This document shows, piece after piece, positions 1 to 64,000 of a stretch of DNA of 64,000 nucleotides. The position numbers and the translations under genes are program-made. Numbering within the stretch: position 1 is the first letter of the stretch; every line of letters begins with the position of its first letter. The DNA is from a virus. The notes beneath the pieces were generated by a model. That model was not told the origin of the DNA, searched no databases, and worked only from the letters and a program-made list of their open reading frames with translations. Where the stretch lies: IMG/VR virus record IMGVR_UViG_3300025728_000009, positions 1 through 64,000 of that record; one strand, 5' to 3'.

Positions 1-53
1 CCACTGCTTACCACTGCTTACCACTGCTTACCACTGCTTACCACTGCTTACCA
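1..53. repeat. Perfect 10-bp tandem array (CCACTGCTTA)x5 + CCA, running off the left edge
   Basis: Read directly at 1-53; overlaps the stop codon of ORF 38..256. Confidence 0.97.
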
Positions 54-256
54 ATTAGATCAACTGGCTTAGGACGCAGAGCTTTAAGAATTTCATCGTA
101 ACTAGGATTCTTGTATTCCGCCCTATCAGGCGTCTTCTTATCAAACACAAGCTTCAAATGATCTTTAATCATCAACCATTGGTTTTCAGAGATGGTGTCT
201 GTGTCAGATAGTTCTACGAAGCCTTGAAGCCAGTATGTGAAGCTTTCGGAATTCAT
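38..256 (-). CDS. Conserved phage hypothetical protein (F.YWLQGF.E...QW..IKDHL.LVF type)
   Basis: ORF with RBS (GAGG) and own sigma70-like promoter; last codons (GKQW*) come from the repeat array. Confidence 0.75.
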   Translation of the reverse strand: MNSESFTYWLQGFVELSDTDTISENQWLMIKDHLKLVFDKKTPDRAEYKNPSYDEILKALRPKPVDLIGKQW

Positions 257-295
257 GATTTTACCCTCGTCCAGTTCTCGACTGGTTATATTTTG

Positions 296-324
296 AGTAT
301 GACATACTTATGACCGTCTGTCAA
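296..324 (-). promoter_or_regulatory. Sigma70-like promoter TTGACA-17-CATACT
   Basis: Consensus -35, 17-bp spacer, upstream of ORF 38..256. Confidence 0.65.
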
Positions 325-554
325 CAGTTATTATTCGTATTGAGGTAAAATAGTCTTATACATAGTAAAGTCTGTTTCTGTTAAGCTTTCAAAGGCCCAT
401 TCATTACGAAACACTTCAATACTATCTTCCAAATATTCTACTTCAATATCACATACACAATAATTATTAATACGCCCACATTGTGAGCAAAAGCAAATCT
501 CGCCCATAATGTGGACTCCGTTAGTTGTTATTTCAAGTTGTTAGTAAACCACAG

Positions 555-758
555 TCAATCTTCTAAAGTCAAGTCTTCTTGAAAATATTTATTTAATTCT
601 TCAAGAATCTTAGTTCTGTAATCCCTATCACTCTCTAACCACTCAGTCATTTCTCTTTCTAAACCAATTAATTTTCCAAGATTATCTAGGTCAATTCCAG
701 TTGCTGTATATGGATTGCACTTCTCATATTCTCGCATCATTCTGTCATAGATGTTCAT
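555..758 (-). CDS. Small protein with baseplate DUF2612-like motif (ATG.DLD.LG..IG..R...ESD.DYR)
   Basis: Motif resemblance only; translationally coupled (ATGA overlap) to 755..2113. Confidence 0.45.
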   Translation of the reverse strand: MNIYDRMMREYEKCNPYTATGIDLDNLGKLIGLEREMTEWLESDRDYRTKILEELNKYFQEDLTLED

Positions 759-2113
759 TTCTTATCCACCTTGCAGAATGTTGTATCACCTAATACTGTT
801 TCCCAAGCTGAAAACATGGCCTCCCTTAGATCATCCTCAACAGAAGCTTTTACCAAACAACTGTCATGATAAGCCAAAACTGTATGTCCCTTAGCCCCCA
901 TTGCACCAACAATACGCATCATAATCTTACTGTCAATGTTTTGAAGAACAATGCCCGCATCAGAAAAGAAACGATCTTTGATGAAATCATTATGACTTTG
1001 TACAGCCTCTAGAACAGCACAATAGTCTGTTTCTCCAATCAAAGCATAGAAGTCTTGATCTTCAATTGCTTTAGAGCGGTCTTGTTTTACCTTGTTACCA
1101 AGTGTCCATGCTGCACTATTCTTGTCGTTAGAGTTCATGCCAATCAAGATAGCTAACTTAGCTAATTGACGAACAGGATTGTGTTTCTTACCTGTCTTCT
1201 TTTCCCATTCTTCTTTCAATCGACCATCAACCTTGAGAAATGATAGGTCTGCATCATAGGGAGAGAAGTCTTTACCCATCACATCATAAATATTAAATCC
1301 ATTTGTCTTATACATCAACTGGTAGCAGATAGATGGGTGGATTGCAGAATAGTCCAGCTCTACAGATGACTCACCATCAATCATGAGAGAAGATGCACGA
1401 ACATGCTGTGGGAGTAGTTGTACACCACCACCAAGAGTATACAGACGACCACCACTATCCATATCACCACTAAAGATACGACGATAGGATACATCAGCAA
1501 TAGGAACACCATCAAATGTAATCGAACTGCCTTGTAGAGTGTCATTCATATCTCGTACCTCATTCTTAATTTCTTTAAAACCTTTGTGTCCACGAGTAGG
1601 CATCTGTTCTTTAGTCTCCCGATCACGAATGATAGCTAAATCATTCTCTTCCAATTCTTTCCAAAGATTGTAGGAAGTATTAACATTCTCCCACATCTCT
1701 TTTGTACGCTTCCTGAAGATCATACAAGATGCAATAGCTTCATCAGGAACAAGCTTCCCTTTCTCCATCTTCCAAGACTTGACATATCCTTTGTAAAGGT
1801 CAATATACCCTTTCTCTTCTAGGAAATCAACAAGAGATTTAACCTTTCTGTAATTGATACCTTGTTTTGTCTTGCTATATGCATTCCTATCCAAGCTAAA
1901 GACAAATCCATTAGCTTTCTTCTTGATTGCACGAGCAGAGTTAGACACCCACCATCTCACTGCATCTTCCCACTTGTATTTAGTATGTTCCATCACATCA
2001 TCTACTATCTTCTTGTAGTATTTAGATTCATGGTAATAGATATAGCTTCTTACACACTGTAGGTTGACAGCATAGACATCATACTCTGTCATATTACTTA
2101 ATTCATAGATCAA
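755..2113 (-). CDS. Divergent family-A/T7-RNAP-superfamily polymerase (TV-Pol-like), 452 aa
   Basis: Ordered palm/finger motifs: GGRLY, ELDYSAIHP (motif A), RQLAK (motif B), LQNIDS, YHDS (motif C); no exonuclease domain; GGAG RBS. Confidence 0.7.
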   Translation of the reverse strand: MIYELSNMTEYDVYAVNLQCVRSYIYYHESKYYKKIVDDVMEHTKYKWEDAVRWWVSNSARAIKKKANGFVFSLDRNAYSKTKQGINYRKVKSLVDFLEEKGYIDLYKGYVKSWKMEKGKLVPDEAIASCMIFRKRTKEMWENVNTSYNLWKELEENDLAIIRDRETKEQMPTRGHKGFKEIKNEVRDMNDTLQGSSITFDGVPIADVSYRRIFSGDMDSGGRLYTLGGGVQLLPQHVRASSLMIDGESSVELDYSAIHPSICYQLMYKTNGFNIYDVMGKDFSPYDADLSFLKVDGRLKEEWEKKTGKKHNPVRQLAKLAILIGMNSNDKNSAAWTLGNKVKQDRSKAIEDQDFYALIGETDYCAVLEAVQSHNDFIKDRFFSDAGIVLQNIDSKIMMRIVGAMGAKGHTVLAYHDSCLVKASVEDDLREAMFSAWETVLGDTTFCKVDKK

Positions 2114-2809
2114 TCACTTATTCTCCTTATGATTGGTTAGTAAGAGGTGGAGATAGTAGTGGTGTTAGTAGATAGATGTATTGTAGTACACTAAATGCTC
2201 TACAGGCCACGGTTTATAAGGGTTTGTCCTCATTCTACTCGGTACTTTCTCTGTTTTGCCCTCAATTCATTCCACTAAGACTATACCCTAGAAAGACCTA
2301 TGTCAACCCTACACACCAAAATAATCCCTATTCCAAATCAACCTAACCACAGCTAAATTCTTTTAGCAATCCCCTTGCTTTCCACAACAAGACGTGCGAG
2401 AATGATTGCATCACTTAGAGAAGGAGGGTTTGCAATGGAATATATGGTACTTTGTTACGAAGGTAAGCAACCAGCTCAGCCGTACCGTGAGCTTATCAAA
2501 GGTGGCTTGAAACGCTACCTGTTTACCTTAGAAGAAGCTACGAATATTGTAAATGACCTGTACACGCAGTATGGTGTGTTTGGCGACCAGTACAAAATTA
2601 TTAAATTTGAGGAGATTTCAAAATGAGTAACGAACGTTGGGTGACTGCACCGCAAGCAGTAGAAATTCTGAATGACGTCTTGGAGCATCTTGAATCTCTT
2701 TGTGATGCCTGTGAAGATTTTGAACAACTGAATAGTGCAATTGACAAACTGCTCCGAGAACATGGCGTCTTTGCTTGTGAAGTCTACGCACTGACTTAAG
2801 GGGCTGCAC

Positions 2810-3268
2810 ATGCGTTATTCAAAGAGTTCTTGGACAGCCAGTTACAGAGACACATGGTCGCTAGACCATACCCTATCCCCAATCATCTACGCCGGTCTTA
2901 AAAAGTTCCACGATGTCCTAGAACAAAAGAACCGCGAAGGAAAATGTCTAGGAGTCCCTAACGAATACTGCTCAGACTGTGAAACAGGCCCAACAGACCA
3001 AGAAGTACAAGATTGGCTAGACGACATCAAGAAGATGATGTATGCTTTCGAGAACAAAGAGCCTGATATGAGAGCGTATGATTTCTCTTTGGAGATGGTG
3101 CCTGTTCCGGGAGGCGTTGCTAAAGAAGGGATGTCAATACCTTATACGATTGAGAATACGAACCAAGCTGAAACTGACAGATATCGCGCTGATTGCAAGT
3201 CTCACGAACTTAGAGTTCAGGAAGGATTAGACCTATTCAGTTTGCGATTCAAAAACTTATGGTGGTAA
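2810..3268 (+). CDS. Conserved phage hypothetical protein (WSLDHTL...GLKKF...W...IKKM...F...LWW)
   Basis: ORF with recognisable phage hypothetical motif pattern. Confidence 0.7.
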   Translation: MRYSKSSWTASYRDTWSLDHTLSPIIYAGLKKFHDVLEQKNREGKCLGVPNEYCSDCETGPTDQEVQDWLDDIKKMMYAFENKEPDMRAYDFSLEMVPVPGGVAKEGMSIPYTIENTNQAETDRYRADCKSHELRVQEGLDLFSLRFKNLWW

Positions 3269-3290
3269 GATTCATTTAGGGGTAATTTGA

Positions 3291-3893
3291 GTGACTAGAA
3301 AAATACTTTTTGGTATTGGTATAAACGATGCTGATTATAATGTGTATAAAACTGCTATGATAAATGGTAAACACACCATTATTTGGTGTTGTACTTACTA
3401 TAGACGTTGGTCGGATATGATCCGTAGGTGCTATAATCCAAAAACTATTAAAATAAGACCAAACTACAAAGATTGTTTTGTTTGTGATGAGTGGCTTTAT
3501 TTTTCTAATTTTAAACTTTGGATGGAACAGCAAGATTGGGAAGGTAAGGACTTAGATAAAGATTTACTTTATCCGGGCAACAAAATATATAGCCCAGAGA
3601 CGTGTGTTTTTGTGGATCGTAAAATAAATGCGTTCGTAACGGATAGATCGAACTCCCGTACCGAAGGTCTTATTGGTGCATCTTTTGAAAAGGAGACTGG
3701 TAGATTTAAAGCATCTTGTCAAGATGAAGGTAGGACTATAAACCTCGGTAGGTACAGTACTTCAGAAGAGGCACACAAAGCATGGCTTGCGTTTAAGTTA
3801 GAAAAAGCGTATAAATTAGCTGCTGAGCAAACAGACCCAAGAGTAGCTGAAGCTCTAATTGACAGATATGAAAATTATGCCATACACAATTGA
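3291..3893 (+). CDS. HNH-family homing endonuclease with AP2-like C-terminus
   Basis: FGIGIND, YRRWSDMIRRCY, VCDEWLYFSNF, LDKDLL..GNKIYSPETC, LGRY..EEAH motifs. Confidence 0.8.
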   Translation: MTRKILFGIGINDADYNVYKTAMINGKHTIIWCCTYYRRWSDMIRRCYNPKTIKIRPNYKDCFVCDEWLYFSNFKLWMEQQDWEGKDLDKDLLYPGNKIYSPETCVFVDRKINAFVTDRSNSRTEGLIGASFEKETGRFKASCQDEGRTINLGRYSTSEEAHKAWLAFKLEKAYKLAAEQTDPRVAEALIDRYENYAIHN

Positions 3894-4008
3894 GTGTGAT
3901 AATCTGGAAGAGAAAGCTAGATATTATGCTGATTGTGATGAGCATGAGAGGTTGGTGCAAGAAGGGTTGAATCTATTGGCACTTCGATGGAAATCGCTTT
4001 GGTGGTAA
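3877..4008 (+). pseudogene. Displaced second copy of the 3' end of gene 2810..3268 (43 aa)
   Basis: Translates MPYTIECDNLEEKARYYADCDEHERLVQEGLNLLALRWKSLWW*, collinear with IPYTIENTNQAETDRYRADCKSHELRVQEGLDLFSLRFKNLWW*. Confidence 0.85.
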
Positions 4009-5173
4009 ATTAATAGGGAGGAATAGAGTGAGTATGTCAGACAGCAGCAATAAAGAAATCATTCTTGAAGTGATGAAACTAGAAGGTGTGGACACATTCA
4101 TTTACCATATAAACGGTAAAGTCACCATACAAGCTCTTGTTGACATCGAGAAAGAATTATTAGAATATGAAGATGAGCTTCTTGAACAAGGTGATGGACT
4201 TTACAAGATTAGCTGCAACAGGAATCCCGGAGAATATACAGATTACGGGCAGTGTGTCTACAAACCGTATTGGGATTTGTACGTAGAAGAATACAAGGAG
4301 TTGAAGGAATGAAGACCACACTTACACACTTCCATGAAGGCTCTTGGGTTGAACAAGAGATTAATGTTGTTGAACTGGTAGATGATGACCTGTACAAATG
4401 TGTAGATACTGATGGAAACCTTATAGGATATTTTCCTATAGAGAATATTGATCTTCTAGCAACATGTGGAGCATTTAATACAAATGATTGTACAACGTCG
4501 GAAGAATTGTGTAAGCTGCTTAAACCAAATACGAAAGGAGAAGATGAGTGAAACAACAAGAGATACAGAAGATTAGGGCGCTGGACCCAACACAATGTAA
4601 TGGGACTTTTGCCTCTGTTTTGATGGACCCCAACATCAACCAAGCACATTATGCGGAGGTGTTGTATTATTTGTTGAGTAAAACTTTGGATGAGAAATCT
4701 TATTTAGAACGAGTCAGTAATGCTATGACTAGGGTGTTGCAGAGTAAAGGTTTGGTTCAGGAATTGAATGAGTGTCTTGAATTGGAGGAGAAATAATGGG
4801 TGAGTTACCTAAGATGAGAAAGTCTAATATGGAAATAAGTGTATCATTCCTTGCCGGAACATCCTTCCAAGATGCTAGTCAAGAAGCTAAAGATTATGCA
4901 ATAAAGAATAACCTTGCATACGTTCGGTTTGACTTCAACGGTATTCATTGTGCTATCAGTCAACGGGCAGATGTTGACAAAGCTTATGAGAAATTTATGA
5001 ATGCACTTAAGATTGATTCTAAGTATAAATTCTTTTGTGAATAAATATGTGAAGGATTTGTTTAGAAAAAGCTTTACAAAGCAACACAGGTGTGAGACAT
5101 TAGGTACGTGGGAAGATGTGAAGCAAAGAAAGGCGGTATAATAGTTGTCTAATTAACTTAAGGAAACACTTAA

Positions 5174-5920
5174 ATGGCAAAACGTAATCAGGCTCAGATT
5201 GTTCAGGATCGTTGGGAGAAGAAATCCGACGTTGGACGGGTGATTAAAAGCAAGTTTCAAGATGAGAATTACCTAGCTACACCAGTTACTGCTAAAAATG
5301 ATGTGCAAAAATTGTTCTTGAATGCGCTTAAAGAGTTTGATGTCGTAGTATTCTCTGCACCTGCTGGTGTAGGTAAGTCCTACCTTACAATGAGTGAGGT
5401 TTCGGATTGGTTGAAGAAAGGTCTTTATGATAAGATTACTCTTTCTCGTGCAGTGATTCCAATGGGACGTAGTTTGGGTATGTTGCCTTCTACTTTGCAA
5501 CAAAAGTTTGAACCTTTCCTGATGCCGATGCTGGAAGTTCTCTGGAAGCGCTATGGGAAGAGTTATTACGAGAATTGCCTTGCAAATGGTTCAATAGAGC
5601 TGCTTGCACCCGAGTACGCTCGCGGTCGGTCTATCTCTGATATATGCGTGATAGATGAGGTCCAGTGTATGGCCCCAGATGAGCTTTACACTATGCTGAC
5701 TCGCATGGAATCGGGAGCTAAACTAATTCTTATTGGTGACGGCACTGGGCACCAAACAGATATTAAAGGTGTAAATGGTATTGAGTGGCTTACTAAGTTT
5801 GTGGACAAGAACCCAGAACTTCAGAAGCACATCAAAGTAATTACAGCAACTAGCGAAGATATTGTTCGCGGTGGTTTGTGCAAAGCGATGGTTAAAGCTA
5901 AAGAACGGGAGAGTAAATAA
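5174..5920 (+). CDS. phoH: PhoH-like ATPase
   Basis: Walker A APAGVGKS, LGMLP, EY.RGRS, IDEVQ, LTR, GD..QTD, IVR.G motifs. Confidence 0.93.
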   Translation: MAKRNQAQIVQDRWEKKSDVGRVIKSKFQDENYLATPVTAKNDVQKLFLNALKEFDVVVFSAPAGVGKSYLTMSEVSDWLKKGLYDKITLSRAVIPMGRSLGMLPSTLQQKFEPFLMPMLEVLWKRYGKSYYENCLANGSIELLAPEYARGRSISDICVIDEVQCMAPDELYTMLTRMESGAKLILIGDGTGHQTDIKGVNGIEWLTKFVDKNPELQKHIKVITATSEDIVRGGLCKAMVKAKERESK

Positions 5921-6678
5921 TGCAGAAAGTTATGTCATCTGATACAAAAATGATGCCATTCATGGAGCCAAACAAACTCTTCATGACTGAATACCATGAC
6001 CATATTAAGTTTGAATACTACTTGGTTGGTAATATTGGTGATCCTGAAGAGTATCTAGAACTGTGCCATGCTTTGCGCAACTGTAGCGCCCAAGATCAGT
6101 TCATCATCCGACTAAATTCGTCAGGAGGTCAGGTGAGGTCCGGCAACCAAATAATCAACGCGCTGAAAGAATGCCCAGCAACAACCATTGGATTTATTGA
6201 AGCTGATTGTGGTTCCATGTCAACTTTTGTCTTCTTGGCGTGCGATACTTGGGGCGTCAGCCCTTACGCTGAATGGTTTGGGCACACAGTTTCGTCAGGT
6301 TCATGGGGCAAAGAGTGTGAGACGTTTGAGGCATCTCAGTTCTTGCGTAAACAAACACATAAACGGGTTATGGAAGAGTATAATTCATTCCTTTTTCCTG
6401 AAGAAATCGAATCTCTTTTGAAAGGTTCTGATATTTACTTGGATGCTGATCAGATCATGGAACGGCTGGAAACATTTGCAGAAGCCCGTGATTCACAGCC
6501 CTGTTCAAACCCTGACTGCCAAGAGTGCGGTGTTGAACGTGAACCAGAGCTTGACTTTTCAGATATCGTGAAACAAGCAGTAGCTGATGGGATTGCACAG
6601 CATGAAAAAGCGAAAGTAGCAGCTGAAAAGAAAGCTGCCCGCACAAAAGCTACAAAAGTAATCGAGAAATCTGAATAA
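5920..6678 (+). CDS. ClpP-like protease subunit
   Basis: IRLNSSGG.V, CGSMSTFVF (catalytic Ser), H and DIYL motifs of the ClpP/crotonase fold. Confidence 0.75.
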   Translation: MQKVMSSDTKMMPFMEPNKLFMTEYHDHIKFEYYLVGNIGDPEEYLELCHALRNCSAQDQFIIRLNSSGGQVRSGNQIINALKECPATTIGFIEADCGSMSTFVFLACDTWGVSPYAEWFGHTVSSGSWGKECETFEASQFLRKQTHKRVMEEYNSFLFPEEIESLLKGSDIYLDADQIMERLETFAEARDSQPCSNPDCQECGVEREPELDFSDIVKQAVADGIAQHEKAKVAAEKKAARTKATKVIEKSE

Positions 6679-6682
6679 TCAC

Positions 6683-6725
6683 TTGACCCAGCTAATGTCC
6701 GAGCTTACACTAGACGGACATTAGC
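6683..6725 (+). promoter_or_regulatory. Sigma70-like promoter TTGACC-17-TACACT with an 11-bp inverted repeat enclosing the -10 box
   Basis: GCTAATGTCCG (6691-6701) / CGGACATTAGC (6715-6725). Confidence 0.65.
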
Positions 6726-8364
6726 AAACAAGGGAGAGAATTTAAAATGAACCTACCACCAAATCTTGGGCCGGGAGTTTATGAACACTTTAAAAATATT
6801 TTAGATAGCATTCAGTTTGAACAGAAAGTTAGTAAAGGTAAAATTATCAGCCCTACTGGCATGGTAGTTTGGGAGGAGCCTGAAGAAGAGTATCAAGCTC
6901 GTATGAGTGAACTGTTTTACGAAGTTAAGTAAGGAGAGAATATGAAAGAACTTGATTACGATGAACGCTACGAGGATTATTTAGCAATCGTAGAACATTG
7001 TTTTGATGTTGAGCCAATGTGGTGTTATGATCTAGACTTAGAATACGCACAAGGAGAAATGTAATGACAAATGAAATTATTAACAAGTTTAACGAACACC
7101 TTGTAAAACCAGACTTGTTTCTGAACGACCCTTGGTTTGTACATAACAACGGTGCTGTAAGTTGGAATTCTGAAAATAATATTGAAGATTTGATTGAAGG
7201 TGATGGTCAAACTTATACAGAAGAGTCTTACGGTGAATCTATAGAGATTGATGGACATGTGCTATTCACTCTAGGAGATAGTTGCGGTGGTCAAGGACAA
7301 GTAATCTTTAACCTTAACAATAAAATTGATCCGAAGGATTTTGCATGAATCACAACGAAGAAGTAGTTATTGAAGGTTTGGAAAGTTCGCTAGATATTTG
7401 GCTCACAGCAGACCGTCAGGATGCAACAGAGACATTCGGAGAAGACCTTGTTTATGCTGTAGTGGAGGCATTAGATTATGAATGACATTCAGTTTAAAGT
7501 TTACCGAATTAAAGATATGCAAGAAAGGCTTATTTTAGAACTTAAAGGTATTCAAAACAACTGTCCTCATGAAGATAAAGAAGGTAAGTACAAAGGTGAC
7601 ATAGGGAACTGGTGTCCTGACGAAGATTCTTACTGGATTGACGCTAAGTGTTTAGACTGTGGTAAGACTTGGATGATTGATTCAGAGGGTCAGAAACAAG
7701 AATACCGTAATTTTAACGGAAAGAAAATTCAATGACTGACTACGATAGATGGCTTGACCAAGATTTAGATGACTACTATGCAGACCTTGAAAATCCTTGG
7801 CCTGATGACGAACCAGCAATAGAACCAAACACTGATTACGATAACTACGACGGATGGGATGATATGCAATGATAGAAGAGCCTATTGGTCCATTGTGTGG
7901 GAAAGTAAATAAAATCATCCCTCATATACCCTATTATCTAGCTGAAGGAAACATTGTACAAAAGAAGTGGACAGAACCTTTCGTAGACAGAGTTGGAAAT
8001 AGGGCAATACTGACAAAAGTAGAAGTGCTTACGAAGAAAGGGAAGTTGGTGGATTACACAATTCAGGTGGCTTGGGAAGATTAGGAGTAGTTATGGTAGA
8101 CAAGAAGAAAGAGATTAAAGTAAGTGTAATCACATATGAACAGTATATTGACTACGAATATATTGACGTCGCTAATTATTTCATTGTCTCGGCACTTCAG
8201 GAATATGTCTACTTTCATACGAACGACAGAATGCTGGCCCAAGAAAAATGCAACGAACTGTTCGGGGTATCGAAATATACCGTAAAAGCTTCCCGTATAA
8301 CCAAGACTAAAAGTAAGAGTGAGTCAGGTGGATTGTCGGCAACAGGAACTGCGAGTAGGCGTAA

Positions 8365-8769
8365 ATGAAAGACAAACACATTCAGGCATATATGGAGTGT
8401 GCAGAGGCTTTTGCGAAATGTTCTGTATCCACCAGACTTTCTGTTGGTTCTGTAATTGTCAAGAACAACCGAATTATCTCCTGTGGTTACAATGCTTTAC
8501 CTGAGTTTCTGAACGGACCACTGGAAGATGAGTTCGGTAAGACCTTGCCAGAAACGAGGCATGCTGAAAAATCTGCACTGATGGGGTTGACAAAAAGCAA
8601 TGAGAGTGCAGTTGGGTCTGTTTTATTCTGCACACATGCCTGTTGCAAATTTTGTTCGATTGATATCATTGACAGCGGCATCACAAAGGTCTACTATCGT
8701 AATGAGTATCGCAGCACTGAAGGACTTGAGTATCTTCGTGCAAACAATGTAGAAGTAATCAAAATTTAA
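8365..8769 (+). CDS. dCMP deaminase
   Basis: VGSVIVK, GYN, HAE and CKFC zinc motifs. Confidence 0.9.
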   Translation: MKDKHIQAYMECAEAFAKCSVSTRLSVGSVIVKNNRIISCGYNALPEFLNGPLEDEFGKTLPETRHAEKSALMGLTKSNESAVGSVLFCTHACCKFCSIDIIDSGITKVYYRNEYRSTEGLEYLRANNVEVIKI

Positions 8770-8780
8770 AGGAGAGGAAA

Positions 8781-9680
8781 GTGAAACCATTCAAACCCAT
8801 GCTCGCAACAGCATGTGAAGATATAACAAAACTGAATTACCCTGTCATGGCATCACTTAAAATTGATGGTATCCGTGCATCTATCCACAATGGTGTGGTA
8901 ATGTCGCGCTCTATGAAGCCTATCCCAAGTAAAGCTGTACAAGCGAAGTTTGGTAAGCCCGAATACGAAGGTTATGATGGTGAGATTATCTATGGTCCGT
9001 ATCTAGATAAGAATGTATTTACACACAGCACCCGAGTATGCATGAGTCACGATCTTCCTGAAGGTTTCTCAATGTCAGAGATTAAGTTCTTTGTATTTGA
9101 TACAATTGGGGAAGGTAGTGCAATCGAGCGAAACAAAAAGATTCTTACAGGCTGGCCTGAAACAACTGGTGTCCATAAGCTGACGCACAGTATCATTGAA
9201 GATTCAGAAGCGCTGGATAAGTTTGAGGCAGATGCATTGTTTCGTGGTGCAGAAGGTGTGATGGTTAAGGCTATTAGTGGTGTTTACAAACAAGGACGAT
9301 CTACTCTCAAAGAGGGTTATCTTCTTAAAGTGAAACGCTTCACAGATTCAGAAGCAATTATTATCGGCTTCGAGGAAAAGATGCACAATGCCAATGAAGC
9401 CACAGTTGGTGAGCTTGGGCAGACTAAGCGCAGTAGCCACCTTGAGAATATGGTGCCTATGAATACTCTCGGTAGCTTGCATGTTCGGGATATTGTCACA
9501 GGTGTTGATTTTAACATTGGCACAGGTTTTAATGATGAGCTTCGTAAAGAGATTTGGGATAATCAAGCTGTTTGGTTGAATAAGATTGTGAAATACAAAC
9601 ACTTTATGATCGGGTCAGTTGAGAAGCCAAGATTTCCTGTGTTCCTCGGGGAAAGAATGCTAGAAGACATGTCTAATTAA
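8781..9680 (+). CDS. ATP-dependent DNA ligase
   Basis: PMLA, KIDGIR (motif I), DGE, EGVMVK, LKVK, GTGF, PRFP. Confidence 0.93.
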   Translation: MKPFKPMLATACEDITKLNYPVMASLKIDGIRASIHNGVVMSRSMKPIPSKAVQAKFGKPEYEGYDGEIIYGPYLDKNVFTHSTRVCMSHDLPEGFSMSEIKFFVFDTIGEGSAIERNKKILTGWPETTGVHKLTHSIIEDSEALDKFEADALFRGAEGVMVKAISGVYKQGRSTLKEGYLLKVKRFTDSEAIIIGFEEKMHNANEATVGELGQTKRSSHLENMVPMNTLGSLHVRDIVTGVDFNIGTGFNDELRKEIWDNQAVWLNKIVKYKHFMIGSVEKPRFPVFLGERMLEDMSN

Positions 9681-11259
9681 TAAGGAGAACAAAATGTACA
9701 CTAAAGAATCTGATTGGAATCCTGATGAAATCGTAGACACACGGAAACTACAAATTTTCTCGCTTTGTCAAATGATGCGGGCGCTACATTATGAGTTTGT
9801 TGAATACAAAGGCTCCGCATCACGATTTGAAAGTAAGCATCACTCAAACAAAGGTCGTGAAGTGTTGTCGATCCCCAGCGCTATCAAACTTTACAACGGA
9901 TCACCAGCCAAGTGTGTATTCGGGCGTCCACCAGAGAAAATTAGCATCTGGAGTTTTTCGGACTACGCAATAGCTCAAGCTAAGGCTGCACGGATTTGCA
10001 AACAGGTGAAGCTCCAGTTCTGTACTCAGACCAATAGTTTTATAGTGCAGGATCATCGTATTCAGTTTGTGTTTGGCAGTTATTCTAAAACCTTCTTAGG
10101 TAATAAATATTTGTGAGGTGTGAGATGGACAGGCAAATAGTGTACCTATTCGAACAAGGCGATTGGATGTATGCGTGTGAATATAGTCACGGCTTCCATT
10201 CAGAGAAAGGAAAGTACGTAGAAGTTATAATTGGCAGGGGATGGTCGTCTCGTGAAGTGACTGACATGCTTAAGTCTTACTACGAAGAGAATTTTGAAAA
10301 CTTATTTTAATTTGTGGCCTGTTTCCGTTGACTTGGAAGCGGGCCTTCTTTACAATTGGAGGATGACAATGAGGCAATTCGAAGGATTATCTGATTTCTT
10401 TAGGAATGCTACAGATGAAGAAAAGAAAGAAGTTTATTTAGAAGTAATCGAGAAAGCAAAGGAGATAAAAGATGGCACTATGTCGCTGGTCCAGCATGAA
10501 CTTCACATGTGACTTATATTGCTACGAATCCGAACACAGCGGCTACGTCACACACGTAGCCAATCAACGTGTAATCGGAGATGTTCCAAAAGTAGATTAC
10601 ACACTATTTTCTAGTGAGAACAATTCCGAAGAAAACACCGAGAAGTTCTTTGAGCAATATAAAGCTCAGATGGATTTCTTGCATGATGCTGAGCGTAAGC
10701 CAATTGGTTTGAAGTATGATGGGCAGACGTTCTATGATGATAAAGAAACTTTCTTGTCTAGATTGAATATGCTACGAGGAGAAGGGTATAATTTTCCAGA
10801 GATTACTGAGGAGGATTTGGGGTGACACGTAAGCAATTGCACAAACAGCTTCAAATGATTCATAAGGATTTGACTAAAGTTGAAACACGAATGCAAAAGA
10901 TAGCTGTCAAACTAAACATTGATAGGCATGAACACTTAGAACACTGCCTTTGGGAAGTTGAAGAGCTGCTGAAAATGTTTGATAAGGAAGAGTAAACACA
11001 ATATATTGTGGATTAAGTTGTATTTATTGACATTAGACACAACATGTAGGAGTTATGAATGAACCTAGTTAAACAACGATTAGCTTGGGAGGTTAAGTAT
11101 TATCTTGGAGCACCACATGAGTTTAAAGCTTATGAGGATTATAAAAAGAATAGATTGTCTGAGCACTTCCGGCTGAATGCGGCACTTGAAGAATTTATGG
11201 AATATACAATATCCCTTGAAAATAAAATAACCGAGCTTACTAGCTCAAGGTAGAAGGAA

Positions 11260-11541
11260 ATGAAACTCTCTGTAATCACCCTGACTTTATGCTTTACTCT
11301 AATCCTGACAGGCTGTACAATTCACCCACCAAAGCAACCTGTCATAGTTGGCCCCGGAACATTCTATGCTAAATGGCAGAAAGCTGTTCTTGAGAAGTGT
11401 TCTGACAAGGCTGCTGAGGTTACATTGGATATTGTTAGGGAGAAGTCTAAGGAAGGGATGATGTTTTCAGAGGGTGATGTTATTGCTATTCATAAGTATT
11501 TGACAGAGAAATGCTCTGTTAATTCGGGTATTACAATTTAA
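11260..11541 (+). CDS. Putative lipoprotein
   Basis: Hydrophobic signal ending in lipobox LTGC. Confidence 0.55.
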   Translation: MKLSVITLTLCFTLILTGCTIHPPKQPVIVGPGTFYAKWQKAVLEKCSDKAAEVTLDIVREKSKEGMMFSEGDVIAIHKYLTEKCSVNSGITI

Positions 11542-12749
11542 TTGGAGAGAAATATGAGAGAACTACCACCACTAACAGAAGAACAGAAACAACTTGCACA
11601 AGAAGCACGCCGAGAGAAGATTATTGCCGGCGAATCACTTCGTCACGATTGGGCTGACGTAGATCACTGGCGAATGCTTGCTAAATCTATGGGTACTCGT
11701 CTCCCGCAGTCATATCAACCAGCAACTTCTACAAAATATATCCGTAAAATTGCAAAGAAAGTAGGCGTTGATATTAAACAGTGGATTGAATCTACAGGGT
11801 GTGATAACCTTGCTGAAATTAACAAGCTAAATCCTAATATCCCGGCCTACGCAATGACTGGGTGGTATTTGGAGTACGCTGAAGAGGTTAAATCAGATCG
11901 ATAAGGTACTTTTCCTGCATAAAATTTATGGAAAGTGCTTGAAACAGCTAATCTGCGTCTCCGTATTCAAATGTTCTTGACGTGTGTTAAAACTACCTAT
12001 AAAATATGCAGGAAACTCAATTAACTAAGAGGTGTAAAATGTTCTTACTTATCTATTTTATCGTAACACTTATCTTCATTTACATTAACGCAACCGGATG
12101 CTACATCAGAGGTATACGCTACCCTTGGAGACAAGATATTATTCTTTGTCTTTTCTGGCCTTTCACTGCTGTTATAGGTATTCTTGCAATCATCGCTTCG
12201 GAGAGTAGGCCGTAGATGTTGTGTAAACGTTACTTTTAATTGCAATGTAACACAAACTGAACAGGAGATAAAAATGATACATCACAATACAGAGGAAGGT
12301 GGGCACTTCTCAGTAGGGGTGTCTGCTGTAGGAGAACATATCCTTGTTCAGGTCCAAAATAAGTATGGCGATCAGGCTAGAGAAGCTTTGTGTCCATATG
12401 AGGCTGAACATTTAGCACTACTGATTATGGATTCCTTACAACAACTGAAACAGAGGAATAAACAATGACCACAGAATATTCCCCTGAGAAACAATTGATC
12501 AAAGATTTCATCCGCTGGGCTAGTGATGTGCACAAGACTGCGCTTGTGCAATTCCCAGATGAATTTGCAGCAAGTCAATATGTCAATTATAGGTTCGTCA
12601 ACGTTGGAAATCTTATTGAGGAGTTTATGAATGACATTCAACGACAAGATTGAACAACTAGATAAGCAATTAAAAGAGCTTCGCAAGGAATTGGAGAGTG
12701 ATCTTGCGAAATATAGGGATAGTGGTTATTTAATTAAGAGGAAATTGAG

Positions 12750-13568
12750 GTGAATATTCAAACAGTTCAGCTTGGGTCACAGTCAATCCGTATATCTATT
12801 AAACCGGGTAAGATTGGCACAACTCCTCTATTACTCTGCACAGGTATAGGTGCAAGTCTTGAACTACTTACTCCTTTTGTAGAAGCTTTGCACGAACTAA
12901 GCCCCGATACTGAAGTCATTACTTTCGACTATCCGGGAACTGGTGGTAGCTCTACTCCATCAATGCCTTATCGTTTTACTGGCTTAGCTCGCACTATCAC
13001 TCAGATGCTTGACTGTTTGGATTACGGACAAGTGGATGTACTCGGCATCAGTTGGGGTGGTTTCATCTCACAGACTCTGGCTTACGAATACCCACAAAGA
13101 GTACGAAAACTTATCCTCGCTGCTACCTGTAGTGGTGTATTGAGCGTTCCACCAAGTCTTAAAGTATTGAGTTTGATGTCTAGTCCTAAACGATACACAG
13201 ATAAAGATTACGCTGCCAGCATCGCCGCTGATATTTATGGCGGAAAGTTCCGCTCAGACGACGGCCTTGCAGCTCGACATGCTGAACGAATGGGTCAAAC
13301 TAAGTCTGATACGCCACACAGTCAACTTGGGTACTCTTATCAGCAGTTTGCCCTGTGGGGCTGGTCATCTCTTTGGTTCCTACATCAGATTAAACAACCC
13401 ACACTATTGCTCGGTGGCGACGACGATCCTCTGATTGCATTATGCAATATGAAAGTATTGAATCGAATGATTAAAAACTCTACGTTGCATGTCTTAGAAG
13501 GTGAGGGCCATCTTTTCCTTTTAACCGAACCAAAGGTAGTCCCTATAATCAATGAGTTCTTAAACTAA
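12750..13568 (+). CDS. phaZ: Intracellular mcl-poly(3-hydroxyalkanoate) depolymerase (alpha/beta hydrolase)
   Basis: Full-length collinearity with Pseudomonas PhaZ as recalled: GIGA.LEL, PG.GGSSTP..PYRF.GLA, LDYGQV, lipase box GISWG, IYGG.FR, GDDDPLI, GHLFL. Confidence 0.88.
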   Translation: MNIQTVQLGSQSIRISIKPGKIGTTPLLLCTGIGASLELLTPFVEALHELSPDTEVITFDYPGTGGSSTPSMPYRFTGLARTITQMLDCLDYGQVDVLGISWGGFISQTLAYEYPQRVRKLILAATCSGVLSVPPSLKVLSLMSSPKRYTDKDYAASIAADIYGGKFRSDDGLAARHAERMGQTKSDTPHSQLGYSYQQFALWGWSSLWFLHQIKQPTLLLGGDDDPLIALCNMKVLNRMIKNSTLHVLEGEGHLFLLTEPKVVPIINEFLN

Positions 13569-14315
13569 AATATTGGAGAAAGAAGAGTGAAATACTACCA
13601 AGCTGTATATCAGACAGATGCACACGGATTCAATGTTGTATATTCTAAGAACATCTGGACAAGTGAGGCAGATGCACGGGAATACCTTTATGAGTTGAGT
13701 AAAATAATGGATGGAGAGGATTGGTCCTTTATGTATAGATCTTGGGTTACAGAACTATTCGTGGATACACCATAATGAAACCACTAATCACTAAAGACTC
13801 TGGAGGAAGATATTGGTGTACAATTCCAGATGAGAAATATCCCGATGGAGATGATGCAACAGTGGGAGATTGGTTTGCTTATATGTCTTGTGGCTGTGGT
13901 GATAGTCCTGTAGAGGCTTATAAGGATTGGTTGGAAGATTGTTGTGATTCGTTGAGGAGATTTAATGATGGATTGGCATGAATGGCAAACTAAACATCAC
14001 TATACTTTGTTTGACTTAACTGCTGAACAAATATCAGCGGCTGAAAAGATCCTTGATAGGTTAGAACTCAAGCTTCAGGAAGAACAAGATTGGCATTGTT
14101 GGGAAGAACAAGACTTTATGGAGAATAGGTGTTTCTATGAGAATGATTTAGAGCATCTTTTGGAATTGCCACAGAAGGAGAAGATGTGATGTACGATAAA
14201 CAACCACAAAGCTATGCTGATATGTTTAGTATGGCAATGCAAGAATTAAAGAAACAAACAGACTTATACTTTGAATTTAAGAAGAAAGAGTTTGATAAAC
14301 ACATAGAGGAGACTT

Positions 14316-14849
14316 ATGGCAAGATTACCAAAGAAGACGGACAATGAGATTGTAGCTGAGTGGCTTATTGAGAATAGATGGCGTAACAGCCTGAACACAG
14401 ACACTAAACAAAAGATGCCCGCCTTTGTAGAGGATGCTGTTATGGCAGCCGTATACATTGTTGCGGGTACTTCCAATGGTCAAGTTAACATCAGTCCAAA
14501 GCTTGTATTTAAGTGTTTAATGCTGAATGAAATCAGTGCTGAGTCTGTAGCCACTCGTGAAGTTGGTTATGAGATGAGTGATAGGCATGCAAGACGATTA
14601 GCTCAGACTGTACGCTTTGCACTAGATGGGATTAGGCATCGAATACAAGAATATGAAAATCTAATTACTGAAGAAGAGAAGGAGAAAATCAAATTGGAGA
14701 AAGACTTTATTAGAGCTTACTATCAAGGCGGTAAGAGTCCACTACATTCCCTACCAATGAAGGAACTGCCTTCTGAGATATTGCAGCTTAGGTTGGATGG
14801 GAAATATCTTGAGTATGGTGAAGCTGTTAGGGACTTTAGACTGAATTAA
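14316..14849 (+). CDS. Hypothetical protein
   Basis: 177-aa ORF with GGAG RBS. Confidence 0.7.
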   Translation: MARLPKKTDNEIVAEWLIENRWRNSLNTDTKQKMPAFVEDAVMAAVYIVAGTSNGQVNISPKLVFKCLMLNEISAESVATREVGYEMSDRHARRLAQTVRFALDGIRHRIQEYENLITEEEKEKIKLEKDFIRAYYQGGKSPLHSLPMKELPSEILQLRLDGKYLEYGEAVRDFRLN

Positions 14850-15105
14850 TTACGGTCGGAGTATAGTAAAGAAATTAATAAAGGAAACAGGCATTGAAAC
14901 GTGATGTAAAAATAGAAATGAGTGTACCAGCATACTACCGTAAGCTTGGTGATGATGTAGCTAATACACCAACTGGTAAAGGTCTTACGTTGGCTGAGTG
15001 TAAGAAACTTAAAGACAGCTATTACGAATACGCACTGAAAGTGGAACGTGAAGAACAGGAAGCTTTGAAAGGGTATAAGAAGAGAAGTTTTAAACGAGGA
15101 GGTAA

Positions 15106-16218
15106 ATGATGGAAGGGTGGAAAGAAGTAGAAGGTTGGAACGGTAAATATGAGGTTAGTAATACAGGAGAAGTAAGGAACGCTTGGGACAACGTACCAGT
15201 AGCTAAAGTGATTGCTGGTATTCCTCAGTATTGGTATGTAAACCTTTCAGGTGAGTATGGTCGTGACTTGAAACGCCTACATATTCTTGTGGCTAAAGCA
15301 TTCATTCCTAATCCTGATAACCTACCTATGGTGGACCATGAAGATAGGGATAAGCTGAATAACAATCTTAGTAATCTTCGTTGGGTGACACGTAGTCAGA
15401 ATGGACGTAATCGAGAGACAAATATCATTGTTCAATACCACGGACAAGATAGACTCTTTATTGAGATGTGTGAAGAGTTGTTTGAAGATGACTGGTTTGT
15501 TGCTTATAAATATCTGTACCAACGGATGAAATACCATAATCTAGCTTTCTCTCGGGCACTTGAAGACTATTACAACCTACTTGAACATGGATTTGTTGGG
15601 AATACAGTGGAATGGAATGATGAAGTTGTCTATCTGAATGCCCTTTGCTCTGATTTTAATAAGGAGTACGCATCAGTAAAATCAAGGCTTTCACAAGGAT
15701 GGGATATTTGGAATGCTATCTATGGCATCAAACCTTATTGGACTTATAGTTTTGAGATAACAGATCAGTTAGGTGTTGGCCATTGGTACAGAGATGGCGA
15801 GATGTTTGAAACTAACCACCCTTCTTGTATGGGTACTTGGAAACGCCTTAAAGATGAAGGGAAAACGTTAGATGAAATATTAGCTTATGACGGTAAAGAC
15901 CACCTAAGGCAAACAGTTGAGGGTGTTAATGGTACTCTTGCTGAGTTGTGTAAGCACTTTAATAAGACGCTTTCTAACGTACAGACTAGGGTAGATAAGG
16001 GTATGAGTCTACGCGATGCACTACTTTCCCCTCCTGAGAGAGTTAAGAAAGTTACTATTGATGGTGTATCAGGTAGCCCAAAATATTGGTATGGAGAGTT
16101 TGGTCTTGATTATAAAACTGTAAAACACAAGAAAGACAAGTTGAAGTGTTCCTTTGAGGATATCTTAAAACACTTTGGCGTAGATCTTACTGGTAAAGTT
16201 ATCTCTTATACAGACTAA
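15106..16218 (+). CDS. NUMOD4-HNH homing endonuclease with extended repeated C-terminal DNA-binding region
   Basis: WKEV.G..GKYEVSN.G.VR (NUMOD4); HILVAKAFIPN..NLPMVDH.D....NN...NLRW (HNH). Confidence 0.85.
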   Translation: MMEGWKEVEGWNGKYEVSNTGEVRNAWDNVPVAKVIAGIPQYWYVNLSGEYGRDLKRLHILVAKAFIPNPDNLPMVDHEDRDKLNNNLSNLRWVTRSQNGRNRETNIIVQYHGQDRLFIEMCEELFEDDWFVAYKYLYQRMKYHNLAFSRALEDYYNLLEHGFVGNTVEWNDEVVYLNALCSDFNKEYASVKSRLSQGWDIWNAIYGIKPYWTYSFEITDQLGVGHWYRDGEMFETNHPSCMGTWKRLKDEGKTLDEILAYDGKDHLRQTVEGVNGTLAELCKHFNKTLSNVQTRVDKGMSLRDALLSPPERVKKVTIDGVSGSPKYWYGEFGLDYKTVKHKKDKLKCSFEDILKHFGVDLTGKVISYTD

Positions 16219-16236
16219 CACCACTTCTGTAATTTT

Positions 16237-16272
16237 AGAGGTCTTCTGTGAAAGCAAGACCTCTTTTCTTTT
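16237..16272 (+). terminator. Intrinsic terminator ending the + strand block
   Basis: AGAGGTCTT...AAGACCTCT stem followed by TTTCTTTT. Confidence 0.85.
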
Positions 16273-16906
16273 GCCTAGAATATCTGAGCAAGTATACCCT
16301 GTAAGCCTTGATTTTACTGGAGCTACCGGAGCAGTACTTAACAGATAATTTGTGGCACGTCACTGCCCCTATAGCTTTTGAGAAATATCGTACACGATTG
16401 ATTAGTCCACTAACCTTTAGCGCACAAGCTATTAGCGCAACCGACATTATCTGATCGATGTCCTATGCTGGTATTCCAAATGGTATTCCAAGCCAATAAC
16501 CCTACTAGACAATCTCCTTTAATAACAAGCACTTACCTCTCCGGTTCAACTTCCCACTGATCAACTGAACCGAGTGTCTAGGTGATGTAGCTCGATAGCC
16601 ACCTTGTCAAGACCACCTATTAGACTACATGTACAGGGCTGGAGAGTGTAGTTGACGTGCTGTGTCAAGGGATTATTGGGTGATAGATAGTGTAAAGGAA
16701 TCGTTACGGTGTGGGAAGTGGGTGACAAGAAGGCTTGTGCTTAGCCATCAGAGATGGCTTCGCATATTGATAGTGGTTAGAAAGTAAACCAAAGAGTGTA
16801 GTTAGTGTAGTCATTAAGACTAGATTGGGCAAGGCTTTGCAGCTAATTAATACTATCAACAGAAAGGATAGTAGAAGTGGGTTATATTAATCTTGTTAAT
16901 AGACTA
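16273..16906. other. Non-coding convergence region; candidate genome terminus/DTR or packaging region
   Basis: No credible ORF between two convergent terminators; short direct repeats and IHF-like motifs. Confidence 0.45.
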
Positions 16907-16925
16907 AGCCCCGCATCGCGGGGCT
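16907..16925 (-). terminator. GC-rich hairpin ending the - strand early block
   Basis: AGCCCCGC-ATC-GCGGGGCT. Confidence 0.65.
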
Positions 16926-17357
16926 ATAAATTAAACCTGCTAGAATGTGTTAGCTCAAACTCTCCGACCACTTAGCCCAATCTCTTTAAACATGCTAGTA
17001 GCTCTCTTTAGGTGCCACTCTGACAGGTTAAAGGCATACTTTACATCTTTGTCATACCCGTTAGGGTATCCCTTGGAGTCAACACTAGACACATATTGAA
17101 GGTCAAAGCTACCGGACATCAGTTTGAATTCACGTTGTACAAACATACTCTTACACTCCCATATCTTGTTGAAGAAGAATGCAATCACCGTATGCTTCTA
17201 CGATGTCTTGGAAGGCAGCTTGTGCGCTTACTGCTACTACTTTGTAGTCTTTACCAGATACGCCGTTGTCGAAGCTAACCATCAGGGTGAAAGTCTTGTA
17301 AGTGTTGGTAGTCATTTTCGTATTCCTTGTGTTTGGTTGTTTGCTTCTGATGTGATA

Positions 17358-17396
17358 AGTATACGGAAACGGAGAAACCCCGTCAAGCGGGGATTT
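17358..17396 (-). promoter_or_regulatory. Promoter TTGACG-17-TATACT with -35 in a hairpin loop
   Basis: Minus strand AAATCCCCG-CTTGA-CGGGGTTT. Confidence 0.75.
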
Positions 17397-18484
17397 GATT
17401 TATTTTTAAATTATTCTATCTGAGCACGGGCTAGCCAACCAAGCCAAAAGTATAGGTATTTATTGGCTTCCCATACACCATAGTCTGTCACAGAGTACAG
17501 GTGTCCAGTCCACACTACGTGCTTAGGTATAGGGTAAAGTGATTCAAATTTAAGTCTTTCTTTTTCAATCGTCATTGTACAACACCCATTCATATTTACT
17601 TTTAGGATATTTCTTAAGCGCTTCGTGTTCTAATAGCTTGTCTTCATCCCAAACGTAACACAGCTCATTGTCAAGCTTCTTTCTAACATAGAAGAAGTAC
17701 AGTGTGTAATCAGCAAACTCTGACGTTTCGTATTCTACTTTTATCTTCATTTACAATAGTTCCTGTGAAAGTGGCTTGACCATGCTCTACTACATTTAGG
17801 ACAGCAACTGCTATTGTCTGCCGGAACCCATATTTTAATAATCAATTCTCCTCATAATTTCTCAAACCTAACAGCACTATACTCTGCATAATCCTCTGTC
17901 ATACATAGGAATGATTTGTACATAAAGGCACGGAATGAATAGTCCCACAATACGACTTGTACGCCATTTAGTTGTTTGATGAATGGGGTGATTACGTTCA
18001 TTATCTTGTCCTTAAGAGAAAGCTGCACCAATGAGGAAAGCACTAGCAACATAAGCTGTTGCATTTACAGTTACATTCTCGTATACACCAACAACCTTGT
18101 CAACAGCTTTACGAAAGAAAGACTTCTTCACAACTGCTACAGGATATGGGCAAGCTTTCAATACCATATCTGTTACGTCCTTACCAACTGAGCCATCTTC
18201 ATAGACAGCGTAGAATGTTGGGTCTTGGAAGTCTTCAAAAGAGCCATGCTTGACACACACCATAATCACTTGACCTTTGCGATTCTTTACTTTACCAACC
18301 AAGCCCATGTGAGCTTGTACACGGCAAGATTTGATTTTGATTTGCATGGAAGGGTGTAGGAGTGAAGTGGTAGTGATCATGGTTTTAATCTCTTCAGTCT
18401 TGAGAGGGGGAGGATTCCCCGTATCTATTTCCTCTCTTCTTGTGTTCTATTGTACAGCTTCTGGTGTGGTGTGCAAGGATTATT

Positions 18485-18515
18485 TTAGATAAAAGAAAAG
18501 GCCCCGTAGGGCCTG
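18485..18515 (-). terminator. Intrinsic terminator followed by a promoter
   Basis: Minus strand AGGCCC-TACG-GGGCCT-TTTCTTTT, then TTGCAC-16-TACAAT. Confidence 0.8.
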
Positions 18516-21500
18516 TATTCTCTAGATGTATCTTTTACAAACCCATCAGCTCAATCTTAGCAAGATTAAGTGCATGACGCTTCATTACATTGTGTACGCT
18601 TTCAAAAGACTTAGCACCAACCAGACTACGCAATTCGTTATGTTGTTGCATTGTGCGGTATTGAGCCTTGATCTGTGCAAGCTTGATAGTAGCCAGAGTG
18701 TTCAGTTGTTCACGAGTGAAAGTGTTCATTTTGATTTCCTTCTGAGAGGTTGTTTGCTTCAGTGGGATCATTATCTGTCATTGATCACCTTGAGTCAACA
18801 CCTTTTCACGAATTCTTTTCGTTCTTTCTAAACACCTTTCGTGTACAGTCTGCCGGGACTCTTTAGGCATCTCAAGGCGTAGCTGTAGCATCTCCTCAAG
18901 CTCTGCCTGTGTCATATGCATAATTTCTGCATAGCTCTTTTCTGGATAGTGTGCCATAGCTTCCATACGCTGTCTAGCAATAGCACCTAGCTCATCCATT
19001 CGTGTTGTGATCAGTTCTAGTTTCATAATTCACTACTCCAAATAATCATAAATCACCGTAACATCTTCAGGCTTGTATTTAGCCACAACACCCTCTTCAC
19101 TCAAACTCCCTTCCACAAGGTCATAAGCCTGCACCTTCGTATTGAACACATATAGCTTATGCTTCTTCCTGTCGTATTTGTATAGAAGGGTTGTGTCAGA
19201 TGCTGGATTGGCGTTGTTACCAACACCCTCTGATTTGAGCCACACTGTATTGTCTTCGATGTAGGTGCAGATTAACTTCAGCTTGTCGAGTGTGTAGACA
19301 GCATCTGTTTTGAATTGGATAGTCATTATTGTTATTCTTCCTGATCATTTGACTGTAGAGTGTGTACAAGCTTCCATATAGGGAGTGACTCAAAGTCAAC
19401 CTTAGAGAAGTAAAGAGTCTTGAAGCCTTCTTTAACAACCTTGTAAGTCTTCAGGCTACGGTCGTAATCGATAACGTAGCCTTGACTCTTAGCTGCAAGC
19501 TTAAGGCCTTTCATTGTCATGCTCTCCAAGGTTTGTTTCTGTTTGACCATTGTCACTCTTTCACAATGGTCTGTCAACAGTTATTATTCTTCCCAAACAA
19601 TCTTGACATCAGACCAAGGTACGAATCCGCAAGCTTTAGCATTGCGTGGGACATCCTGACGATAGGCTTCTGCAATCAGCTTGCGAGCTTCAGTTTTGTT
19701 AGAAGCTTCGATAACGCCGTATTGATCACCACCATACCACTCTTTACTTGTCAAGATGTACCGGAAAGTTTGTACACTCTTGTATACAGCTTTTGTAGTC
19801 TTAGTGACTTTAACAGCCTGAGCTTGCTTTGTACCTGTTTTGCTGGTAGTCAGGTTCACACCGTTGCAGAAAACAGGGATTGGATCAGCAACACCGTATT
19901 CAAGGATAGCAGCTTCACATTCAGCCTCAGTGCCGTAGAATGGTTCAGCGTTGACACCGTAGCCTGATAAGAAGACATAGCATTTACCGCTGTTCAGTTT
20001 GCCGATGTTTGCGTTCATGTCTTGTACTCTTTGTCTTTAGAAGAGTCTTTCTCTTCCTTCTGTGTATGAGTATAGCAGCCTGACAAGGTAGGTCAAGGAT
20101 TATTTTAGTAATTTTCAGAATCTTTTCTTGGTCTCAGCTTGTATTTCGCGGCCTTGATTTCTGATATGATGGTGCAGCATTGCTGACATGTGACAACACC
20201 ACCAGCACTAACGATTTCGTGCTCCTCTTCAGCGTCACCAGAATCATATGCATCAAAAGCGTCTCCACACAAGGAGAACTCTGCACTAATTGGGTTAATT
20301 ACGCACTGTCTGATCTTCATAGCTTAAACCCCTTGTTTTAATAGGTCTTACATCTAAGGTAAAGTTAGCCAAATCAACGTAAGCAACACCAAGAAACCTA
20401 GACCAATATAGCTTAACATTCTAACCTGTAACATCACATATCCTCCCAGTTCATTCTCTTACTCTCCCTAATCCCTCTCCAAGCTTGCTTAACACAGCCA
20501 TGTTTATTGTGTCGTTCGCTGTGTTCGTCTGAAGAGCGGTCTAGAAGACGTTTGCTAGGACGTTTACGTTCGTATTTTTGGAATGTGTCTTGGGTGTAGT
20601 TCATATTATCGGCTCACTTCAACTGTTGCATGTGGATACATTGTACAGGCATTCAGATATTTACTGACAAACTTAACCAATCCTTCATAACTTCCCCAAC
20701 CATTCTCAGGGTTGAATGTCTTATAATGATCTTCGTTACAAACTAACTCTAGTAGACCTTCCTTCAAGAATGGAATCATTTGTTCTGCTGTTTCAAAGTC
20801 GTTTGCACTAGGATGCCACAACACTTTATACAGACCAGCAGCTTCTGCCATCTTGTTTAGGTTGTGAGTGATGTTGGCATCATACACATAGCCTTCTTCT
20901 TTGGTACTGAGATATACGTCTAAGCTCATTTCATTCTCCTTATTTCAATGTGTGAACAGCATTAACAATTACGTTCCAAACCTTCCCTTCACTACGATAT
21001 AATTTGAAGCTCGAAAAGCCTTGTGAGAGAAGCTGTTCGATAGTGGATAGGGCTGCGTTTAGGGTATCATACTGTGTATGTTGTGTGTTCATTTTATTTA
21101 GGCTTCCTTCCGACACAATTTCAAACCAGTGGTTGTAATCATCAACACCATAATCATCAAAGTAATGATTCTTACCCTGTTCATTTACTGTTTTAATGAA
21201 GACACCCTGACCACTCATTATATAGGTATTCCCTCGAATAAACGCTGTTTCACCTGTATCCATCACTAATGTCGTATGGCACACAACCAGAAATTCTTTC
21301 ATCTCACACCTCTTTAAGTTCTTGCCAATATGCAGCTATGCTGCTTCTGGCCTTGTGACTGAATTGTACTGCCTTACGAATAGCTTTGCAAGAGAATTTC
21401 AACACACCTTTCAAACTATTTTCAGAAGATAATTCATCAATAAAACGTACACCAATTTCTTCGTATTCCCCTGAGGCATATCCGTCATTAGGTTGAGCGT

Positions 21501-22119
21501 TATTGTCATTTGTGTAGGGTGTTTCTACGCTATCTTCGTCTGTTTCTCCTGCTTTCTGAACAGGGGTGATAGCTTTCTTCAGCAGCTCTTCTGCACGACG
21601 TAGCTTCTTGAATGCTACCTCTCTGAACAAGGTGTACTCTTCAGCACTAAACTCACCAGCTTTAAAGGCTGCTTCTAGTTCGATTGCTTCTGAGCGGAGT
21701 TTGTCTACTCGGGAAGCTTGAGGCAAAATTCTGTTCTTAAGAGGAACTTTAGTGGTTCGTTTAGTTGGTACAGGATCACCATATGCAGCCAAGTTTGCCT
21801 TACCCGATGGCAGTGTATGAGCCAAACTAACAGTCTCATTGACAGCATGTAATTCTTCAGGAACATCATAGCTGTCTGTCAGTTGTTTACGCATATGCCA
21901 GTAATCGGCCCCGGAAAGGTCGCAGGTTTGCATGGTGATAGGATTCTTCCATTGCTTTCCATTACGTGATAGACAAGACCAATCATCATAGTCACCTAGA
22001 GTGGATGATTCACCGTAGCCTGACCTTCCTTTACCTTTCCACATGTCACACCTCTGAAGCTTTGTTTGTTTCGATGTGAGTATTGTATATCTATCTACAT
22101 ACTTGTGCAATATTTATTT

Positions 22120-22154
22120 CAGACAAAAGAAAAGCCTCCTGATTAGGGAGGCTT
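22120..22154 (-). terminator. Intrinsic terminator followed by promoter TTGCAC-17-TACAAT
   Basis: Minus strand AAGCCTCC-ctaatca-GGAGGCTT-TTCTTTT. Confidence 0.8.
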
Positions 22155-24377
22155 GAGGCTTAAACCTTGGCATATTCTGCCTTAACATCTCTCCAACTAC
22201 CTGATGTACGGCTGTAGAAGGTGATCCACTCTTCACCTTCTTCGTCATAGGAAAGACGACCTATAACACCTTTGAATTGACCGCTGAGAATGAGAACTTT
22301 CATGGCTGTTACTCCGTGTGTTTGGTTTCTGTAGGGATAGTATGTACCCACTCCTGTATAACATCAATTACCGTTTGTCTGCTTTCAAGAATTCTTTGGT
22401 GTATTTCTTGAGGAGCTGTCACCGAGGATTCATTACCGGTGTATAGGATGTCATACCAATCCCCAATCCTGCGGATGTTTCTTATAATCTTCTATCACCT
22501 ACCCTCCACTTTAGGTCCACAAATAATACTCGCAGGCTTAACACCTGAATTCTTAATAGTTAGCTCTACACTCTCATAGCAAAGCTCTTTGGTTGGATAG
22601 TCAACTTGTATGATTCTGTCGCACAGTCCCCAAGTCAAGGTGGTGCATACTATCATTGTCCAGATCATTTATCGTTCCACCCTTTCCATTGATTAATACG
22701 AGCAAGCTCCTCAAGTGCCGCTGTTTGGCGTTCTTGAAGCTGCCTGTCCTTACGCTTACGTTGGTTACTGGCACTTACTGCACAGCACACCCACAAGAGA
22801 ACGAATGGTGGGAAAATGATTGTGAGGACTAAGAACACACAATGCGATAGACCGTTCATGACACAACCTCCTTTCCACACAGGTAATGAGTAAGGTATGC
22901 ACAGAACACAGCCCACACTTGATATGCGAAGATTGCCCACGTATCCACGTTGTTAAACCAGATACAATTTAGAATTATATTCATTACTACGAACATAAAG
23001 AAACATGCTTTACGACTCATCCCTTAACCCTCAATTGATCAATCAACTTCCTAGCCCGCATAACATCCTCATCCGTCTCCATATTCACATATGTAACCTC
23101 TGCAAACAAGCTAATGATGCGCTCAAGAGAATTGACAAGACGTTTTGTAGATGTCTTTGTTGTGCGGTATTCGGTTGTCATTGTCCTAGATCCGTATAGT
23201 CATTCATAAACGTGAATGAAGTTCTTTTCTCAATACCTCTGATCACTGTCCAGATAGACTCTACATCCGAGTACACAGTGAACCAGACGTTAGAACCGTT
23301 TGAGTGCAGGAACTTCAATAGGTAGTTACTCATATGTCCTCCAATTCCTTCACAAAGTGGTTGGTCCACTGACTAGGACCATAGGGTAAGAAGTAGTGGA
23401 AGCCAAACTCAGTGGTCTTAGAAATGGTGCCGTCTGCATTCATTTTGAAGTTATACTCTTCACCAGCCTTGAAGGCCACCCGACCATCGCTGTTCATAAC
23501 CACATCACGTACACATTTAAGTTTCATGCTACTAACTCCCAAATTTTAATAGCTCCGTGGATTAGGGCAGCCCATAAGATAAGGCTAAGCCCTGTCCAGA
23601 TTAGTAAAGGTTTGATGGGCATGTTACACAGTCTCTACACGTTTCTTGCCGAAGCGGCATGCACCGTAAGCCAAGTCACGCTTGTCAACCGAACGGATAG
23701 CTGCTTTGAATGACATTGGTTTGCTCACTACAGCGCCGGTATGGCGGTCGATTACTACGTAGAGGTCTTTGATGGTGGATTCAGTGTTCATAGTCTTGAT
23801 TCCTTGTGTGTTTCGTTGTCTGTGATGTAACTATAATGCCTTCTGAACAGTCCGTCAAGGATTTATTTTCAATTATTTTGCACAAACTTCGTAAACCACA
23901 CCTCCACTCGTCCATGTTCCGCTGCCATCCTTATGACGAACCTGTAAGCTTTGTACACATTCAGCACCTGCGCCTAGGCTCGTTGCTTTGTTCCAAGCAT
24001 CCTTCAAGAAACGATAGTAGAACGGACCTTTAGTATTCTTGTGCGAATAGTTAGGAGGATAGACAACCCATGAGATTGTAATCTGTGCTGCTTTACTAGA
24101 TGGGTAATGTCCTTTCTCGTTCTTAATGTACTGAGTGTTAATGATTAGGTCTTTCTCATAAGCTTCTTCTGCACGTACAGGCGCTTTATAGAGATATCCT
24201 GTCTTAATTTCTTCTTCAACGCCTTCAATAATCACTCTGCAACGTTTGTCACCATCATAATAGACAATCGTCACCTCACGAATAGGCGCCTCTTCTCCTG
24301 AGATATCACCCAGTTCAAGGATTGGGTAGTCTGTATATGCTTTCATGTTAACCTCTGTGTTTGGTTTGTATGTGCTA

Positions 24378-24412
24378 ATTATAGACGTGAAAAAGCCCCG
24401 GTCAAGGGGCTT
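24378..24412 (-). promoter_or_regulatory. Fused terminator/promoter TTGACC-16-TATAAT
   Basis: Minus strand AAGCCCC-TTGACC-GGGGCTT-TTT. Confidence 0.8.
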
Positions 24413-25551
24413 GAGTAAATCTTTTTTACATCTATTCACTCGGTTTCAATATCGCTTTGCAGCTATCCCCGATCACCACTAGCTTAGAACGGTTCTCAAT
24501 ACCACTATGACTGATCACATCTGTAAGCTCAACGATCCCTTCGACAACTTCAACAAAAGCTTCTAGCCTGCGTTTCAGGAAATCAATTTCAGCCTGCTGC
24601 AAATCGAACAATTCGTCCATCAACTGAATGCGTTCTGCTGTGTCGTCTGTTTGTACTGGAGCATCTACAACAAACTGTTCATAAACTTCCGCTGAAGGTA
24701 GCGGAACCAATGGAGTAACCGTGTATTCAGTATCCTCCATAGCCCAAGCAGCCTCATTGATGTTTCTAATGAACAAACTGCGATTGTCTCTTTCCACTAA
24801 ATACCCGAGAATTGTTTTCATCTCAATTCTCCCTTTTTATTGACTTAAATGCGTCAGCCAAAAGACGCTTGGTTCTGCGCTTGCCGTCTTTGAGGCGAAA
24901 CACACTGTACCCTTTGTTGCTATCTAGCTTTGTAATTGTACCGAGGAACAAGCCTGAATCATTAAAGACTCTGCGAACCTTGCTGCCAGTTACAGGGCTA
25001 AAGCTAGATTTGATTTGTGTAGTAGTCATGATCTTCACACCTTAAAGAGTAAGATAACCAACCTAGAGAACCATTTCTTTAGGCTTGTCTCCATGTCTGT
25101 CAGATGGCTACTTCTAGGTTGCCGTCTCTGTTTCTCCCTTTCATGATTGAATTGTAAAAGATGGCTTACGTCCTGTCAACCTGTATTTTGACACGTTTTG
25201 AAATTATTTTACAGATCGTAGATAAGTCCTTGTGTGCAAAGGTGTTCTTCAATCTTTGCAAGCTCAAGGTAATACTGGAATTCACCCGCATCGTACTCAG
25301 GGATAGCAAACTCATGCCAAAGCCACGCCTGAAAGTGAGCAAGCAATGTGTCCAAACTCAAATTCAACAGATTACGACAATCCACCAAAGCTTGGTTGTA
25401 CACATTAGGATTGTGCAGGGTTTCCAGTGCATTCATAATTTCTTGGTTGTTCATTTGTAATGCTCCTACGTTGGTTGTGTTACGTTCTTGGGACGCTTTG
25501 TCAGTAAGGTTACACCTTCTAGGTCCATTTGCAACGGGGTGTCAGGAATAT

Positions 25552-26055
25552 TTACAGCTGGTCCCACACCCTATCCCTCCAAAAGCCATATTTCTTTTCA
25601 GCTGTCATCCGTGCGAAAATTGCATCCTCCTTGTATTCGAATCTCCCTAAAGCAATCAACCTACCTTCTGCATAAATGTAGGCGTACCATTTGCCGGTTT
25701 CTTCCAGCCTGACTCCTACAACCCCCGACTTGTTATTCTTCTGTAAATCGACATTTCTCTTATTTACGGAACTATTTGAATCCCGGAGGTTTTCCCACTT
25801 ATTGTTAGTTTTATCTAAATCCCTGTGATCAACAAGACCCTTTGGCCACTCTCCACTCATATACAGAAAGGCTAGCCTGTGGGCCGAGTAAGTTTTCTTA
25901 CCCAGTCTGATTCTTATGTAGTAGTTACTTTCCTTGTTACCTTGAACATCACCTTTCTTACCGTTTTTAGAATCTACAAGTCTAGTGAATAATCCGGTCT
26001 GAGGGTCATATTCAAAATTTAACCTCAGTCTTTCTAAAACATCTTCTGCTTTCAT
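25552..26055 (-). CDS. HNH homing endonuclease with AP2 domain
   Basis: YDP.TG.F, AHRLAF..M.G.WP, VDH.D....NN...NLR, N.SG..GV, LGRF....DA..AR. Confidence 0.88.
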   Translation of the reverse strand: MKAEDVLERLRLNFEYDPQTGLFTRLVDSKNGKKGDVQGNKESNYYIRIRLGKKTYSAHRLAFLYMSGEWPKGLVDHRDLDKTNNKWENLRDSNSSVNKRNVDLQKNNKSGVVGVRLEETGKWYAYIYAEGRLIALGRFEYKEDAIFARMTAEKKYGFWRDRVWDQL

Positions 26056-29000
26056 TTTTGTTTCCTATAATATTCCTGTACTATTTTATTATTGATGAGT
26101 TTACAGATTTTGGATCCATGTGCAAGCTAAATGTGTAAAATAATTGAACTATTTCAGTTGGCTATTTATTGATCAATCCTTGAAGCTTTTCAGCTTGTGT
26201 CTGAAGCTCAGAAATCTTGGTCAACATCTGTTGCAATTGCTTCTGTTCTGGTGTCTGTTCAACACGCTCCCAAACAAGCTTACGTTGGTTACTGATTTCC
26301 ATCACATTGTAAATTGGTGGGGTATGTACTTTCATAATGTCAAGATCCTTACTTTCTCGACAAGTCATATCCTCATTCCAAGCATCATTTGCCCAGCCGA
26401 TAGCTCCAATCAATACGAGACAGAAGCCACCATAGTAACCATCTGTTAGCACCATGTAGGTGTGGCCGTTTCGCAATTCAACATGCATACCGCTTTTCAG
26501 GTCCGACTTCTTCATAATTTTCTCCTCATTAATAATTTCTACATCATATTTGTCAAAATAGCTACCGTGGCTTTCATTTGAAACTAATTTATACCCCCAG
26601 TATGTTCCATCGAAAGGAGTGACCTCGAAGGTTTGTCCAACCTTATCAGCATACCAATAACTCTTCAAGCCTGCTTTAATTACTTTAACTTTCATATCTT
26701 CTCCACAATCTTTGTGTTCAAATGTGTGACCAGCTCTGTAAAACTAAAGTCACCCCGTTCATGTCGCTTACGCAAATTCCCTTGTGCTGTATGGTGACAG
26801 ATAAGGGGAGGTGCGTGTTTCCCTACTTCCACACTAAATCCTTCCAGTCCATAATAGATTTCATCTAATCCTGACCAACCAAACGGAGATGGATAGAGGT
26901 CTTCATATTCTTGTTTGGTGATAATGCTGGCGATTGTGTATTCACCATTCCCTTCCGGGTAATTCTGTGCTTGGCGTATGACTATTTCACCTATTGAGAA
27001 TAGTTGTTTCATGCTATTCTCCAATAACATCATAAGTAGTCTCTGCACTATAAGGACGAACAGTCCACTTAGCAATCAGCTTCTTTTCATATTGATATTT
27101 GTGTCCATTGTCAACATAAATCCACTCATCATCCTCAGTGATATCAATCACAGGATCTACCCAGTCTCTTGAGCCATCTTTAAACTCTACAACGAATTCA
27201 TTATGCATTATTCAGTACCTCTTCTAATACAAACTGTTCACAGGCAGACAACCAATCAAAGCGTGCCACTCGCAGCTCTTCCTTCCTAACGATGTATTCC
27301 AAGCTATTATCTAGCGAACTTTTCGAGCTTTGATAGGCACTTTTACATGCTTCTAGCCGTTCTAGCAACTCAGACAAGTGCTTCATGGGGTTGCCACCTT
27401 AACAGCTAAAATGAACGGCCAATTGTCGTAAGTTAGCCAACTGAATAGGACAGCGAACACAGAAGGAATAAGCATTTCTGCACCAACTTTACCAGAGAAG
27501 CCTGCTGACACATAGGAACCTACCAAAGTAACTGCCCACAGCCAGATGGAAATTACAAGAAGTACACACCATCCTAGAATTATCATTTATTTACTCTCCT
27601 TAGCTTTGTCTGCGTCTATCGCTAAGTCAATCAACCGAACAAGCTCTGTACTTGCCGTGCTAATCTCAGCCTGTGCATCAAAGAACAGCACCCACTCATC
27701 GGACAAGTCTTCGAATCGAACACCACTGTGAATGATGAATTGAGTCCAGCGGTGGCAGTTGGCAACGATTTCATCCGTCAATTTCTTAGAGACTGTTGCT
27801 GATTTCCGTGGAATTTTCATTTGATTACTCCTGTTGCTTCATCCAAAGCATCTTTAAGTTCCCACATGTTCTTCTGATACAAAGCTGCTATATTAGTCAA
27901 CTCCTCAATCTGCTTATTGGCAGCGTCAAAGGCTGACAAGAAAACTACAGGCTTTCCCCAAAGCCTTCCGGCCTCTTCATTTTGAGTCCAACCGTAGTCA
28001 TCTGATGCAGCGTTCGGAAGAACATAACCAATAATCTCCACATCACTATTAATCTTCATAACATTCTCCTTACCAATCAATATCAATTGTGTACGTACCA
28101 GCTTCAATCAGTTCCATTCGGTAAAGACTGTTTGCAACCATTTGTACATCTGGATAGAAGTTACGACCCCAGAACAGATCAAGGAAACGTTTGTCTTCTG
28201 GATCACCATTCCACTCTTTAGGGTCACGAGCAAGCCATGCATCAAAGCTTACACCCATTTCCTCCCCGTTGATTTCTTCAGGAACCGTATCATTCTCATA
28301 GTCATCTGCACCATCAGGAATTGTCAGTGTAACACGTTGACGTTCTTTACAACCATCTTGTTGCTGAAAGCTGTAAGGGCGACCATATGTAGTTTCTACC
28401 AAACTATCCCAATCACCTACGCCAATGACTTGTTCTGTTCGTGTTGTGATTTTCATAACATTCTCCTAAATAATTTGTTTTACAAGATACAGCCCTTGTA
28501 TCCCTCTGTTGTGTGCATGGCTGTAAGATTAGCTGATTAGATTGAGTGAGTCAAGGGTTTCTTCAAGATAAAAGCGACATTCCTCGATGATTTTGATCGA
28601 TACAGCCATGCAAATGTAAGGTTGATAGCGTGGCAAGGGTTCGATGAGGAAGCGCTTGCATGTGTCTCTTTTTGTGCAGTCTGTTCCCTCACATTTACTG
28701 ATTGTCATAAATCACCAGGGGTTTAATTACAAATTTTGTTTGTTCGTTAAAAGTAAATCCTTTGTACTTTGCCCAAGAATTGAAACTAGACTTTGCTCCG
28801 CTCATTGATTCATACAGAGAGCCCCATCGCATTCCTGTCTCGGTGTCAATGATTATATAGCCTTGAATGTCACTCATACAAACCTCTCTATTGGAATGTC
28901 CTGATATCTTTGTGGAAGATTACCACACATTTCTAACCACTCACCACAAACTTCTCTCACATCTACAGATTCTAGATGATGATTGTTGATAAGTTCTGCC

Positions 29001-32000
29001 CAATCCTGTGTATGTAAAGAATGGTGTTCGGTCCATAGAGTGTAATTCTCATTACCGTCGTCAAGATAGATTCCTGACCAGTCACCGTGGCTGCTGTTTA
29101 CAACTATTACTTTCTTTTGGATTGTCACTTGGACTCCTCCAACTCTTTAATTTTAGCGTGTAGCTGCTGCACATACTTCTCCCAGTAATAACTGCTATCA
29201 TTCCAACCGTTGCAATATTTGTAACATGCGCCTAGATTATTTTCATAAGGAATTTCTATTGGTGCAGTATTCTTAATAGAAAGCTCCGCACCACCCGGAA
29301 TATTTATATTGTCCCATTCTGGCAGTTTCAATTCTTAACCCTCACTCCACAGTTATCGCAGGTTAGCATACCATCCATATCATCGTAAATAGACATTTCT
29401 TTCATTGTGCCTTTGTGGCAGACTGCACAGTTCCCTTCTTTGTAGAATTTCCAATTTCTAATGTTAACCATATCTTCTACACTAATACCAAGTGTACGGT
29501 ATGCACCTTTTCGTCGCCAGACAGACCAACCCCAAACACAGGGCTTACCTGATTTATTGTTGATCTTAACTTTAGTTTCAGTTTCATCAGGAGCAATACC
29601 AATCAAAGGAATGTCCCAATAATCAGAGTTAAAAGGATCTATGAGTTGCTTGGCTGTCATTCTTCCTCTCCCAAATCAAACTCAAGTGACTCAATAATTT
29701 TCTCAATCTCATCTGTTACACTATAATCGTATTGCAATTCTTTTTCCAACAAATGTTTAGCCTGTTGCAGAAGGGTGATAGTGTGTTGGATAGTTTGTTT
29801 ATGTTGGGTCATTTAGTAGCCTCCTTATTTGGATAGGTCTCTTCATCTTCTTGTGCCTGAATCCAAGCCAGAGCAAAGTCACTATACGTAATCAAGCCTT
29901 CCGAGTACTGTTTGTTCAGCTCTTCTTCACGTTCATCAATTGTCATCTCATTTCTCCTCAAAACTATAACAATGGTTCATCCTATCATGATTTCTGATAT
30001 ACGTACATGTCAAGTGATTCAGTTTACCACCTACATCATTCGTATATTTAGGTGCTGTACACCTCCACTCAAATAGCTTTATGTATCGCCATTGCGTTGT
30101 TAGGGAGCGATGTTTGCAATCGGAGCATTTGTTCATTTCAATTATCTTTAGTCCCGAGTTGTAGAGTTCGTTTATTGTAATAGGAAGCTTCAGGTTTTAC
30201 AAACTGATTGCCTCGAAAGTCTGTGTAATCAAAGTGCTTCCCACAACCATATTCCTCGTCTGCTGTGAACTCTTCAACAGATACATTTCCGCCTTGATCA
30301 TAATAACCAGTTCCAGACGAATGTACCAATACTTCTACAGTCGCTTCTTGGTCTTGTGTGAGCAACCACTCACGAAATTCTGCTACGTTCATTTCTTACT
30401 CCTATATTCTTCAGGCCAAGGTATGTCACAATGACGACACTTTCTAAATCCCCACATGTGTAGACCATTAGTCTGTTTACAGATTGAATAGTCATCTGGT
30501 GGATACTCCTCAATATAAACAGGCTTAGCTTTAGCCTCATACTGTGTCTTCAAATGTTCCAACTGATCAGTAGCAAACTCACCTCGATAATCGCCACCAA
30601 CATATTCTGCGAAGTTACCTACTCCGTAGGTACGGATAGCATTTTCAAATACATCCATTCCTGTTGTGGCTTCTACTAGTGGTAGAGCGTTTGGTGCGTA
30701 TTCGTCTGTCATTTTGAAACCTCGTTAATAACTGTAACTTTCAATTTACTAAAGTCTTCTGCACACCCAGCTATAAGTCTTGGGCCTAACCACGTAGGAA
30801 CTGTTACGCTGAAATAATAACCTTTCTTCTGAGCGCAATCAATCATGATTTTATGGTAATCTGGAGATTGAAGGTTGCAGCCTGAAAGTAATATGGCAAT
30901 CATTACTAGAAGGACTTTCACTTATCCATTTCCTTCAACAATTCCAATAACTGCATCTCAAGACCAGCAGATTCAGCATAAGCACCGACTGCTTGAAGGT
31001 CATCAATACCTTCTTGAACCAAATCAATCAGCTTCTGTTTGTAGTCTGGTACACATGGTTCTTGTTCCCATCCACATTTTGTGCAGTCATGTCCATCTAC
31101 GAAAGCTTCGCAGCGTTGACATAGGATGTTTCCCACAGGATTAAAAGCCATCACTTATACTCCTCAATTCCAGTATGCAAAACATAACATTTCCCGCTAG
31201 TTTTGTCCACTCCAATCACACAAACATGCATCCCCCTTACCTAGCTCATCAGGATAGTGTCCAACCTTAATTAGTAGCTCTTTTCCCGCTAAGTCTTGCC
31301 ATTTGAAGATGGATTTGTCTAAGCTTTGTTGAATATCAAATGAATAATTACCTGTGTAGACCTCTCCATCCCATTGTTCGTACTGTTGCTCTTTCATTCT
31401 GCCCTCTTCATATTGCACAAATACATAAATTCATCTTTATACATGTCTTTAACTTCTTCTGTGAAGTCCTCATTACCAAACTCATGTGTCCACACTGACC
31501 TGCCAAAGCGACTCTCTACGTCTGCATGAAAGACTGAGAAATCACACATTACAATACCTGTATAGCCAGTGATAACGATTGCTTGGTATTTACTCAGCAT
31601 TTCACTCATAATCTTTCTCTCCTCCCTGCTGCCTATCTTCATAATCACTAAATTCACACAACAGATTGTAGTATGCATCAAAGCTTACATATTGTCCAAA
31701 CTCTGCTGTAATTTTCTGTACAGATGCTTGACCAAAGTCATGATATTCTACTTTAAAATTATAACGTCTTGGATTGCTGTGTTCAAGACTGCTCATTTTC
31801 CAATTTCCTCGTGATAGTCAGAATGTCGATTGCAGCCACACCACATAAGATAATATAAAGCTTTCACTTCGTCTGTCTGATTGTTTGGAATGGTTAAGTC
31901 ACCACCATCTATGCACAAACAACCCGATTCGAAGTAATCAACTAGAAACTTGATATCCTTGGTGGCAGGTAGCTCTTTCTTACGCTTATCAAATACCTGA

Positions 32001-33053
32001 AGTGTTGACTCTAGCATTGTGTTCATTTATTCAACTCCCCAATCTGTTCATTAATCCGTGTAATAGTCCATTCAGCACTTCTCAAATCTTCATGTGCTCG
32101 CTGAAGTTGTCCTTCAAGTTTCTTCAATACTGCTGTCTTACTCACATCACTCCCTTTAAGCTTAGCCCACTTCTTTGTACACTGATACCCTACAAACACA
32201 ACACCCTCATAATCATCTTTAGCGTATTCATGCACAAATTCGTAATCATTCAGATTGCAGATGAACTCTAAGTCGAATGACTCCGCATTCACATATTTCG
32301 AATATTCACGAGCCAAGCCTTCGTGTGTGAAGATGTTTGTGTCTTCTTTTCCATCCTTGAAAGGCCAATAGTTGTATGTGTCGATTAGAACTATGTCACC
32401 GTGTCTGTCTGTACGAGCTACCGCACGTCTGTCTCTGCACCAATACGGATCTGATGATGGACCAAGGTTAGGTTTCCAAGTGTATTGGAAGTAATCGCCG
32501 TCTTTGATCTGTGTCATTTCAAACTCCTAAGCCAATTAATTTTACTCTCTTCAGTCTCACCATTCAATTCAGTCCAGACATTGACAATCTCTTCAGTTCT
32601 CATGTCACAGAAATCTTTTGGTGGTGACATAATTAGAGTCTTATCTGTCCAATTGAGAATACCACCTTCATAGCGATCTTGCCAATAAAACATTTTACCT
32701 TCGCTGTAATCAGCTATACCGTGACAATGATAACCATCCATGCTTAGGTAAGTTAGATTAGGATAGAGTTTATTAAGAACAAGGAAAGCTAGCCATTGAG
32801 GTTTATCATCGCTTGGAAATAGTGATTGTTCTACAAAGTGATAGGCTAGATCGCTCATTGTTTAATTCCTGCAATTTTGAATTCCACATTCTCAGCCACA
32901 GCCTTAAACCTGTCAAGCACTGACATAAATTGATACCCTCCAGCTTTGCTCCACACGAGGACAACAGCATTTCCTAGATGTTTGCGTAAAACGTAGGGTT
33001 CGAAGTTTTCAATTGAGTACATTTAGTTTTCCTCTGTGTTTTCTGTTGCTTGA

Positions 33054-33087
33054 ATTTTAGACAAAAGAAAAGGGCCTGTCAAGGCCC
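33054..33087 (-). promoter_or_regulatory. Fused terminator/promoter TTGACA-17-TAAAAT
   Basis: Minus strand GGGCC-TTGACA-GGCCC-TTTTCTTTT. Confidence 0.85.
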
Positions 33088-33091
33088 AATA

Positions 33092-34309
33092 TCACGCAAG
33101 GTTGAAAATTTCTTTAATCTTAGGCTTTTCAAGCACCTCCAAGCTCATGCACTCAAACATCCCACCCTTAAACGGCACCAAAGGGTTGTAGTGAAACTCC
33201 CTGAATTCCTTGTGTAGTTCGGCTTCCATCTCTAAGACTGAAAGATGTTTGTCTTGCACTGTTGACAGGATTTCAACATCGTAGTACCTTCCTATCGACC
33301 ACATCCTTTCCCTCATATTGAAGGATCTACCAATCTTGATAAAAGATTCCTCTTTATTATACAAGTTTATGAGGTATAGATTGTCATCTTCGTCTGCACG
33401 ACCTTCGTATTCACCATACCCGTTATTTACGGCTGAGGATTTATATCTGCAAGACCCACCACAACCCCTACCTCTCAGGAAGTTGTTAATGGACGTGGAG
33501 TTTTCATGCCCTTCTGCACACAACCAATCAAACTTACTTGTCTGCCTGATATCATCAGTGTTGAAACCAATAAATGTAAAGCCTTGTGCAGTTACAAGGT
33601 TATTCATCTTAAGTTCATATTGTGCTGAAGTTAAAGGTGGATTATCTTTACATCGACAAGGTAGATTACCAGCCTTAAGGCTTGCATATGAGGCATTAAA
33701 AACACCATTGCAAAGACCAGCCTTTGTATACTCATCTTCTTTACAAATAGGACAGCTAACAAACCATCTTTCATACCTACCAGTGGAACCGGGCACAGGA
33801 TCTCTTTCAAACGTCGTACCGCTAACAAAGGAGCCTGTAGATAAAAACAAATCAATATAGTGTTCTATAGGTTTTACTTTGTTTTTAGATATGAGTCCAT
33901 CAAGACCAACACACCTTTTATTGTCATCTGAGCCGCCTAAGAATGAATTTATCCTCGGAAGAGTTACTACATCATTAGTTCTTAAGTCTACAGCCTTGAT
34001 CTTAGTATTAATCTTACCGTTATATTCCCCATCCCAACCTATGAATTTATAATCCCTCTTAATGCACTCCCGTATTACCAATATCTTATTTTGTTCTTCT
34101 GTTAGGTACGGAGTTCTGGCACAAAGACAAGAACATGATCCTTTACTTAGGCTGTGTGCATGAGAGGTAATTGATCCTAGTGGGAATAGTTCAGTATCTA
34201 AAGAGCACTTACTACAAGAGACAATCCACTTATCTTTCCCTATCTTACTAACTAATGTCATTATTGAATCTCTTACTTCAAACTGATCACCTTCATTGCG
34301 TACTGTCAT
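33092..34309 (-). CDS. Zn-ribbon-repeat protein with C-terminal GIY-YIG-like (T5orf172/MUG113) nuclease domain
   Basis: Two internal repeats W.VSC..C...L..G...C.C...LT..Q...F.G; C.EGH...GRGC; C-terminal LYLI...FIKIGRS...R...E.ELH...E. Confidence 0.75.
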   Translation of the reverse strand: MTVRNEGDQFEVRDSIMTLVSKIGKDKWIVSCSKCSLDTELFPLGSITSHAHSLSKGSCSCLCARTPYLTEEQNKILVIRECIKRDYKFIGWDGEYNGKINTKIKAVDLRTNDVVTLPRINSFLGGSDDNKRCVGLDGLISKNKVKPIEHYIDLFLSTGSFVSGTTFERDPVPGSTGRYERWFVSCPICKEDEYTKAGLCNGVFNASYASLKAGNLPCRCKDNPPLTSAQYELKMNNLVTAQGFTFIGFNTDDIRQTSKFDWLCAEGHENSTSINNFLRGRGCGGSCRYKSSAVNNGYGEYEGRADEDDNLYLINLYNKEESFIKIGRSFNMRERMWSIGRYYDVEILSTVQDKHLSVLEMEAELHKEFREFHYNPLVPFKGGMFECMSLEVLEKPKIKEIFNLA

Positions 34310-34371
34310 ACTTATTCTTTAATTCTCTTATGTATTTAGTTATTATTTATATTAGATTTATATTATTCAAC

Positions 34372-34820
34372 TGAGTTTAGATAACTCCAAGCGAGATTAC
34401 CCCTACCCATAGCCATAAGAGAAACAATATTCTCCCATAAGACTTAGGTAGGGGTCACGCTTGAAATTATCCTCGCTCTTTCCTGTGAAGCAGCTTTACG
34501 CTGTATTCAACTTGAGATGAGAAAAATAGTCTTTCGACTCTACTAATATGCACAGGTACATTTAGTAGCCAAGGAAGGTCTTTAATAAGATTACCTTCTC
34601 GAATCACTTTTATAGGCTCTTACAGCCCCGCTAACAAGACCTGATTCTTTCGACTAGTCTTTGCTATGTGTTAGCTCCCCGGTTAGCTTTAAGCTCTGGC
34701 TGCCCGTTGCAGTTGTGTCCGCCACCAGAACCGATGACATTCTAATGTGCTGTCGCTTAGAAGAAGGTCATGTATAAATATTACGCCTTTATTTCCTCAA
34801 TTGCAACCTTTCTGACATGA
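34372..34820 (-). ncRNA. Candidate ~450-nt highly structured RNA (unassigned family)
   Basis: ORF-free; at least 8 consecutive hairpins, GAAA tetraloops, 92-nt terminal hairpin whose irregular pairs are G-U only on the - strand. Confidence 0.65.
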
Positions 34821-35835
34821 TATGTTTTTATAGCAAATCAAGAAAGCGATAACCTAGAGGAATACCTAATCTTCCCCCTCCAACACCCTCAACACCTCTT
34901 CAAGATCCTCCCTACTCAGCCACAGAGGATGCTCATCATTAGTGTGATAGATGATAATTGCATTACCTACCTTGTCCCAATCTGTACCGTTGTCTGTGTT
35001 CATTGCATATCCTGCCAAATCTTCTTCAAATGTTTCTTCTTCACATCAGGGAATGCTTGGATAATGTCCTCAAGAAAAACCCTGTGAAAAGACTTAAAGT
35101 GTAATTCAGCTACAAACTGTTCCACTTCTTCAGTTAACGCATCAAATTTCTCTTGTTTCATTTCACTCTCCGAATATTAGCCCACTGTTCAGCACCAAAC
35201 TGATCACGCTTAAACTCACCAGATATCTCGCCCTCAAAGGTAATGTCAAGCTTCATGTTTGTTCGTACTGACTTCTTGTAAACAGATTGAAAGGTTGTCC
35301 CTACAGATGCATAATCTGATACCCAAGGACTGCTTTCTTCACGAATCTCGGACATGTTGATTGGCTCAACCGCAAAATCTTCTGGCAAGCTTTCAATCCA
35401 AGCGATAAATTCTTTCTTGTTCATCACTCTTCTCCCTTCCAAATCACATTAAACCTCGGACAAACATCAGACAGCTTCCTCACATACGTATCATAATCCA
35501 TAAAATTCCCTACGATAAAGAAAATCCCTTGGGAGTTCATCACTACCATTTGATTCTCCCCAAGCTTAAGTTTCTCTCCAGAAGAGGTGTCAATAATTTT
35601 AAATTTCTTTTTCATTCTTTACTCTCCACAAATACACCTTGTCGACTAGGTTTACTAGACAGAGAACGATAATTCTCATCGATAGCAACCATGAACTGTC
35701 CACCTTCCATGTAAAAGCCATCGTCAAGGGTTTCAATCTCCCAAGTCAACCCTTCGAACTTCCAATCCATTTCTACCCCAACATCTGGTACGAATTTGTA
35801 AGTCATGATTTTGTCTCCTCAATTAATGTAGGCCA

Positions 35836-35965
35836 ATCATAACAGATCAGGAGCTGAAGTCAAGAGGGGATAGCGAATAAATTCGCATAGATGATGAATA
35901 AATTTACTGAGAGAGCAGGGGGAGAATTTTGTTGGGGTTGACAGAGGAGGAGAACGTGTTAGGAT
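35836..35965. promoter_or_regulatory. Divergent promoter pair at the strand switch
   Basis: Minus strand TTGACT-16-TATGAT (35836-35863); plus strand TTGACA-16-TAGGAT (35938-35965). Confidence 0.7.
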
Positions 35966-37583
35966 AGGTGTCATTGAAAGCAAACCTAACGAGGAAATGT
36001 AATGGACGCTAAATGGGACAACAAACCACCAGTAATCAACGAGGAGGGTCAGCTACAATACCAAGCCTATCTAAACACAGGTACAATGCTAATTCTACGT
36101 GAAGCTTTGGATCATGACCACCCAGAAAACCTTTACAACCACCTGAAATCTCACGGCATTAAACCTGAAGATTATGGTGTCAAGCACCCTATTGACGAGA
36201 TTGCGGAAGAAGAGTATCGTGGAGTCAGTCGAGAAGAGCTTATTGTTGAGCTAGTCAAAGCCAAGCGTGAACTTGACGCAGCATATCGGGCAGGCTACTA
36301 AGCCCTCAATGTCGCTGACATTTCGAAGAAACAATACACGTATGTGGTGTATGCAAGATTAATTTAAATATAGGGATGGAGAAAGATGAATCACGAAGAC
36401 GTAGATTATCCAGAGTATCACTACCAAGGCATGGGTTGTGGCCTTGAGGATCGTGGAATTACAGATCGTTATGAAGCTATGCAGTATGGTTGGGATGAGG
36501 CTATTGAGCGGTGTGCTGCTGAGGTTGTTGAGCCTTTATTGGAATTGATTAGGGTCCAAGAGATTAACAATATCGAAGCAAACACAGCGATTCGTGCTGA
36601 GCGGGATTACTACAAAGCGGCTTTTGAAGAGGTGTTGAATAAATGAAACCAGACGGAAGCTTGACAGAATTAGAAATGTGGTCATACTGGCGGGATGATA
36701 AAGGTCACACTTATGCATTGGAATCTCAGTATGCTGATTTATTGCATGAGGATTTTATTCTTAAGAATTGTATGTTTCAGATTGCAATGGCTAAGAAGAT
36801 GATTGATGAGCGTATGCAGCAACTGGCTGAGACTGAAAATAAACTGAATGGTTGGGAGGATTACTAATATGAACGATGTAGTAGGCTATGAAGTGGTGCT
36901 ATTCCAACCAGAACAAGACGGCATTGCAATCTTCCATAGCACATCCTTGGAAGAATGTAAAGATTTTGCAACCAAAGAACGAGAGCAATTTAACACTTTT
37001 GTTGAGAATGGTTTTCCTGTAGAGTCATTGCCAGAGTTTGTGGTAGTGGCTTATTATAGTGATCAGAGTTCTGAGTGTTTGGAGGATTGATGATGAGTAT
37101 CGAAGACGTTACAGAAGACCGTAAAGCAATCCTAGCCTGTGAGCTAGAACAGTACATTAGTCGTTTCCTTGATAAACAATGGACAGTGAGCGATGCTATT
37201 GATATGATCACTGAAGATGACGATGAGAAACGATTCTTGCAATCTGCTGGGTATGACTTTAAGGTGTACTACTAATGGCTATGTTCAACATTGCGAAAAA
37301 CTACAGGCAGCATTCCCCAGAAGAGTTGAGGGATATGGCCTATCGCGGGATTCTTGAGGCTAATGGTCTTGACCTCGGGGACTTCTTAGAATACATCTTT
37401 CAAGACTTCTACACTCAGCAAGATATTGACAAGATAGTAAAAGAAGCTGTAGAAGAAGATCGTGATTCGTATTCACGAGTGGAGAGTCTTAAACAGAATA
37501 TTCGTGAGGCTATTGAGATTCTGAAAGATAGTCTGTAGGATTAGAGGTTGTGGCGAAGAATATTGATTAGGAGATTGGTGTGA

Positions 37584-39302
37584 GTGGGCGAAACAAGTTC
37601 GCTGTCATTCAATCGCCATTGGGCTTTAAGATCAAAAACTAAATTGGAGAGTAGCTTGTCCTATTTCAAAAAGCTAAAGGAGCGAGAAGTGGAAGTTTTT
37701 AATAAAGAAACAGTTGATGACGTTAAGAAGTATACGTCTGTAGATGCACCTGAGCGTGGTATTCGTAAAGCTACACTTGAGCGATTCGGCGTTAAGGTTG
37801 CACTGTCTGAGAAAGATGGTAAGACACCAGAAGCTTTCTACTTCCCTTCATACAATCAGAAAGGGAAAGTTGTAGGCTACACAAAACAAGATGTAACTAA
37901 AGGAAAGGATGAGAAAGGCCATTGGACGGCTGTTGGCAGCGTTTCTATTGGCAATAAGTTGTTTGGCCAAGAAGTTGCTGAAAACACTAACCGCAAGCGT
38001 ACCAATCTGATTACGACCGAAGGCCAATGGGACTGTCTTAGTGTATGGCAAGCAGCAGTGGAGAACGTAAAAGGTACGAAGTTTGAAGGTCTTGAACCAC
38101 TAGTTGTCTCTATTCCGCTTGGCACTGCTAACGCTGTAGAAGCTTTGCTTCACAACGAGGAATACGTAAAGAGCCATGATTCTTTGACTATTTTCTTTGA
38201 TGATGATTACTGCACACCAGCAGAGACAAAGAAAGGGGTTATGAAGGGCCACGAAGCTCGTGAAGCTGTTGCTAGTGCATTAGTAGGTTCAGGGCTGTCT
38301 TTGATGACGGTAGTTCCGGCTGATGGCTTTAAGGATGCTTCTGATTACTTGCAAGCTAATCGTTCTGAAGATTTGGCTAAACTTATTCAGTTTGGTAAAC
38401 GTGCATACTCTGCTGAAAAGATTGTTAAAGCATCTGACATTAGTATTGAGGAATTGCTTGAGCCACGTCCCGAGGGCGTGTACGTTAACGAGTTTCCAAA
38501 GTTGATGGATAAACTGCATGGTTTTCGTATGCGTGAACTTGTACTATTGACAAGTCCTAGTGGTGTGGGCAAATCCACTGTGACATCCATTTTTGCTAGT
38601 TCTTTTATGGAATCTGGTGAAAAGCTTGGAATGATCTATCTGGAAGAATCAAACAAAGAGACAATGCAACGACTGATTGCAGCTAAACTGAAAGTAAGTT
38701 ATCTGAAGTTTAAAGATAAACCTCTTGAGTGTGCAACACTGGAGCAGATCACACAGGCTCGAAATGAAATTGTAGATAATGATTTGCTTGTTATGTTAGG
38801 CCACTTTGGCAGTTTGCCAGTTAGTGAACTGATGAACAAAGTAAAACATATGCACTTGGTTGAAGGTTGTAAATACATTCTTATTGACCACTTGAGTATG
38901 GTTGTATCTGGGAGTCATGTAACAGATGAACGCAAAGAATTGGATATTGTAATGACTGAGTTGGCAGCATTCTGTGCTGCAAATGATGTTTGTGTGATTG
39001 CAGTATCTCACATTAACCGAAGTGCAGCAGAGCAATTCAAAGCACCGAAAGGTAATGAAGACAAACCGTTTTGGGTTAAGGTGACAAAGGAAATGATGCG
39101 TGGTAGTGCGGCTCTTGAACAATTGAGCTTTGTTATCATTGGTTTGGAACCACAGATTATGCCAGACCGCTCACGCGGTAATGTTCGACTAACTGTTCTG
39201 AAGAATCGACCTTGGAGTTACTTGGGAGTTGCGGATGAATTTACTATTGATGAAAACACTTGGGCAGTATTGCTTGCTCAGGAAGTTCCAGATGATTTTT
39301 GA
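37584..39302 (+). CDS. T7 gp4-like primase-helicase (true start probably downstream of 37584)
   Basis: TOPRIM TEGQWD, FFDDD, KDASD; SF4 helicase SGVGKST, LEE, IDHL, VSH, RGS..LEQ, KNR. Confidence 0.92.
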   Translation: MGETSSLSFNRHWALRSKTKLESSLSYFKKLKEREVEVFNKETVDDVKKYTSVDAPERGIRKATLERFGVKVALSEKDGKTPEAFYFPSYNQKGKVVGYTKQDVTKGKDEKGHWTAVGSVSIGNKLFGQEVAENTNRKRTNLITTEGQWDCLSVWQAAVENVKGTKFEGLEPLVVSIPLGTANAVEALLHNEEYVKSHDSLTIFFDDDYCTPAETKKGVMKGHEAREAVASALVGSGLSLMTVVPADGFKDASDYLQANRSEDLAKLIQFGKRAYSAEKIVKASDISIEELLEPRPEGVYVNEFPKLMDKLHGFRMRELVLLTSPSGVGKSTVTSIFASSFMESGEKLGMIYLEESNKETMQRLIAAKLKVSYLKFKDKPLECATLEQITQARNEIVDNDLLVMLGHFGSLPVSELMNKVKHMHLVEGCKYILIDHLSMVVSGSHVTDERKELDIVMTELAAFCAANDVCVIAVSHINRSAAEQFKAPKGNEDKPFWVKVTKEMMRGSAALEQLSFVIIGLEPQIMPDRSRGNVRLTVLKNRPWSYLGVADEFTIDENTWAVLLAQEVPDDF

Positions 39303-39311
39303 GGATCAAAA

Positions 39312-39953
39312 ATGGCTGAAGATTTAAGCGGAAGAAAATATAATCGTTGGACTATAATTAGCCTTGCAGAGCGGAAAGGAAATCGGGCATATTGGAATTG
39401 TATATGTGATTGTGGGAAAGAAAAAGTAGTCCGTGGGGATCAAATCAAAGATGGTCGCTCACAGTCTTGTGGTTGCCTCAGAGCTGAACGCTCCTACAGG
39501 ACACATGGAATGTGGAAGAGTAAGATTTACAGGGTTTGGGGCTCAATGGTTTCAAGAACTACAAATCCAAACGATCCAGCGTGGCCCTACTACGGTGGAA
39601 TTGGTTGTGGATTAGACCAAGAGGAATGGAAGCAATTTGAAAATTTCTACAGGGATATGGGAGAAAGCTATAAAGAAGGGTTGACTTTAGAACGAGAAGA
39701 TCCTAAACTTGGTTACTCAAAAGAGAACTGTGTTTGGGAAACATGGAAAGTTCAAAGTTTCAACAAGAAAATGGATAAACGTAATAAATCTGGACGTACT
39801 GGTGTTGTGCTTATTGAGGCTACTGGTAAATGGAAAGCACGTATAGGTTTTGAAGGTAAAGACATCAATTTAGGTTACTATGCAACCTTCGAAGAGGCTT
39901 GTGCTGCAAGAGCCGAAGGTGAGCTTAAATATTTTGGAAGAACAAAGGAGTAA
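39312..39953 (+). CDS. HNH-like homing endonuclease with AP2 domain
   Basis: W.C.CDCG, SCGC, YGG.G, W..FE.F..DMG, N.SG.TGV, LG.Y...EEA..AR. Confidence 0.85.
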   Translation: MAEDLSGRKYNRWTIISLAERKGNRAYWNCICDCGKEKVVRGDQIKDGRSQSCGCLRAERSYRTHGMWKSKIYRVWGSMVSRTTNPNDPAWPYYGGIGCGLDQEEWKQFENFYRDMGESYKEGLTLEREDPKLGYSKENCVWETWKVQSFNKKMDKRNKSGRTGVVLIEATGKWKARIGFEGKDINLGYYATFEEACAARAEGELKYFGRTKE

Positions 39954-39956
39954 AAA

Positions 39957-42395
39957 GTGGATATTACTTGGGACCGGGAAACAACAGGTCTTTTGAATCA
40001 AGAGGCTATCGATTACACCACCAGCCCATTCAAGCTGAAAGAGACTTTCAAGACTCATTGCACTGTTGTGGAAGAACATCAGACTGGTAAGATTATTGCC
40101 TTCTATGATGGTCCTGAATATACTCTTGATGGTCGCCGTTACGAAGAGGTGATTGAAGGGCAGACTTACATTCTTGAAAATTACCAACCGATTGAGTTTG
40201 AGAAACGATCTATTGCTGAGTTTAAGGATTACGTCCTAAACAACCCACTACATAAAGTGGTGGCTCACAACCAGATCAACTTTGACTTAATGGTTGGTAA
40301 GATTGAAGAAGATATGGACTTCACCATTGAACAAGATACTTGGTGTGGTAAGCCTGTATTGTTTGAGGATACACTTGTAATCAGTAAAGCGCTCAACCCA
40401 GATCGTCTTGGTGGTCACAGCTTGGATTCCTTGTCTGAGAAGGCTGGACTTCGTAAGTATTCGTTTCGTAAACACATGCATGAGTCTATTCGATTCAAGC
40501 ACTTTGCAGCGGACATGCTATTTTATTGCATCATCGACGTGCTGGCTAATACCAAAGTTTACAAGATGTTGGAAGTTGAGAAAGGTGATTGGGATTGGTC
40601 AGACGCTATTAGCCTTGAGAAGGCTGTTGCTGAGATTATCACTCGACAGGAACACCGAGGGTTTGACTTCAAGACAGAACGAGCTATTGAACTTGTTCGA
40701 GATTTGGATATCAAACTTGAGGCTTTGCGTAGTGAAGTAGAACCTGTGTTGCCGCCTAAGCCTTTGGCAAAGACACGAATGGACTTCTACACACCTAGTG
40801 AAAAGCAGTTCAAGAAGTCGGGCGAACTGAATGAAAACATTAAGAAGTTTGTAGCTAAACACGAAGGAACAATCAGCGAAGATAATGTTGCAACAATATT
40901 TGGTAAAGAATACTCTCTGCCAATGCCTGCTGTACCATTGTTGACAGAAGTTCCGTCTACTTTGAAAGACACGACTCACATTAAAGAGTGGTTGGTTTCT
41001 AAGTTTGGCTGGAATCCCTCAGCATGGAAAGAGCGGGATTTGACGTGTGATGCAAAGAAGAATCGTCTTACACAAGAAAAGTTTGAAGCTGCTGTAGATC
41101 GGTATGTTGACCAAACATTAGCAAGTCCTTTTTGCAAGTATCGTCTTGAACACCTTAACCTTAATAAGAACAATATTAAGGCAAAGTTATTGGCAAAAGG
41201 TTGTGCTAAAAGCTTCAAAGTTCTAACCAACCCCACACTGACGGTAGGACAGGAGAAAGAGATTTGCCCCGGACTTATTGCGCTAGAAAGTAGCTTTCCA
41301 CACGCAAGAAAGCTTGCTGACTTCCTTACTTATAGTCACCGCCGTAATAGCATTCTTGGTGGTGGTTATGATCCAGAAGAGGATGATGAGGAGTTTGAAA
41401 GCGGGTTTATGCCGAACGTGAGGGAAGATGGACGTATTCCAACACCAGCAGATACTTGCGGGGCTGGGACCAGCAGATTCAAGCATCGTTTAGTAGCCAA
41501 CATTCCTCGTAATTCCTCGCTTTATGGCGAAGAAATGCGTAGTTTGTTTGGTGTTGGTAAAGGATATGTACAACTTGGTTACGATTTCGACTCGTTAGAA
41601 GCAAAAATAGAAAGCTCGTATGTTTTTCGTTATAAGGGCGGACCTGAGTACGGTATCAGTCTCACAGCAGAGAAGCCGAATGACTGTCACTCTGTACTAG
41701 CACGGAGGATTACTGAGATTATCGGTAAGGAGTTTCCTCGTGGAAGTGCAAAATCTGTTAAATACGGTTGCAGTTACAACGCACAGGTTGCCCGAGTAGC
41801 TAAAATTGTTGGCTGTGATCTTGAAACAGCTCAAATCATCTTTGATGAATTTTGGACTTTGGCTAACCCTCTCAAAGAACTCAAAGATCGTATGCAACAA
41901 TATTGGGAAACAACAGGACAGAAGAAGTTCCTTCTTGGGATTGATAAGCGTAAACTTCCAATTCGCTCAAAAGGCAATGTGATCAACAGTGCCTTCCAGT
42001 CAGCAGGCGTAATTTGTGCAAAACGAGCGATGGTTATTCATGATCGCAAGCTTAAAGCCGAAGGAATGTCTGTAGATTTCTTTAAGGATGATTGGAAGAA
42101 CAAGAAATATTGCCAGCAAATGATTGCTTACCACGATGAGGCACAATTAGAGTTGACACGAGAGCTGGTTAAGTTTAAACTCTTTGACACAGAGAAAGAA
42201 GCGAAGGAATTTTCTGAAGAAGGAAAAATCTGGAGCGATGTTGGACATGCAAAAGACGGACGTTTCTTCCGTTCATGGTGTCGAGCAGGTGAACTTGCAG
42301 CAGAATCTGTAAAAGAAGCTGGACAATACTATAAATTGAACGTAGAATTGACAGCAGGCTATGTGATTGGAAGCGGATGGGATAATTGTCACTAA
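39957..42395 (+). CDS. Family A DNA polymerase with 3'-5' exonuclease
   Basis: DRETTG, AHN..FD, HSL exonuclease motifs; DFDSLE (A), R..AK...YG (B), YHDE (C). Confidence 0.93.
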   Translation: MDITWDRETTGLLNQEAIDYTTSPFKLKETFKTHCTVVEEHQTGKIIAFYDGPEYTLDGRRYEEVIEGQTYILENYQPIEFEKRSIAEFKDYVLNNPLHKVVAHNQINFDLMVGKIEEDMDFTIEQDTWCGKPVLFEDTLVISKALNPDRLGGHSLDSLSEKAGLRKYSFRKHMHESIRFKHFAADMLFYCIIDVLANTKVYKMLEVEKGDWDWSDAISLEKAVAEIITRQEHRGFDFKTERAIELVRDLDIKLEALRSEVEPVLPPKPLAKTRMDFYTPSEKQFKKSGELNENIKKFVAKHEGTISEDNVATIFGKEYSLPMPAVPLLTEVPSTLKDTTHIKEWLVSKFGWNPSAWKERDLTCDAKKNRLTQEKFEAAVDRYVDQTLASPFCKYRLEHLNLNKNNIKAKLLAKGCAKSFKVLTNPTLTVGQEKEICPGLIALESSFPHARKLADFLTYSHRRNSILGGGYDPEEDDEEFESGFMPNVREDGRIPTPADTCGAGTSRFKHRLVANIPRNSSLYGEEMRSLFGVGKGYVQLGYDFDSLEAKIESSYVFRYKGGPEYGISLTAEKPNDCHSVLARRITEIIGKEFPRGSAKSVKYGCSYNAQVARVAKIVGCDLETAQIIFDEFWTLANPLKELKDRMQQYWETTGQKKFLLGIDKRKLPIRSKGNVINSAFQSAGVICAKRAMVIHDRKLKAEGMSVDFFKDDWKNKKYCQQMIAYHDEAQLELTRELVKFKLFDTEKEAKEFSEEGKIWSDVGHAKDGRFFRSWCRAGELAAESVKEAGQYYKLNVELTAGYVIGSGWDNCH

Positions 42396-43312
42396 ACCAA
42401 AATATCGCTTGTAATGTCTGAATAAACGTGTCAGAATAGATGCAATCAAAAATAAATGAGGAGAGATGATGAAAGAGCTTGTAGGTAAGACAATCAAAGA
42501 AATATATGTCAATGAAGATCAATCTCTGTTGAAATTCGTCACGGATCAAGTCGAATTGATTTACGAAACCGAAGGTGACTGTTGTTCTGAGACATGGTTT
42601 GCTGATATCATCTTCAATTGGAAATTCTTCACAACACCAGTTACGGATGTTACCGAACTAGATGTACCTGATTGGCTAGACCGTCTAATTAATAAAGACG
42701 GACGTACTCGACAAGAGTTTGATCAACTGTATGGCTACAATATCAAAGCTAATATCGTTGGCGGTAATGCTTACTACGGTAACAATGGCACAAGCTGTGA
42801 TATCATCTTCCGTAACTCAAGCAACGGTTATTACGGCGGCAGTTGTGACTTGATGAATCAGACTTCTAAATGGGGCCAAGAGAAGCTTGAGAAAGCTGAG
42901 TGGACACAAATCACTGAAGATTGGCAAGCATAAATTAATTTAAACTGGGAGAAACAAAATGATTACAAAGTTCAACTACACCATTCAAAATGAAGATCAA
43001 ATCTTCTGCGACAATATCGACTCACGACATTCTGCACGCAACCGTCTACGGGAAGTTAAGTCTCTCGGATTCAAGACAGCTAAGATTGTCCGAGAAGAAT
43101 TTGTTAAGATCAGTGAGAAGGTGGTTCGGTAAGATGGGCAGCATCAAGACCAAAGAAACAGAAAGTATTAACGGAATGGTTGTAGTTATTGAATATGAAT
43201 TCTCTGACTACAAAGATTACCTTGACTTGCTTGAGCGACGTAGTAATATGCTGAAGGATGCTATTGACTCAGGTATTATGAATGTTAATGTAAAGAAACG
43301 GGAGACGAAACA

Positions 43313-43522
43313 TTGAGTAAAAGTAAATCTGTAAGCTTCCCAATCTTCGGAATTCTAGGTCTGATCTTTGTAACACTGAAGTTGGCTGAGATTGGAACTG
43401 TAGCAACATGGAGCTGGCTTTGGGTATTGAGTCCATTTTGGTTGCCACTTGCTGTAGTCCTAGCTATTGCAGCCGTTGTTGGGCTGATTGCAATTACGAT
43501 TGCATATTTGGATAAGAAGTAA
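43313..43522 (+). CDS. Small membrane protein
   Basis: IF..LKL..I..WSW.WVLSP.W hydrophobic motif common in phages. Confidence 0.7.
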   Translation: MSKSKSVSFPIFGILGLIFVTLKLAEIGTVATWSWLWVLSPFWLPLAVVLAIAAVVGLIAITIAYLDKK

Positions 43523-43620
43523 ATAAAGAATTTGTCGGAAGGCAGATAATGATTCGTAAGAATCAATCCCTCACAATATTGTGAACTAAATAATATACAC
43601 AACTAAATAGAGAAAATTAA

Positions 43621-44322
43621 ATGACTACGCAAGTAAGCACTTCTGTAATTGTAAAGCAACTCCCTAAGTCTGGTACTTTGGAAACCTTCAACGTTTATGT
43701 ATTGAACGCTCCTGTGTTCTATGCTGCTGTACATACTCCGAAATCTAAGTACCAGAGCACAGACAAAGAGTTTAGTCTGACAGCGTTTGTGGATGAAGCA
43801 ACTAAGGACAAATTGCTGGATGAAGTGATGTTGAATAAAGGCTTTGCACTTGTAGGCAAGGACAAGACAACTAAGCCACCACGCCGCATCAAATATCCTT
43901 TGTCTAAGGACGTTGAGGAGGGTAAGACCAACTACGATGTTGTAGAAGGTATGTACGGTTTTGGTTTGGCTAAGCCTGAGTTCAGCAAGAAAGGGAACGC
44001 TATGTCTGTAAATGTTATTGACAAAGAAGGTCAAGCGTTCACTCAGGATATTGGTAACGGTTCTGTTTGTACTCTGAAACTGTTCGGCTATCGTAATCCT
44101 GAAGGTCAACTGACTGTTACACTGGATACTGTTCAAGTTGTTGAGCACATTCCATATGAAAGTAAAGGTGGTGACGGTAATGTTGTGGACGATGTACTTG
44201 GTACTTATGCAGTGAAAAAGGTTGAGGCTAAACCTGCTGAAGAGGAAGCTCCAGCACCAAAGCCTAAAGCTGCAAAACAACCTGAACCAGGAGAGTTTGA
44301 CGAAGAACAATTGCCGTTCTGA
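43621..44322 (+). CDS. Putative single-stranded DNA-binding protein (T7 gp2.5-like)
   Basis: IGNGS motif, VQV strand, acidic C-tail ending EEQLPF; replication-module context. Confidence 0.7.
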   Translation: MTTQVSTSVIVKQLPKSGTLETFNVYVLNAPVFYAAVHTPKSKYQSTDKEFSLTAFVDEATKDKLLDEVMLNKGFALVGKDKTTKPPRRIKYPLSKDVEEGKTNYDVVEGMYGFGLAKPEFSKKGNAMSVNVIDKEGQAFTQDIGNGSVCTLKLFGYRNPEGQLTVTLDTVQVVEHIPYESKGGDGNVVDDVLGTYAVKKVEAKPAEEEAPAPKPKAAKQPEPGEFDEEQLPF

Positions 44323-44617
44323 TCTAACATTAAGGCTCAAGGATGGGCCACTTATTTAAGGAGAATAAACATGGGTGAAGGTAATCTAAACCTCACACTT
44401 GAAGAGATTCAAGCACTACAAAAGATTCTTGGGTTTGTTCTGTATCACACAAGCGAGGAGTTGTATTCAGTAGCTGGTAAACTTGAGAAGTTGAGTAACC
44501 CAGACGAAGTTAACTATGACTCTGTTGTGTTTTATAAGAATGATGATTCAGGTAGTCCAAGTAAAGAATATCAACATCGTAACTTTTCGATTGCAATTAA
44601 ATAATTAGGAGATTCAC

Positions 44618-44866
44618 ATGAAAGAACGTCAATCGCTTTATGATCGTGCATACCAATTGGCTCAAGAAGCAATCACCAACAAAGAAGATGTAAAAGAGCT
44701 TGCTGGTGAATTTACATACGACAAAGAATATAACACGGACGGTTTTGATAAAGCTGAAGTGAAGAATATTGTTAAGGCAGCTCAAGCAAAAGCTAAGCAA
44801 GACAATCTTGCAGAGAAAGTTGAAGAGTTGAATAAACTTCAACAGATTCAGGAAGCTTATAGCTGA
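44618..44866 (+). CDS. Small helical dsDNA-binding protein (T4 DsbA/GapR-like)
   Basis: KEDVKEL...GFDKAEV..IVK pattern; weak. Confidence 0.4.
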   Translation: MKERQSLYDRAYQLAQEAITNKEDVKELAGEFTYDKEYNTDGFDKAEVKNIVKAAQAKAKQDNLAEKVEELNKLQQIQEAYS

Positions 44867-44879
44867 GTAATTTAATATT

Positions 44880-44902
44880 GAGGGCGAAAGCCCTCTTTGT
44901 TT
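44880..44902 (+). terminator. Intrinsic terminator with GAAA loop
   Basis: GAGGGC-GAAA-GCCCTC-TTTGTTT. Confidence 0.8.
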
Positions 44903-45217
44903 AAGAGGAGATTAAAATGAATAATCTTTATAGTTTTTACGTTGATTGTGGTCGTATGGGCAGCCTGGATGGTTTGTTTATTGCTACACAGGAAGAAGTA
45001 GATAAAGCCATCGGTAAAGAGATGTACTTTGGTGAAGTTCTAGGTAAACACTCTGATGTACAAGGAACGCTAGAAGCTCATGAGATTAAGCTAGTATCCC
45101 GCGATCAGGATAAAGTTGAGTGGCTGCTTGATTTACTTGGTGAAAATGTAAGCGGTTTTAATCCTCTGGACTATATCCAAGATTCTGATGAGGATGACGA
45201 AGAAGAGGAATATGAGG

Positions 45218-46300
45218 ATGACGAGTAAACAATACACAGCAATCATTGACGTTGACACTCTCATAATCCATGCTGCATTGGCTGGACAAGAAACAAGTGT
45301 TCTGGTCACACATAAAGAGACCAATTGGAGTAAAGTCTTTAACAACCAAACGGCCTTCTTTGGGCACTTTAAAAAGAAAGAGGGAGGATGGCTTGCTGGA
45401 GTAAATGTAAATAAGATTGAAAAAGGTCTTGATCCTGTCTCACCGGATGCTTTTGAAATTACACCAATTGTCACAAAGCTTGATGATCAGTACACAGAAG
45501 ATGGAACTGTAATCACAGCAGAGACAGTTGTTAAAGGCAGGTTCAAGAATAAGATTGAAGCTATCACTAATCAAGATTGGTGCAAAGACTTTAAGATTTG
45601 TTTTGGTACTGGTAAGAACTTTCGCTATGATATTGCACAGACTCAACCTTATAAGAATGAACGTCCTGTGAAACCTTTGTTGTACGAAGTTGTCAAAGAG
45701 TATATGCTTTGGAAGTACAAAGATAAGATGGTCATTGTTGATCAGGTCGAGACAGATGAGATTGTTACACAGGAACTCTGGAAAGGCTGGATCAAAGCTA
45801 AACGAGACTTTAATAAGCTTGATGTTGTCGGTGTGTGGTGTGATAAAGATTTGGCTCAGTTCGCTCAGCTTCACTACAACTTTGATAAACCAGAACTTGG
45901 CTTAGTAAAGATCGAACCACTAGAAGCAATTAAGAACCTAGCCGTACAACACCTTAAAGGTGATACAATCGACTCTGTACCCGGACTCCCAGCATTGCCA
46001 GAAGAAATGTATAAAGAGTATTCTCTGCGTAAAACTAAAGGTATTGGGGAGACTACAGCACGAGGCGTACTAGCATCAGCAAACTCTCCTAAAGAGGTTT
46101 TTGAACGTGTTATTGCCGCATACAAAGGGCACTACGGAGAGGAAAAACAACCATTCACATCATTCCGTGGTGAAGAGTCTGAGAGGGATTGGTTGGATCA
46201 TTTGAATGAACAGTTTAGACTTCTTAGAATGCGTACTGATGTGACTAAGGATGTTGGGCATGTTAAAGACTTTCTAAAAGCAATGGAGATTAATGTATGA
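45218..46300 (+). CDS. 5'-3' exonuclease (T7 gp6/FEN-like)
   Basis: IIDVD, NFRY....PYK.ER, ETDE, DKDL, GD..D..PG..KGIG. Confidence 0.88.
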   Translation: MTSKQYTAIIDVDTLIIHAALAGQETSVLVTHKETNWSKVFNNQTAFFGHFKKKEGGWLAGVNVNKIEKGLDPVSPDAFEITPIVTKLDDQYTEDGTVITAETVVKGRFKNKIEAITNQDWCKDFKICFGTGKNFRYDIAQTQPYKNERPVKPLLYEVVKEYMLWKYKDKMVIVDQVETDEIVTQELWKGWIKAKRDFNKLDVVGVWCDKDLAQFAQLHYNFDKPELGLVKIEPLEAIKNLAVQHLKGDTIDSVPGLPALPEEMYKEYSLRKTKGIGETTARGVLASANSPKEVFERVIAAYKGHYGEEKQPFTSFRGEESERDWLDHLNEQFRLLRMRTDVTKDVGHVKDFLKAMEINV

Positions 46301-46648
46301 ATAAGATTACCGAAGATTACCTGCTGGAATACGTATCAGACGTTGGTGAGTTTGAAAAAGAGCATCGTAAATATTCTTCTTTCTACTGCACTGTTACACA
46401 CCGAATCACCCAAGAAGATGTCGAAGCTTTGGCTGAAGATGACGTAGATGCAAGTGACTTCCTGAACGTATTGATTACACGTAATGGTATGTGGAGTGAT
46501 AGTGACGGTACAGATTGGGATAGTGTTACTTACGAGAAGCTGCAAGAATATCAAGAGCTTGTTCCAGAAGTTGTGATTGCGGAACATTGGGTGACTAAGT
46601 ATAAGACTTCGGCTTTTAAGCCTGTGTTTGTAGAATGAGAGGTCTTGA

Positions 46649-47242
46649 GTGATCCCATCACAAGCTGACATAGACAAACGTAAAAAGAACTTAGAAAAAC
46701 TCTTAAAGCAAATTGATAAAGAGACAGGGAAGTCAATTGAGTGTAAGATGCTTACTGTTGTTCGTGGCGCTATCCGTAAATCTTGGATGTCAAGTCCTAC
46801 AAAACTCTCTTATCTAGAGCTGGGCATTGAACCAGACATGGACGACACAAACCGTAGGAAGTGGAAATGCCAGTGCGAGATTTGCAAAGAATGGTTTAAG
46901 CTTGCTGATATTCAGATCGACCACATTGATGGGCATAATACTTTCACACAGAAGTCAGATTTTGAAAGTTATTTTGACAGCATCTTGATGGTAGGGTATG
47001 ATGGACTCCAGCGGCTTTGTATAGATTGCCATGCTGTGAAGACTTATGCTGACGCTCACAGCCTTACTTTCGAGCAAGCTGAGAAGGAGAAAGGTGTAAT
47101 TAAGATTATTAACCTTACAGCAGCAGCACAGAAGAAGTGGCTGAAAGATAAGGGTGTTAAACCGGGATCTAATGAAGAGATTAGACGTAATCAAATTCGT
47201 AATGTTTTAGAACAGGAGAAAGATAATGATCGATGTAATTAG
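46649..47242 (+). CDS. HNH endonuclease
   Basis: CEIC...QIDHI...LQRLC..CH..KT. Confidence 0.8.
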   Translation: MIPSQADIDKRKKNLEKLLKQIDKETGKSIECKMLTVVRGAIRKSWMSSPTKLSYLELGIEPDMDDTNRRKWKCQCEICKEWFKLADIQIDHIDGHNTFTQKSDFESYFDSILMVGYDGLQRLCIDCHAVKTYADAHSLTFEQAEKEKGVIKIINLTAAAQKKWLKDKGVKPGSNEEIRRNQIRNVLEQEKDNDRCN

Positions 47243-47941
47243 AAAGATTTACTACGGTGATACAGGTTCCGGTGATTTTGCAGAAGTAACAGTTGACTCA
47301 ATTGCTAACTATGCTGTCTTACTGGGTAACGAATCTATTACTGGTGATAAACGAACTGTCATTTATAAATCAGACATTGACAATCTTGTTGAAGCACTTC
47401 GTGAACTACAGGGGTATTTGTGATGACTGACAAGAAACCTAAAGTTAACACCTTGGCCTACACCGAGCTTTCCATTCAAATTGCAACTCTTTCAGCCAAA
47501 GTTGATAAGCTGCTTGAGTTGGCTATGAAGCAACAACAGCCTGTGAAGTATTGGGTATGTTCTGAAGATGGATCTCCCGGTAAATGGGAAGAAAAGAATC
47601 TTTCTGATGATGAACAATTTGGAGAATCTTTTAAATGAACTATTGGACAGCAACATTAACAGCAGAACTTATTCAGTTTGGTGCATTTTTTAATATCTGG
47701 TGCTCAATCTTGGGGATTTAGTAATGGGAGAATTAGTTGATCTATTTCCAAACAAACAAGTTACGGATAAACCAGTTCAACACACTATATCTAAGTTAGA
47801 CTTCTGGAAAGGTAGGAATGAGATTATAAGTCGTGACTTTCATTCGTTCAGCGTGTATCAGAAACAAGAGACACTTGATACAGTATTAACAATCAATAAC
47901 CAACTCTATGAATTGGTATTAAAACTTAAAGGGGAATTGGA

Positions 47942-48877
47942 TTGATTAGTAAAGAATGGCACAGTGAAGCATTGAGTCTTCGTGATAAAGGTTTTAGTGG
48001 TCGAGCGATTGCTAATATCATTGGTAAGAGCAAGACTCAAGTTAATGATCTTTTTAAGTTTATGTTTGATAGTCGGCAAGAAGTGAATCTACATGCTCCT
48101 GATATCAAAGGGCCAAAGATTCTATTTATCGACATTGAGACGAAGCCCATCCTTGCCCACGTATGGCGATTGTTTGACCAGAACGTAGGCTTGAATCAAA
48201 TCCAAGAAGACTGGGCGATACTCAGCTACTGCGCTAAATGGAAAGGTTCAGAAGATGTAATTTATGAGGATCTTGAAGGTTCACAAGACTTTGAAGATGA
48301 CAGTAAACTTCTAGGCAGTCTTTGGAAACTCCTTAATGAAGCAGATATTGTGGTTGGTCAAAACAGTAAACGCTTCGATACAAAAAAGGTGGCAGCGAGA
48401 TTGGTTATGAACGGCTATCCAAAGCCAAGCACTTATCGTCAGATTGATACGATGATTATTGCAAAGGCTCAGTTTGGTCTGACCAGCAACAAACTCCAAT
48501 ATTTAACGGATAAGTTGTGTACTCAGCATAAGAAATTGGATCACGGTAAGTTTGCCGGTCATTTACTTTGGTCTGAGTGCATGAAGAACAACCCCGCAGC
48601 TTGGGCAGAAATGCGTGAATACAATATTGCCGATGTCCTGAGTCTAGAAGAACTCTACGATTTGCTCAGTTCGTGGGACAACACACTTCCTAACTTTGAT
48701 GTGTATGTAGATGAAATTCTAGATATGTCTGTGTGGGAAGAGGATGGTTTCCATTACTCGAACGTAGGTAAATATAAGCGGTATCGGAATAAAATTACTG
48801 GTGTTCAACGGCGTTCTCGTGTTAATCTATTGCCGAAGGAAAAGAGGGACAGCTTGTTGTCTAATATTGCAGGGTAA
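47942..48877 (+). CDS. DnaQ/RNase H-like 3'-5' exonuclease with N-terminal HTH
   Basis: DIET, GQN...FD, IDT, YN..DV (DEDDy). Confidence 0.8.
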   Translation: MISKEWHSEALSLRDKGFSGRAIANIIGKSKTQVNDLFKFMFDSRQEVNLHAPDIKGPKILFIDIETKPILAHVWRLFDQNVGLNQIQEDWAILSYCAKWKGSEDVIYEDLEGSQDFEDDSKLLGSLWKLLNEADIVVGQNSKRFDTKKVAARLVMNGYPKPSTYRQIDTMIIAKAQFGLTSNKLQYLTDKLCTQHKKLDHGKFAGHLLWSECMKNNPAAWAEMREYNIADVLSLEELYDLLSSWDNTLPNFDVYVDEILDMSVWEEDGFHYSNVGKYKRYRNKITGVQRRSRVNLLPKEKRDSLLSNIAG

Positions 48878-49322
48878 ATATGAGCATTCACAACCGAGTA
48901 CACGAAGCACACCGCTACACAGTCTTAGCTCAATTCAAAGAAAATAAATATCTTCCACAAACACCAGAGGGTCTGTTAGAATTCTTGTTTGATGAGGATA
49001 GTGAATACAGGATTTATTACTATGATGATCCATATACAAAGAACACAATTGGTCAACGATTGAATACTATGTGGATGCTTCCTCTCTGGTTTGTATGTGC
49101 CCCTTTCTTGTGGGTGTTTACAGGTGATACGGGGATTAATCAACACAGTAAGCTTGGTAAGTGGATTAGTAAGATGACAGGAGCTTAATATGGATTTTCG
49201 ATTGTATGAACGAGTGAATACACTAGAGAAAGAACTTGACGATATGCGTTTGCTCGTTCATACTCTCAAACAAGAACAAAGCAATATGCTTGAACAAATT
49301 AAAAGATTGAAGGAGATTAATA

Positions 49323-49898
49323 GTGATGGCAGCGGAAAGTAACGAGTTTCAAATTGGAGATATCATAAAAACTAAAGACTTGGCTTGGGATCAGTACGCA
49401 AAAGAACTCCAGCGATTTGGATTTATGCGTGGTGCTACCTACGAAGTGTCTGGTGTATATAATAAAGGATTGACTATTTCTATTAAAGGAAGCTGGTCAA
49501 GCTATTACGCAAAATACTTTGAGTTGCATTGGGGAACTAAGGCAGAGAATGAATCCTCTATCGCACGCCCTGTACTTGAGGAACGTAAAGTTGGCAAAGT
49601 CCAGATGGACTTGTTCGATTCAGGCTTCCCCAATGCAATCACTGAAGTTGCAAAGGTAATGACATGGGCTGCTGAGAATAAAGGCTATAAACCTCATGAT
49701 TGGAAAGGTCTTCCAAACGCCGAAACTGAATTCTCTGCTGCTGCTAGTCGTCATCGGGTAAAGGGTTTTATCCAGAAAGCTGAAGGTGTTGCAGCTATTG
49801 ACAGGACGGATGAAGAGAGTAATATTGTCCACTTGGCTCATACTGCATTTAATATTCTTGCTGAACTTGAACTTGTTTTAACTGGTAAAATCAAATGA
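49323..49898 (+). CDS. dATP/dGTP diphosphohydrolase-like (DUF5664) domain protein
   Basis: VM..A...Y....WK.....AA.RH......D.ES...HLAH.A.N. Confidence 0.7.
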   Translation: MMAAESNEFQIGDIIKTKDLAWDQYAKELQRFGFMRGATYEVSGVYNKGLTISIKGSWSSYYAKYFELHWGTKAENESSIARPVLEERKVGKVQMDLFDSGFPNAITEVAKVMTWAAENKGYKPHDWKGLPNAETEFSAAASRHRVKGFIQKAEGVAAIDRTDEESNIVHLAHTAFNILAELELVLTGKIK

Positions 49899-50113
49899 AA
49901 CAAAGTAGAATAGATTCAGTTAAAGAAGTGGTATGCAATACTGGTGTAGGAATGGTGGGATCATGGCTTATTACAATGGCTTGCCTGATGTTCTTCACTA
50001 CACCAGTTGGGATTGCAACATCCACGACTCTAGGATGCACTTGCTGGAGTTTGATGAGAGGTTATGTTGTGAGACGATATTTTGATTCAAAGCTAGAAAC
50101 ACAAATTAATTAA
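49895..50113 (+). CDS. Small membrane protein
   Basis: Q....S..E...N...G...S..R.Y..RR.F pattern, hydrophobic core. Confidence 0.6.
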   Translation: MKQSRIDSVKEVVCNTGVGMVGSWLITMACLMFFTTPVGIATSTTLGCTCWSLMRGYVVRRYFDSKLETQIN

Positions 50114-50122
50114 GGAGAAGTT

Positions 50123-50608
50123 GTGAAAGATTTGCCAAAGCTTTACAAGAACATCGTAGATTGGAACAAGAAGGCAGGTAGCCGATATGAACCATTTGAT
50201 ACAGTGGAGTGGTGGAGTAAGATGGAACTTCAATCAAACCTCCTGAAAGAAGAGTCTAGTGAAGTTGGTGAAGCTGTAGAGTATTGTGATGCTGAAAACC
50301 TTCTAGCTGAAGCCTGTGATGTTTTTGTAATCTGGTCTTACCTTGCTAACCAGTTGGAGAAAGCTGGTTATGATGTCCAAGGTGCAATTGAAGAGATTGG
50401 TCGGGTAAATAACACAAAGATTTTCAATACTTATTCTGAAGCTTCTGATACACTAACGTGGTATGAATCTAAAGGCGAGGAAGGCTATTATATTGAAGAG
50501 TCTTACTTGAACAATCTTCCTTACTACACTGTTCGGAACAAGAATGGTAAAGTAGTTAAACCAAAGGACTTTGTTAAGGTAGTTTTGAAGGGGTATGTAC
50601 CTAAATGA
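50123..50608 (+). CDS. MazG-like nucleotide pyrophosphohydrolase
   Basis: EE..E, E.CD, N..K, GKV.KP..F. Confidence 0.7.
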   Translation: MKDLPKLYKNIVDWNKKAGSRYEPFDTVEWWSKMELQSNLLKEESSEVGEAVEYCDAENLLAEACDVFVIWSYLANQLEKAGYDVQGAIEEIGRVNNTKIFNTYSEASDTLTWYESKGEEGYYIEESYLNNLPYYTVRNKNGKVVKPKDFVKVVLKGYVPK

Positions 50609-50752
50609 ACAAAGAACAAACAATGAATTGGAAGCTTGACGTAACAACAAAAGAATATTATTATCGTCTGGTTGACACAGGACATGCGTGGGAGTTCTAC
50701 CCAGAATTGCCGGGTAGTTGGGAAGAATGTAAAGTAATTTTGGAGGAAGAGA

Positions 50753-51724
50753 ATGAGTGACCAAGTAAGTGCAAAAGTAATTGCTCACAGTAAAGCCAAG
50801 GAGACAGGTAAAGAAGTCATTACATTTGAGCTTGAGTTTCCACGGATTGTTTTGGCTGAGTTCAATACACACAATGCTCTGTCAAAGAATTCCAGTTCCT
50901 CCCGTGCTATTCCTGTACAAACGATGTTGGCACAAGTACGAGATGATCCGGCAATGCCTGTACGCTTCGGAAAGAAGAATAAAGGCATGCAAGATGCTGG
51001 AGAGCATGATGGGTTAGTTGACCTTTGGAATGATTACTTAGATGATTCTGAGGCTTATGGTGCAGAAGATGCTTGGCGAATGGCTGCCCAAAGTGCAGCA
51101 AGTTTTGCAGGTGCATTTGACGAAGCCGGTTATGCTAAACAAATCTGTAATCGTTTGATTGAACCGTTCCAACGAATGAAAGTTGTAATGACTGCTACAG
51201 AGCTAGCAAATTTTCTTTGGTTGCGTGATCATCCAGCAGCAGATCCAACTATCGAAGCTTTGGCACAGAAGATTAAGAAAGCTTATATTAACTCTGGAGC
51301 GGTTGAACTTGATGTAGGTGACTGGCATGTACCTTATTTTTGTGGGAGTTGGGGTAAGGGTGTTTGGAAGAAAGGGCTTGAAGTAGAAAGCCTTCAAGAC
51401 GCTTTGGACATTAGCGCTAGTTGTGCAGCACAAGTTTCTTACAGGAAGTTAGATGATAGTGCAGAAAAGGCTAAGTCTGTTGTTGATCGGTTGAACTTGG
51501 GTGTTGACATTACTGAGCCAATGCATGTTTCTCCAACGGAACACCAATGTACACCAATTGGTCAGCCAGATTTATATGGTAAAGTTAATCACCCTTTCAA
51601 TCCAAACACTTGGCAAGAAGGTGTGACACACGTTAAAAAGAATGGTACACTTTGTTCAGGCAACCTAGAAGGGTTTGTTCAGTACCGGAAACTTATTCCC
51701 GGTAATTGCTACGGAGAGAAATAA
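50753..51724 (+). CDS. thyX: Flavin-dependent thymidylate synthase
   Basis: PRI..AEFNTH...KNSSSSRA, NRL.EP, CA.VSY, H.SP.EH. Confidence 0.88.
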   Translation: MSDQVSAKVIAHSKAKETGKEVITFELEFPRIVLAEFNTHNALSKNSSSSRAIPVQTMLAQVRDDPAMPVRFGKKNKGMQDAGEHDGLVDLWNDYLDDSEAYGAEDAWRMAAQSAASFAGAFDEAGYAKQICNRLIEPFQRMKVVMTATELANFLWLRDHPAADPTIEALAQKIKKAYINSGAVELDVGDWHVPYFCGSWGKGVWKKGLEVESLQDALDISASCAAQVSYRKLDDSAEKAKSVVDRLNLGVDITEPMHVSPTEHQCTPIGQPDLYGKVNHPFNPNTWQEGVTHVKKNGTLCSGNLEGFVQYRKLIPGNCYGEK

Positions 51725-52472
51725 AATGAGCTTTGAAAACAATAGTGACTCGCCAATTGAATTCTTTATTTTGGAAGTTGCATCACTGATGGCAATTAGG
51801 GAGGGTATTGCTCACCGAGAGGCACATGTAAAGATTCTTGAAACATTATCAGAGTGGGTTTTCTTATATGAGTCAGGCTTGACCGCAAAGCTTTCTTATA
51901 ATAAATTTCGGAGTAGTAGTGTATGAAAGAACTTATCATTGATTCAGTAGATGATGGTTGTGAAGGGTTTCTGCGAATCGTTGTAGATGGGGAAAAGATT
52001 CAGTCCGACTGTCCTTATAACTTCTTTGACCAGCTTCTTACGGCACTTGGCTTTAATGCAGTTTATAATAATATTGAGGAAGACGTATGATTGGTTACAG
52101 CCTAAGCTTGTCAGATATGTTGTTGGTAGAAGGTTTCAAAGAGGCTTTTGGGGAAGACAATAAAGAACTAATTAATAAGTATCTTTATGATAACGGGATG
52201 GATTGCACTCTTGGTGTAGATGAGGTAGTATGCCGACATCGTAATCTTCGCGGGCAAGTTGTTAATTGCCTTCGTTGGGAAGCACACGAGCGGGATGATC
52301 CAAACTGGATGTCTGGGGATGGTTGCTCTTGGGATAATAAAATTGAGAACAGCAGCCTTGACCTTCGCATTCAACTAAAGAATATGGGCAAGATTTTGAA
52401 TACTGGAGACTTCTGTGATTATGCTGAACGTCATGGTATTCAGTCGGATAGTAAATAATTAAGGGGAATGTT

Positions 52473-54641
52473 TTGAAAGTAACAAAACGAACTGGGGTGT
52501 CGGAAGTTTTTGAAGTAGAGAAGATTAAGAAAGTTGTTCATTGGGCGTGTGAGGGTTTGGAGGTCAATCCTCTGGCCCTTGAATCTAAGTTTGATGAGTT
52601 CCTTTTTGATGGAATTAGCTCTAAACAACTTCAAGCCAATATTATTGACAATGCTAAGACTCTAGCAACTCCACAAGAACCTGACTGGGTATTTGTTGCT
52701 GGTCGTCTTGAGACTATGAATCGTTGGGCTGAAACACGGACTTATGAAATCCCGTTCCTTGAGTTCGTGAAAGAACAAGAAGTGCTTGGTTTCTGGACTC
52801 ATGAAATGTTCAAACAATATTCTGATGAGGACATTGAAGAGCTTGGTGAGTACATTGTACAAGAGCGTGACCTTGACCATTCAATTGCATCTGTTCTGAC
52901 AGCGAAGAGTAAATATCTTCTACCTAATGAATGTATCCAACACATGTTCATGGGTAACGCAATGATTATTGCTGGGCCTGAAGAACAAGATAAAGTTGGT
53001 TTTGCTAAGAAAGTATATGATGCATTGAGCGAACGTAAGATCAGCCTTGCAACCCCTTGGCTTAGTAACCTTCGTAACGCTGGTAATATTAGTAGCTGCT
53101 TCATTATTTCGGTTGATGATAATATCCATTCGATTTATGACAACCTGAAGAATGCGGCTCTGGTAAGTAAGAATGGTGGTGGACTAGGTGTGGACCTTGC
53201 TCGTGTTCGTTGCCGTGGTAGTAAGTTGATGGGGCAAGAGGGTGGAAGTGGTGGTATTATTGGATGGGTAAAACTGTTTAACGATACAGCAGTCAGTGTG
53301 AATCAGGGTGGTAAACGAGCTGGCGCTTTCACCGTAGCTGTGCCTATTTGGCACGGGGATGTGGATGTCTACTTGGATGTACAGACTGAAGCTGGTGATC
53401 AACGCCTTAAAGCCCATGACATCAAAACTCAAGTTGGTATCTATGACTTGTTCATGGAAACAAAGAATGATTCAACTAAAGAGTGGTATACATTCTGCCC
53501 TTATGAAGTAGAAGAGAAACTCGGTATTCAGTTGTTCTCTGTGTTTGGTGAAGAGTTTAATCAAGCTTATAACACTTGTGTACTTGCAGCAGATCAAGGG
53601 AAGCTCAAGACGGTTCGTAAACACAATGCTAAAGAACTGTGGAAGAAAGTGTTGCGTGTTCAGTTTGAAACAGGGATGCCTTATGTTGCTTTCTTAGATG
53701 AGATCAACAAGCATAATCCAAACAAACATATTGGCAACATCCCTTGTGTAAACCTTTGCACTGAATCGTTTAGTGTTGTGATTCCAGACAAACTTAGCCA
53801 TACATGCAACTTGGCAAGTTTGGTCGTTGGTCGTATTACTCTGGAGCAACTGGTAGAGTCTGCAGCACTGGCAACACGGATTCTGGATAATGGTATTGCG
53901 CTGACTAAGGCACCAACGAAAGAGAGTGAAGATCATAATAACCTTCTTCGCACAATTGGTGTTGGGATTCAGGGATATGCTGACCTAATTGCTCGGGAAA
54001 ATAAGAGCTTTCTAGACGTTGAGTTCGCAAGCTTGGTGGCAGAGTCAATTGAGTACGGATGCGTCTCTGAGAGTGTAAAACTCGCTAAAGAACGTGGTCC
54101 TTATCCGGCTTTTGAAGGTAGCGAGTGGAGTAATGGTAATCGAGTATCTACTTTCATCAGTAATGCAAGTGGTCGTTACGATTGGGTAGAACAACAGAAC
54201 CAGATTGATTTGTTTGGTATTCGGAATAGTCAACTAACTAGCCCAGCACCGAACACAAGCACTTCAATTTTCATGGATGCTGCTGCTAGTATGATGCCTG
54301 TGTACAGTGCCTTCTTTTATGAAGATAACCGTGACGGTTTGAATCCAGTTACATCAATGTACTTGAAAGAGAATCCACTTAGCTACGCTCGTGATATTAC
54401 TAAATTCAAACCTTGGGATTTGACGAAAACAGTTGGTGCAATGCAGAAATGGATTGACACAGGAATCTCAGCAGAGTATGTGATGGATAAAAACCAAACA
54501 GGCTTCAGTGCTAAATGGTTGTGGGATACTCATGAAAGTGCTTGGACCAACAAGAATAAAGCTGTATACTACATCCGCACCGTGAAGCAAGGTGAACGAT
54601 TAATTAAAGATGCAGTGGACTGTGTAGGCTGCGCTGGGTGA
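52473..54641 (+). CDS. nrdA: Class I ribonucleotide reductase alpha subunit with ATP cone
   Basis: V.KR.G, ATP, SSCF, NLCTE, CNLAS, PN.STS, YY, C-terminal CVGC. Confidence 0.95.
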   Translation: MKVTKRTGVSEVFEVEKIKKVVHWACEGLEVNPLALESKFDEFLFDGISSKQLQANIIDNAKTLATPQEPDWVFVAGRLETMNRWAETRTYEIPFLEFVKEQEVLGFWTHEMFKQYSDEDIEELGEYIVQERDLDHSIASVLTAKSKYLLPNECIQHMFMGNAMIIAGPEEQDKVGFAKKVYDALSERKISLATPWLSNLRNAGNISSCFIISVDDNIHSIYDNLKNAALVSKNGGGLGVDLARVRCRGSKLMGQEGGSGGIIGWVKLFNDTAVSVNQGGKRAGAFTVAVPIWHGDVDVYLDVQTEAGDQRLKAHDIKTQVGIYDLFMETKNDSTKEWYTFCPYEVEEKLGIQLFSVFGEEFNQAYNTCVLAADQGKLKTVRKHNAKELWKKVLRVQFETGMPYVAFLDEINKHNPNKHIGNIPCVNLCTESFSVVIPDKLSHTCNLASLVVGRITLEQLVESAALATRILDNGIALTKAPTKESEDHNNLLRTIGVGIQGYADLIARENKSFLDVEFASLVAESIEYGCVSESVKLAKERGPYPAFEGSEWSNGNRVSTFISNASGRYDWVEQQNQIDLFGIRNSQLTSPAPNTSTSIFMDAAASMMPVYSAFFYEDNRDGLNPVTSMYLKENPLSYARDITKFKPWDLTKTVGAMQKWIDTGISAEYVMDKNQTGFSAKWLWDTHESAWTNKNKAVYYIRTVKQGERLIKDAVDCVGCAG

Positions 54642-54655
54642 ATTAAGGAGAAAAG

Positions 54656-55675
54656 ATGAAGTTGAAAGCAACCCCGCTGTTCAATGAGAACGGCGGTGAT
54701 GGATACGAGGACCAAGAGATTATCAATGGTAATCCAACGGGTATTGCAAACCTTAATAATGTACGCTACTCGTGGGTAAATCCTTTGTACCGCACTATGG
54801 TTGGCAACTTCTGGGTTCCGCAGAAAGTGAGTCTGGTTGAGGATCGAATTACTTTATCTGAGTTGGATGAACAAGAAGAGGAAGCTGTTCGTAAGACACT
54901 TTCATTCTTGATCTTTCTTGATTCTTTCCAAGTTAATAACCTACCTAACGTGGCAGAGTTCATTACTTGTCCGGGTGTTAAGAACCTTCTTGCGGTACAG
55001 GCTTTTCAAGAAGTGATTCACAGTGAAACTTATCAGTATATCTTGGAAGCTCTATATCCAAGCATGAAGCGTGACGAGATTTACAACATGTGGCGTACCC
55101 ATGAACCACTGCGTAAACGTATTAAGTTTATCTCTGACATTGCACAGAAGTTTGTAGATAACAAAGATAAAGATTCATTTATTGATGTGGTGATTGCTAA
55201 CTTTATTCTTGAGGGTTTGTACTTCTATCAGGGGTTTGGTTACTTCCATCAGCTTGCACACCGTAAGAAGTTGGTGCAGACAGACAAGGAAATCACATAC
55301 ATCCAAACAGATGAACTGACTCACATGGGTATTTTTATTAATATCTTGAAAGAGTTGGGTGTTGAGCAATACAAGGAACGTATTATTGACATGTTCAAGC
55401 AAGCTGTTGAACAAGAGATTGAATGGTGTCATGATGTTTATGGGGATAAGATACTTGGTATCTCTAAGAAATCATCTGAGCAATATGTGAAGTGGTTGTG
55501 TAATGATCGCCTTGGTCGGTTGGGTATTCCAGAGGTTTATGAGGGTGTTGATAATCCTTACAAGCATATTGAGAATGCTTCAAAGCAAGGTGCTACCCGA
55601 GGTAATTTTTTTGAATCCTCTGCAATCACTAGCTATGACACATCTGAATCTGTGGATGGTTGGGATGATTTGTAA
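54656..55675 (+). CDS. nrdB: Ribonucleotide reductase beta subunit
   Basis: FW, LD, QEVIHSETY, LEG, DELTH metal/radical ligands. Confidence 0.95.
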   Translation: MKLKATPLFNENGGDGYEDQEIINGNPTGIANLNNVRYSWVNPLYRTMVGNFWVPQKVSLVEDRITLSELDEQEEEAVRKTLSFLIFLDSFQVNNLPNVAEFITCPGVKNLLAVQAFQEVIHSETYQYILEALYPSMKRDEIYNMWRTHEPLRKRIKFISDIAQKFVDNKDKDSFIDVVIANFILEGLYFYQGFGYFHQLAHRKKLVQTDKEITYIQTDELTHMGIFINILKELGVEQYKERIIDMFKQAVEQEIEWCHDVYGDKILGISKKSSEQYVKWLCNDRLGRLGIPEVYEGVDNPYKHIENASKQGATRGNFFESSAITSYDTSESVDGWDDL

Positions 55676-55769
55676 AATAAAATTTGACATAGCTTTGAAA
55701 GAAGCCTAAACTGAGGACCAGAGCATCTCTGCCTTGGTCCTTTTCTTTGTTTAAAATAGGAGAAATATT

Positions 55770-57749
55770 ATGGAATTCAAACGCTTCAGTTCACTAGAGA
55801 ATAGCTACCGTCAGAACCTCATTGACAAAGTTCAATATGAAGGTAAAGATGGTGGTCTGTGGATGGCTACCGAAAAGCTACACGGCTGCTTTCAGGATAA
55901 GACCAAAGTAACTCTACCTGATGGCAGTTATAAGACTATTCAAGAAATTGTAGAGTCCAAATACAGTGGTGAGGTTCTGGGTGTAGATAAAGAAGGCAAG
56001 CTTGTCCCAACCAAAGTTGTTAACTGGTATGAAAACGGGAATACAACTGAGTGGCTTAAAGTAACCTTCCAGACTTATGGTGGTAAGGGCGGTAACAGTC
56101 GTGCTGTAAAATGTACACCAAACCATAAGTTCTTTTCTCAAGGACAATATCTACCAATGTCGGAGTTGGTTGTTGGAGACTCTGTGGAGTACACCTATTC
56201 CGGTTGCTCTTTGAGTTTTATTCAAGAGCAAGTTCTCATTGGTAAGATGCTAGGAGATGGTTCTCTGACAAACTCCTCTGTGGCTTTTGGTCATAAAGAG
56301 TTGCACGAGGACTATACTGATTTTACCCTTAAATGTCTTGGTTCCTTGGCAGGTAAACGTCAGGCTGATACAATGTCGGGATATGGCACAACCATCAGCC
56401 GTGGTCGTAGTATCTCTACAGAAGAAATTGATAAGCTGTTTGAATCGTGGAGTAAGTCTGTTGGTCATGTGCCCAAACTCACTTTGACGCCAATTAGTCT
56501 TGCTTTCTGGTACTTGGATGATGGCAGTGTTTGCTTGAATGACAATCAGAAACCTCGTGCAAGCTTTGCTACCTGTGGTTTTACAAAAGAGTCTTGTCTT
56601 AACTTGAAAGCAAGCCTTGCAAATCTGGGTATTACTTCAGAAGTGAATGGCGAAGAGGGGCGTTTGAGGGTTACTTTGTCAGCAGACTCAACAGATTTGT
56701 TGTTCTCTTATATTTGCAACTTGGTTCCTGAATCTATGCAGTACAAGTTGCCCCCACAGTTTAGAATTCAAGGGTCTGGTGCAGGTTTTGTGGAACAAGC
56801 TACCCACGATTTCACATCTCGTAAATCTTATGCTGTTATTAAAAGTATTGAACAAGTCTGTGAAGATAAACAGCGGTACGATATCGAGACTGAAACTCAC
56901 AACTACTTTGCCAACAATCTGCACGTACATAATTGTAACTTTAGCTTCTGGTGTGATGGTAAGGAAGTAAAGTTTGCATCTCGTACACAGTTTGTTGATG
57001 GGACATTCTTTAATTGTCAAGCCGTTATGAATCAGTATTCCCAAGGCGTACTTGATGGATTCCCATACTTCGCTAAAGAAGGTCAGATACTGGTAATTTA
57101 TGGGGAGTTGTTTGGTGGTAACATTCAGAAAGAAGTAGAGTACGGAGAGAAAGACTTTAAAGCTTTCGATGTTGTAATTGACGGACAACCCGTTCAAAAA
57201 CAATCGGCAATTAATATTGCAGACTCTTGTGGTATTGAGTTTGTCCCTGTCATCCATACTGGTACATTAGCCGAGTGTTTAACTCTGTCAAACACGTTTA
57301 AGTCCACATTGACACCAGAGGGTTACAAAGAAGAGAACACGTCTGAAGGCTTGGTAATTGAGCCTGTAGAGCCTAATTGGTTTAACAATGGAAGTCGTAT
57401 CTACTTCAAAAATAAGACAGAAGGGTTTAGTGAGAAGAAACGTAAACCAAAAGAACATATTGTGTTTGAGTTGTCTGATGAAGAATCAGAGTTGATGAAT
57501 GAGCTTCTGACTTACAACACTATTCAACGTGTGTCTAATGTAATCAGCAAGATTGGTCAAGTAACCAATAAAGACTTTGGTAAGATTCTTGGCCTCACTA
57601 CACAAGACTTGCTTGAAGAGTTCACCAAGGAAACTGAACAAGATCCTAAGCAGATTGCTGAAAGTAATTGGAAATCTTTCCTGAAGCTGCTACAATCAGA
57701 AGTAGGTAAAGAGGTTCGTAGTCAATTTGTTGTGGCTTTGGAGGATTGA
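55770..57749 (+). CDS. RNA ligase 2 (Rnl2 family) containing an intein
   Basis: Exteins join as EKLHG|CNFS (motif I); GELFG, IQKEV.Y, AFD, EGLVI, KNK. Confidence 0.9.
   Translation: MEFKRFSSLENSYRQNLIDKVQYEGKDGGLWMATEKLHGCFQDKTKVTLPDGSYKTIQEIVESKYSGEVLGVDKEGKLVPTKVVNWYENGNTTEWLKVTFQTYGGKGGNSRAVKCTPNHKFFSQGQYLPMSELVVGDSVEYTYSGCSLSFIQEQVLIGKMLGDGSLTNSSVAFGHKELHEDYTDFTLKCLGSLAGKRQADTMSGYGTTISRGRSISTEEIDKLFESWSKSVGHVPKLTLTPISLAFWYLDDGSVCLNDNQKPRASFATCGFTKESCLNLKASLANLGITSEVNGEEGRLRVTLSADSTDLLFSYICNLVPESMQYKLPPQFRIQGSGAGFVEQATHDFTSRKSYAVIKSIEQVCEDKQRYDIETETHNYFANNLHVHNCNFSFWCDGKEVKFASRTQFVDGTFFNCQAVMNQYSQGVLDGFPYFAKEGQILVIYGELFGGNIQKEVEYGEKDFKAFDVVIDGQPVQKQSAINIADSCGIEFVPVIHTGTLAECLTLSNTFKSTLTPEGYKEENTSEGLVIEPVEPNWFNNGSRIYFKNKTEGFSEKKRKPKEHIVFELSDEESELMNELLTYNTIQRVSNVISKIGQVTNKDFGKILGLTTQDLLEEFTKETEQDPKQIAESNWKSFLKLLQSEVGKEVRSQFVVALED
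55887..56933 (+). mobile_element. 349-aa intein with LAGLIDADG homing endonuclease
   Basis: Starts CFQD, CTPNH block B, LIGKMLGDG and LAFWYLDDG, YDIET, ends VHN followed by extein Cys. Confidence 0.93.
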
Positions 57750-57937
57750 AAATGAAAGGTTATGAAGACATTGCGGCCACTCTCGCCCTACTAATTGTTG
57801 TACTTGTAGGTGGTTACGTGTATCTAAACAGCGAAGTAATCAAACAACAAAGAGAAGAGTTACGTACAGCACCAAAGAAACATGTAGAGTCGAAGACTTT
57901 CGAGTCGTTGGTAAAAGTCACTGAATAACTTTATTCA

Positions 57938-57976
57938 AGACAAAAGAAAGCCCGAGAGACTCACGTCCTCGGGCTT
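57938..57976 (-). terminator. Terminator between convergent replication and lysis/tail blocks
   Basis: AAGCCCGAG...CTCGGGCTT with T-tract on the - strand. Confidence 0.8.
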
Positions 57977-58030
57977 AATCATATCTGAGATAAGCTGTTG
58001 GCTCAGCTTTCTGTGCCTAGTGGCTTCTTA

Positions 58031-58387
58031 TTATTGTTCTTTGCCGCTGTATATAACAGCGTTAGAATTATTATTGTTTATAATCTTTGGATTATTTTTG
58101 TATGTTGATTGCATGGTTTTCATCTGCATCTCAAGTATATATACACGTTGATCCGTACTCACTTGATAATCATCTTGCCTTTCAGAAACCTTATTCAACC
58201 TTGTCTCTAGATAATCCACATTATTAGCTACGACTTTCATAACCTCTTGCTGAACCAAAGTGAGCTTCTGAGCATAATTATTAGCTCCAGCATTCTCACT
58301 TGCGTTATTCATCAAGATTGTTATTAGAATTGTAGATAAAAGAAGGTAGGCTATTGTCCCTGCTCGATCCAGTATTTTCCAAAACAA
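58031..58387 (-). CDS. Membrane-anchored coiled-coil protein (lysis region)
   Basis: N-terminal TM followed by a helical domain. Confidence 0.6.
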   Translation of the reverse strand: MFWKILDRAGTIAYLLLSTILITILMNNASENAGANNYAQKLTLVQQEVMKVVANNVDYLETRLNKVSERQDDYQVSTDQRVYILEMQMKTMQSTYKNNPKIINNNNSNAVIYSGKEQ

Positions 58388-58400
58388 CTAGACCTCCGAC

Positions 58401-58682
58401 TTACTTCCGTGATTTTAAAGTTCCGAAATACAAATCAAGCCTCGCCAAGAGGTCGGATCGCATCCCTTCAATATTAGTAACCAATCTTTGCTCTGTATCC
58501 TTGAGCTGCTGATTACTTACTTTGTCTGTATAGAGGAATAGCACTCTACTTTCTAACTCTTTGTTTTGTGTTCGGATGTCTTGAATAACAAGAATGCCAA
58601 GGGCCATCACAACTGAGATAAGACCTAACGCGAGCCTTTCCCACAAAGCAGAAATACGATTGTTCGCGCTATCATTTGACAT
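58401..58682 (-). CDS. Single-TM protein (lysis region, holin/antiholin-like)
   Basis: Start re-assigned to MSND; one TM plus coiled coil. Confidence 0.5.
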   Translation of the reverse strand: MSNDSANNRISALWERLALGLISVVMALGILVIQDIRTQNKELESRVLFLYTDKVSNQQLKDTEQRLVTNIEGMRSDLLARLDLYFGTLKSRK

Positions 58683-58962
58683 TGTATAATCCCATCTGAG
58701 CCTTCTTATTCTTGCGGATAGCTTCCATCTGCTTTTCCCACAAACCAATACAACCAACATTCTTGTTTTGTGCAAGAGCTAGATCAATCAGACTTTCACC
58801 AGCAGGCTTAGCTTTGCAAGGGCTGGCCAACAAAGCATCACTTGGAAACACATTCACTATCGGTTGGGTAGACGGCACAGTATCCCTCCCGAAGCATCCC
58901 GATAAGACTAGTAGAGAGCATCCCATCATCAGGCAACACATTAGTTTCTTTAAGGTTTTCAT
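58672..58962 (-). CDS. o-spanin (Rz1-like lipoprotein)
   Basis: Lipobox LSGC, Pro-rich segment, overlaps the 3' end of the i-spanin. Confidence 0.8.
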   Translation of the reverse strand: MKTLKKLMCCLMMGCSLLVLSGCFGRDTVPSTQPIVNVFPSDALLASPCKAKPAGESLIDLALAQNKNVGCIGLWEKQMEAIRKNKKAQMGLYNVK

Positions 58963-59278
58963 TCTTAATTATCTCTTGTTTTACATGAGGCTTTCTTAGC
59001 TGCTCAATCTTGTCAGATACTTCGTTAGTTTTAGTTTCTGCTACTTTCTTCTCAGCCTCAACTTCAACCACCGAAGCACTATCTGTTTCACAAGACAAAT
59101 GCTTCAAGTTGAGGGACTTTTCATACTCTGCAATCGTTTCCTTGGATTCTTTGAGTGCGTATATAGCCACAGCTTTATCGTTACTGAGAGAGTAGGAAAG
59201 ATAGCCAAATCCTAAAGTGCTTATAGATAAGCCAAGGATGATGTAGAACGTTATTGAATTGAATAGGTTGAACATCAT
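58838..59278 (-). CDS. i-spanin (Rz-like)
   Basis: N-terminal TM, coiled coil, C-terminal Cys. Confidence 0.75.
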   Translation of the reverse strand: MMFNLFNSITFYIILGLSISTLGFGYLSYSLSNDKAVAIYALKESKETIAEYEKSLNLKHLSCETDSASVVEVEAEKKVAETKTNEVSDKIEQLRKPHVKQEIIKNENLKETNVLPDDGMLSTSLIGMLREGYCAVYPTDSECVSK

Positions 59279-59295
59279 CCTTTCCTTATTATCTA

Positions 59296-60591
59296 TTAGG
59301 TTTCCATCAACCCGCTAATCCAAAGATTAGAAAGTGCAAAATCCCACTGAGACATGTCTATTTGCACATGGCCGATATGAACGTGTAACTTACCTGCCGG
59401 TGTTTGGTCGAGCGCGGTAAACCCCCTATCAAAATAAAACCCCATGTCTGTTGGAGTACCTACCGGAATAGAGCCGTCAGACAGTTTACGGAATTTAACT
59501 TGAAATCCTGTACCAGTAGACGCAAGTACCAGCGGCACATAGTCTACAGCAGCATTACCATAAGCCGTTACAACAGGCTGCACATTACCATTGATAGTAG
59601 GGTGAGTTACTGTTAAAATCCCCGTACCTGTATCATAGGTAGATGTAATAAGAGAGTTGAACGGGGAGTTTGATGTCCCCCACACAGACCCAGTGTAGTT
59701 AATCCTGCCAGCCATACGACGCAAGAGGAAGAGAGTTGTCAACCCAGAAGAAGGTGTTCTGACATCAAAGGGTATCCTAAGTTCAGCAGAAGAACTATCT
59801 GTGTAAGCTTGAACAATAGCCTTGAGGTTTGTTTGCAGTTGAGGGTGTGTAATAGTAATCAACCCACTTCCTGCCACAGATACACTAAAGCGGCTAGCAC
59901 CAAAGAACCTGGAGTCTGGTGTAATAGTGTTGGTTGCAAGGTCGATTGTAAATGAACAAGGAACACCAGCCCTAACAAATGCTTGTGTAGCGCCTACAGA
60001 TCCGCCCACAGTCACACCGCAGGCCGCCGCCCGCTCATCTGGTGCAACAATCAAGGTGCCGATTTTACTACCTAGATAATCCAACTCAAGTTCTGTGCCA
60101 CCAACAACACCTGTAAAATTTACTGGGATGTGGGCGCTGTCACTAATTATCTGCCAGTTGGGGTTGATCGCTGTATCCCGACGCACTGTTGCAGCAATGA
60201 CGTTGTACTTCTTATCATCATTACCTTTTACCTTATCATCTTCTAAGGATGTAACTCGTGTTGCCAAGGAGTTGCTAGAAGGGATCTCAGCCCAAGACCC
60301 GGAGTACAGCCACCTTTTCCCAGTAGTTGTTTCATTAACCTCCATACCACTTTGAGGGGTAATAAATAGCCAAGATCCACCAATTCTTACGTAGAACTTA
60401 TTGTCAGTCGTAAGTACAACAGAGTTCCCCTCACTTGGACTACCCGGAAGGGCTGCTACAAACGAATCAACAGCTCCCTTTCCGAGAAAAGAGAGGGCTT
60501 TGAAGTTAGAGTTGATAGGATCACCCCAGCTAGCCTCACCAGTAGTCCAACCATAGTTAATGCCGAAAAACGGACTTGTAGTAGCTGGCAT
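59296..60591 (-). CDS. Tail fibre/receptor-binding protein with DUF2793-like N-terminus
   Basis: SP...YGW..GE..W N-terminus, W.F..P..G motif, beta-rich body. Confidence 0.7.
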   Translation of the reverse strand: MPATTSPFFGINYGWTTGEASWGDPINSNFKALSFLGKGAVDSFVAALPGSPSEGNSVVLTTDNKFYVRIGGSWLFITPQSGMEVNETTTGKRWLYSGSWAEIPSSNSLATRVTSLEDDKVKGNDDKKYNVIAATVRRDTAINPNWQIISDSAHIPVNFTGVVGGTELELDYLGSKIGTLIVAPDERAAACGVTVGGSVGATQAFVRAGVPCSFTIDLATNTITPDSRFFGASRFSVSVAGSGLITITHPQLQTNLKAIVQAYTDSSSAELRIPFDVRTPSSGLTTLFLLRRMAGRINYTGSVWGTSNSPFNSLITSTYDTGTGILTVTHPTINGNVQPVVTAYGNAAVDYVPLVLASTGTGFQVKFRKLSDGSIPVGTPTDMGFYFDRGFTALDQTPAGKLHVHIGHVQIDMSQWDFALSNLWISGLMET

Positions 60592-60843
60592 TTAGCCTCC
60601 TTGATTCTCTTCTAAATTATCAGTGGTGAATTGTTTAATGAACTTACCCACTGTGCCAAGACTGGCTACAACACCCATTGCGATAATAATATAAACGGGA
60701 CTTAGGGAAACCAGACCCATACCAAAAGCTAAACTTACACCATAAGACAATGCGATAAGAATGTTGGCCACTAGACTTAAGAAAGAATAAGTACGAAGGT
60801 GTTGTTTTGGGTTATCAACTAATTTTGGTTTACTTAATTTCAT
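60592..60843 (-). CDS. Putative holin
   Basis: 83 aa, two TM segments, adjacent to the endolysin. Confidence 0.65.
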   Translation of the reverse strand: MKLSKPKLVDNPKQHLRTYSFLSLVANILIALSYGVSLAFGMGLVSLSPVYIIIAMGVVASLGTVGKFIKQFTTDNLEENQGG

Positions 60844-61381
60844 TTACTAAATCCTTTACTTCTTGTGGGACATCACCTATACACCATTTCCATTCTTTAG
60901 TTGCTCTGTTGATCAAACCATTCATGATAACCTTTTTACCTTCAGAGTTTTTTCCATGAACCCATTTGGTCAATTCATCACAAACAAGCTCATGTTTACC
61001 GGCATTGAAATATCTAAGCATGGTGCTTGACTGTAAGTTTCCAATACCCTTGTTGAAGGTGAAGTCTAGCAATGCTCCATATTCCCAATCTGATTTAAAC
61101 GGAACTTTAGTCACTGAGCGAAGTTGTTTGTCATGTTTGATAAGATCTTCAGCAAATTTCTGAATGCATTGATCGTAAGTGAGGTTTTGACCAAGTTTAA
61201 CGTCCGGTCCAGTGTGACCTAGACAATTCGTGGGCACGCCACCGGTATCTAGATAGGTCTTTAATACTGGTTGCCCATTGGGTGCTTCAGAGGGAGCAGT
61301 TAAGAAGGCACCAGCCAAAGCCAAGGAGCTAGCAAGACCAACCCCAAGAAGCTTTTTATACAAATTAGAGTTGGTGCTCAT
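60830..61381 (-). CDS. GH24 lysozyme endolysin with SAR-like N-terminus
   Basis: Gly/Ala-rich N-terminal helix; E...YLD.GGVPT.C.GHT; FTFN.G; GL.NR...E. Confidence 0.88.
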   Translation of the reverse strand: MSTNSNLYKKLLGVGLASSLALAGAFLTAPSEAPNGQPVLKTYLDTGGVPTNCLGHTGPDVKLGQNLTYDQCIQKFAEDLIKHDKQLRSVTKVPFKSDWEYGALLDFTFNKGIGNLQSSTMLRYFNAGKHELVCDELTKWVHGKNSEGKKVIMNGLINRATKEWKWCIGDVPQEVKDLVNEIK

Positions 61382-61385
61382 TATC

Positions 61386-63041
61386 TTAATTCCCTCTTTG
61401 TACTGCACATGAAAGTGTACCGGATGACAAGTCTACAGGAGAGCCACTAAGATTGAGCAGTGTCACAGTTACAGTGTCTGTTGCAGTAACTGCTGCCACC
61501 ATTACCAGACCACCAATATCTAAACTGAAAGAGGCTGTGGCTTTATCTGTGAGCTTGGCACCACTAACTGTAACTGTAGTCTGAGCTATTGCACCAGATG
61601 CAATGGAAGGTGGATCATAAGTTTTACTACCTGTCAGATAGAGGGCATTGTTACCACCATTTCTGCAACCACGTACAATACTATTAGTACCTAGGTCTGT
61701 AACAACTCCACCAGTATTGCTGCGGTTGAATATCAAATCTGTAGCTGAACAACCTGCTGCACCAACATCAATCAGTACAGTTTTGTGCCGACCGCCTCTG
61801 ACTTGGCAGAGTGTAGCTGTTGTACCAAAGATAATCTCGTTGTCAGAGTCACATGAGATAACCTCAATACCACTTCCTAGTGCATAAACATCGCCCACAC
61901 CGTTTGCTTCGAAGTCTGTTCCAAAGAACCGATCACCACTGGCACCTATTGGAGCAAACACACCATACTGTGAACATGCTTCAGATGTACCACCAATGAA
62001 GATATTCCCCAGAGTGTTGACCAAATGAATCCCTACATCTGGACCTTCAATGATAGGATTAGGGAAGTAACAGTAGGAAGTTTGTTCATTCACCAAACGC
62101 TTGTCTAGCATAACCCCGACTGCTGGCTTAGAGCCCAGATACCAACCTTCTTCGTTAACTGAGACTGCAACATCAATTTCAGTACATACGGCAAACTCAA
62201 CAAGTACACCGGCTGATGCAGTACCAGCACCACGAACCGAAGCACCGATTTTAGAGTGGTGAACACCGCGAACGTAAACAGCATTCAGTGCAGTAGATGG
62301 ACACTCAATGATGAATTTATTTCCCGCACCAAACTTCATGTTATACACAAGATCAGGAGCTGTTGGGCCAGCATCAAGAATTACTGCATTACCCACGCCG
62401 GAATATCGTAAGCGAACTTCGCCGCGAGCCTCAATCATCGAATCTTGAATAGCCCAGTTTGGAGAGACTGTATATTCGTAGATTCCAGCAGGGAATACGA
62501 GAAGTGTTGGAGTTGTTTGAGCAGCAATGTAGTTACGTGCTGCAAGAAAGGCTGCGTCCCAGTCGAGTTGTCCAACCACTTTAAAATCAATAATGCTGAT
62601 TTCTTCACGAAGTCGGTCAAAGACTTTACGCCCCAAGAAACCAATTTTGTTGGCTCCCTTAGCGACATCTGTAGAGTTATTTAGATTTGATTCTAAGTTA
62701 GCTACGGTTGTGGACAGATCAGTATTGCTGGGGATAAGAAGAAGTGAAGTACCGTTAAACTGGTAATATTGACCAGTGGTTCTCAAAGTCACCACAAACC
62801 ATTTAGGTGTTGGACTAGAATACCGCTGGCCACCTACATCAAAATAAAGTCTATTATCTGTAGTGTTAAAATGAGCTGTGCCAGTTGAATAGGCTGGAAG
62901 GGTGGCTGTAATACTGTCAATGTTTTTATCAAACATGTAGGAGAACTTGACAAGGTTTTCATCCATCCCCAAGTTCCAGTTTGACTCCCCAAGAGCCCAC
63001 CCAAATTTCCCCTCTAAGAAGGGCGATGTTTGTTGAGTCAT
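61386..63041 (-). CDS. Tailspike/depolymerase with predicted right-handed beta-helix
   Basis: Phage tailspike linker (GA..IG...R.V...L.E.ISI.DF), D..AF..A, L.FP.G.Y pectate-lyase-like start. Confidence 0.8.
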   Translation of the reverse strand: MTQQTSPFLEGKFGWALGESNWNLGMDENLVKFSYMFDKNIDSITATLPAYSTGTAHFNTTDNRLYFDVGGQRYSSPTPKWFVVTLRTTGQYYQFNGTSLLLIPSNTDLSTTVANLESNLNNSTDVAKGANKIGFLGRKVFDRLREEISIIDFKVVGQLDWDAAFLAARNYIAAQTTPTLLVFPAGIYEYTVSPNWAIQDSMIEARGEVRLRYSGVGNAVILDAGPTAPDLVYNMKFGAGNKFIIECPSTALNAVYVRGVHHSKIGASVRGAGTASAGVLVEFAVCTEIDVAVSVNEEGWYLGSKPAVGVMLDKRLVNEQTSYCYFPNPIIEGPDVGIHLVNTLGNIFIGGTSEACSQYGVFAPIGASGDRFFGTDFEANGVGDVYALGSGIEVISCDSDNEIIFGTTATLCQVRGGRHKTVLIDVGAAGCSATDLIFNRSNTGGVVTDLGTNSIVRGCRNGGNNALYLTGSKTYDPPSIASGAIAQTTVTVSGAKLTDKATASFSLDIGGLVMVAAVTATDTVTVTLLNLSGSPVDLSSGTLSCAVQRGN

Positions 63042-63050
63042 ATTAAATCC

Positions 63051-63425
63051 TTATTTCTTGTCTGGGGCAGTTGGTCGAGACTCTTTGTTAGGGAACCCAG
63101 TGGTCTCAGGAAGCCCACGAAGAAGCTTCCTATATTCCCGCCATTCAGCCACAGTCCCCTTGGCTTTAGGATCAGAGTCCTGAACCTTATTAAGCTCAGA
63201 ATCGGCCCTAACAAGCTCTGCATCTCTCCAAGATTTTTCCCTACTTTCTAGAACTTCTTTTGTTTCTTGTACCCAATAGAAGCCACCATTATCATAGGTC
63301 ATACCAACTCGGGCGTGAGGTGGGGCACTCTTCATAATAAGAGAGGGGTGGTATCTGCCTTCAGGATCAATATCCGTAAGTTCAATAACTTTGTCTGAAA
63401 GAATAATAGCCCACATATTTACCAC
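63051..63425 (-). CDS. Tail fibre assembly chaperone
   Basis: E..WRD.EL...D....W..YR..LR..P...GFP....RP.AP. Confidence 0.85.
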   Translation of the reverse strand: MVNMWAIILSDKVIELTDIDPEGRYHPSLIMKSAPPHARVGMTYDNGGFYWVQETKEVLESREKSWRDAELVRADSELNKVQDSDPKAKGTVAEWREYRKLLRGLPETTGFPNKESRPTAPDKK

Positions 63426-64000
63426 CTAATAATCACAAGACCGTTTTTACCAGCGCCACCAGCAGCACCGCCTGTACCACCACTACCACCGCATCCAAAA
63501 CCGGTTGCGACAAGACCTGTGAGAGTTCCACCTTCTACTGAGGCACCGCCGCCATCACCACCACCTTTACCGCTGATAGTTGTAGTGGTGAAAGTTGCTC
63601 GTTGGAAGCCCGGACCTTTGGTGTCGTTAACATCACCACCAATACCGACACCACCATCACCACGATCTTGTCCAGATGCAGAAGTGGCCCCAAGACCACC
63701 AGTAGCACTACAGAAAGCACCAAAAGAAGAGTTACCACCAGATTGTGCAGGAGTTCCCCCACCAACTGTCGCTCCATTACCACCAGCACCAACTGTCACT
63801 GAAACGGATGTTACTCCAGTAAGATCTTGTAGTTTTGTGGCAATGCCGCCTGCACCACCACCACCACCTGCTGTAGCGTTTGAACCACCACCAGCACCGC
63901 CTGCAAGTACATACACCTCTGCTTTTTTAAGGCCAAGTTTGAGGATAGAAGGAACAGTCCAACTTGAAACACCTGCTGTAGAAAAGACAACAAGGCCCGG
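63419..64000 (-). CDS. Glycine-rich tail fibre C-terminal part (truncated by the window edge)
   Basis: GGGGG repeats, VTVGAGG, GG.SSFG, G.VIIRW terminus. Confidence 0.8.
   Translation of the reverse strand, partial: PGLVVFSTAGVSSWTVPSILKLGLKKAEVYVLAGGAGGGSNATAGGGGGAGGIATKLQDLTGVTSVSVTVGAGGNGATVGGGTPAQSGGNSSFGAFCSATGGLGATSASGQDRGDGGVGIGGDVNDTKGPGFQRATFTTTTISGKGGGDGGGASVEGGTLTGLVATGFGCGGSGGTGGAAGGAGKNGLVIIRW

Follow-up and report, generated by a model that had tools for sequence, protein, structure and literature searches.

The window analysed here is a stretch of 64,000 nucleotides (positions 1 to 64,000) of the virus record IMGVR_UViG_3300025728_000009, whose complete length is 91 kb. On the minus strand of the window lies a gene (755..2113 in the ORF list) that encodes a protein of 452 aa, with a TTG start codon at 2113 and its stop codon at 755-757. 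The Shine-Dalgarno sequence AAGGAGA (2122..2128, read 2128-2122 on the minus strand) stands 8 nt 5' of the TTG and is kept in relatives; homologue alignments begin at residue 1, and two relatives carry ATG at the position of the TTG codon. The protein has 112 close homologues and matches phrog_4756 over its full length in the PHROG search (E 8e-83), and it gives no match to PF00476 in Pfam. Its homologues are annotated as 'hypothetical' everywhere, as an earlier note on this DNA had anticipated. By sequence comparison it belongs to the divPolA2/TV-Pol lineage, a family that has previously been described computationally, and the name divPolA2 is used here for the gene and its product.

Upstream of the gene, on the same strand, the sequence contains a sigma-70-like promoter (2280..2306) composed of TTGACA (2306-2301), a spacer of 15 nt and TATAGT (2285-2280). 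It was missed by the promoter scanner because the 15-nt spacer is under the canonical length, and the promoter-region segment GGTTGACA is kept in 10 of 12 relatives. Next to the coding sequence, a tract that is G-free on the mRNA strand and rich in pyrimidines and A (2127..2188, minus strand) is probably an unstructured translation leader, with relatives carrying a comparable C/T/A-rich tract of variable sequence and no predicted structure. A conserved leader core (2161..2251, minus strand) contains the blocks GAGAAAGTACCGAGTAG, AACCCTTATAAACCGTGGCCTGTAGAG and TACAATACATCTATCTACTAACACC, which recur nowhere else in the genome. Nucleotide identity to relatives is 0.98/0.90/0.86/0.83 in this core and 0.88/0.79/0.78/0.73 in the coding sequence, where the third codon positions give 0.69-0.51. 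A structured RNA leader was considered and rejected, there being no Rfam match and no consensus pairs from RNAalifold. The single-copy core is a candidate cis element, be it a regulatory leader or an initiation/origin site.

The protein can be divided into an N-terminal domain (residues 1-150; 1664..2113), a linker or rudimentary thumb region (residues 151-210; 1484..1663) and a palm and fingers polymerase core (residues 211-452; 758..1483), all encoded on the minus strand. The AlphaFold model of the full-length protein has a pLDDT of 93.6, and the N-terminal domain modelled alone one of 94.6. When this domain was compared with known structures by VIA, nearly all of the top 50 rows were winged-helix domains, including those of Nse3, CodY, CAP/FNR, MarR/SarA, ORC/Cdc6 and Fur types, at modest Z scores of 4.4-6.4. 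Foldseek returned nothing significant for it, the best row being the CodY wHTH (E 0.065), and given this result and the low VIA scores the domain is called only winged-helix-like here. The winged-helix-like part spans approximately residues 40-150, and the model suggests that the domain is probably a DNA-binding module. The limits of the thumb region were set from the secondary structure of the model and from alignment starts, since many polymerase alignments in VIA begin at residues 152-160; two short helices (152-157 and 179-193) are the sole elements ahead of the palm. A homologous thumb is lacking in divPolA2 proteins according to Yutin et al. (PMC11348598), and a two-helix thumb was described for TV-Pols by Iyer et al. 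(PMC2579912). Models and fold searches agree with the earlier note in finding no exonuclease domain in the protein. As for domain fusions, Pfam was blank on ten longer family members, and a search among proteins of 1058-3020 aa found no fused long forms, which is weak evidence.

The core has the fold of family-A DNA polymerases and single-subunit RNA polymerases. Foldseek gave 149 PDB matches at E<=1e-3, the top ones all being family-A DNA polymerases, while the top 20 VIA rows consisted entirely of PolA or single-subunit RNA polymerase structures (Z 13.6-6.8, 220-255 residues aligned). Among these are apPOL (13.6), Aquifex Pol I (12.9), yeast mitochondrial RNA polymerase (12.4), Klenow (11.8), T7 RNA polymerase (11.4), N4 vRNAP (8.2) and N4 RNAP II (6.8). 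At the sequence level, the sole PDB match of the family profile is Taq Pol I (E 0.11), and in the profile alignment GGRLY..QLLP..R..ELDYSAIH pairs with TGRLSS..NLQNIP..R..LDYSQIE of the Taq enzyme. These three lines of comparison bear out the assignment to the PolA/T7 RNA polymerase superfamily that the earlier note had made from motifs, and the check that it proposed against T7 RNA polymerase and Klenow gives a match in the predicted palm and fingers.

The motifs named in that note, DSGGRLY (residues 219-225), DYSAIHP (254-260), RQLAK (315-319), LQNIDS (390-395) and YHDS (415-418), are found at these positions and coincide with the most conserved columns of the family, far beyond chance. The beta-hairpin G221-G-R223-L-Y225 (1439..1453, minus strand, as are all the motifs) is comparable to TGRLSS of PolA, with which it aligns in Taq, and to RGRVY of T7 RNA polymerase. 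Motif A, D254-Y-S-A-I-H259-P260 (1334..1354), aligns with DYSQIE of Taq and contains the predicted catalytic Asp at the end of a strand. Column conservation defines motif B, the O-helix R315-x3-K319-x3-L323-x3-N327 (1133..1171), as well as the block L390-Q391-N-I-D394-S395 (929..943) between motifs B and C. Motif C, Y415-H416-D417-S418 (860..871), lies in the model at a turn between strands 413-415 and 418-422, with H416-D417 within the beta-turn. Motif counts were made over 252 phage and metagenome proteins and 44 proteins from bacterial islands. In the former set, Y225 is present in 243/252, R315 in 247/252, K319 in 251/252, Q391 in 234/252, D394 in 244/252, S395 in 237/252 and S418 in 227/252, the last supporting the observation of the note that motif C reads HDS and not HDE. 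Seven columns, G222, R223, R239, D254, K319, H416 and D417, and no others are invariant across 80 homologues with identities down to ~20%.

An active enzyme is to be expected from the near-invariance of the metal-binding Asp pair, the O-helix Arg and Lys and the hairpin Arg, which extends over 10,000+ representatives and down to ~20% identity. It makes it extremely improbable that the protein is a catalytically dead polymerase fold acting as a DNA-binding regulator only, a reading suggested by the winged-helix-like domain and by the operator-like conserved leader beside the gene. From sequence and model, divPolA2 is a genuine and probably active polymerase, related to DNA polymerase I and T7 RNA polymerase and of half their size.

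The positions that select the sugar of the incoming nucleotide are unusual. Since motif A aligns with DYSQIE of Taq, H259 stands opposite the steric-gate Glu, and this His is found in 246/252 phage and metagenome proteins and in 44/44 island proteins, so that the replacement first seen in the single sequence holds family-wide. N327 (239/252) would occupy the position of the PolA and T7 RNA polymerase Tyr, judging from the R..K..F..Y spacing, and Q391 may be the equivalent of the PolA minor-groove Gln, judging from the order in the sequence. Both ribose-excluding residues of Pol I thus appear to be replaced throughout the family, the steric-gate Glu by His and the O-helix Tyr by Asn. These replacements argue against an accessory primer-dependent DNA polymerase that would function in repair, gap filling, recombination-dependent synthesis or lesion bypass and would have no initiating role. 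The closest fold matches are indeed DNA polymerases, minor-groove-type residues (R239, Q391) are conserved, and a repair DNA polymerase is listed among the possibilities by Yutin et al. (PMC11348598). A relevant comparison is CcPol-MP, the SCCmec primase, in which an A-family core primes de novo and shows terminal-transferase activity, while CcPol alone merely extends primers (Bebel et al. 2020, PMC7581432; Rice 2023, PMC10061031); CcPol, however, keeps the ribonucleotide-excluding residues. Moreover, the fused winged helix, the early position at the head of a gene block and the integrase-island relatives are atypical of repair polymerases, and the phage is already equipped with a full PolA and with a polymerase-exonuclease subunit. 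We regard this accessory function as distinctly unlikely.

The earlier note implied that the protein was new, but the family was published as divPolA2 by Yutin, Tolstoy, Mutz, Wolf, Krupovic and Koonin in 2024 (Virol J 21:200; PMC11348598), and the wider group as TV-Pol by Iyer, Abhiman and Aravind in 2008 (PMC2579912), who read the subset with an N-terminal domain as a mobile-element replication enzyme. The founding barbavirus gene, Barba8S gp036, is matched by hhalign at 99.9% (E 6.6e-34, 378 columns), and a profile match with E 8.2e-37 in MG592441.1 at 25472-26704 corresponds to AUR84708.1, an exemplar of Yutin et al. Clustered at 50% identity, the family comprises 10,833 representatives, of which 4,711 reach E<=1e-30, with one to three paralogues per genome and a single copy in the complete record studied here. 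A literature search for experimental work on divPolA2 found none.

A sister subfamily of the phage proteins is encoded in bacterial islands. A tyrosine integrase lies <=9 kb from the island gene in at least 33 of 47 bacterial chromosome loci and a resolvase is present in 13/47, with HsdR/HsdM restriction-modification (R-M) genes also among the cargo. No other conserved replication gene was found near the island polymerase across the 47 loci, no helicase cluster is conserved there that would correspond to a D5-like linkage, and ten small ORFs between integrase and polymerase, inspected for AlpA/Xis-type regulators, gave no Pfam match. An island protein of Reinekea is matched by hhalign at 99.8%. 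The one named TV-Pol that was compared directly, the 506-aa protein of the Microcystis phage Ma-LMM01, shows distant similarity (hhalign 55%, E 1.2e-4, 81 columns only) and has GxRxY, R and D-x4-H in common with divPolA2. The kinship with TV-Pol-type enzymes raised in the note is real, given that the island relatives fit the TV-Pol N-domain subset. The primase of PICMI satellites, a member of another family (DUF3987/DUF5906), was rejected and offers a positional analogy only.

The R-M genes around the island relatives could also indicate that these are defence or conflict genes, and that the phage enzyme makes a non-genomic product (a decoy, a signal or a template-independent tail) for early host takeover or anti-defence. 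The phage gene sits among small early 'takeover'-type ORFs, which surround it in the window and in ICP1, Barba and Aeromonas phages, and the terminal-transferase activity of CcPol-MP could be a parallel. On the other hand, PADLOC defence models gave no match, residues contacting the template are conserved, and the islands have a core of polymerase and integrase with varying R-M genes, which is the pattern of mobility or replication genes. A product of this kind is very unlikely in our judgement.

With regard to gene position, a strand switch lies just upstream of the divPolA2 gene in 40/41 viral loci, with a median of 0 genes between; 85% of the divPolA2 genes in these loci are <=2 genes from a strand switch, as against 31% of other genes. 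The gene thus stands, as a rule, at the head of a block beside a divergent junction. GC skew was rejected as origin evidence because it merely follows the transcription strand blocks. A T7-style promoter set was sought in the 91-kb genome by exact k-mers (9-14 nt) and by enrichment in 60 oriented upstream regions, and none was found, although a few promoters of weak consensus could escape such a test. The searches yielded one tandem array located at the ends of the record, Shine-Dalgarno words and TTGACA, the -35 word of sigma-70 promoters, while the best upstream 8-mer occurred in 5/60 regions at scattered distances.

The absence of a dispersed conserved promoter bears on the main rival explanation, in which divPolA2 is a compact single-subunit RNA polymerase for transcription; expressed early by host RNA polymerase, it would go on to serve some of the phage genes, in the manner of T7 RNA polymerase or the small N4 RNAP II. 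An HDS motif C as in T7 RNA polymerase, the missing steric-gate Glu and a fold that fits the mitochondrial, T7 and N4 RNA polymerases about as well as DNA polymerases are all consistent with a transcriptase, as is an early gene at the head of a transcription block, and paralogues could confer different promoter specificities. The possibility was also raised by Yutin et al. (PMC11348598). Besides the promoter search, three points count against it: the probable O-helix Tyr position is Asn in most members, 452 aa would be too small to hold T7-type promoter-recognition and specificity-loop elements, and the cargo of small integrase islands would need no private transcriptase. We consider a transcriptase unlikely.

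The phage encodes a T7-like replisome composed of PolA (812 aa, 39957-42395, PF00476), which is the regular polymerase that the earlier note had pointed out, a gp4-like primase/helicase (phrog_239, E 1e-123) and a gp2.5-like SSB. The DnaB/gp4-like helicase lies 35 kb from the divPolA2 gene. No replication initiator was recognised among the scanned ORFs, nor was an MP- or SSB-like partner, with the downstream ORFs 555-758, 331-507 and 38-256 matching only unknown PHROGs. Because the phage carries its own gp4-like primase/helicase, the 'dedicated primase' proposed in the note is weakened, all the more as barbaviruses have a Toprim primase, while an origin-specific initiating role is plausible. 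In ICP1, the homologue ORF100 goes from 1-2 reads to 13-33 thousand reads at 4 min. This gene (56.0-57.7 kb of the reference used) is 2-4 kb from the peak of early theta-replication coverage, reported 'near the 60 kb position', a coincidence that comes from one phage and 1-kb bins. The abundant ncRNA of ICP1 was rejected as a linked element, since it sits between gp139 and gp140, away from ORF100; for gp100 itself no literature was found.

The best explanation, to which we give slightly less than an even chance, is that divPolA2 is a site-specific initiating polymerase for replication, an exonuclease-free and thumb-poor miniature of the family-A/T7 RNA polymerase fold fused to a winged-helix-like domain. 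Host RNA polymerase would transcribe the gene early from the sigma-70-type promoter at the divergent junction, and the winged-helix domain would direct the enzyme to a specific site in the DNA, a possible one being the conserved single-copy element beside its own gene. There the palm and fingers core would make, de novo, a short chain of nucleic acid whose sugar type is not fixed, both ribose-excluding residues of Pol I being replaced, and the T7-like replisome would take this chain over for theta replication. Such a role would be the counterpart of RNA polymerase transcripts at the primary origin of T7, where these are employed in origin firing, and of the roles proposed or shown for TV-Pol/CcPol-type enzymes on integrative elements.

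The initiating role draws on the confident fold with invariant hairpin Arg, catalytic Asp pair and O-helix Lys, on mobile-element relatives matching the TV-Pol N-domain subset, on the precedent of CcPol-MP, on the strand switch and cis element adjoining the gene, on the early expression of ORF100 near the theta peak, and on a replisome with no other recognised initiator; against a general transcriptase, only Shine-Dalgarno and TTGACA words are enriched. Some observations fit this role less well. It is not obvious why this phage with its own primase/helicase, or a barbavirus with its Toprim primase, would need a second priming enzyme, no MP- or SSB-like partner was recognised among the ORFs inspected, and the D5-type helicase linkage on which the TV-Pol primase inference was largely built (PMC2579912) is lacking both at this gene and in the 47 islands. 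Any early gene under tight regulation would be equally likely to have a divergent junction and a conserved leader, genomes with one to three paralogues are an awkward fit for a single-origin initiator, and the gene neighbourhood is variable according to Yutin et al. (PMC11348598).

A bolder version, doubtful but not far-fetched, is that thousands of phages and integrative islands use divPolA2 enzymes as origin-specific initiators, which would form a third class, one with a PolA fold; in these enzymes the winged helix would read a site beside its own gene (here 2161-2251) and the thumb-less core would lay an RNA or mixed primer de novo for the replisome to extend. If so, divPolA2 would fill the origin role of the T7 and mitochondrial RNA polymerases in stripped-down form, and would stand as a living intermediate linking family-A DNA polymerases to RNA polymerases. 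In any case, this is a very large family lacking a Pfam model, with a complete polymerase active site and unusual sugar-selectivity positions. Its place is intermediate between the DNA polymerases of family A and the T7-type RNA polymerases, so that its product and mode of initiation are relevant to the divergence of RNA and DNA synthesis in this fold. If divPolA2 initiates replication, phages with a T7-like replisome, and likewise small integrative elements, would have a new route of origin firing. The question is directly testable, as ICP1 is genetically tractable and its homologue is early and close to a mapped theta origin. The island sister subfamily, the family-wide His/Asn pair, the block-head position, the conserved leader, the timing and position in ICP1, the replisome context and the absence of T7-style promoters are new here.

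Compared with the divPolA2 proteins of Yutin et al. (PMC11348598), the present one likewise coexists with a regular DNA polymerase, lacks an exonuclease domain, has an N-terminal globular domain and matches both DNA polymerase and mitochondrial/N4 RNA polymerase folds, while it is paired with PolA and a T7-like replisome instead of PolB and occurs in single copy. Those authors found no similarity for the N-terminal domain and a variable neighbourhood, and suggested a possible transcriptase or 'a DNAP involved in repair'; here the domain is winged-helix-like (modest Z scores), a block-head position next to a divergent junction is usual for the gene, and the island relatives connect the family to TV-Pol. 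Like the TV-Pol N-domain subset, it combines an additional N-terminal domain with a minimal core of PolA type, in which the hairpin Arg, the two Asp and RxxxK are present and to which no nuclease is attached; the sister subfamily adjoins lambda-type integrases, resolvases and R-M operons and occurs in hosts of the kinds named in the TV-Pol paper (Reinekea, an alpha proteobacterium, Alteromonas and Rhodobacterales). It differs in having no D5-helicase linkage at the gene and in an N-terminal domain that is alpha+beta in the model, and not all-helical as predicted by Iyer et al. (PMC2579912).

Pol I enzymes (Klenow, Taq, T7 gp5 and the apicoplast apPOL) provide the best fold matches (Z 13.6-11) and the sole PDB sequence matches, aligned motif for motif, whereas divPolA2 has no 3'-5' exonuclease domain, a reduced thumb, a sequence below Pfam detection, His for Glu at the steric gate, Leu/Asn for Phe/Tyr in the O-helix and HDS for HDE. 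T7-type RNA polymerases transcribe and also provide primers at replication origins. Those of T7, mitochondria and N4 (vRNAP and RNAP II) share the palm and fingers fold (Z 12.4-6.8) and the HDS motif C with divPolA2, which is half their size or less, lacks an N-terminal promoter-binding domain, probably has Asn (equivalence by motif spacing) in place of the O-helix Tyr, Y639 in T7, and is found in a phage genome without a dispersed promoter set. CcPol, in turn, is recognisably Pol I-like, incorporates dNTPs only, depends on MP as a separate partner with an OB fold and has a linked helicase, unlike divPolA2 with its His and Asn at the ribonucleotide-excluding positions, its missing PF00476 match and its fused winged-helix-like domain. 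Nevertheless, both have an A-family core on a mobile element, with a part in initiation and not in bulk replication that is proposed for divPolA2, and CcPol-MP is the only assayed precedent for de novo priming by an A-family fold.

The gene at 755-2113 on the minus strand encodes a protein of 452 aa and begins with a TTG codon, which is preceded by AAGGAGA at a spacing of 8 nt; the alignment with homologues begins at residue 1, and in two relatives the codon at this position is ATG. Searches of the protein against Pfam and of the single query sequence against PDB sequences gave no match, and its sole library match, over the full length, is phrog_4756, labelled 'unknown function'. The gene is real and was correctly observed in the earlier note, and it is a new member of a family already published, divPolA2, described in 110 barbaviruses and other phages (Yutin et al. 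2024, PMC11348598). At the level of sequence profiles this assignment holds, the query profile matching gp036 of Barba8S, the founding barbavirus divPolA2, at 99.9% (hhalign), and the match of the family profile in MG592441.1 being exactly the exemplar AUR84708.1. The divPolA2 proteins occur in one to three copies per genome, accompany a regular DNA polymerase, have neither an exonuclease nor a homologous thumb, and carry an N-domain without detectable similarity; a repair DNA polymerase or an RNA polymerase was the suggested role (PMC11348598). A literature search for later or experimental work on divPolA2 found no paper naming the family, which is very large, with 112 close homologues and 10,833 representatives at 50% identity.

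The AlphaFold2 model of the protein (pLDDT 93.6, pTM 0.88) gave 149 Foldseek matches in the PDB at E<=1e-3, the best of which are all family-A DNA polymerases. An independent all-against-all aligner returned Z scores of 13.6 for apPOL, 12.9 for Aquifex Pol I and 11.8 for Klenow, and of 12.4 for yeast mtRNAP, 11.4 for T7 RNAP, 8.2 for N4 mini-vRNAP and 6.8 for N4 RNAP II, below which scores fall to unrelated folds; similarity to DNA and RNA polymerases is effectively tied. The PolA/T7-RNAP superfamily fold proposed in the earlier note, for which a Foldseek comparison with T7 RNAP and Klenow had been suggested and was run, is borne out. In the predicted model D254 ends a strand and H416-D417 lie in a beta-turn, the canonical palm layout. 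Residues 1-150, folded alone (pLDDT 94.6), resemble almost only winged-helix domains in the aligner, at a modest Z of 4.4-6.4, and Foldseek of the same model gave no significant match.

In an alignment of 80 sequences, down to about 20% identity, no columns are invariant except G222, R223, R239, D254, K319, H416 and D417, all located within the motifs given in the earlier note (DSGGRLY, DYSAIHP, RQLAK, LQNIDS and YHDS), which are thus real, and the gene is predicted, very likely, to encode an active enzyme. Against PDB sequences the family profile has Taq Pol I as its sole match (E 0.11), pairing GGRLY..QLLP..R..ELDYSAIH with TGRLSS..NLQNIP..R..LDYSQIE, and because DYSAIH is thereby aligned with DYSQIE, H259 stands opposite the steric-gate Glu. 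The claimed replacement of this Glu by His is upheld across the family, H259 being kept in 246 of 252 phage or metagenome proteins and in all 44 bacterial-island proteins; the pattern of N327, Q391, D394/S395 and S418 likewise holds across both sets. Both ribose-excluding residues of Pol I are replaced in the family, and the product may therefore be either RNA or DNA.

Upstream of the gene lie TTGACA, 15 nt, TATAGT and then a leader of about 170 nt, whose conserved core (2161-2251, minus strand) occurs once in the genome. Over 83 nt this core is 0.98, 0.90, 0.86 and 0.83 identical to relatives, and the coding identities to the same relatives (0.88, 0.79, 0.78 and 0.73) and those of third positions (0.69-0.51) are both lower. 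Neither an Rfam match nor a consensus RNA fold across relatives was obtained for the core, which could serve as a regulatory leader or as a site on the DNA for the enzyme. The gene sits at a divergent junction, as the first of a block that runs leftward. Of 41 viral loci (24-96% identity), 40 have a change of strand immediately upstream, separated from the gene by a median of 0 genes and 298 bp. Within two genes of a switch are 85% of divPolA2 loci versus 31% of other genes called alike, the 41 loci not being phylogenetically independent and the gene calling being crude; the position holds in the most divergent copies too.

The record is a complete virus genome of 91,285 bp, with ends overlapping by 127 bp. 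Positions 1-127 of the window are identical to 91159-91285 of the record, which is either the assembly closing on itself or a short terminal repeat, and a perfect 10-bp tandem repeat, CCACTGCTTA x5.3, lies inside this overlap at 1-53, at the 3' end of ORF 38-256. There is one divPolA2 copy in this genome versus two in the close relative IMGVR_UViG_3300032080_000003, whose paralogues (L072 and L099) share 77% and 29% identity with the query. The replisome is T7-like, with a gp4-type primase/helicase, PolA, a gp2.5-like SSB, an exonuclease and a polymerase-exonuclease subunit; no replication initiator was recognised among the scanned ORFs, and no dispersed phage-specific promoter was found in the genome. 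The replication module contains two inserted free-standing HNH endonuclease genes (39312-39953 and 46649-47242, both plus strand), one of which separates primase/helicase from PolA. An Rnl2-type RNA ligase gene (55770-57749, plus strand; Pfam RNA_ligase, T4_Rnl2_C, Intein_splicing, LAGLIDADG_2) is split by an intein bearing a LAGLIDADG homing endonuclease, and a 405-aa protein (33092-34309, minus strand; phrog_681, 'endonuclease') has four CapR-homology stretches and a T5orf172 domain.

Scanning bacterial genomes with the family found 55 loci. When the neighbours of 47 island loci were clustered, at least 33 loci proved to have a tyrosine integrase no more than 9 kb away and 13 to have a resolvase; type I R-M genes occur as cargo, and no helicase is conserved nearby. 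Iyer et al. 2008 (PMC2579912) describe such neighbourhoods for those TV-Pols that have an additional N-terminal domain, and the taxa they list overlap with those of the island loci. Compared with the phage profile, the Reinekea island protein scores 99.8% (hhalign, E 5e-30, 295 columns), and its top phage matches are Barba genes. A FastTree phylogeny (midpoint root, support about 90) has two halves: one is island-type and holds 36 of the 38 island proteins, the other is phage-type and contains the query. The nearest 'bacterial' homologues, L005 (Bacteroidota MAG contig, 49% identity) and L006 (Flavihumibacter MAG contig, 33%), fall within the phage-type clade amid many small ORFs and probably stem from phages, their contigs having been binned into Bacteroidota MAGs, a weak hint at Bacteroidota as host phylum. 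The named TV-Pol of phage Ma-LMM01 is distant (hhalign 55%, E 1e-4), sharing GxRxY, R and D-x4-H with the family. A transcriptase role appears unlikely, given these island relatives, the missing promoter set and the Asn that stands in for the O-helix Tyr.

The ICP1 homologue, ORF100 (56,043-57,710 in the delta-CRISPR reference), rises from 1-2 reads in uninfected cells to 13-33 thousand at 4 min, with its maximum at 4-8 min, and Barth et al. reported for the same phage that coverage from early bidirectional replication peaks 'near the 60 kb position' in 1-kb bins. From this timing and peak position, ORF100 is early and lies a few kb or less from the theta origin, a proximity that is suggestive and comes from one phage. 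The reading tentatively favoured is a site-specific initiating polymerase for replication, since the sister group sits in mobile elements, a DNA-binding-type domain is fused to the core, the gene borders a junction that carries a conserved single-copy element, the T7-like replisome is without a recognised initiator, and the ICP1 data and the CcPol-MP precedent agree with it. However, the phage already encodes its own primase, helicase linkage and an identified MP-like partner are lacking, and paralogues occur. Interest is moderate, mainly from the large family size and direct testability in ICP1. In PLE-like satellites of other Vibrio species, the place of the replication initiator is reportedly taken by either RepA_N or a protein with a 'DNA Pol I domain' (PMC9410903), which again puts an A-family polymerase domain in an initiator slot. 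In CcPol, the A-family core of the SCCmec primase CcPol-MP (PMC7581432, PMC10061031), the ribose-excluding residues are retained, whereas in divPolA2 they are replaced.

Follow-up and report, generated by a model that had tools for sequence, protein, structure and literature searches.

The window, that is, the whole 64,000-nt stretch of viral DNA analysed here, belongs to a phage that is Felix-O1-like and not T4-like. On its minus strand lies an open reading frame encoding a 405-aa nuclease with an ATG start (33092..34309), which is preceded by an ORF-poor gap of 556 nt (34310-34865). The gap contains one ORF only, of 46 aa with a GTG start (34467..34607), which is treated as spurious. With this ORF set aside, the gap is the largest non-coding stretch in the 91,285-nt genome, where the second-largest measures 283 nt (greedy ORF call). 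A protein-coding remnant in this region was considered and rejected, since the 46-aa ORF is the only one and the substitutions in the RNA stems are compensatory.

Judged by its sequence, the 405-aa protein is a free-standing homing endonuclease, in which four CapR repeats are followed by a C-terminal T5orf172 domain. In Pfam, CapR (PF21817, 1.1e-34) matches four stretches of the protein, and the catalytic domain T5orf172 (PF10544) matches residues 312-376 with a marginal score of 20.3 bits against a cut-off of 20. The phrog_681 family, annotated as 'endonuclease', matches residues 16-399 (2.2e-65). The CxxC...CxCxC motifs are visible in the translation and agree with the CxxC...CxC zinc-finger repeat in the sense of the cited part of PMC10448857. 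According to the same part, such a CapR finger is present in 95 of 229 T5orf172 homing endonucleases, and the genes of these enzymes are located at the boundaries of genetic exchange (Barth et al. 2023, PMC10448857). Among cultured phages, 319 records contain homologues of the protein, at identities of up to 37% and in up to 6 places per record. Such a patchy, multi-copy distribution, together with the decayed alleles found in relatives, may be taken as an indirect hint of homing. The search of IMG/VR for close relatives of the protein gave none, and no solved structures of its relatives were found by sequence.

A sigma-70-type promoter candidate lies upstream of the gap's RNA on the minus strand (34778..34806), with the hexamers TTGCAA (34806..34801) and TAATAT (34783..34778) separated by a 17-nt spacer and a predicted transcription start near 34771. 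Both hexamers and their spacing are conserved in the window and in L005, L045, L041, L038 and L036, while the sequence of the spacer varies. The promoter scan missed the candidate because it reaches 8 of 12 matches to the consensus against a threshold of 9 of 12. Behind the nuclease, the hairpin terminator GGGCCTTGACAGGCCC with its T run occupies 33087..33062 of the minus strand (whole element 33054..33087); it is called as a terminator-like site in the scan and begins 4 nt past the stop codon (33092-33094), within a few bases of the stop as had been described previously. The left coordinate given in the preliminary description, 33092, corresponds to this stop and not to the RNA. The loop of the terminator, TTGACA, forms with TAAAAT (33059..33054) a promoter-like site matching 11 of 12 positions, which reads as an overlapping promoter for the next gene. 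Different nuclease genes are followed by this terminator: it recurs in L036 and L038, and in L005 all 36 of 36 nt agree. The conserved upstream hexamers and the common final terminator, with no terminator-like site reported by the scan in the interval from RNA to nuclease ORF, point to one transcription unit.

Fold and family of the RNA

The minus strand of the gap folds with -159.2 kcal/mol, compared with -128.1 +/- 5.8 kcal/mol in 100 shuffled sequences (z -5.39, none of the 100 as good), and the plus strand gives a z of -2.69. Around 14 of the G-U pairs of the minus strand would be C-A on the plus strand, and therefore the fold belongs to the minus-strand transcript. For the window and two homologues (L036 and L038), RNAalifold predicts 125 pairs, 21 of them with compensatory double changes. 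After the addition of a pseudoknot by hand, the model comprises 124 pairs with 97.8% of cells paired, and 24 pairs show double changes, compared with 8.6 +/- 2.2 in shuffles (0 of 500 reach 24) and 0-3 in slid controls. The pseudoknot itself covaries, and the loops are strongly conserved in the alignment of the three sequences. The fold and its covariation thus bear out the preliminary description, which had placed a structured element in the orientation of the nuclease. Its further statement that the element ends about 60 nt before the ATG also holds, as the last helix closes around 34373, 63 nt from the ATG at 34309.

The RNA proper extends over approximately 34771..34373 of the minus strand. 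It starts with H1, a 5′-terminal hairpin (34735..34770). Its stem has 9 bp, its internal loop (UCUAA / A.AUU) is conserved, and its 2-bp tip is closed by a tetraloop which follows the GNRA rule in 3 of 4 sequence variants. Over eight distinct sequences, covering all three RNA subtypes described below, 92% of the H1 cells are paired and the covariation score is 0.679, a value that none of 500 shuffles attains (0.193 +/- 0.053). The following type A body (34323..34735, 413 nt) is the module exchanged between phages. Along the minus strand it includes H2 (34731..34693), the pseudoknot of GCUA (34687..34684) with UAGC (34666..34663), a multi-branch domain with a GAAA hairpin (34687..34569), H4 (34568..34540), a second GAAA hairpin (34539..34528), H7 (34503..34491) and the long hairpin H8 (34478..34373). 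H8 carries the motifs CCUAAG (34448..34443) and UAUGG (34411..34407), which may resemble the 11-nt GAAA-tetraloop receptor.

The last helix is separated from the nuclease start by an A/U-rich tail (34310..34372, minus strand). A 27-nt block of the tail, TATAAATCTAATATAAATAATAACTAA, is identical in the alignments of the window, L036 and L038. The tail falls within a 200-nt stretch (34200-34399, GC 0.285) that is richer in A/T than any other nearby, and contains a weak promoter-like site, TTGAAT-17-AATAAT (34370..34342). The T4-type late promoter TATAAATA was sought there and is not enriched, with 6 sites in the genome compared with around 10 expected.

The RNA belongs to a family that is new, rare and uncatalogued and has three sequence subtypes, A, B and C, of around 410-510 nt. 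Common to all of them are H1, the H2 stem and a UUAAA junction; types A and C, compared by eye, also share the long 3′ hairpin with the receptor-like motif. This structural comparison was made by eye and from single-sequence folds, and the middle part of the subtypes could not be matched. With Rfam 15 (4227 models, cmscan), no match at the gathering score is present in the 64 kb. Within the 2.4 kb of 32900-35300, searched with E up to 10, four chance-level matches to unrelated families appear (E 1.3-8.9), and five loci with types A, B and C give nothing relevant at E up to 1. The collection presumably includes the models of group I and group II introns, GIR1, HEARO, ROOL, GOLLD and the self-cleaving ribozymes. 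ARAGORN found nothing, and no description of this RNA was found in the open-access literature. Few large RNAs of such obscure function are known from bacteria and phages. The family would add to them a large fold of a new kind, which combines a pseudoknot, a receptor-like motif and several GNRA loops and comes in three subtypes.

Four pattern scans found true copies beyond the window in 2 of 11, 2 of 2 and 11 of 11 distinct contigs matched in three viral scans and in 6 of 6 in a metagenome scan, many of these contigs being repeats of the same few loci. None of the four scans contained a copy lacking the nuclease slot or lying beside another kind of gene. A scan of genome contigs gave two matches in bacterial MAGs, both by chance and with no RNA behind them, and the type C body pattern and a two-loop type A pattern added no loci to those already known. 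In the cultured-phage collection, blastn with the window stretch and with type C found no match to the RNA, and megablast of 20 kb found no match. The cultured relatives KLEP7 and M1 do not contain the H1 pattern, and nhmmer detected no trace of the unit in L002, L003, L013 and L018-L026, the primases of which are 61-96% identical. The whole RNA-nuclease unit is thus accessory, and since close relatives live without the RNA, it is not a core function. An empty site, with promoter, H1 and terminator directly joined, was not found among all pattern matches. In L002, L003 and L013, rearrangement of the early region prevents such a site from being defined, and the large ORFs there have no Pfam match.

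The slots of the unit are exchanged independently

Directly behind the RNA and in the same orientation, a gene of the GIY-YIG superfamily or its remnant is present in 7 of 7 distinct loci covering the three subtypes; these are the loci with readable downstream DNA, as the contigs L009, L027, L044 and L051 end before the gene. The RNA precedes five different nuclease genes. The nucleases of the window and L005 belong to phrog_681, and those of L036, L038 and L045 to phrog_314. The type A RNA alone heads three unrelated architectures: four CapR repeats with T5orf172 in the window (405 aa), an N-terminal GIY-YIG domain with an I-TevI-like C-terminal part in L036 (257 aa), and a winged helix with a C-terminal GIY-YIG domain in L038 (219 aa). 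The RNAs of the latter two are 82-92% identical to that of the window. In 2 of the 7 loci a broken nuclease lies beside an intact RNA: L046 carries the L005 gene with a 347-nt internal deletion, and the nuclease of L041 stops after 51 aa. Both breaks look recent. Co-occurrence of RNA and nuclease, which the preliminary description had named as a test, holds for the superfamily and not for the T5orf172 type, to which the RNA is not tied. The claim of a self-contained unit stands as well, as RNA, nuclease and terminator recur together in related phages.

The borders of the exchanged parts are sharp. The RNAs of the window and L036 are 92.5% identical over 416 nt, and the likeness stops at both ends. 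A contig of the sequencing run X10 repeats the 413-nt body (34323-34735) with 1 difference between unlike flanks, and a contig of X9 repeats 34347-34737 with 2 differences, the type A body again lying between other flanks. The reverse arrangement is seen in L005, which shares with the window only the region from -237 to +34 around H1 (88%) and the terminator, and differs throughout the interior. L041 and L045 have a nearly identical type C body from just past H1, and differ in H1, promoter and nuclease; in L051 an H1 of the L036 type is joined to a type C body. The slots are thus exchanged independently between related Felix-O1-like phages. Such unusually clean slot-by-slot exchange, with borders within a few bases, makes homing and co-conversion directly testable in crosses. 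The contigs from two RNA libraries cover parts of the body only (X16, 34443-34703; X17, 34523-34702), which would suit a stable separate RNA, though the contigs may also stem from DNA carry-over. All the evidence from sequencing runs consists of the contigs of X10, X9, X16 and X17, which inform on the sequence and not on the ends, strand or level of the RNA. Neither the 16 further runs listed nor stretches lacking coverage, such as the nuclease ORF in these four runs, enter the evidence.

The conserved motif at the downstream exchange border is similar to PeSLs, the composite promoter-terminator motifs which, in the portions of PMC2839356 and PMC4122927 cited here, mediate modular shuffling in T4-type phages and occur as many repeats in hyperplastic regions. 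As in a PeSL, a hairpin terminator overlaps an early promoter in a short conserved motif. Unlike in a PeSL, the phage is Felix-O1-like and the motif is not repeated: a search allowing up to 3 mismatches returns a single copy in the window, and the genome also has one true copy, as a looser scan gives three TTGAC-loop hairpin candidates, one of them matching.

Possible roles of the RNA

Homing endonucleases shape the mosaics of phage genomes, and their expression needs tight control. The preferred reading, held with a probability of roughly 40%, is that the locus is a modular homing-endonuclease cassette whose RNA acts in cis as a portable leader. The cassette would consist of four slots: the early sigma-70-type promoter with H1, the RNA body of around 410 nt, the nuclease ORF, and the terminator doubling as the next promoter. 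The nuclease would be an ordinary protein-guided, free-standing enzyme, and the RNA would be transcribed on the same message as whichever nuclease fills the slot, protecting its 5′ end, governing how much nuclease is made or when, or doing both. Breaks induced by the nuclease, and their repair through the short conserved linkers (H1, tail and terminator), may drive the swapping of slots. Because the same RNA stands before unrelated cutting enzymes, it represents a swappable module, a partner to the nucleases rather than a guide to the 405-aa enzyme; it most likely acts in cis, the biochemical role being a proposal. If a large RNA with tertiary structure is the standard swappable front end of such genes, it would represent a new layer of control of, or partnership with, selfish nucleases.

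The nearest known parallel is found in T-even phages, where the leaders of I-TevI, I-TevII, I-TevIII, segB and mobE are single hairpins of tens of nucleotides which mask the RBS and contain a nested late promoter. In both cases the nuclease message itself carries, just ahead of the ORF, a structured RNA that is portable between nuclease genes. Unlike these leaders, the present RNA measures 410-510 nt and has a pseudoknot and many helices, the late promoter motif is not enriched, and RBS masking was not found in 5 of 6 loci. Pairing of the region -25..+6 with the upstream RNA (RNAduplex, 300 shuffles) gives z -2.2 in the window, where 3% of the shuffles are as good, and z between -0.8 and +1.3 in the other five loci, of which the start used for L038 is probably not the true one. 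Such inconsistent pairing does not support the classic masking mechanism. Several observations count against a leader acting in cis: the size, pseudoknot, GNRA loops, receptor-like motif and strongly conserved loops far exceed the needs of the known nuclease leaders, the RNA is intact beside two broken nuclease genes, its bodies move without the nuclease, and the RNA-library contigs are confined to the body.

In a second explanation, less probable than the leader and still a serious possibility, the RNA is an independent trans-acting ncRNA gene whose DNA is, or adjoins, the homing site. The nucleases settled downstream would, on the same tentative footing, cut rival alleles and so drive the split of the RNA into types A, B and C as well as the conversion of bodies between phages. 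Such a gene would explain the RNA's own conserved promoter and 5′-terminal hairpin, the strongly conserved loops, three diverged body types between the same flanks, and near-identical bodies with sharp borders beside different nucleases. It would also fit the persistence of the RNA in the two loci with decayed nucleases, to a small degree the library contigs, and the position of nuclease genes at exchange boundaries (Barth et al. 2023, in the part of PMC10448857 cited). An independent gene is harder to reconcile with the constant orientation and spacing to the nuclease, the lack of a terminator between the two, the complete absence of the RNA from close relatives, and the four collection scans, where no copy stands without a nuclease slot or beside another kind of gene. 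More doubtful, though not negligible, is a ribozyme or intron-like element which processes the transcript of the cassette, by trimming or capping its 5′ end or by splicing itself from the leader, the body then being a discrete mobile unit. Both activities have precedents: GIR1 trims or caps the 5′ end of a nuclease message, and a c-di-GMP-controlled group I ribozyme of Clostridioides difficile splices itself from a leader. The sharp ends of the 413-nt module agree with such an element, and the pseudoknot, GNRA loops and receptor-like motif resemble those of large ribozymes. In the cited part of PMC2219692, GIR1 is an RNA of around 190 nt with a known reaction, related to group I introns and located inside a eukaryotic rDNA intron, and it shares with the present RNA a pseudoknotted fold directly 5′ of a homing-endonuclease ORF. 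Unlike GIR1, the RNA has no match in Rfam to group I, group II, GIR1 or a self-cleaving class (E up to 10 in the 2.4 kb, up to 1 in the five loci), and its ribozyme status is putative. Inspection by eye shows no conserved U-G pair where the body begins at its 5′ border, and the position ahead of the conserved terminator differs among three loci sharing the GGGCC start (U, A and U); both speak against processing, as do a helix order other than P3-P4-P6-P7-P3′-P8-P7′, and the lack of a joined, spliced form among the contigs of X10, X9, X16 and X17.

A dedicated ribonucleoprotein, which the preliminary description had proposed for the T5orf172 enzyme, finds little room in these data, and a guide or scaffold RNA for a GIY-YIG-type catalytic domain is accordingly held to be very unlikely. 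It would explain the strict adjacency in 7 of 7 loci and the L045 nuclease of 126 aa, in which no DNA-binding domain can be recognised and which stands behind the largest RNA subtype. HEARO provides a precedent: at first only a nuclease-associated RNA, it proved to be the guide of IscB, and so an RNA of obscure role beside a nuclease can later be found at the centre of the mechanism. HEARO pairs with a single protein family, the RuvC and HNH enzyme IscB, and resembles the present RNA in its large structured form, its place immediately 5′ of a nuclease ORF and its mobile context. The differences are that here no relevant Rfam match exists, the nuclease slot is interchangeable, where an RNA-guided system would tie one RNA family to one nuclease family, and the proteins have their own DNA-binding domains. 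The three architectures on one RNA subtype thus speak against the dedicated complex, as do the bodies exchanged independently of the protein (the X10 body with its single difference between other flanks) and the alignment of the window, L036 and L038, which contains no obviously variable, unpaired guide-like segment. The CapR and T5orf172 family is, moreover, widespread without such an RNA: unlike in the window, both cultured-phage homologues examined (2 of 2) sit right behind the preceding gene, at distances of 0 and 30 nt, and the RNA is unmatched in the cultured-phage collection. The ICP1-type enzymes share the CapR and T5orf172 plan and the position at a genetic-exchange boundary, and the cited part of PMC10448857 contains no mention of an RNA partner. 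Equally remote is a transcription-primed replication origin, composed of the promoter, a structured primer RNA and an A/T-rich unwinding region, to which the nucleases would be attracted. The order of promoter, structured RNA and the most A/T-rich 200 nt nearby would fit, as would the distance of 2.7 kb from the primase/helicase gene and the position beside divergent early promoters. Structured primers and origin-directed nucleases both exist, in RNA II of ColE1 and in Odn of ICP1, which targets the PLE origin. An origin should not be missing from relatives with 92-96% identical primases, three unrelated bodies would have to serve one replisome, the tail runs straight into a translated ORF, and no iterons are seen, as there are only short repeat families of two or three copies, none of them clustered in 34310-34865. 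The previously suggested homing nuclease acting on the element in competing phages would fit the sharp borders at which exchange stops on either side of the body; an origin with iterons was not seen.

A group I intron was considered separately and rejected: H1 pairs with upstream and not with downstream sequence, no conserved U-G pair is present (by eye), the pseudoknot encloses no P4-P6-like domain, and neither exons nor an interrupted host gene are found. The association of a structured RNA with a separate adjacent nuclease gene is similar to the psbA gene of cyanophages, where an ORF-less self-splicing group I intron and a neighbouring free-standing endonuclease travel together in collaborative homing, reportedly described by Bonocora and Shub in 2009. 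The psbA intron differs in lying inside a protein gene, while here no host gene is interrupted and no intron features were found.

Apart from the portable leader acting in cis, which is still preferred, the RNA might be a functional partner of the GIY-YIG fold itself, one that scaffolds, licenses or targets minimal nucleases. This reading is improbable, and if true it would be the first RNA-dependent homing system on the GIY-YIG nuclease superfamily; its close second is a new ribozyme class that would mature the nuclease message. The clearest candidate for such an RNA-partnered enzyme is the L045 nuclease, whose residues 2-94 correspond to the catalytic part of phrog_314.

Structured RNA and its flanking signals

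No non-coding stretch of the phage genome is longer than the gap 34310-34865, provided that an internal 46-aa ORF is discounted; this gap lies 5′ of a 405-aa nuclease ORF (33092..34309, minus strand). Its minus strand folds into a real structured RNA. Against shuffled sequences, the minus-strand fold reaches z -5.39 (plus strand, z -2.69). Because many of the pairs read as G-U on the minus strand, the structure is assigned to the transcript of that strand. The two GUCGAAAGA hairpins served as an exact pattern to scan IMG/VR, which returned 11 loci, two of them, L036 and L038, true homologues; their RNAs are identical to that of the window at 92.5% over 416 nt and 82% over 538 nt, respectively. 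RNAalifold predicted 125 pairs from these three sequences, with compensatory double changes in 21. A pseudoknot between GCUA (34687..34684) and UAGC (34666..34663), found by eye, covaries as well (GCUG/CAGC in L036, GCGA/UCGC in L038). The revised model, in which this pseudoknot was added by hand and one doubtful long-range helix removed, contains 124 pairs, and across the three sequences 97.8% of cells are paired. Double changes occur in 24 pairs, compared with 8.6 +/- 2.2 after shuffling (0/500 reach 24), a control that is generous with three sequences only; sliding the partners by 1-3 columns leaves 0-3 such pairs. The slid controls and the count of independent double changes are convincing support for the fold, and the structured RNA that the preliminary description placed 5′ of the nuclease is borne out.

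The fold contains two GAAA tetraloop hairpins and several further GNRA-type loops, and its long 3′ hairpin carries CCUAAG...UAUGG, which resembles the 11-nt GAAA-tetraloop receptor. The apical 3′ strand of this hairpin, UUCUCUUAUG (34414-34423, minus strand), is perfectly complementary to CAUAAGAGAA (34323-34332, minus strand), located in the tail right before the nuclease start. This pairing is the sole, marginal anti-RBS signal (z -2.2); L036 has a weaker version of it, and in L038 it is interrupted. Rfam 15 gave zero matches at the gathering score across the 64-kb window, none beyond four chance-level ones around the element at E up to 10, and none for the RNA in five related loci; ARAGORN found nothing. 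The RNA is absent from Rfam, and no description was found in the open-access literature searched.

Upstream of the fold lies TTGCAA-17 nt-TAATAT (34806..34778), whose hexamers and spacing are kept in six loci while the spacer sequence varies. With 8/12 matches to consensus it falls under the threshold of the promoter scan; we infer a promoter, with a predicted RNA start near 34771, at the 5′-terminal hairpin H1 (34770..34735). In eight distinct sequences of all RNA subtypes, 92% of H1 cells are paired, with a covariation score of 0.679 versus 0.193 shuffled (0/500 reach it). A mini-ORF, AUG-NNN-UUC-UUC-UAA (34756-34770, minus strand), overlaps H1 and begins about at the predicted transcript start. 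Its start codon is AUG in the window, L005, L044 and L045 and GUG in L041, and the mini-ORF is absent from L036, L038 and L051; it probably arises as a by-product of H1. The scan showed no terminator-like site between RNA and nuclease ORF. Four bases past the nuclease stop codon begins GGGCCTTGACAGGCCC with a T run; the loop TTGACA and a TAAAAT 17 nt on resemble a promoter (11/12). The same hairpin follows the nuclease gene in all four loci examined (window, L005, L036, L038).

Nuclease genes, RNA subtypes and exchange of slots

The 405-aa nuclease adds a new member to a family already known. It matches Pfam CapR in four stretches (1.1e-34), T5orf172 at 20.3 bits (cut-off 20) and phrog_681 'endonuclease' (2.2e-65). 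Its translation displays CxxC...CxCxC motifs, the pattern of the CapR zinc finger, present in 95 of 229 T5orf172 homing endonucleases according to Barth et al. 2023 (PMC10448857). Homologues occur in 319 cultured-phage records, at no more than 37% identity and in at most six places per record; no solved structure related by sequence was found.

Related loci were obtained via the primase (26 loci) and with an H1-loop pattern, whose matches were true in 6/6 cases among metagenome contigs and 11/11 in IMG/VR, mostly repeats of known contigs; two matches in bacterial genomes were both due to chance. A co-oriented nuclease gene or remnant follows the RNA in all seven distinct loci with readable downstream DNA. 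Three RNA subtypes can be distinguished by body length, measured from the end of H1 (ATCG) to the nuclease start. Type A (414-426 nt) precedes the window gene, with four CapR repeats and T5orf172, a 257-aa GIY-YIG gene in L036 (PF01541, 1.5e-10) and a 219-aa gene in L038 with an N-terminal winged helix and a C-terminal GIY-YIG domain (phrog_314). Type B (~358 nt) comprises the L005 group, L046 and the truncated contigs L009, L027 and L044. L005 encodes a 324-aa protein with three CapR repeats and a T5orf172-like domain (26% identity to the window nuclease; phrog_681, 1e-53), and L046 the same gene minus an internal 347 nt; outside this deletion the L046 locus is 99.85% identical to L005, with the RNA intact. 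Type C (486-509 nt) includes L045, with a bare 126-aa GIY-YIG (phrog_314, 9e-7), L041/L055 and the truncated L051. The L041 gene is of the L045 type and stops after 51 aa; in L041 and L055 the remainder is readable in another frame and the RNA is intact. At class level, the RNA family is strictly tied to GIY-YIG-superfamily nuclease genes, and so far it has been seen before no others.

The promoter, H1, the stem of the next hairpin (H2) and a UUAAA junction are common to all types, and the H2 stem covaries completely between them. The receptor-like motif, placed in a long 3′ hairpin, was recognized by eye in types A and C, the middle parts of the three types resisted alignment, and the type B fold is just modestly above shuffles (z -1.64). 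The cassette as a whole is accessory: a type A profile run with nhmmer found no match in L002, L003, L013 and L018-L026, the H1 pattern is absent from phages KLEP7 and M1, and a blastn search of 50,697 cultured-phage records detected no homologue of the RNA. In L013 and L002, close relatives without the cassette, large ORFs without Pfam match occupy the same early region (4514-5854, 446 aa, and 5138-6421, 427 aa, both minus strand).

What the window and L005 have in common is confined to 34732..35003 (88%) and 33052..33087 (36/36 nt), with all between replaced; between the window and L036, the RNA is the only shared part. L041 and L045 are near-identical from just past H1 to shortly 5′ of the nuclease and differ in H1, promoter and nuclease, and in L051 a type C body follows an H1 of the L036 type. 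Contigs from other sequencing runs match the 413 nt of 34323-34735 with a single difference, between unlike flanks on both sides (X10), and 34347-34737 with two differences (X9). These stretches and contig borders define four slots, namely promoter with H1, body, nuclease ORF and terminator; short, conserved linkers connect them (AUCG past H1, an A/U tail, the terminator hairpin). Nuclease-associated structured RNA is a known kind, to which this element belongs; it is made unusual by how large it is, by its tertiary motifs, by its division into three subtypes and by the clean exchange of single slots.

Possible roles of the RNA

Our preferred reading, held tentatively at roughly 40%, is that of a cis-acting portable leader of the nuclease cassette. 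The RNA would be transcribed on the cassette's own message from the early promoter, starting with a stable 5′ hairpin, and could shield the message or set nuclease amount and timing. The slots would be shuffled when nuclease-induced breaks are mended via the short linkers, which fits the location of homing-endonuclease genes at genetic exchange boundaries (PMC10448857). Such shuffling resembles that of PeSLs (PMC2839356, PMC4122927); unlike PeSLs, the terminator/promoter hairpin motif occurs once in this genome. Masking of the ribosome-binding region by the RNA failed as a candidate, and against the leader stands that their pairing is marginal in the window and null in five other loci. To our knowledge, nuclease leaders described so far are also much smaller and simpler than this RNA.

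The main rival, an independent RNA gene serving as homing site, is somewhat less probable than the leader. It would account for the divergence into three types and for conversion that affects only the RNA body, and contigs from two RNA libraries wholly within the body (X16, 34443-34703; X17, 34523-34702) favor it weakly, DNA carry-over being possible; it leaves unexplained why every copy has a nuclease slot and why orientation and spacing to the nuclease are invariant. A processing ribozyme or intron-like element, fitting the discrete module and its tertiary motifs, is distinctly improbable, given that Rfam lends no support, intron hallmarks were not found by eye and the contigs show no joined form. 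The dedicated RNP with a T5orf172 nuclease proposed in the preliminary description does not agree with three nuclease architectures behind one RNA subtype, RNA bodies exchanged without the protein, decayed nucleases next to intact RNA, and the two best cultured homologues, which start 0 and 30 nt past the neighboring gene without an RNA-sized gap; a true RNP, for which the 126-aa nuclease without DNA-binding domain is the main remaining argument, is very unlikely. Equally slight are the chances of an RNA-primed replication origin, which the order of promoter, RNA and A/T-rich stretch (GC 0.285) fits, since iterons were not found and close relatives are devoid of the element.

Genome setting

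The window covers the first 64 kb of an IMG/VR record of 91,285 nt graded complete, and the element and nuclease sit within a cluster of small early genes read leftward. The primase/helicase (37584-39302) is 74-79% identical to its counterparts in Pseudaeromonas phage KLEP7 and Pseudomonas phage vB_PsaM_M1, the latter classified in Ounavirinae, the Felix-O1-like myoviruses. Felix-O1-like phages are usually rich in tRNAs; ARAGORN found no tRNA gene in the window, that is, in 64 kb of the genome. Homing endonucleases of several families are abundant. An HNH enzyme (39312-39953, plus strand; phrog_374, 1.4e-70) is wedged between the primase/helicase and the DNA polymerase (39957-42395), whereas in KLEP7 and M1 HNH genes lie 3′ of the polymerase. 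A second HNH endonuclease (46649-47242, plus strand; phrog_1985, 1.7e-50) is located among replication genes. The 659-aa RNA ligase (55770-57749, plus strand) matches phrog_548 at residues 378-654; its residues 152-330 match a LAGLIDADG homing-endonuclease family and may represent an inserted endonuclease domain or an intein.

Follow-up and report, generated by a model that had tools for sequence, protein, structure and literature searches.

The analysed stretch of DNA, in the following called the window, has a length of 64,000 nt and belongs to a 91-kb Ounavirinae-like phage. In the early region of this phage, the minus strand of the window is free of ORFs from position 34310 to 34865. The gap is flanked by the end of a 50-aa ORF at 34866 and by the start of a 405-aa ORF at 34309. 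It harbors a structured RNA, designated RNA-A, with a core that runs from 34735 to 34365 on the minus strand. The folded RNA comprises about 440 bases, with a compact body of about 370 nt. RNA-A is part of a cassette with the order predicted promoter, covarying leader hairpin, RNA, AT-rich tail, GIY-YIG-superfamily nuclease gene and PeSL-like terminator/promoter. The features are listed in Table 1. The element thus reaches beyond its originally flagged 5' end, because the leader hairpin and the promoter were added. These two features and the link to homing endonucleases had all been missed in the first-pass annotation.

Table 1. Positions of the features of the RNA-A cassette in the window
Feature	Position	Strand	Description
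Promoter P1 (predicted)	34778..34806	-	-35 TTGCAA (34806-34801), 17-nt spacer, -10 TAATAT (34783-34778)
Leader hairpin	34734..34771	-	covarying stem, conserved loop CUAAGCGA..CA.AUU; followed by AUC and the RNA body
Helix A	34692..34732	-	GGUUCUGGU/GCCAGAGCU; invariant basal G-U; distal CAACGG loop
Three-way junction B	34630..34687	-	GCUAAC/GUUAGC closing stem, GCUA-ACACA-UAGC hairpin, AAGACU..GAAA..GGUCUU hairpin
Helix C	34614..34628	-	GGGCU-GUAAG-RGCCU; U-A to U-G in homologues, otherwise invariant
Joining segment and helix D	34569..34607	-	GAAGG...CCUUC; local pairing retained
Helix E	34540..34568	-	CUACUAAAUGUAC..GUGCAUAUUAGUAG; 4 compensatory pairs
Helix F	34528..34539	-	AGUC-GAAA-GACU, GNRA tetraloop; 1 compensatory pair
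Motif 1	34505..34516	-	CUCAAGUUGAAU, invariant in 5/5; candidate 3' strand of long-range helices
Helix G	34491..34503	-	CAGC-GUAAA-GCUG
Helix H (92-nt hairpin)	34380..34471	-	internal loop CCUAAG/UAUGG (34448-34443; within 34412-34403)
Motif 2	34365..34380	-	CUAAACUCAGUUGAAU, invariant; near-duplicate of motif 1
A/T-rich tail	34310..34364	-	unstructured; leads into ribosome-binding site and ATG at 34309
405-aa free-standing homing-endonuclease-type gene	33092..34309	-	four CapR zinc-ribbon repeats and T5orf172 (GIY-YIG superfamily)
PeSL-like terminator/promoter	33054..33087	-	GGGCC-TTGACA-GGCCC hairpin, T-run, TAAAAT; 3' boundary of the cassette

Folding of the minus-strand RNA yielded an energy of -159.2 kcal/mol, compared with -128.1 kcal/mol for shuffled sequences (z -5.39), and none of 100 shuffles equalled it. 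The fold of the plus strand was weaker (z -2.69). The curated structure of RNA-A contains 102 pairs, and 98.6% of the cells are paired across five sequences. Compensatory changes on both sides were observed for 21 of the 102 pairs, a number that was reached by none of 500 shuffles. As a slid-register control, the partners were shifted by 1-3 columns, and in this case only 35-47% paired. In addition, for 17 of the 102 pairs most sequences have G-U, which would be an A-C mismatch on the plus strand. RNA-A is therefore a minus-strand RNA, and the strand had been favored before on the same grounds. A 46-aa ORF inside RNA-A (34467-34607) was discarded, as it is conserved in the near-identical L006 alone and indels disrupt it in L007-L009. 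A tRNA was not detected by ARAGORN.

RNA-A was found in four further IMG/VR phage contigs (L006-L009) with 78-92% identity, so that the comparison comprises five sequences, four of them distinct and all of them metagenomic. Between the window and L006 the identity is 92.5% over 416 nt, and the homology ends at 34333, about 25 nt before the ATG. The comparison with Rfam that had been called for gave no match to RNA-A, neither at the gathering threshold nor at E<=10, while both group I introns in terL of this genome, used as positive control, were detected with 65.7 and 67.0 bits. A blastn search of INPHARED retrieved no further homologue, only chance matches of 30-40 nt in jumbo phages. The one match from a metagenome scan, L038, proved to be the contig of L006, and two scans of genome collections returned no homologue. 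Degenerate core, two-motif and helix-A patterns were found only in the same four contigs plus L041. A covariance model of the 5' domain (R1) uncovered no distant copy in 26 loci and did not detect RNA-B, an RNA described below. Matches of 17-mers in L004, L005, L010 and L011 were due to chance, being coding or unalignable, and CUCANGUUGAAU turned out not to be a phage-wide motif. Taken together, the flagged stretch is a real folded RNA of a family that is absent from Rfam. The initial proposals of a multi-hairpin element and of a new large phage ncRNA class are thus supported by the fold, the four homologous loci, the covarying structure and the outcome of the database searches.

RNA-A is divided into two domains. 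Helices A-D make up the 5' domain, which is near-invariant, and helices E-H form the 3' domain, which covaries. Helix A shows compensatory changes at 6 of its 11 pairs. At this site a GGUU...AACC closing stem with an AGCU-UAA-AGCU hairpin had been drawn, but the variation among the homologues fits the GGUUCUGGU/GCCAGAGCU register instead. The other hairpins of the first-pass annotation were recovered. The GCUAAC...GUUAGC element is three-way junction B, GGCU-GUAAG-AGCC is helix C (GGGCU-GUAAG-AGCCU in the window), GAAGGU..ACCUUC lies within the helix D segment as GAAGG...CCUUC, CUACUAA...UUAGUAG corresponds to helix E, the hairpins with GAAA and GUAAA loops are helices F and G, and the 92-nt hairpin is present at exactly 34471-34380. 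Junction B is part of the near-invariant core, and its pairs are retained with almost no variation. Its small GCUA hairpin is uncertain, because one A-U turns into A-C in L006. The flanks of helix D, GUGAUUCGA and CUUGG, could pair either locally or long-range with motif 1. In the long-range alternative 12 of 13 pairs are retained in 5/5 sequences, with changes from U-A to C-G and from G-U to A-U.

In the 3' domain, helix H contributes 10 compensatory pairs over its three segments. The GNRA tetraloop of helix F is present only in the window and in L006. In L007-L009 it is replaced or extended, together with the loss of the CCUAAG/UAUGG internal loop of helix H, which is a continuous helix in these contigs. 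RNA-A probably contains a tertiary contact of the tetraloop/receptor type. The loop of helix H is termed receptor-like and not canonical, because CCUAAG/UAUGG is offset by one G from the register of the lower helix; the canonical form of the 11-nt tetraloop receptor was rejected for the same offset, with both CCUAAG and UAUGG present. At the position of helix G, L007-L009 have a different hairpin, CGUA-GCGA-UACG. Motifs 1 and 2 share the sequence CUCA(A)GUUGAAU, which is thus duplicated and invariant. Motif 1 is internal and motif 2 is located directly upstream of the ORF. On the DNA level, TTGAAT-17-AATAAT at motif 2 is a weak promoter-like site.

The 5' boundary of the cassette is formed by the predicted promoter P1, which matches the consensus at 8/12 positions and is below the threshold of the promoter scanner. 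Its sequence suggests a transcription start near 34771. An upstream motif, ATCATGTSARAAAGSTTGYA, was found only before RNA-A and RNA-B cassettes (window, L007, L008, L015 and L041) among all loci compared. In L007 and L008 the predicted promoter is TTGTAT-17-TATACT with an extended -10 TG. The leader hairpin is common to RNA-A and RNA-B cassettes, and each homologue forms the same hairpin from a different stem sequence (z -0.7 to -3.4). At the other end of the RNA, the annotated A/T tract (34315-34370) is indeed present, with an A+T content of 87.5% compared to 59% for the window. The tail is less folded than shuffled sequences (z +2.4). A T4-type late promoter, TATAAATA, was considered for the tail and dismissed, since the motif is not enriched in the window (4 found versus 3.1 expected). 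The 3' boundary has the hallmarks of a PeSL, i.e., a stem-loop terminator and an early promoter beside variable modules, while the 5' boundary is not a PeSL. A PeSL-like element follows the nuclease ORF also in L006, L007, L015, L018, L019 and L041, and a variant is present in L008. PeSL elements mediate module shuffling (PMC2839356, PMC4122927).

The 405-aa ORF has matches to Pfam CapR (1.1e-34), to PHROG 681 "endonuclease" (2.2e-65) and to T5orf172 (8e-4; 20.3 bits, just over the cut-off of 20). Multi-copy endonucleases of Vibrio phages share 34-37% identity with it, and no relatives were found in IMG/VR. In L006 RNA-A is followed by an ORF of 257 aa with a GIY-YIG domain (1.5e-10), which is unrelated to the 405-aa ORF. 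A third ORF, of 193 aa, is present in L007-L009 and is GIY-YIG-like by motif and ESM Atlas (0.91-0.94). This assignment rests on the motif and the ESM Atlas leads, because the single-sequence AlphaFold model is poor (pLDDT 36). The ORF of L015, in an RNA-B cassette, matches CapR (5e-16) and weakly MUG113/T5orf172. The downstream ORFs thus carry a GIY-YIG or T5orf172 domain, in L007 by motif and ESM Atlas only. A nuclease-free copy of RNA-A was not found among these loci, and a GIY-YIG-superfamily nuclease is encoded in each of the four cassette types, of which three contain RNA-A and one contains RNA-B. The nucleases behind RNA-A are swapped between lineages, and the RNA is conserved beyond its neighbor, as shown by the high identity between the window and L006 despite unrelated downstream ORFs. 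Relatives of the nucleases do without such an RNA, as in Vibrio and Pseudomonas phages they are located 0-50 nt from genes for DNA polymerase, thymidylate synthase and RNR.

In the syntenic slot of sister phages a different conserved RNA of unrelated sequence is located, which was designated RNA-B. L015 and L041 share about 97% identity in RNA-B, compared with 82.8% over the entire cassette of RNA-B and nuclease gene. The folding energy of RNA-B alone is not significant (z -1.26), and the case for this candidate, built from sequence comparison, rests on conservation and one mismatch-to-pair change. In L041, helix A of RNA-A, by itself and with 96% identity, sits before RNA-B, and CUAAACUC is found also at the end of RNA-B. 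Nucleases of the CapR plus T5orf172 type follow both unrelated RNAs.

The function first proposed for the element was that of a ColE1 RNA II-like primer or R-loop origin, with a G-rich 3' segment forming the hybrid and the A/T tract serving as unwinding element. The predicted promoter, the structured RNA and the 87.5% A+T tract about 1.2 kb from the divergent early region are in line with this proposal, as is a distance of about 2.8 kb to a primase/helicase gene. However, nhmmer did not find RNA-A in any of 26 IMG/VR loci with the same primase/helicase (61-96% aa identity; up to 10 kb per flank), which include a complete record with terminal repeats, and syntenic sisters have the unrelated RNA-B. 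There are no iterons around RNA-A, and the minimum of the cumulative GC skew is at the strand switch, at about 35.7-35.85 kb and away from RNA-A. The G-rich run is the paired 3' strand of a covarying hairpin, and the A/T tract is the unstructured translation-initiation region of the nuclease gene. The primer or origin reading fails because the element is absent from the flanks in the relatives and iterons are missing, and we regard it as extremely improbable. A false lead to a replication origin in this phage group is thereby eliminated.

The constant presence of a GIY-YIG-superfamily nuclease after the RNA points in a different direction. The nuclease in every cassette type could reflect a functional coupling of RNA and nuclease, in that the RNA would be needed for nuclease activity or targeting, or would be a self-processing, intron-derived RNA that is mobilized with the endonuclease. 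The left boundary is precise, with ...UCG and then the body, in different contexts (L015 versus L041); the 5' base of helix A has an invariant G-U; GNRA loops and a receptor-like loop are typical for ribozymes; and group I introns occur in the same genome. On the other hand, one RNA is combined with three unrelated nuclease architectures, and CapR plus T5orf172 with two unrelated RNAs. Neither a variable guide segment nor complementarity to relatives was found. The Rfam models of group I introns (Intron_gpI), group II introns, HDV-like ribozymes, RNase P and HEARO were silent on RNA-A, RNA-A' and RNA-B. There are no flanking exons, as a distance of 95 nt, which includes the promoter, separates the upstream ORF from the leader. 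Manual threading into a group I or HDV-like topology failed. This explanation is thus judged to be quite unlikely.

Several specific candidates of this kind were rejected. A group I intron (RF00028) had no match at E<=10 on RNA-A, RNA-A' and RNA-B, while the terL controls scored as given above. An intron interrupting a gene does not agree with an upstream ORF that stops at 34866, a promoter in between, and a complete nuclease ORF with terminator downstream. For a nested fold of the group I P1-P9 or HDV-like type, the basal G-U and the order P3 then P1 would fit, but partners for P2, P1.1 and P7 could not be assigned. Bacterial RNase P RNA (RF00010/RF00011) had no match at E<=10 in a 436-nt search; GUAAGAGC and AUCAGG are presumably local resemblances to it. 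The covariance models of GOLLD, ROOL, HEARO, OLE and raiA did not match. An OMEGA-type system (IscB/TnpB with omega RNA) was dismissed, as the effectors are of three GIY-YIG-superfamily kinds and neither a guide-like match nor a HEARO match was found. A related idea is that homing is gated or assisted by RNA-A and RNA-B as sensors or partners of the nucleases, for example as a riboswitch-like switch with the duplicated CUCA(A)GUUGAAU or as an RNA cofactor. This is unlikely in our view; if it were true, it would be a new RNA-nuclease module in phages.

The main rival is a cis-regulatory leader. RNA-A would then be a very large 5' UTR, riboswitch-like or sensing a protein or a state, that controls whichever homing-endonuclease gene follows, i.e., a "regulated landing pad". 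Expression, stability or timing would be controlled via GAUUCGA/CUUGG, which would pair alternately with motif 1 or motif 2. In the primary transcript the RNA would be a 5' UTR, because there is no terminator between it and the nuclease ORF, and the ORF starts 55-70 nt past motif 2 in 4/4 cassette types. The invariant 5' domain and the covarying 3' domain resemble an aptamer with expression platform, and the duplicated, invariant motif allows mutually exclusive pairings. In RNA-B, AUCUAUCUUUC could pair with the upstream AAGAUAGAU or with the ribosome-binding region AAGAGAUAGAAUG. Moreover, endonuclease genes of T-even phages, e.g., I-TevI, are under the control of RNA structure. However, the unstructured A/U tail (z -0.1 to +2.4) contains the ribosome-binding site and the AUG in each of the three RNA-A cassettes, and neither a mask of the ribosome-binding site nor a terminator was found in the RNA-A tails. 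The best-conserved part is the one farthest from the ORF, and about 440 nt with the signature of a tertiary contact far exceed known HEG leaders. Relatives of the nuclease elsewhere do not have such a leader, and two unrelated RNA bodies for one job are unparsimonious. We regard this explanation as possible, but somewhat doubtful.

The explanation that we prefer, with about even confidence, is that the RNA-A gene is accessory and stands alone, that its structured product belongs to a new family, and that the nucleases behind it are hitch-hikers. Transcription would start near 34771 from the private sigma-70-type promoter. The product would consist of the leader hairpin followed by a compact RNA, which has a length of about 370 nt, forms over 100 base pairs and may be released from, or be independent of, the nuclease mRNA. 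The GIY-YIG-superfamily nuclease genes would be selfish homing endonucleases that occupy the gap between RNA and terminator and are exchanged among lineages. The conserved RNA gene would serve them as recognition and recombination anchor, or landing pad, and would itself be carried as cargo. Early in infection RNA-A may act in trans on a factor of the host or the phage, which it would bind or decoy. A role as accessory or counter-defence RNA would fit the patchy occurrence, the plasticity of the early region and the presence of an alternative allele, RNA-B. For RNA-A, no guide-like complementarity beyond chance was found, either with related phages or with the remainder of the window. The conserved 5' domain, the variable 3' domain and the duplicated motif, which are also riboswitch-leader-like, run counter to a stand-alone gene.

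According to this preferred explanation, an ncRNA gene would be the conserved "host gene" around which homing endonucleases turn over. The unrelated second RNA in the slot of the sister phages points to accessory functions of RNAs in the early regions of phages, possibly in counter-defence. Large RNAs with a conserved tertiary architecture are rare, and most of those that are understood are ribozymes, riboswitches or protein scaffolds. RNA-A can be directly synthesized and tested, because the covariation is strong, the promoter is private and the cassette is sharply defined.

Several known systems share features with the RNA-A cassette. Like ColE1 RNA II, RNA-A is a structured RNA with a (predicted) promoter, a G-rich 3' segment and an A/T-rich neighboring tract; in contrast to RNA II, close relatives do without RNA-A, features of an origin are missing, and the G-rich run pairs within the RNA itself. 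As in the mobile group I introns T4 td/I-TevI and nrdD/I-TevII, an RNA with GNRA and receptor-like loops is joined to a GIY-YIG ORF with sharp boundaries, but RNA-A has no Intron_gpI match, no interrupted gene, no exons and no threadable P3/P7 core, and it has a predicted promoter of its own. RNA-A resembles GOLLD and ROOL, which are often phage-borne (PMC12286853), as well as OLE and raiA, in being a large, intricate ncRNA with GNRA loops and probable long-range contacts. In contrast to these, it is smaller (370-440 nt), lacks an Rfam match, is represented by five metagenomic contigs and sits in a promoter-to-terminator cassette with a nuclease gene. The T4-type PeSL cassettes have a stem-loop terminator with the -35 box in the loop and the -10 box downstream, and their content is swapped (PMC2839356, PMC4122927), all of which applies here. 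Different from these, the 5' boundary consists of a private promoter and a leader, a large RNA gene is shuffled, and the phage is Ounavirinae-like.

The arrangement would be paralleled by SegB in the tRNA/stable-RNA cluster of T-even phages. The gene of the GIY-YIG enzyme SegB is located among the tRNA genes of T4, whose preferred inheritance is driven by the enzyme (PMC2330249). SegB also amplifies genes for anti-defence RNAs, and its association with tRNAs is frequent (PMC13096335). In contrast to the T4/T6 system, one multi-domain RNA of about 440 nt is present instead of tRNAs, three nuclease families occupy one and the same slot, and homing is putative. As in T4/T6, the early region of a lytic myovirus contains a free-standing GIY-YIG gene directly adjacent to conserved genes for structured RNAs; in the SegB system the RNA genes are co-inherited and amplified, and the RNAs can be anti-defence cargo (PMC2330249, PMC13096335).

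Folding of the flagged region revealed a structured, conserved element on the minus strand (RNA-A), and the folding z-score against shuffles was -5.39 on this strand versus -2.69 on the plus strand. The IMG/VR virus record comprises 91,285 bp, of which the window represents the first 64 kb, and its primase/helicase is 79% identical to that of Pseudomonas phage vB_PsaM_M1 (Ounavirinae) and 74% identical to that of Pseudaeromonas phage KLEP7. RNA-A is located among the small early genes of a leftward (minus strand) block; the divergent region near 35.99 kb is about 1.2 kb away. No minus-strand ORF was found at 34310-34865, and a coding reading of RNA-A was rejected, as the internal 46-aa ORF is not conserved. 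A further ORF-free gap of about 500 nt was observed at 16448-16954 of the window, with a GC-rich terminator-like hairpin at its end; its plus strand folded no better than shuffles (z -1.37), and it had no Rfam match.

Exact-pattern scans of IMG/VR yielded four homologous loci, the remaining pattern matches being due to chance. One locus, L006, is 92.5% identical to the window across 34748-34333, and three others (L007-L009) are 78-81% identical across 34735-34306. RNAalifold predicted 131 pairs for the five sequences, 24 with compensatory changes. The curated structure has 102 pairs, which are 98.6% paired and include 21 compensatory ones; none of 500 shuffles was as good, and slid controls were paired at 35-47% only. 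The first-pass annotation had proposed covariation as a check. Its minus strand call was also confirmed, because 17 pairs of the curated structure are predominantly G-U and fix the strand. All of its hairpins were located, the 92-nt hairpin exactly at 34471-34380, with the exception of the GGUU/AACC closing stem with its AGCU hairpin, for which the homologues favour the register GGUUCUGGU/GCCAGAGCU.

The features are compiled in the table. The 5' domain of RNA-A (167 nt) has a per-column identity of 94% between lineages that otherwise differ by about 20%, while the variation in the 3' domain consists of compensatory changes. In a re-anchored alignment, the invariant CUCAAGUUGAAUAC is a potential partner of GUGAUUCGA plus CUUGG; 12 of the 13 pairs are retained in all five sequences, and one U-A is changed to C-G and one G-U to A-U. 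This suggests a candidate long-range helix, which would compete with the locally paired lower stem of helix D. Two copies of the motif CUCA(A)GUUGAAU are present in RNA-A (34505-34516 and 34365-34380, minus strand), both of them invariant in the five homologues. Either copy is able to pair with one upstream segment, GAUUCGA...CUUGG. The GAAA loop of helix F and the internal loop CCUAAG/UAUGG of helix H are both present in the window and in L006, and both are lost in L007-L009. Because of this joint absence a tetraloop-receptor contact is possible, the internal loop being one G off the canonical 11-nt receptor register. RNA-A is followed by an unstructured tail with 87.5% A+T, which continues into the start codon at 34309.

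Coordinates of RNA-A, its flanking elements and further RNAs
Feature	Position	Strand	Remarks
Promoter-like site TTGCAA-17-TAATAT	34806-34778	-	putative, read from sequence
Leader hairpin	34771-34734	-	loop conserved, stem different in each lineage
RNA-A body	34735-34365	-	5' domain helices A-D, 3' domain helices E-H
Motif 2, CUAAACUCAGUUGAAU	34380-34365	-	near-duplicate of CUCAAGUUGAAUAC; closes RNA-A body
PeSL-like terminator/promoter	33054-33087	-	GC hairpin, -35 TTGACA in loop, T-run, then -10 TAAAAT
RNA-B	L015 5287-5645 (likewise L017-L019); L041 1420-1780	-	about 360 nt, non-coding
Group I introns (ORF-less)	G000:C1 ~83987-84232, 85456-85667 (L051 1188-1433, 2657-2868)	-	Rfam Intron_gpI; outside window

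The first-pass annotation had considered either a new large ncRNA class or a ColE1-RNAII-like primer. The former stood: Rfam gave no match at the gathering threshold for the entire window, nor at E<=10 for RNA-A and its relatives. The same search detected two ORF-less group I introns of the same genome (65.7 and 67.0 bits, E about 1e-15), and therefore a standard group I core in RNA-A would have been seen; exons are also absent. RNase P RNA was rejected, as no model matched, and so were tRNA and tmRNA, as ARAGORN found none. The family is without a match in Rfam or the sequence collections searched, and its five known copies are all metagenomic. The origin part failed. Relatives with the replication genes in common do not carry RNA-A (nhmmer, 0 of 26 helicase-encoding IMG/VR loci at 61-96% amino acid identity, with up to 10 kb of flanking sequence per side), no iterons were found around it, and the G-rich run is base-paired as one side of a covarying RNA-A hairpin, so that a role as replication origin is hardly credible.

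Each RNA-A copy is followed by a predicted nuclease ORF. In the window this is a 405-aa protein (33092-34309, minus strand) with four CapR zinc-ribbon repeats and a T5orf172 domain (GIY-YIG superfamily), which matches PHROG 681. CapR/T5orf172 proteins are homing endonucleases in ICP1-type phages (PMC8096241; bioRxiv 10.1101/2023.03.23.533998). Relatives with 34-37% identity occur in Vibrio phages, where a genome may have as many as 6-7 copies, as is typical of homing-endonuclease families that are actively spreading. The L006 nuclease (257 aa) is a classic GIY-YIG homing endonuclease without similarity to the window ORF, and L007-L009 encode a 193-aa protein with the motif GIY...YIG...R...E...N, for which the ESM Atlas has GIY-YIG look-alikes. 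The same terminator hairpin (TTGACA loop, T-run, -10) is located 3' of each nuclease ORF, and this boundary is a composite element of the PeSL (promoter-early stem-loop) type (PMC2839356, PMC4122927). Among all loci compared, the upstream motif of the RNA-A promoter was found only ahead of RNA-A and RNA-B cassettes.

Synteny with the window was seen for four of the 26 helicase loci (L015, L017-L019). Their promoter and leader match 34732-35003 at 88%, and their terminator matches 33052-33087 at 100%, the PeSL-like element at 33054-33087 being identical despite the different cassettes. Between leader and terminator they carry an unrelated RNA (RNA-B) and a 324-aa CapR/T5orf172 ORF, which is just 26% identical to the window nuclease. 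A covariance model built on the 5' domain of RNA-A did not detect RNA-B. CCUAAG/UAUGG is also present in RNA-B. A further carrier, L041, has about 97% identity to L015 in RNA-B and 82.8% in the whole cassette including the nuclease gene; one U-U mismatch of a 12-bp long-range helix is replaced by A-U in this comparison. L041 is a mosaic of leader, RNA-A helix A (96% identical), small hairpin and RNA-B, in this order, and a 13-nt direct repeat, CAGCUUGGAAAGA, is present at both sides of its RNA-B/nuclease/terminator cassette (regions 1779-1857 and ~340-365 of L041, minus strand). The repeat may have been left behind by a recombination or an insertion.

A coupling of RNA and nuclease could be deduced from the presence of a GIY-YIG-superfamily nuclease in all four cassette types, the absence of a terminator between RNA and ORF, and the lack of nuclease-free copies among the known ones. 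However, RNA-A is paired with three unrelated nucleases, and the CapR/T5orf172 type with two unrelated RNAs; nuclease relatives in Vibrio and Pseudomonas phages abut genes for DNA polymerase, thymidylate synthase and RNR without the RNA, and no guide-like complementarity of RNA-A to related phages or to the rest of the window was found beyond chance. A true RNA-nuclease module, or a ribozyme, is quite improbable. In the main rival explanation, the RNA would act in cis on the nuclease gene, as a giant leader or switch. This would agree with the duplicated CUCA(A)GUUGAAU, possibly a conformational switch, and with strand AUCUAUCUUUC of RNA-B, which could alternatively pair with the nuclease RBS, but the RBS is open in every RNA-A cassette, and we regard this explanation as rather unlikely.

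In the most economical history, the ancestor would have been an RNA gene between its own promoter and terminator, and homing endonucleases would later have been inserted between RNA and terminator and exchanged via the conserved cassette flanks. RNA-A would be a compact accessory RNA, transcribed early from its own promoter, presumably processed, and acting independently in trans; most likely it would bind a host or phage factor or serve as a decoy for one. The nucleases would be hitch-hikers, with RNA-A as their anchor and cargo. We give this mechanism as a whole about even chances; its fold, strand, conservation, cassette boundaries and nuclease turnover come from the sequence comparison, and the use of the promoter, the processing and the action in trans are presumed. 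An accessory or counter-defence role would agree with the patchy distribution, the plastic early-region site and the RNA-B allele. A precedent for a nuclease beside RNA genes is SegB of T4/T6, a GIY-YIG endonuclease within a tRNA cluster that favours the inheritance, and even the amplification, of neighbouring RNA genes, anti-defence ones included (PMC2330249, PMC13096335).
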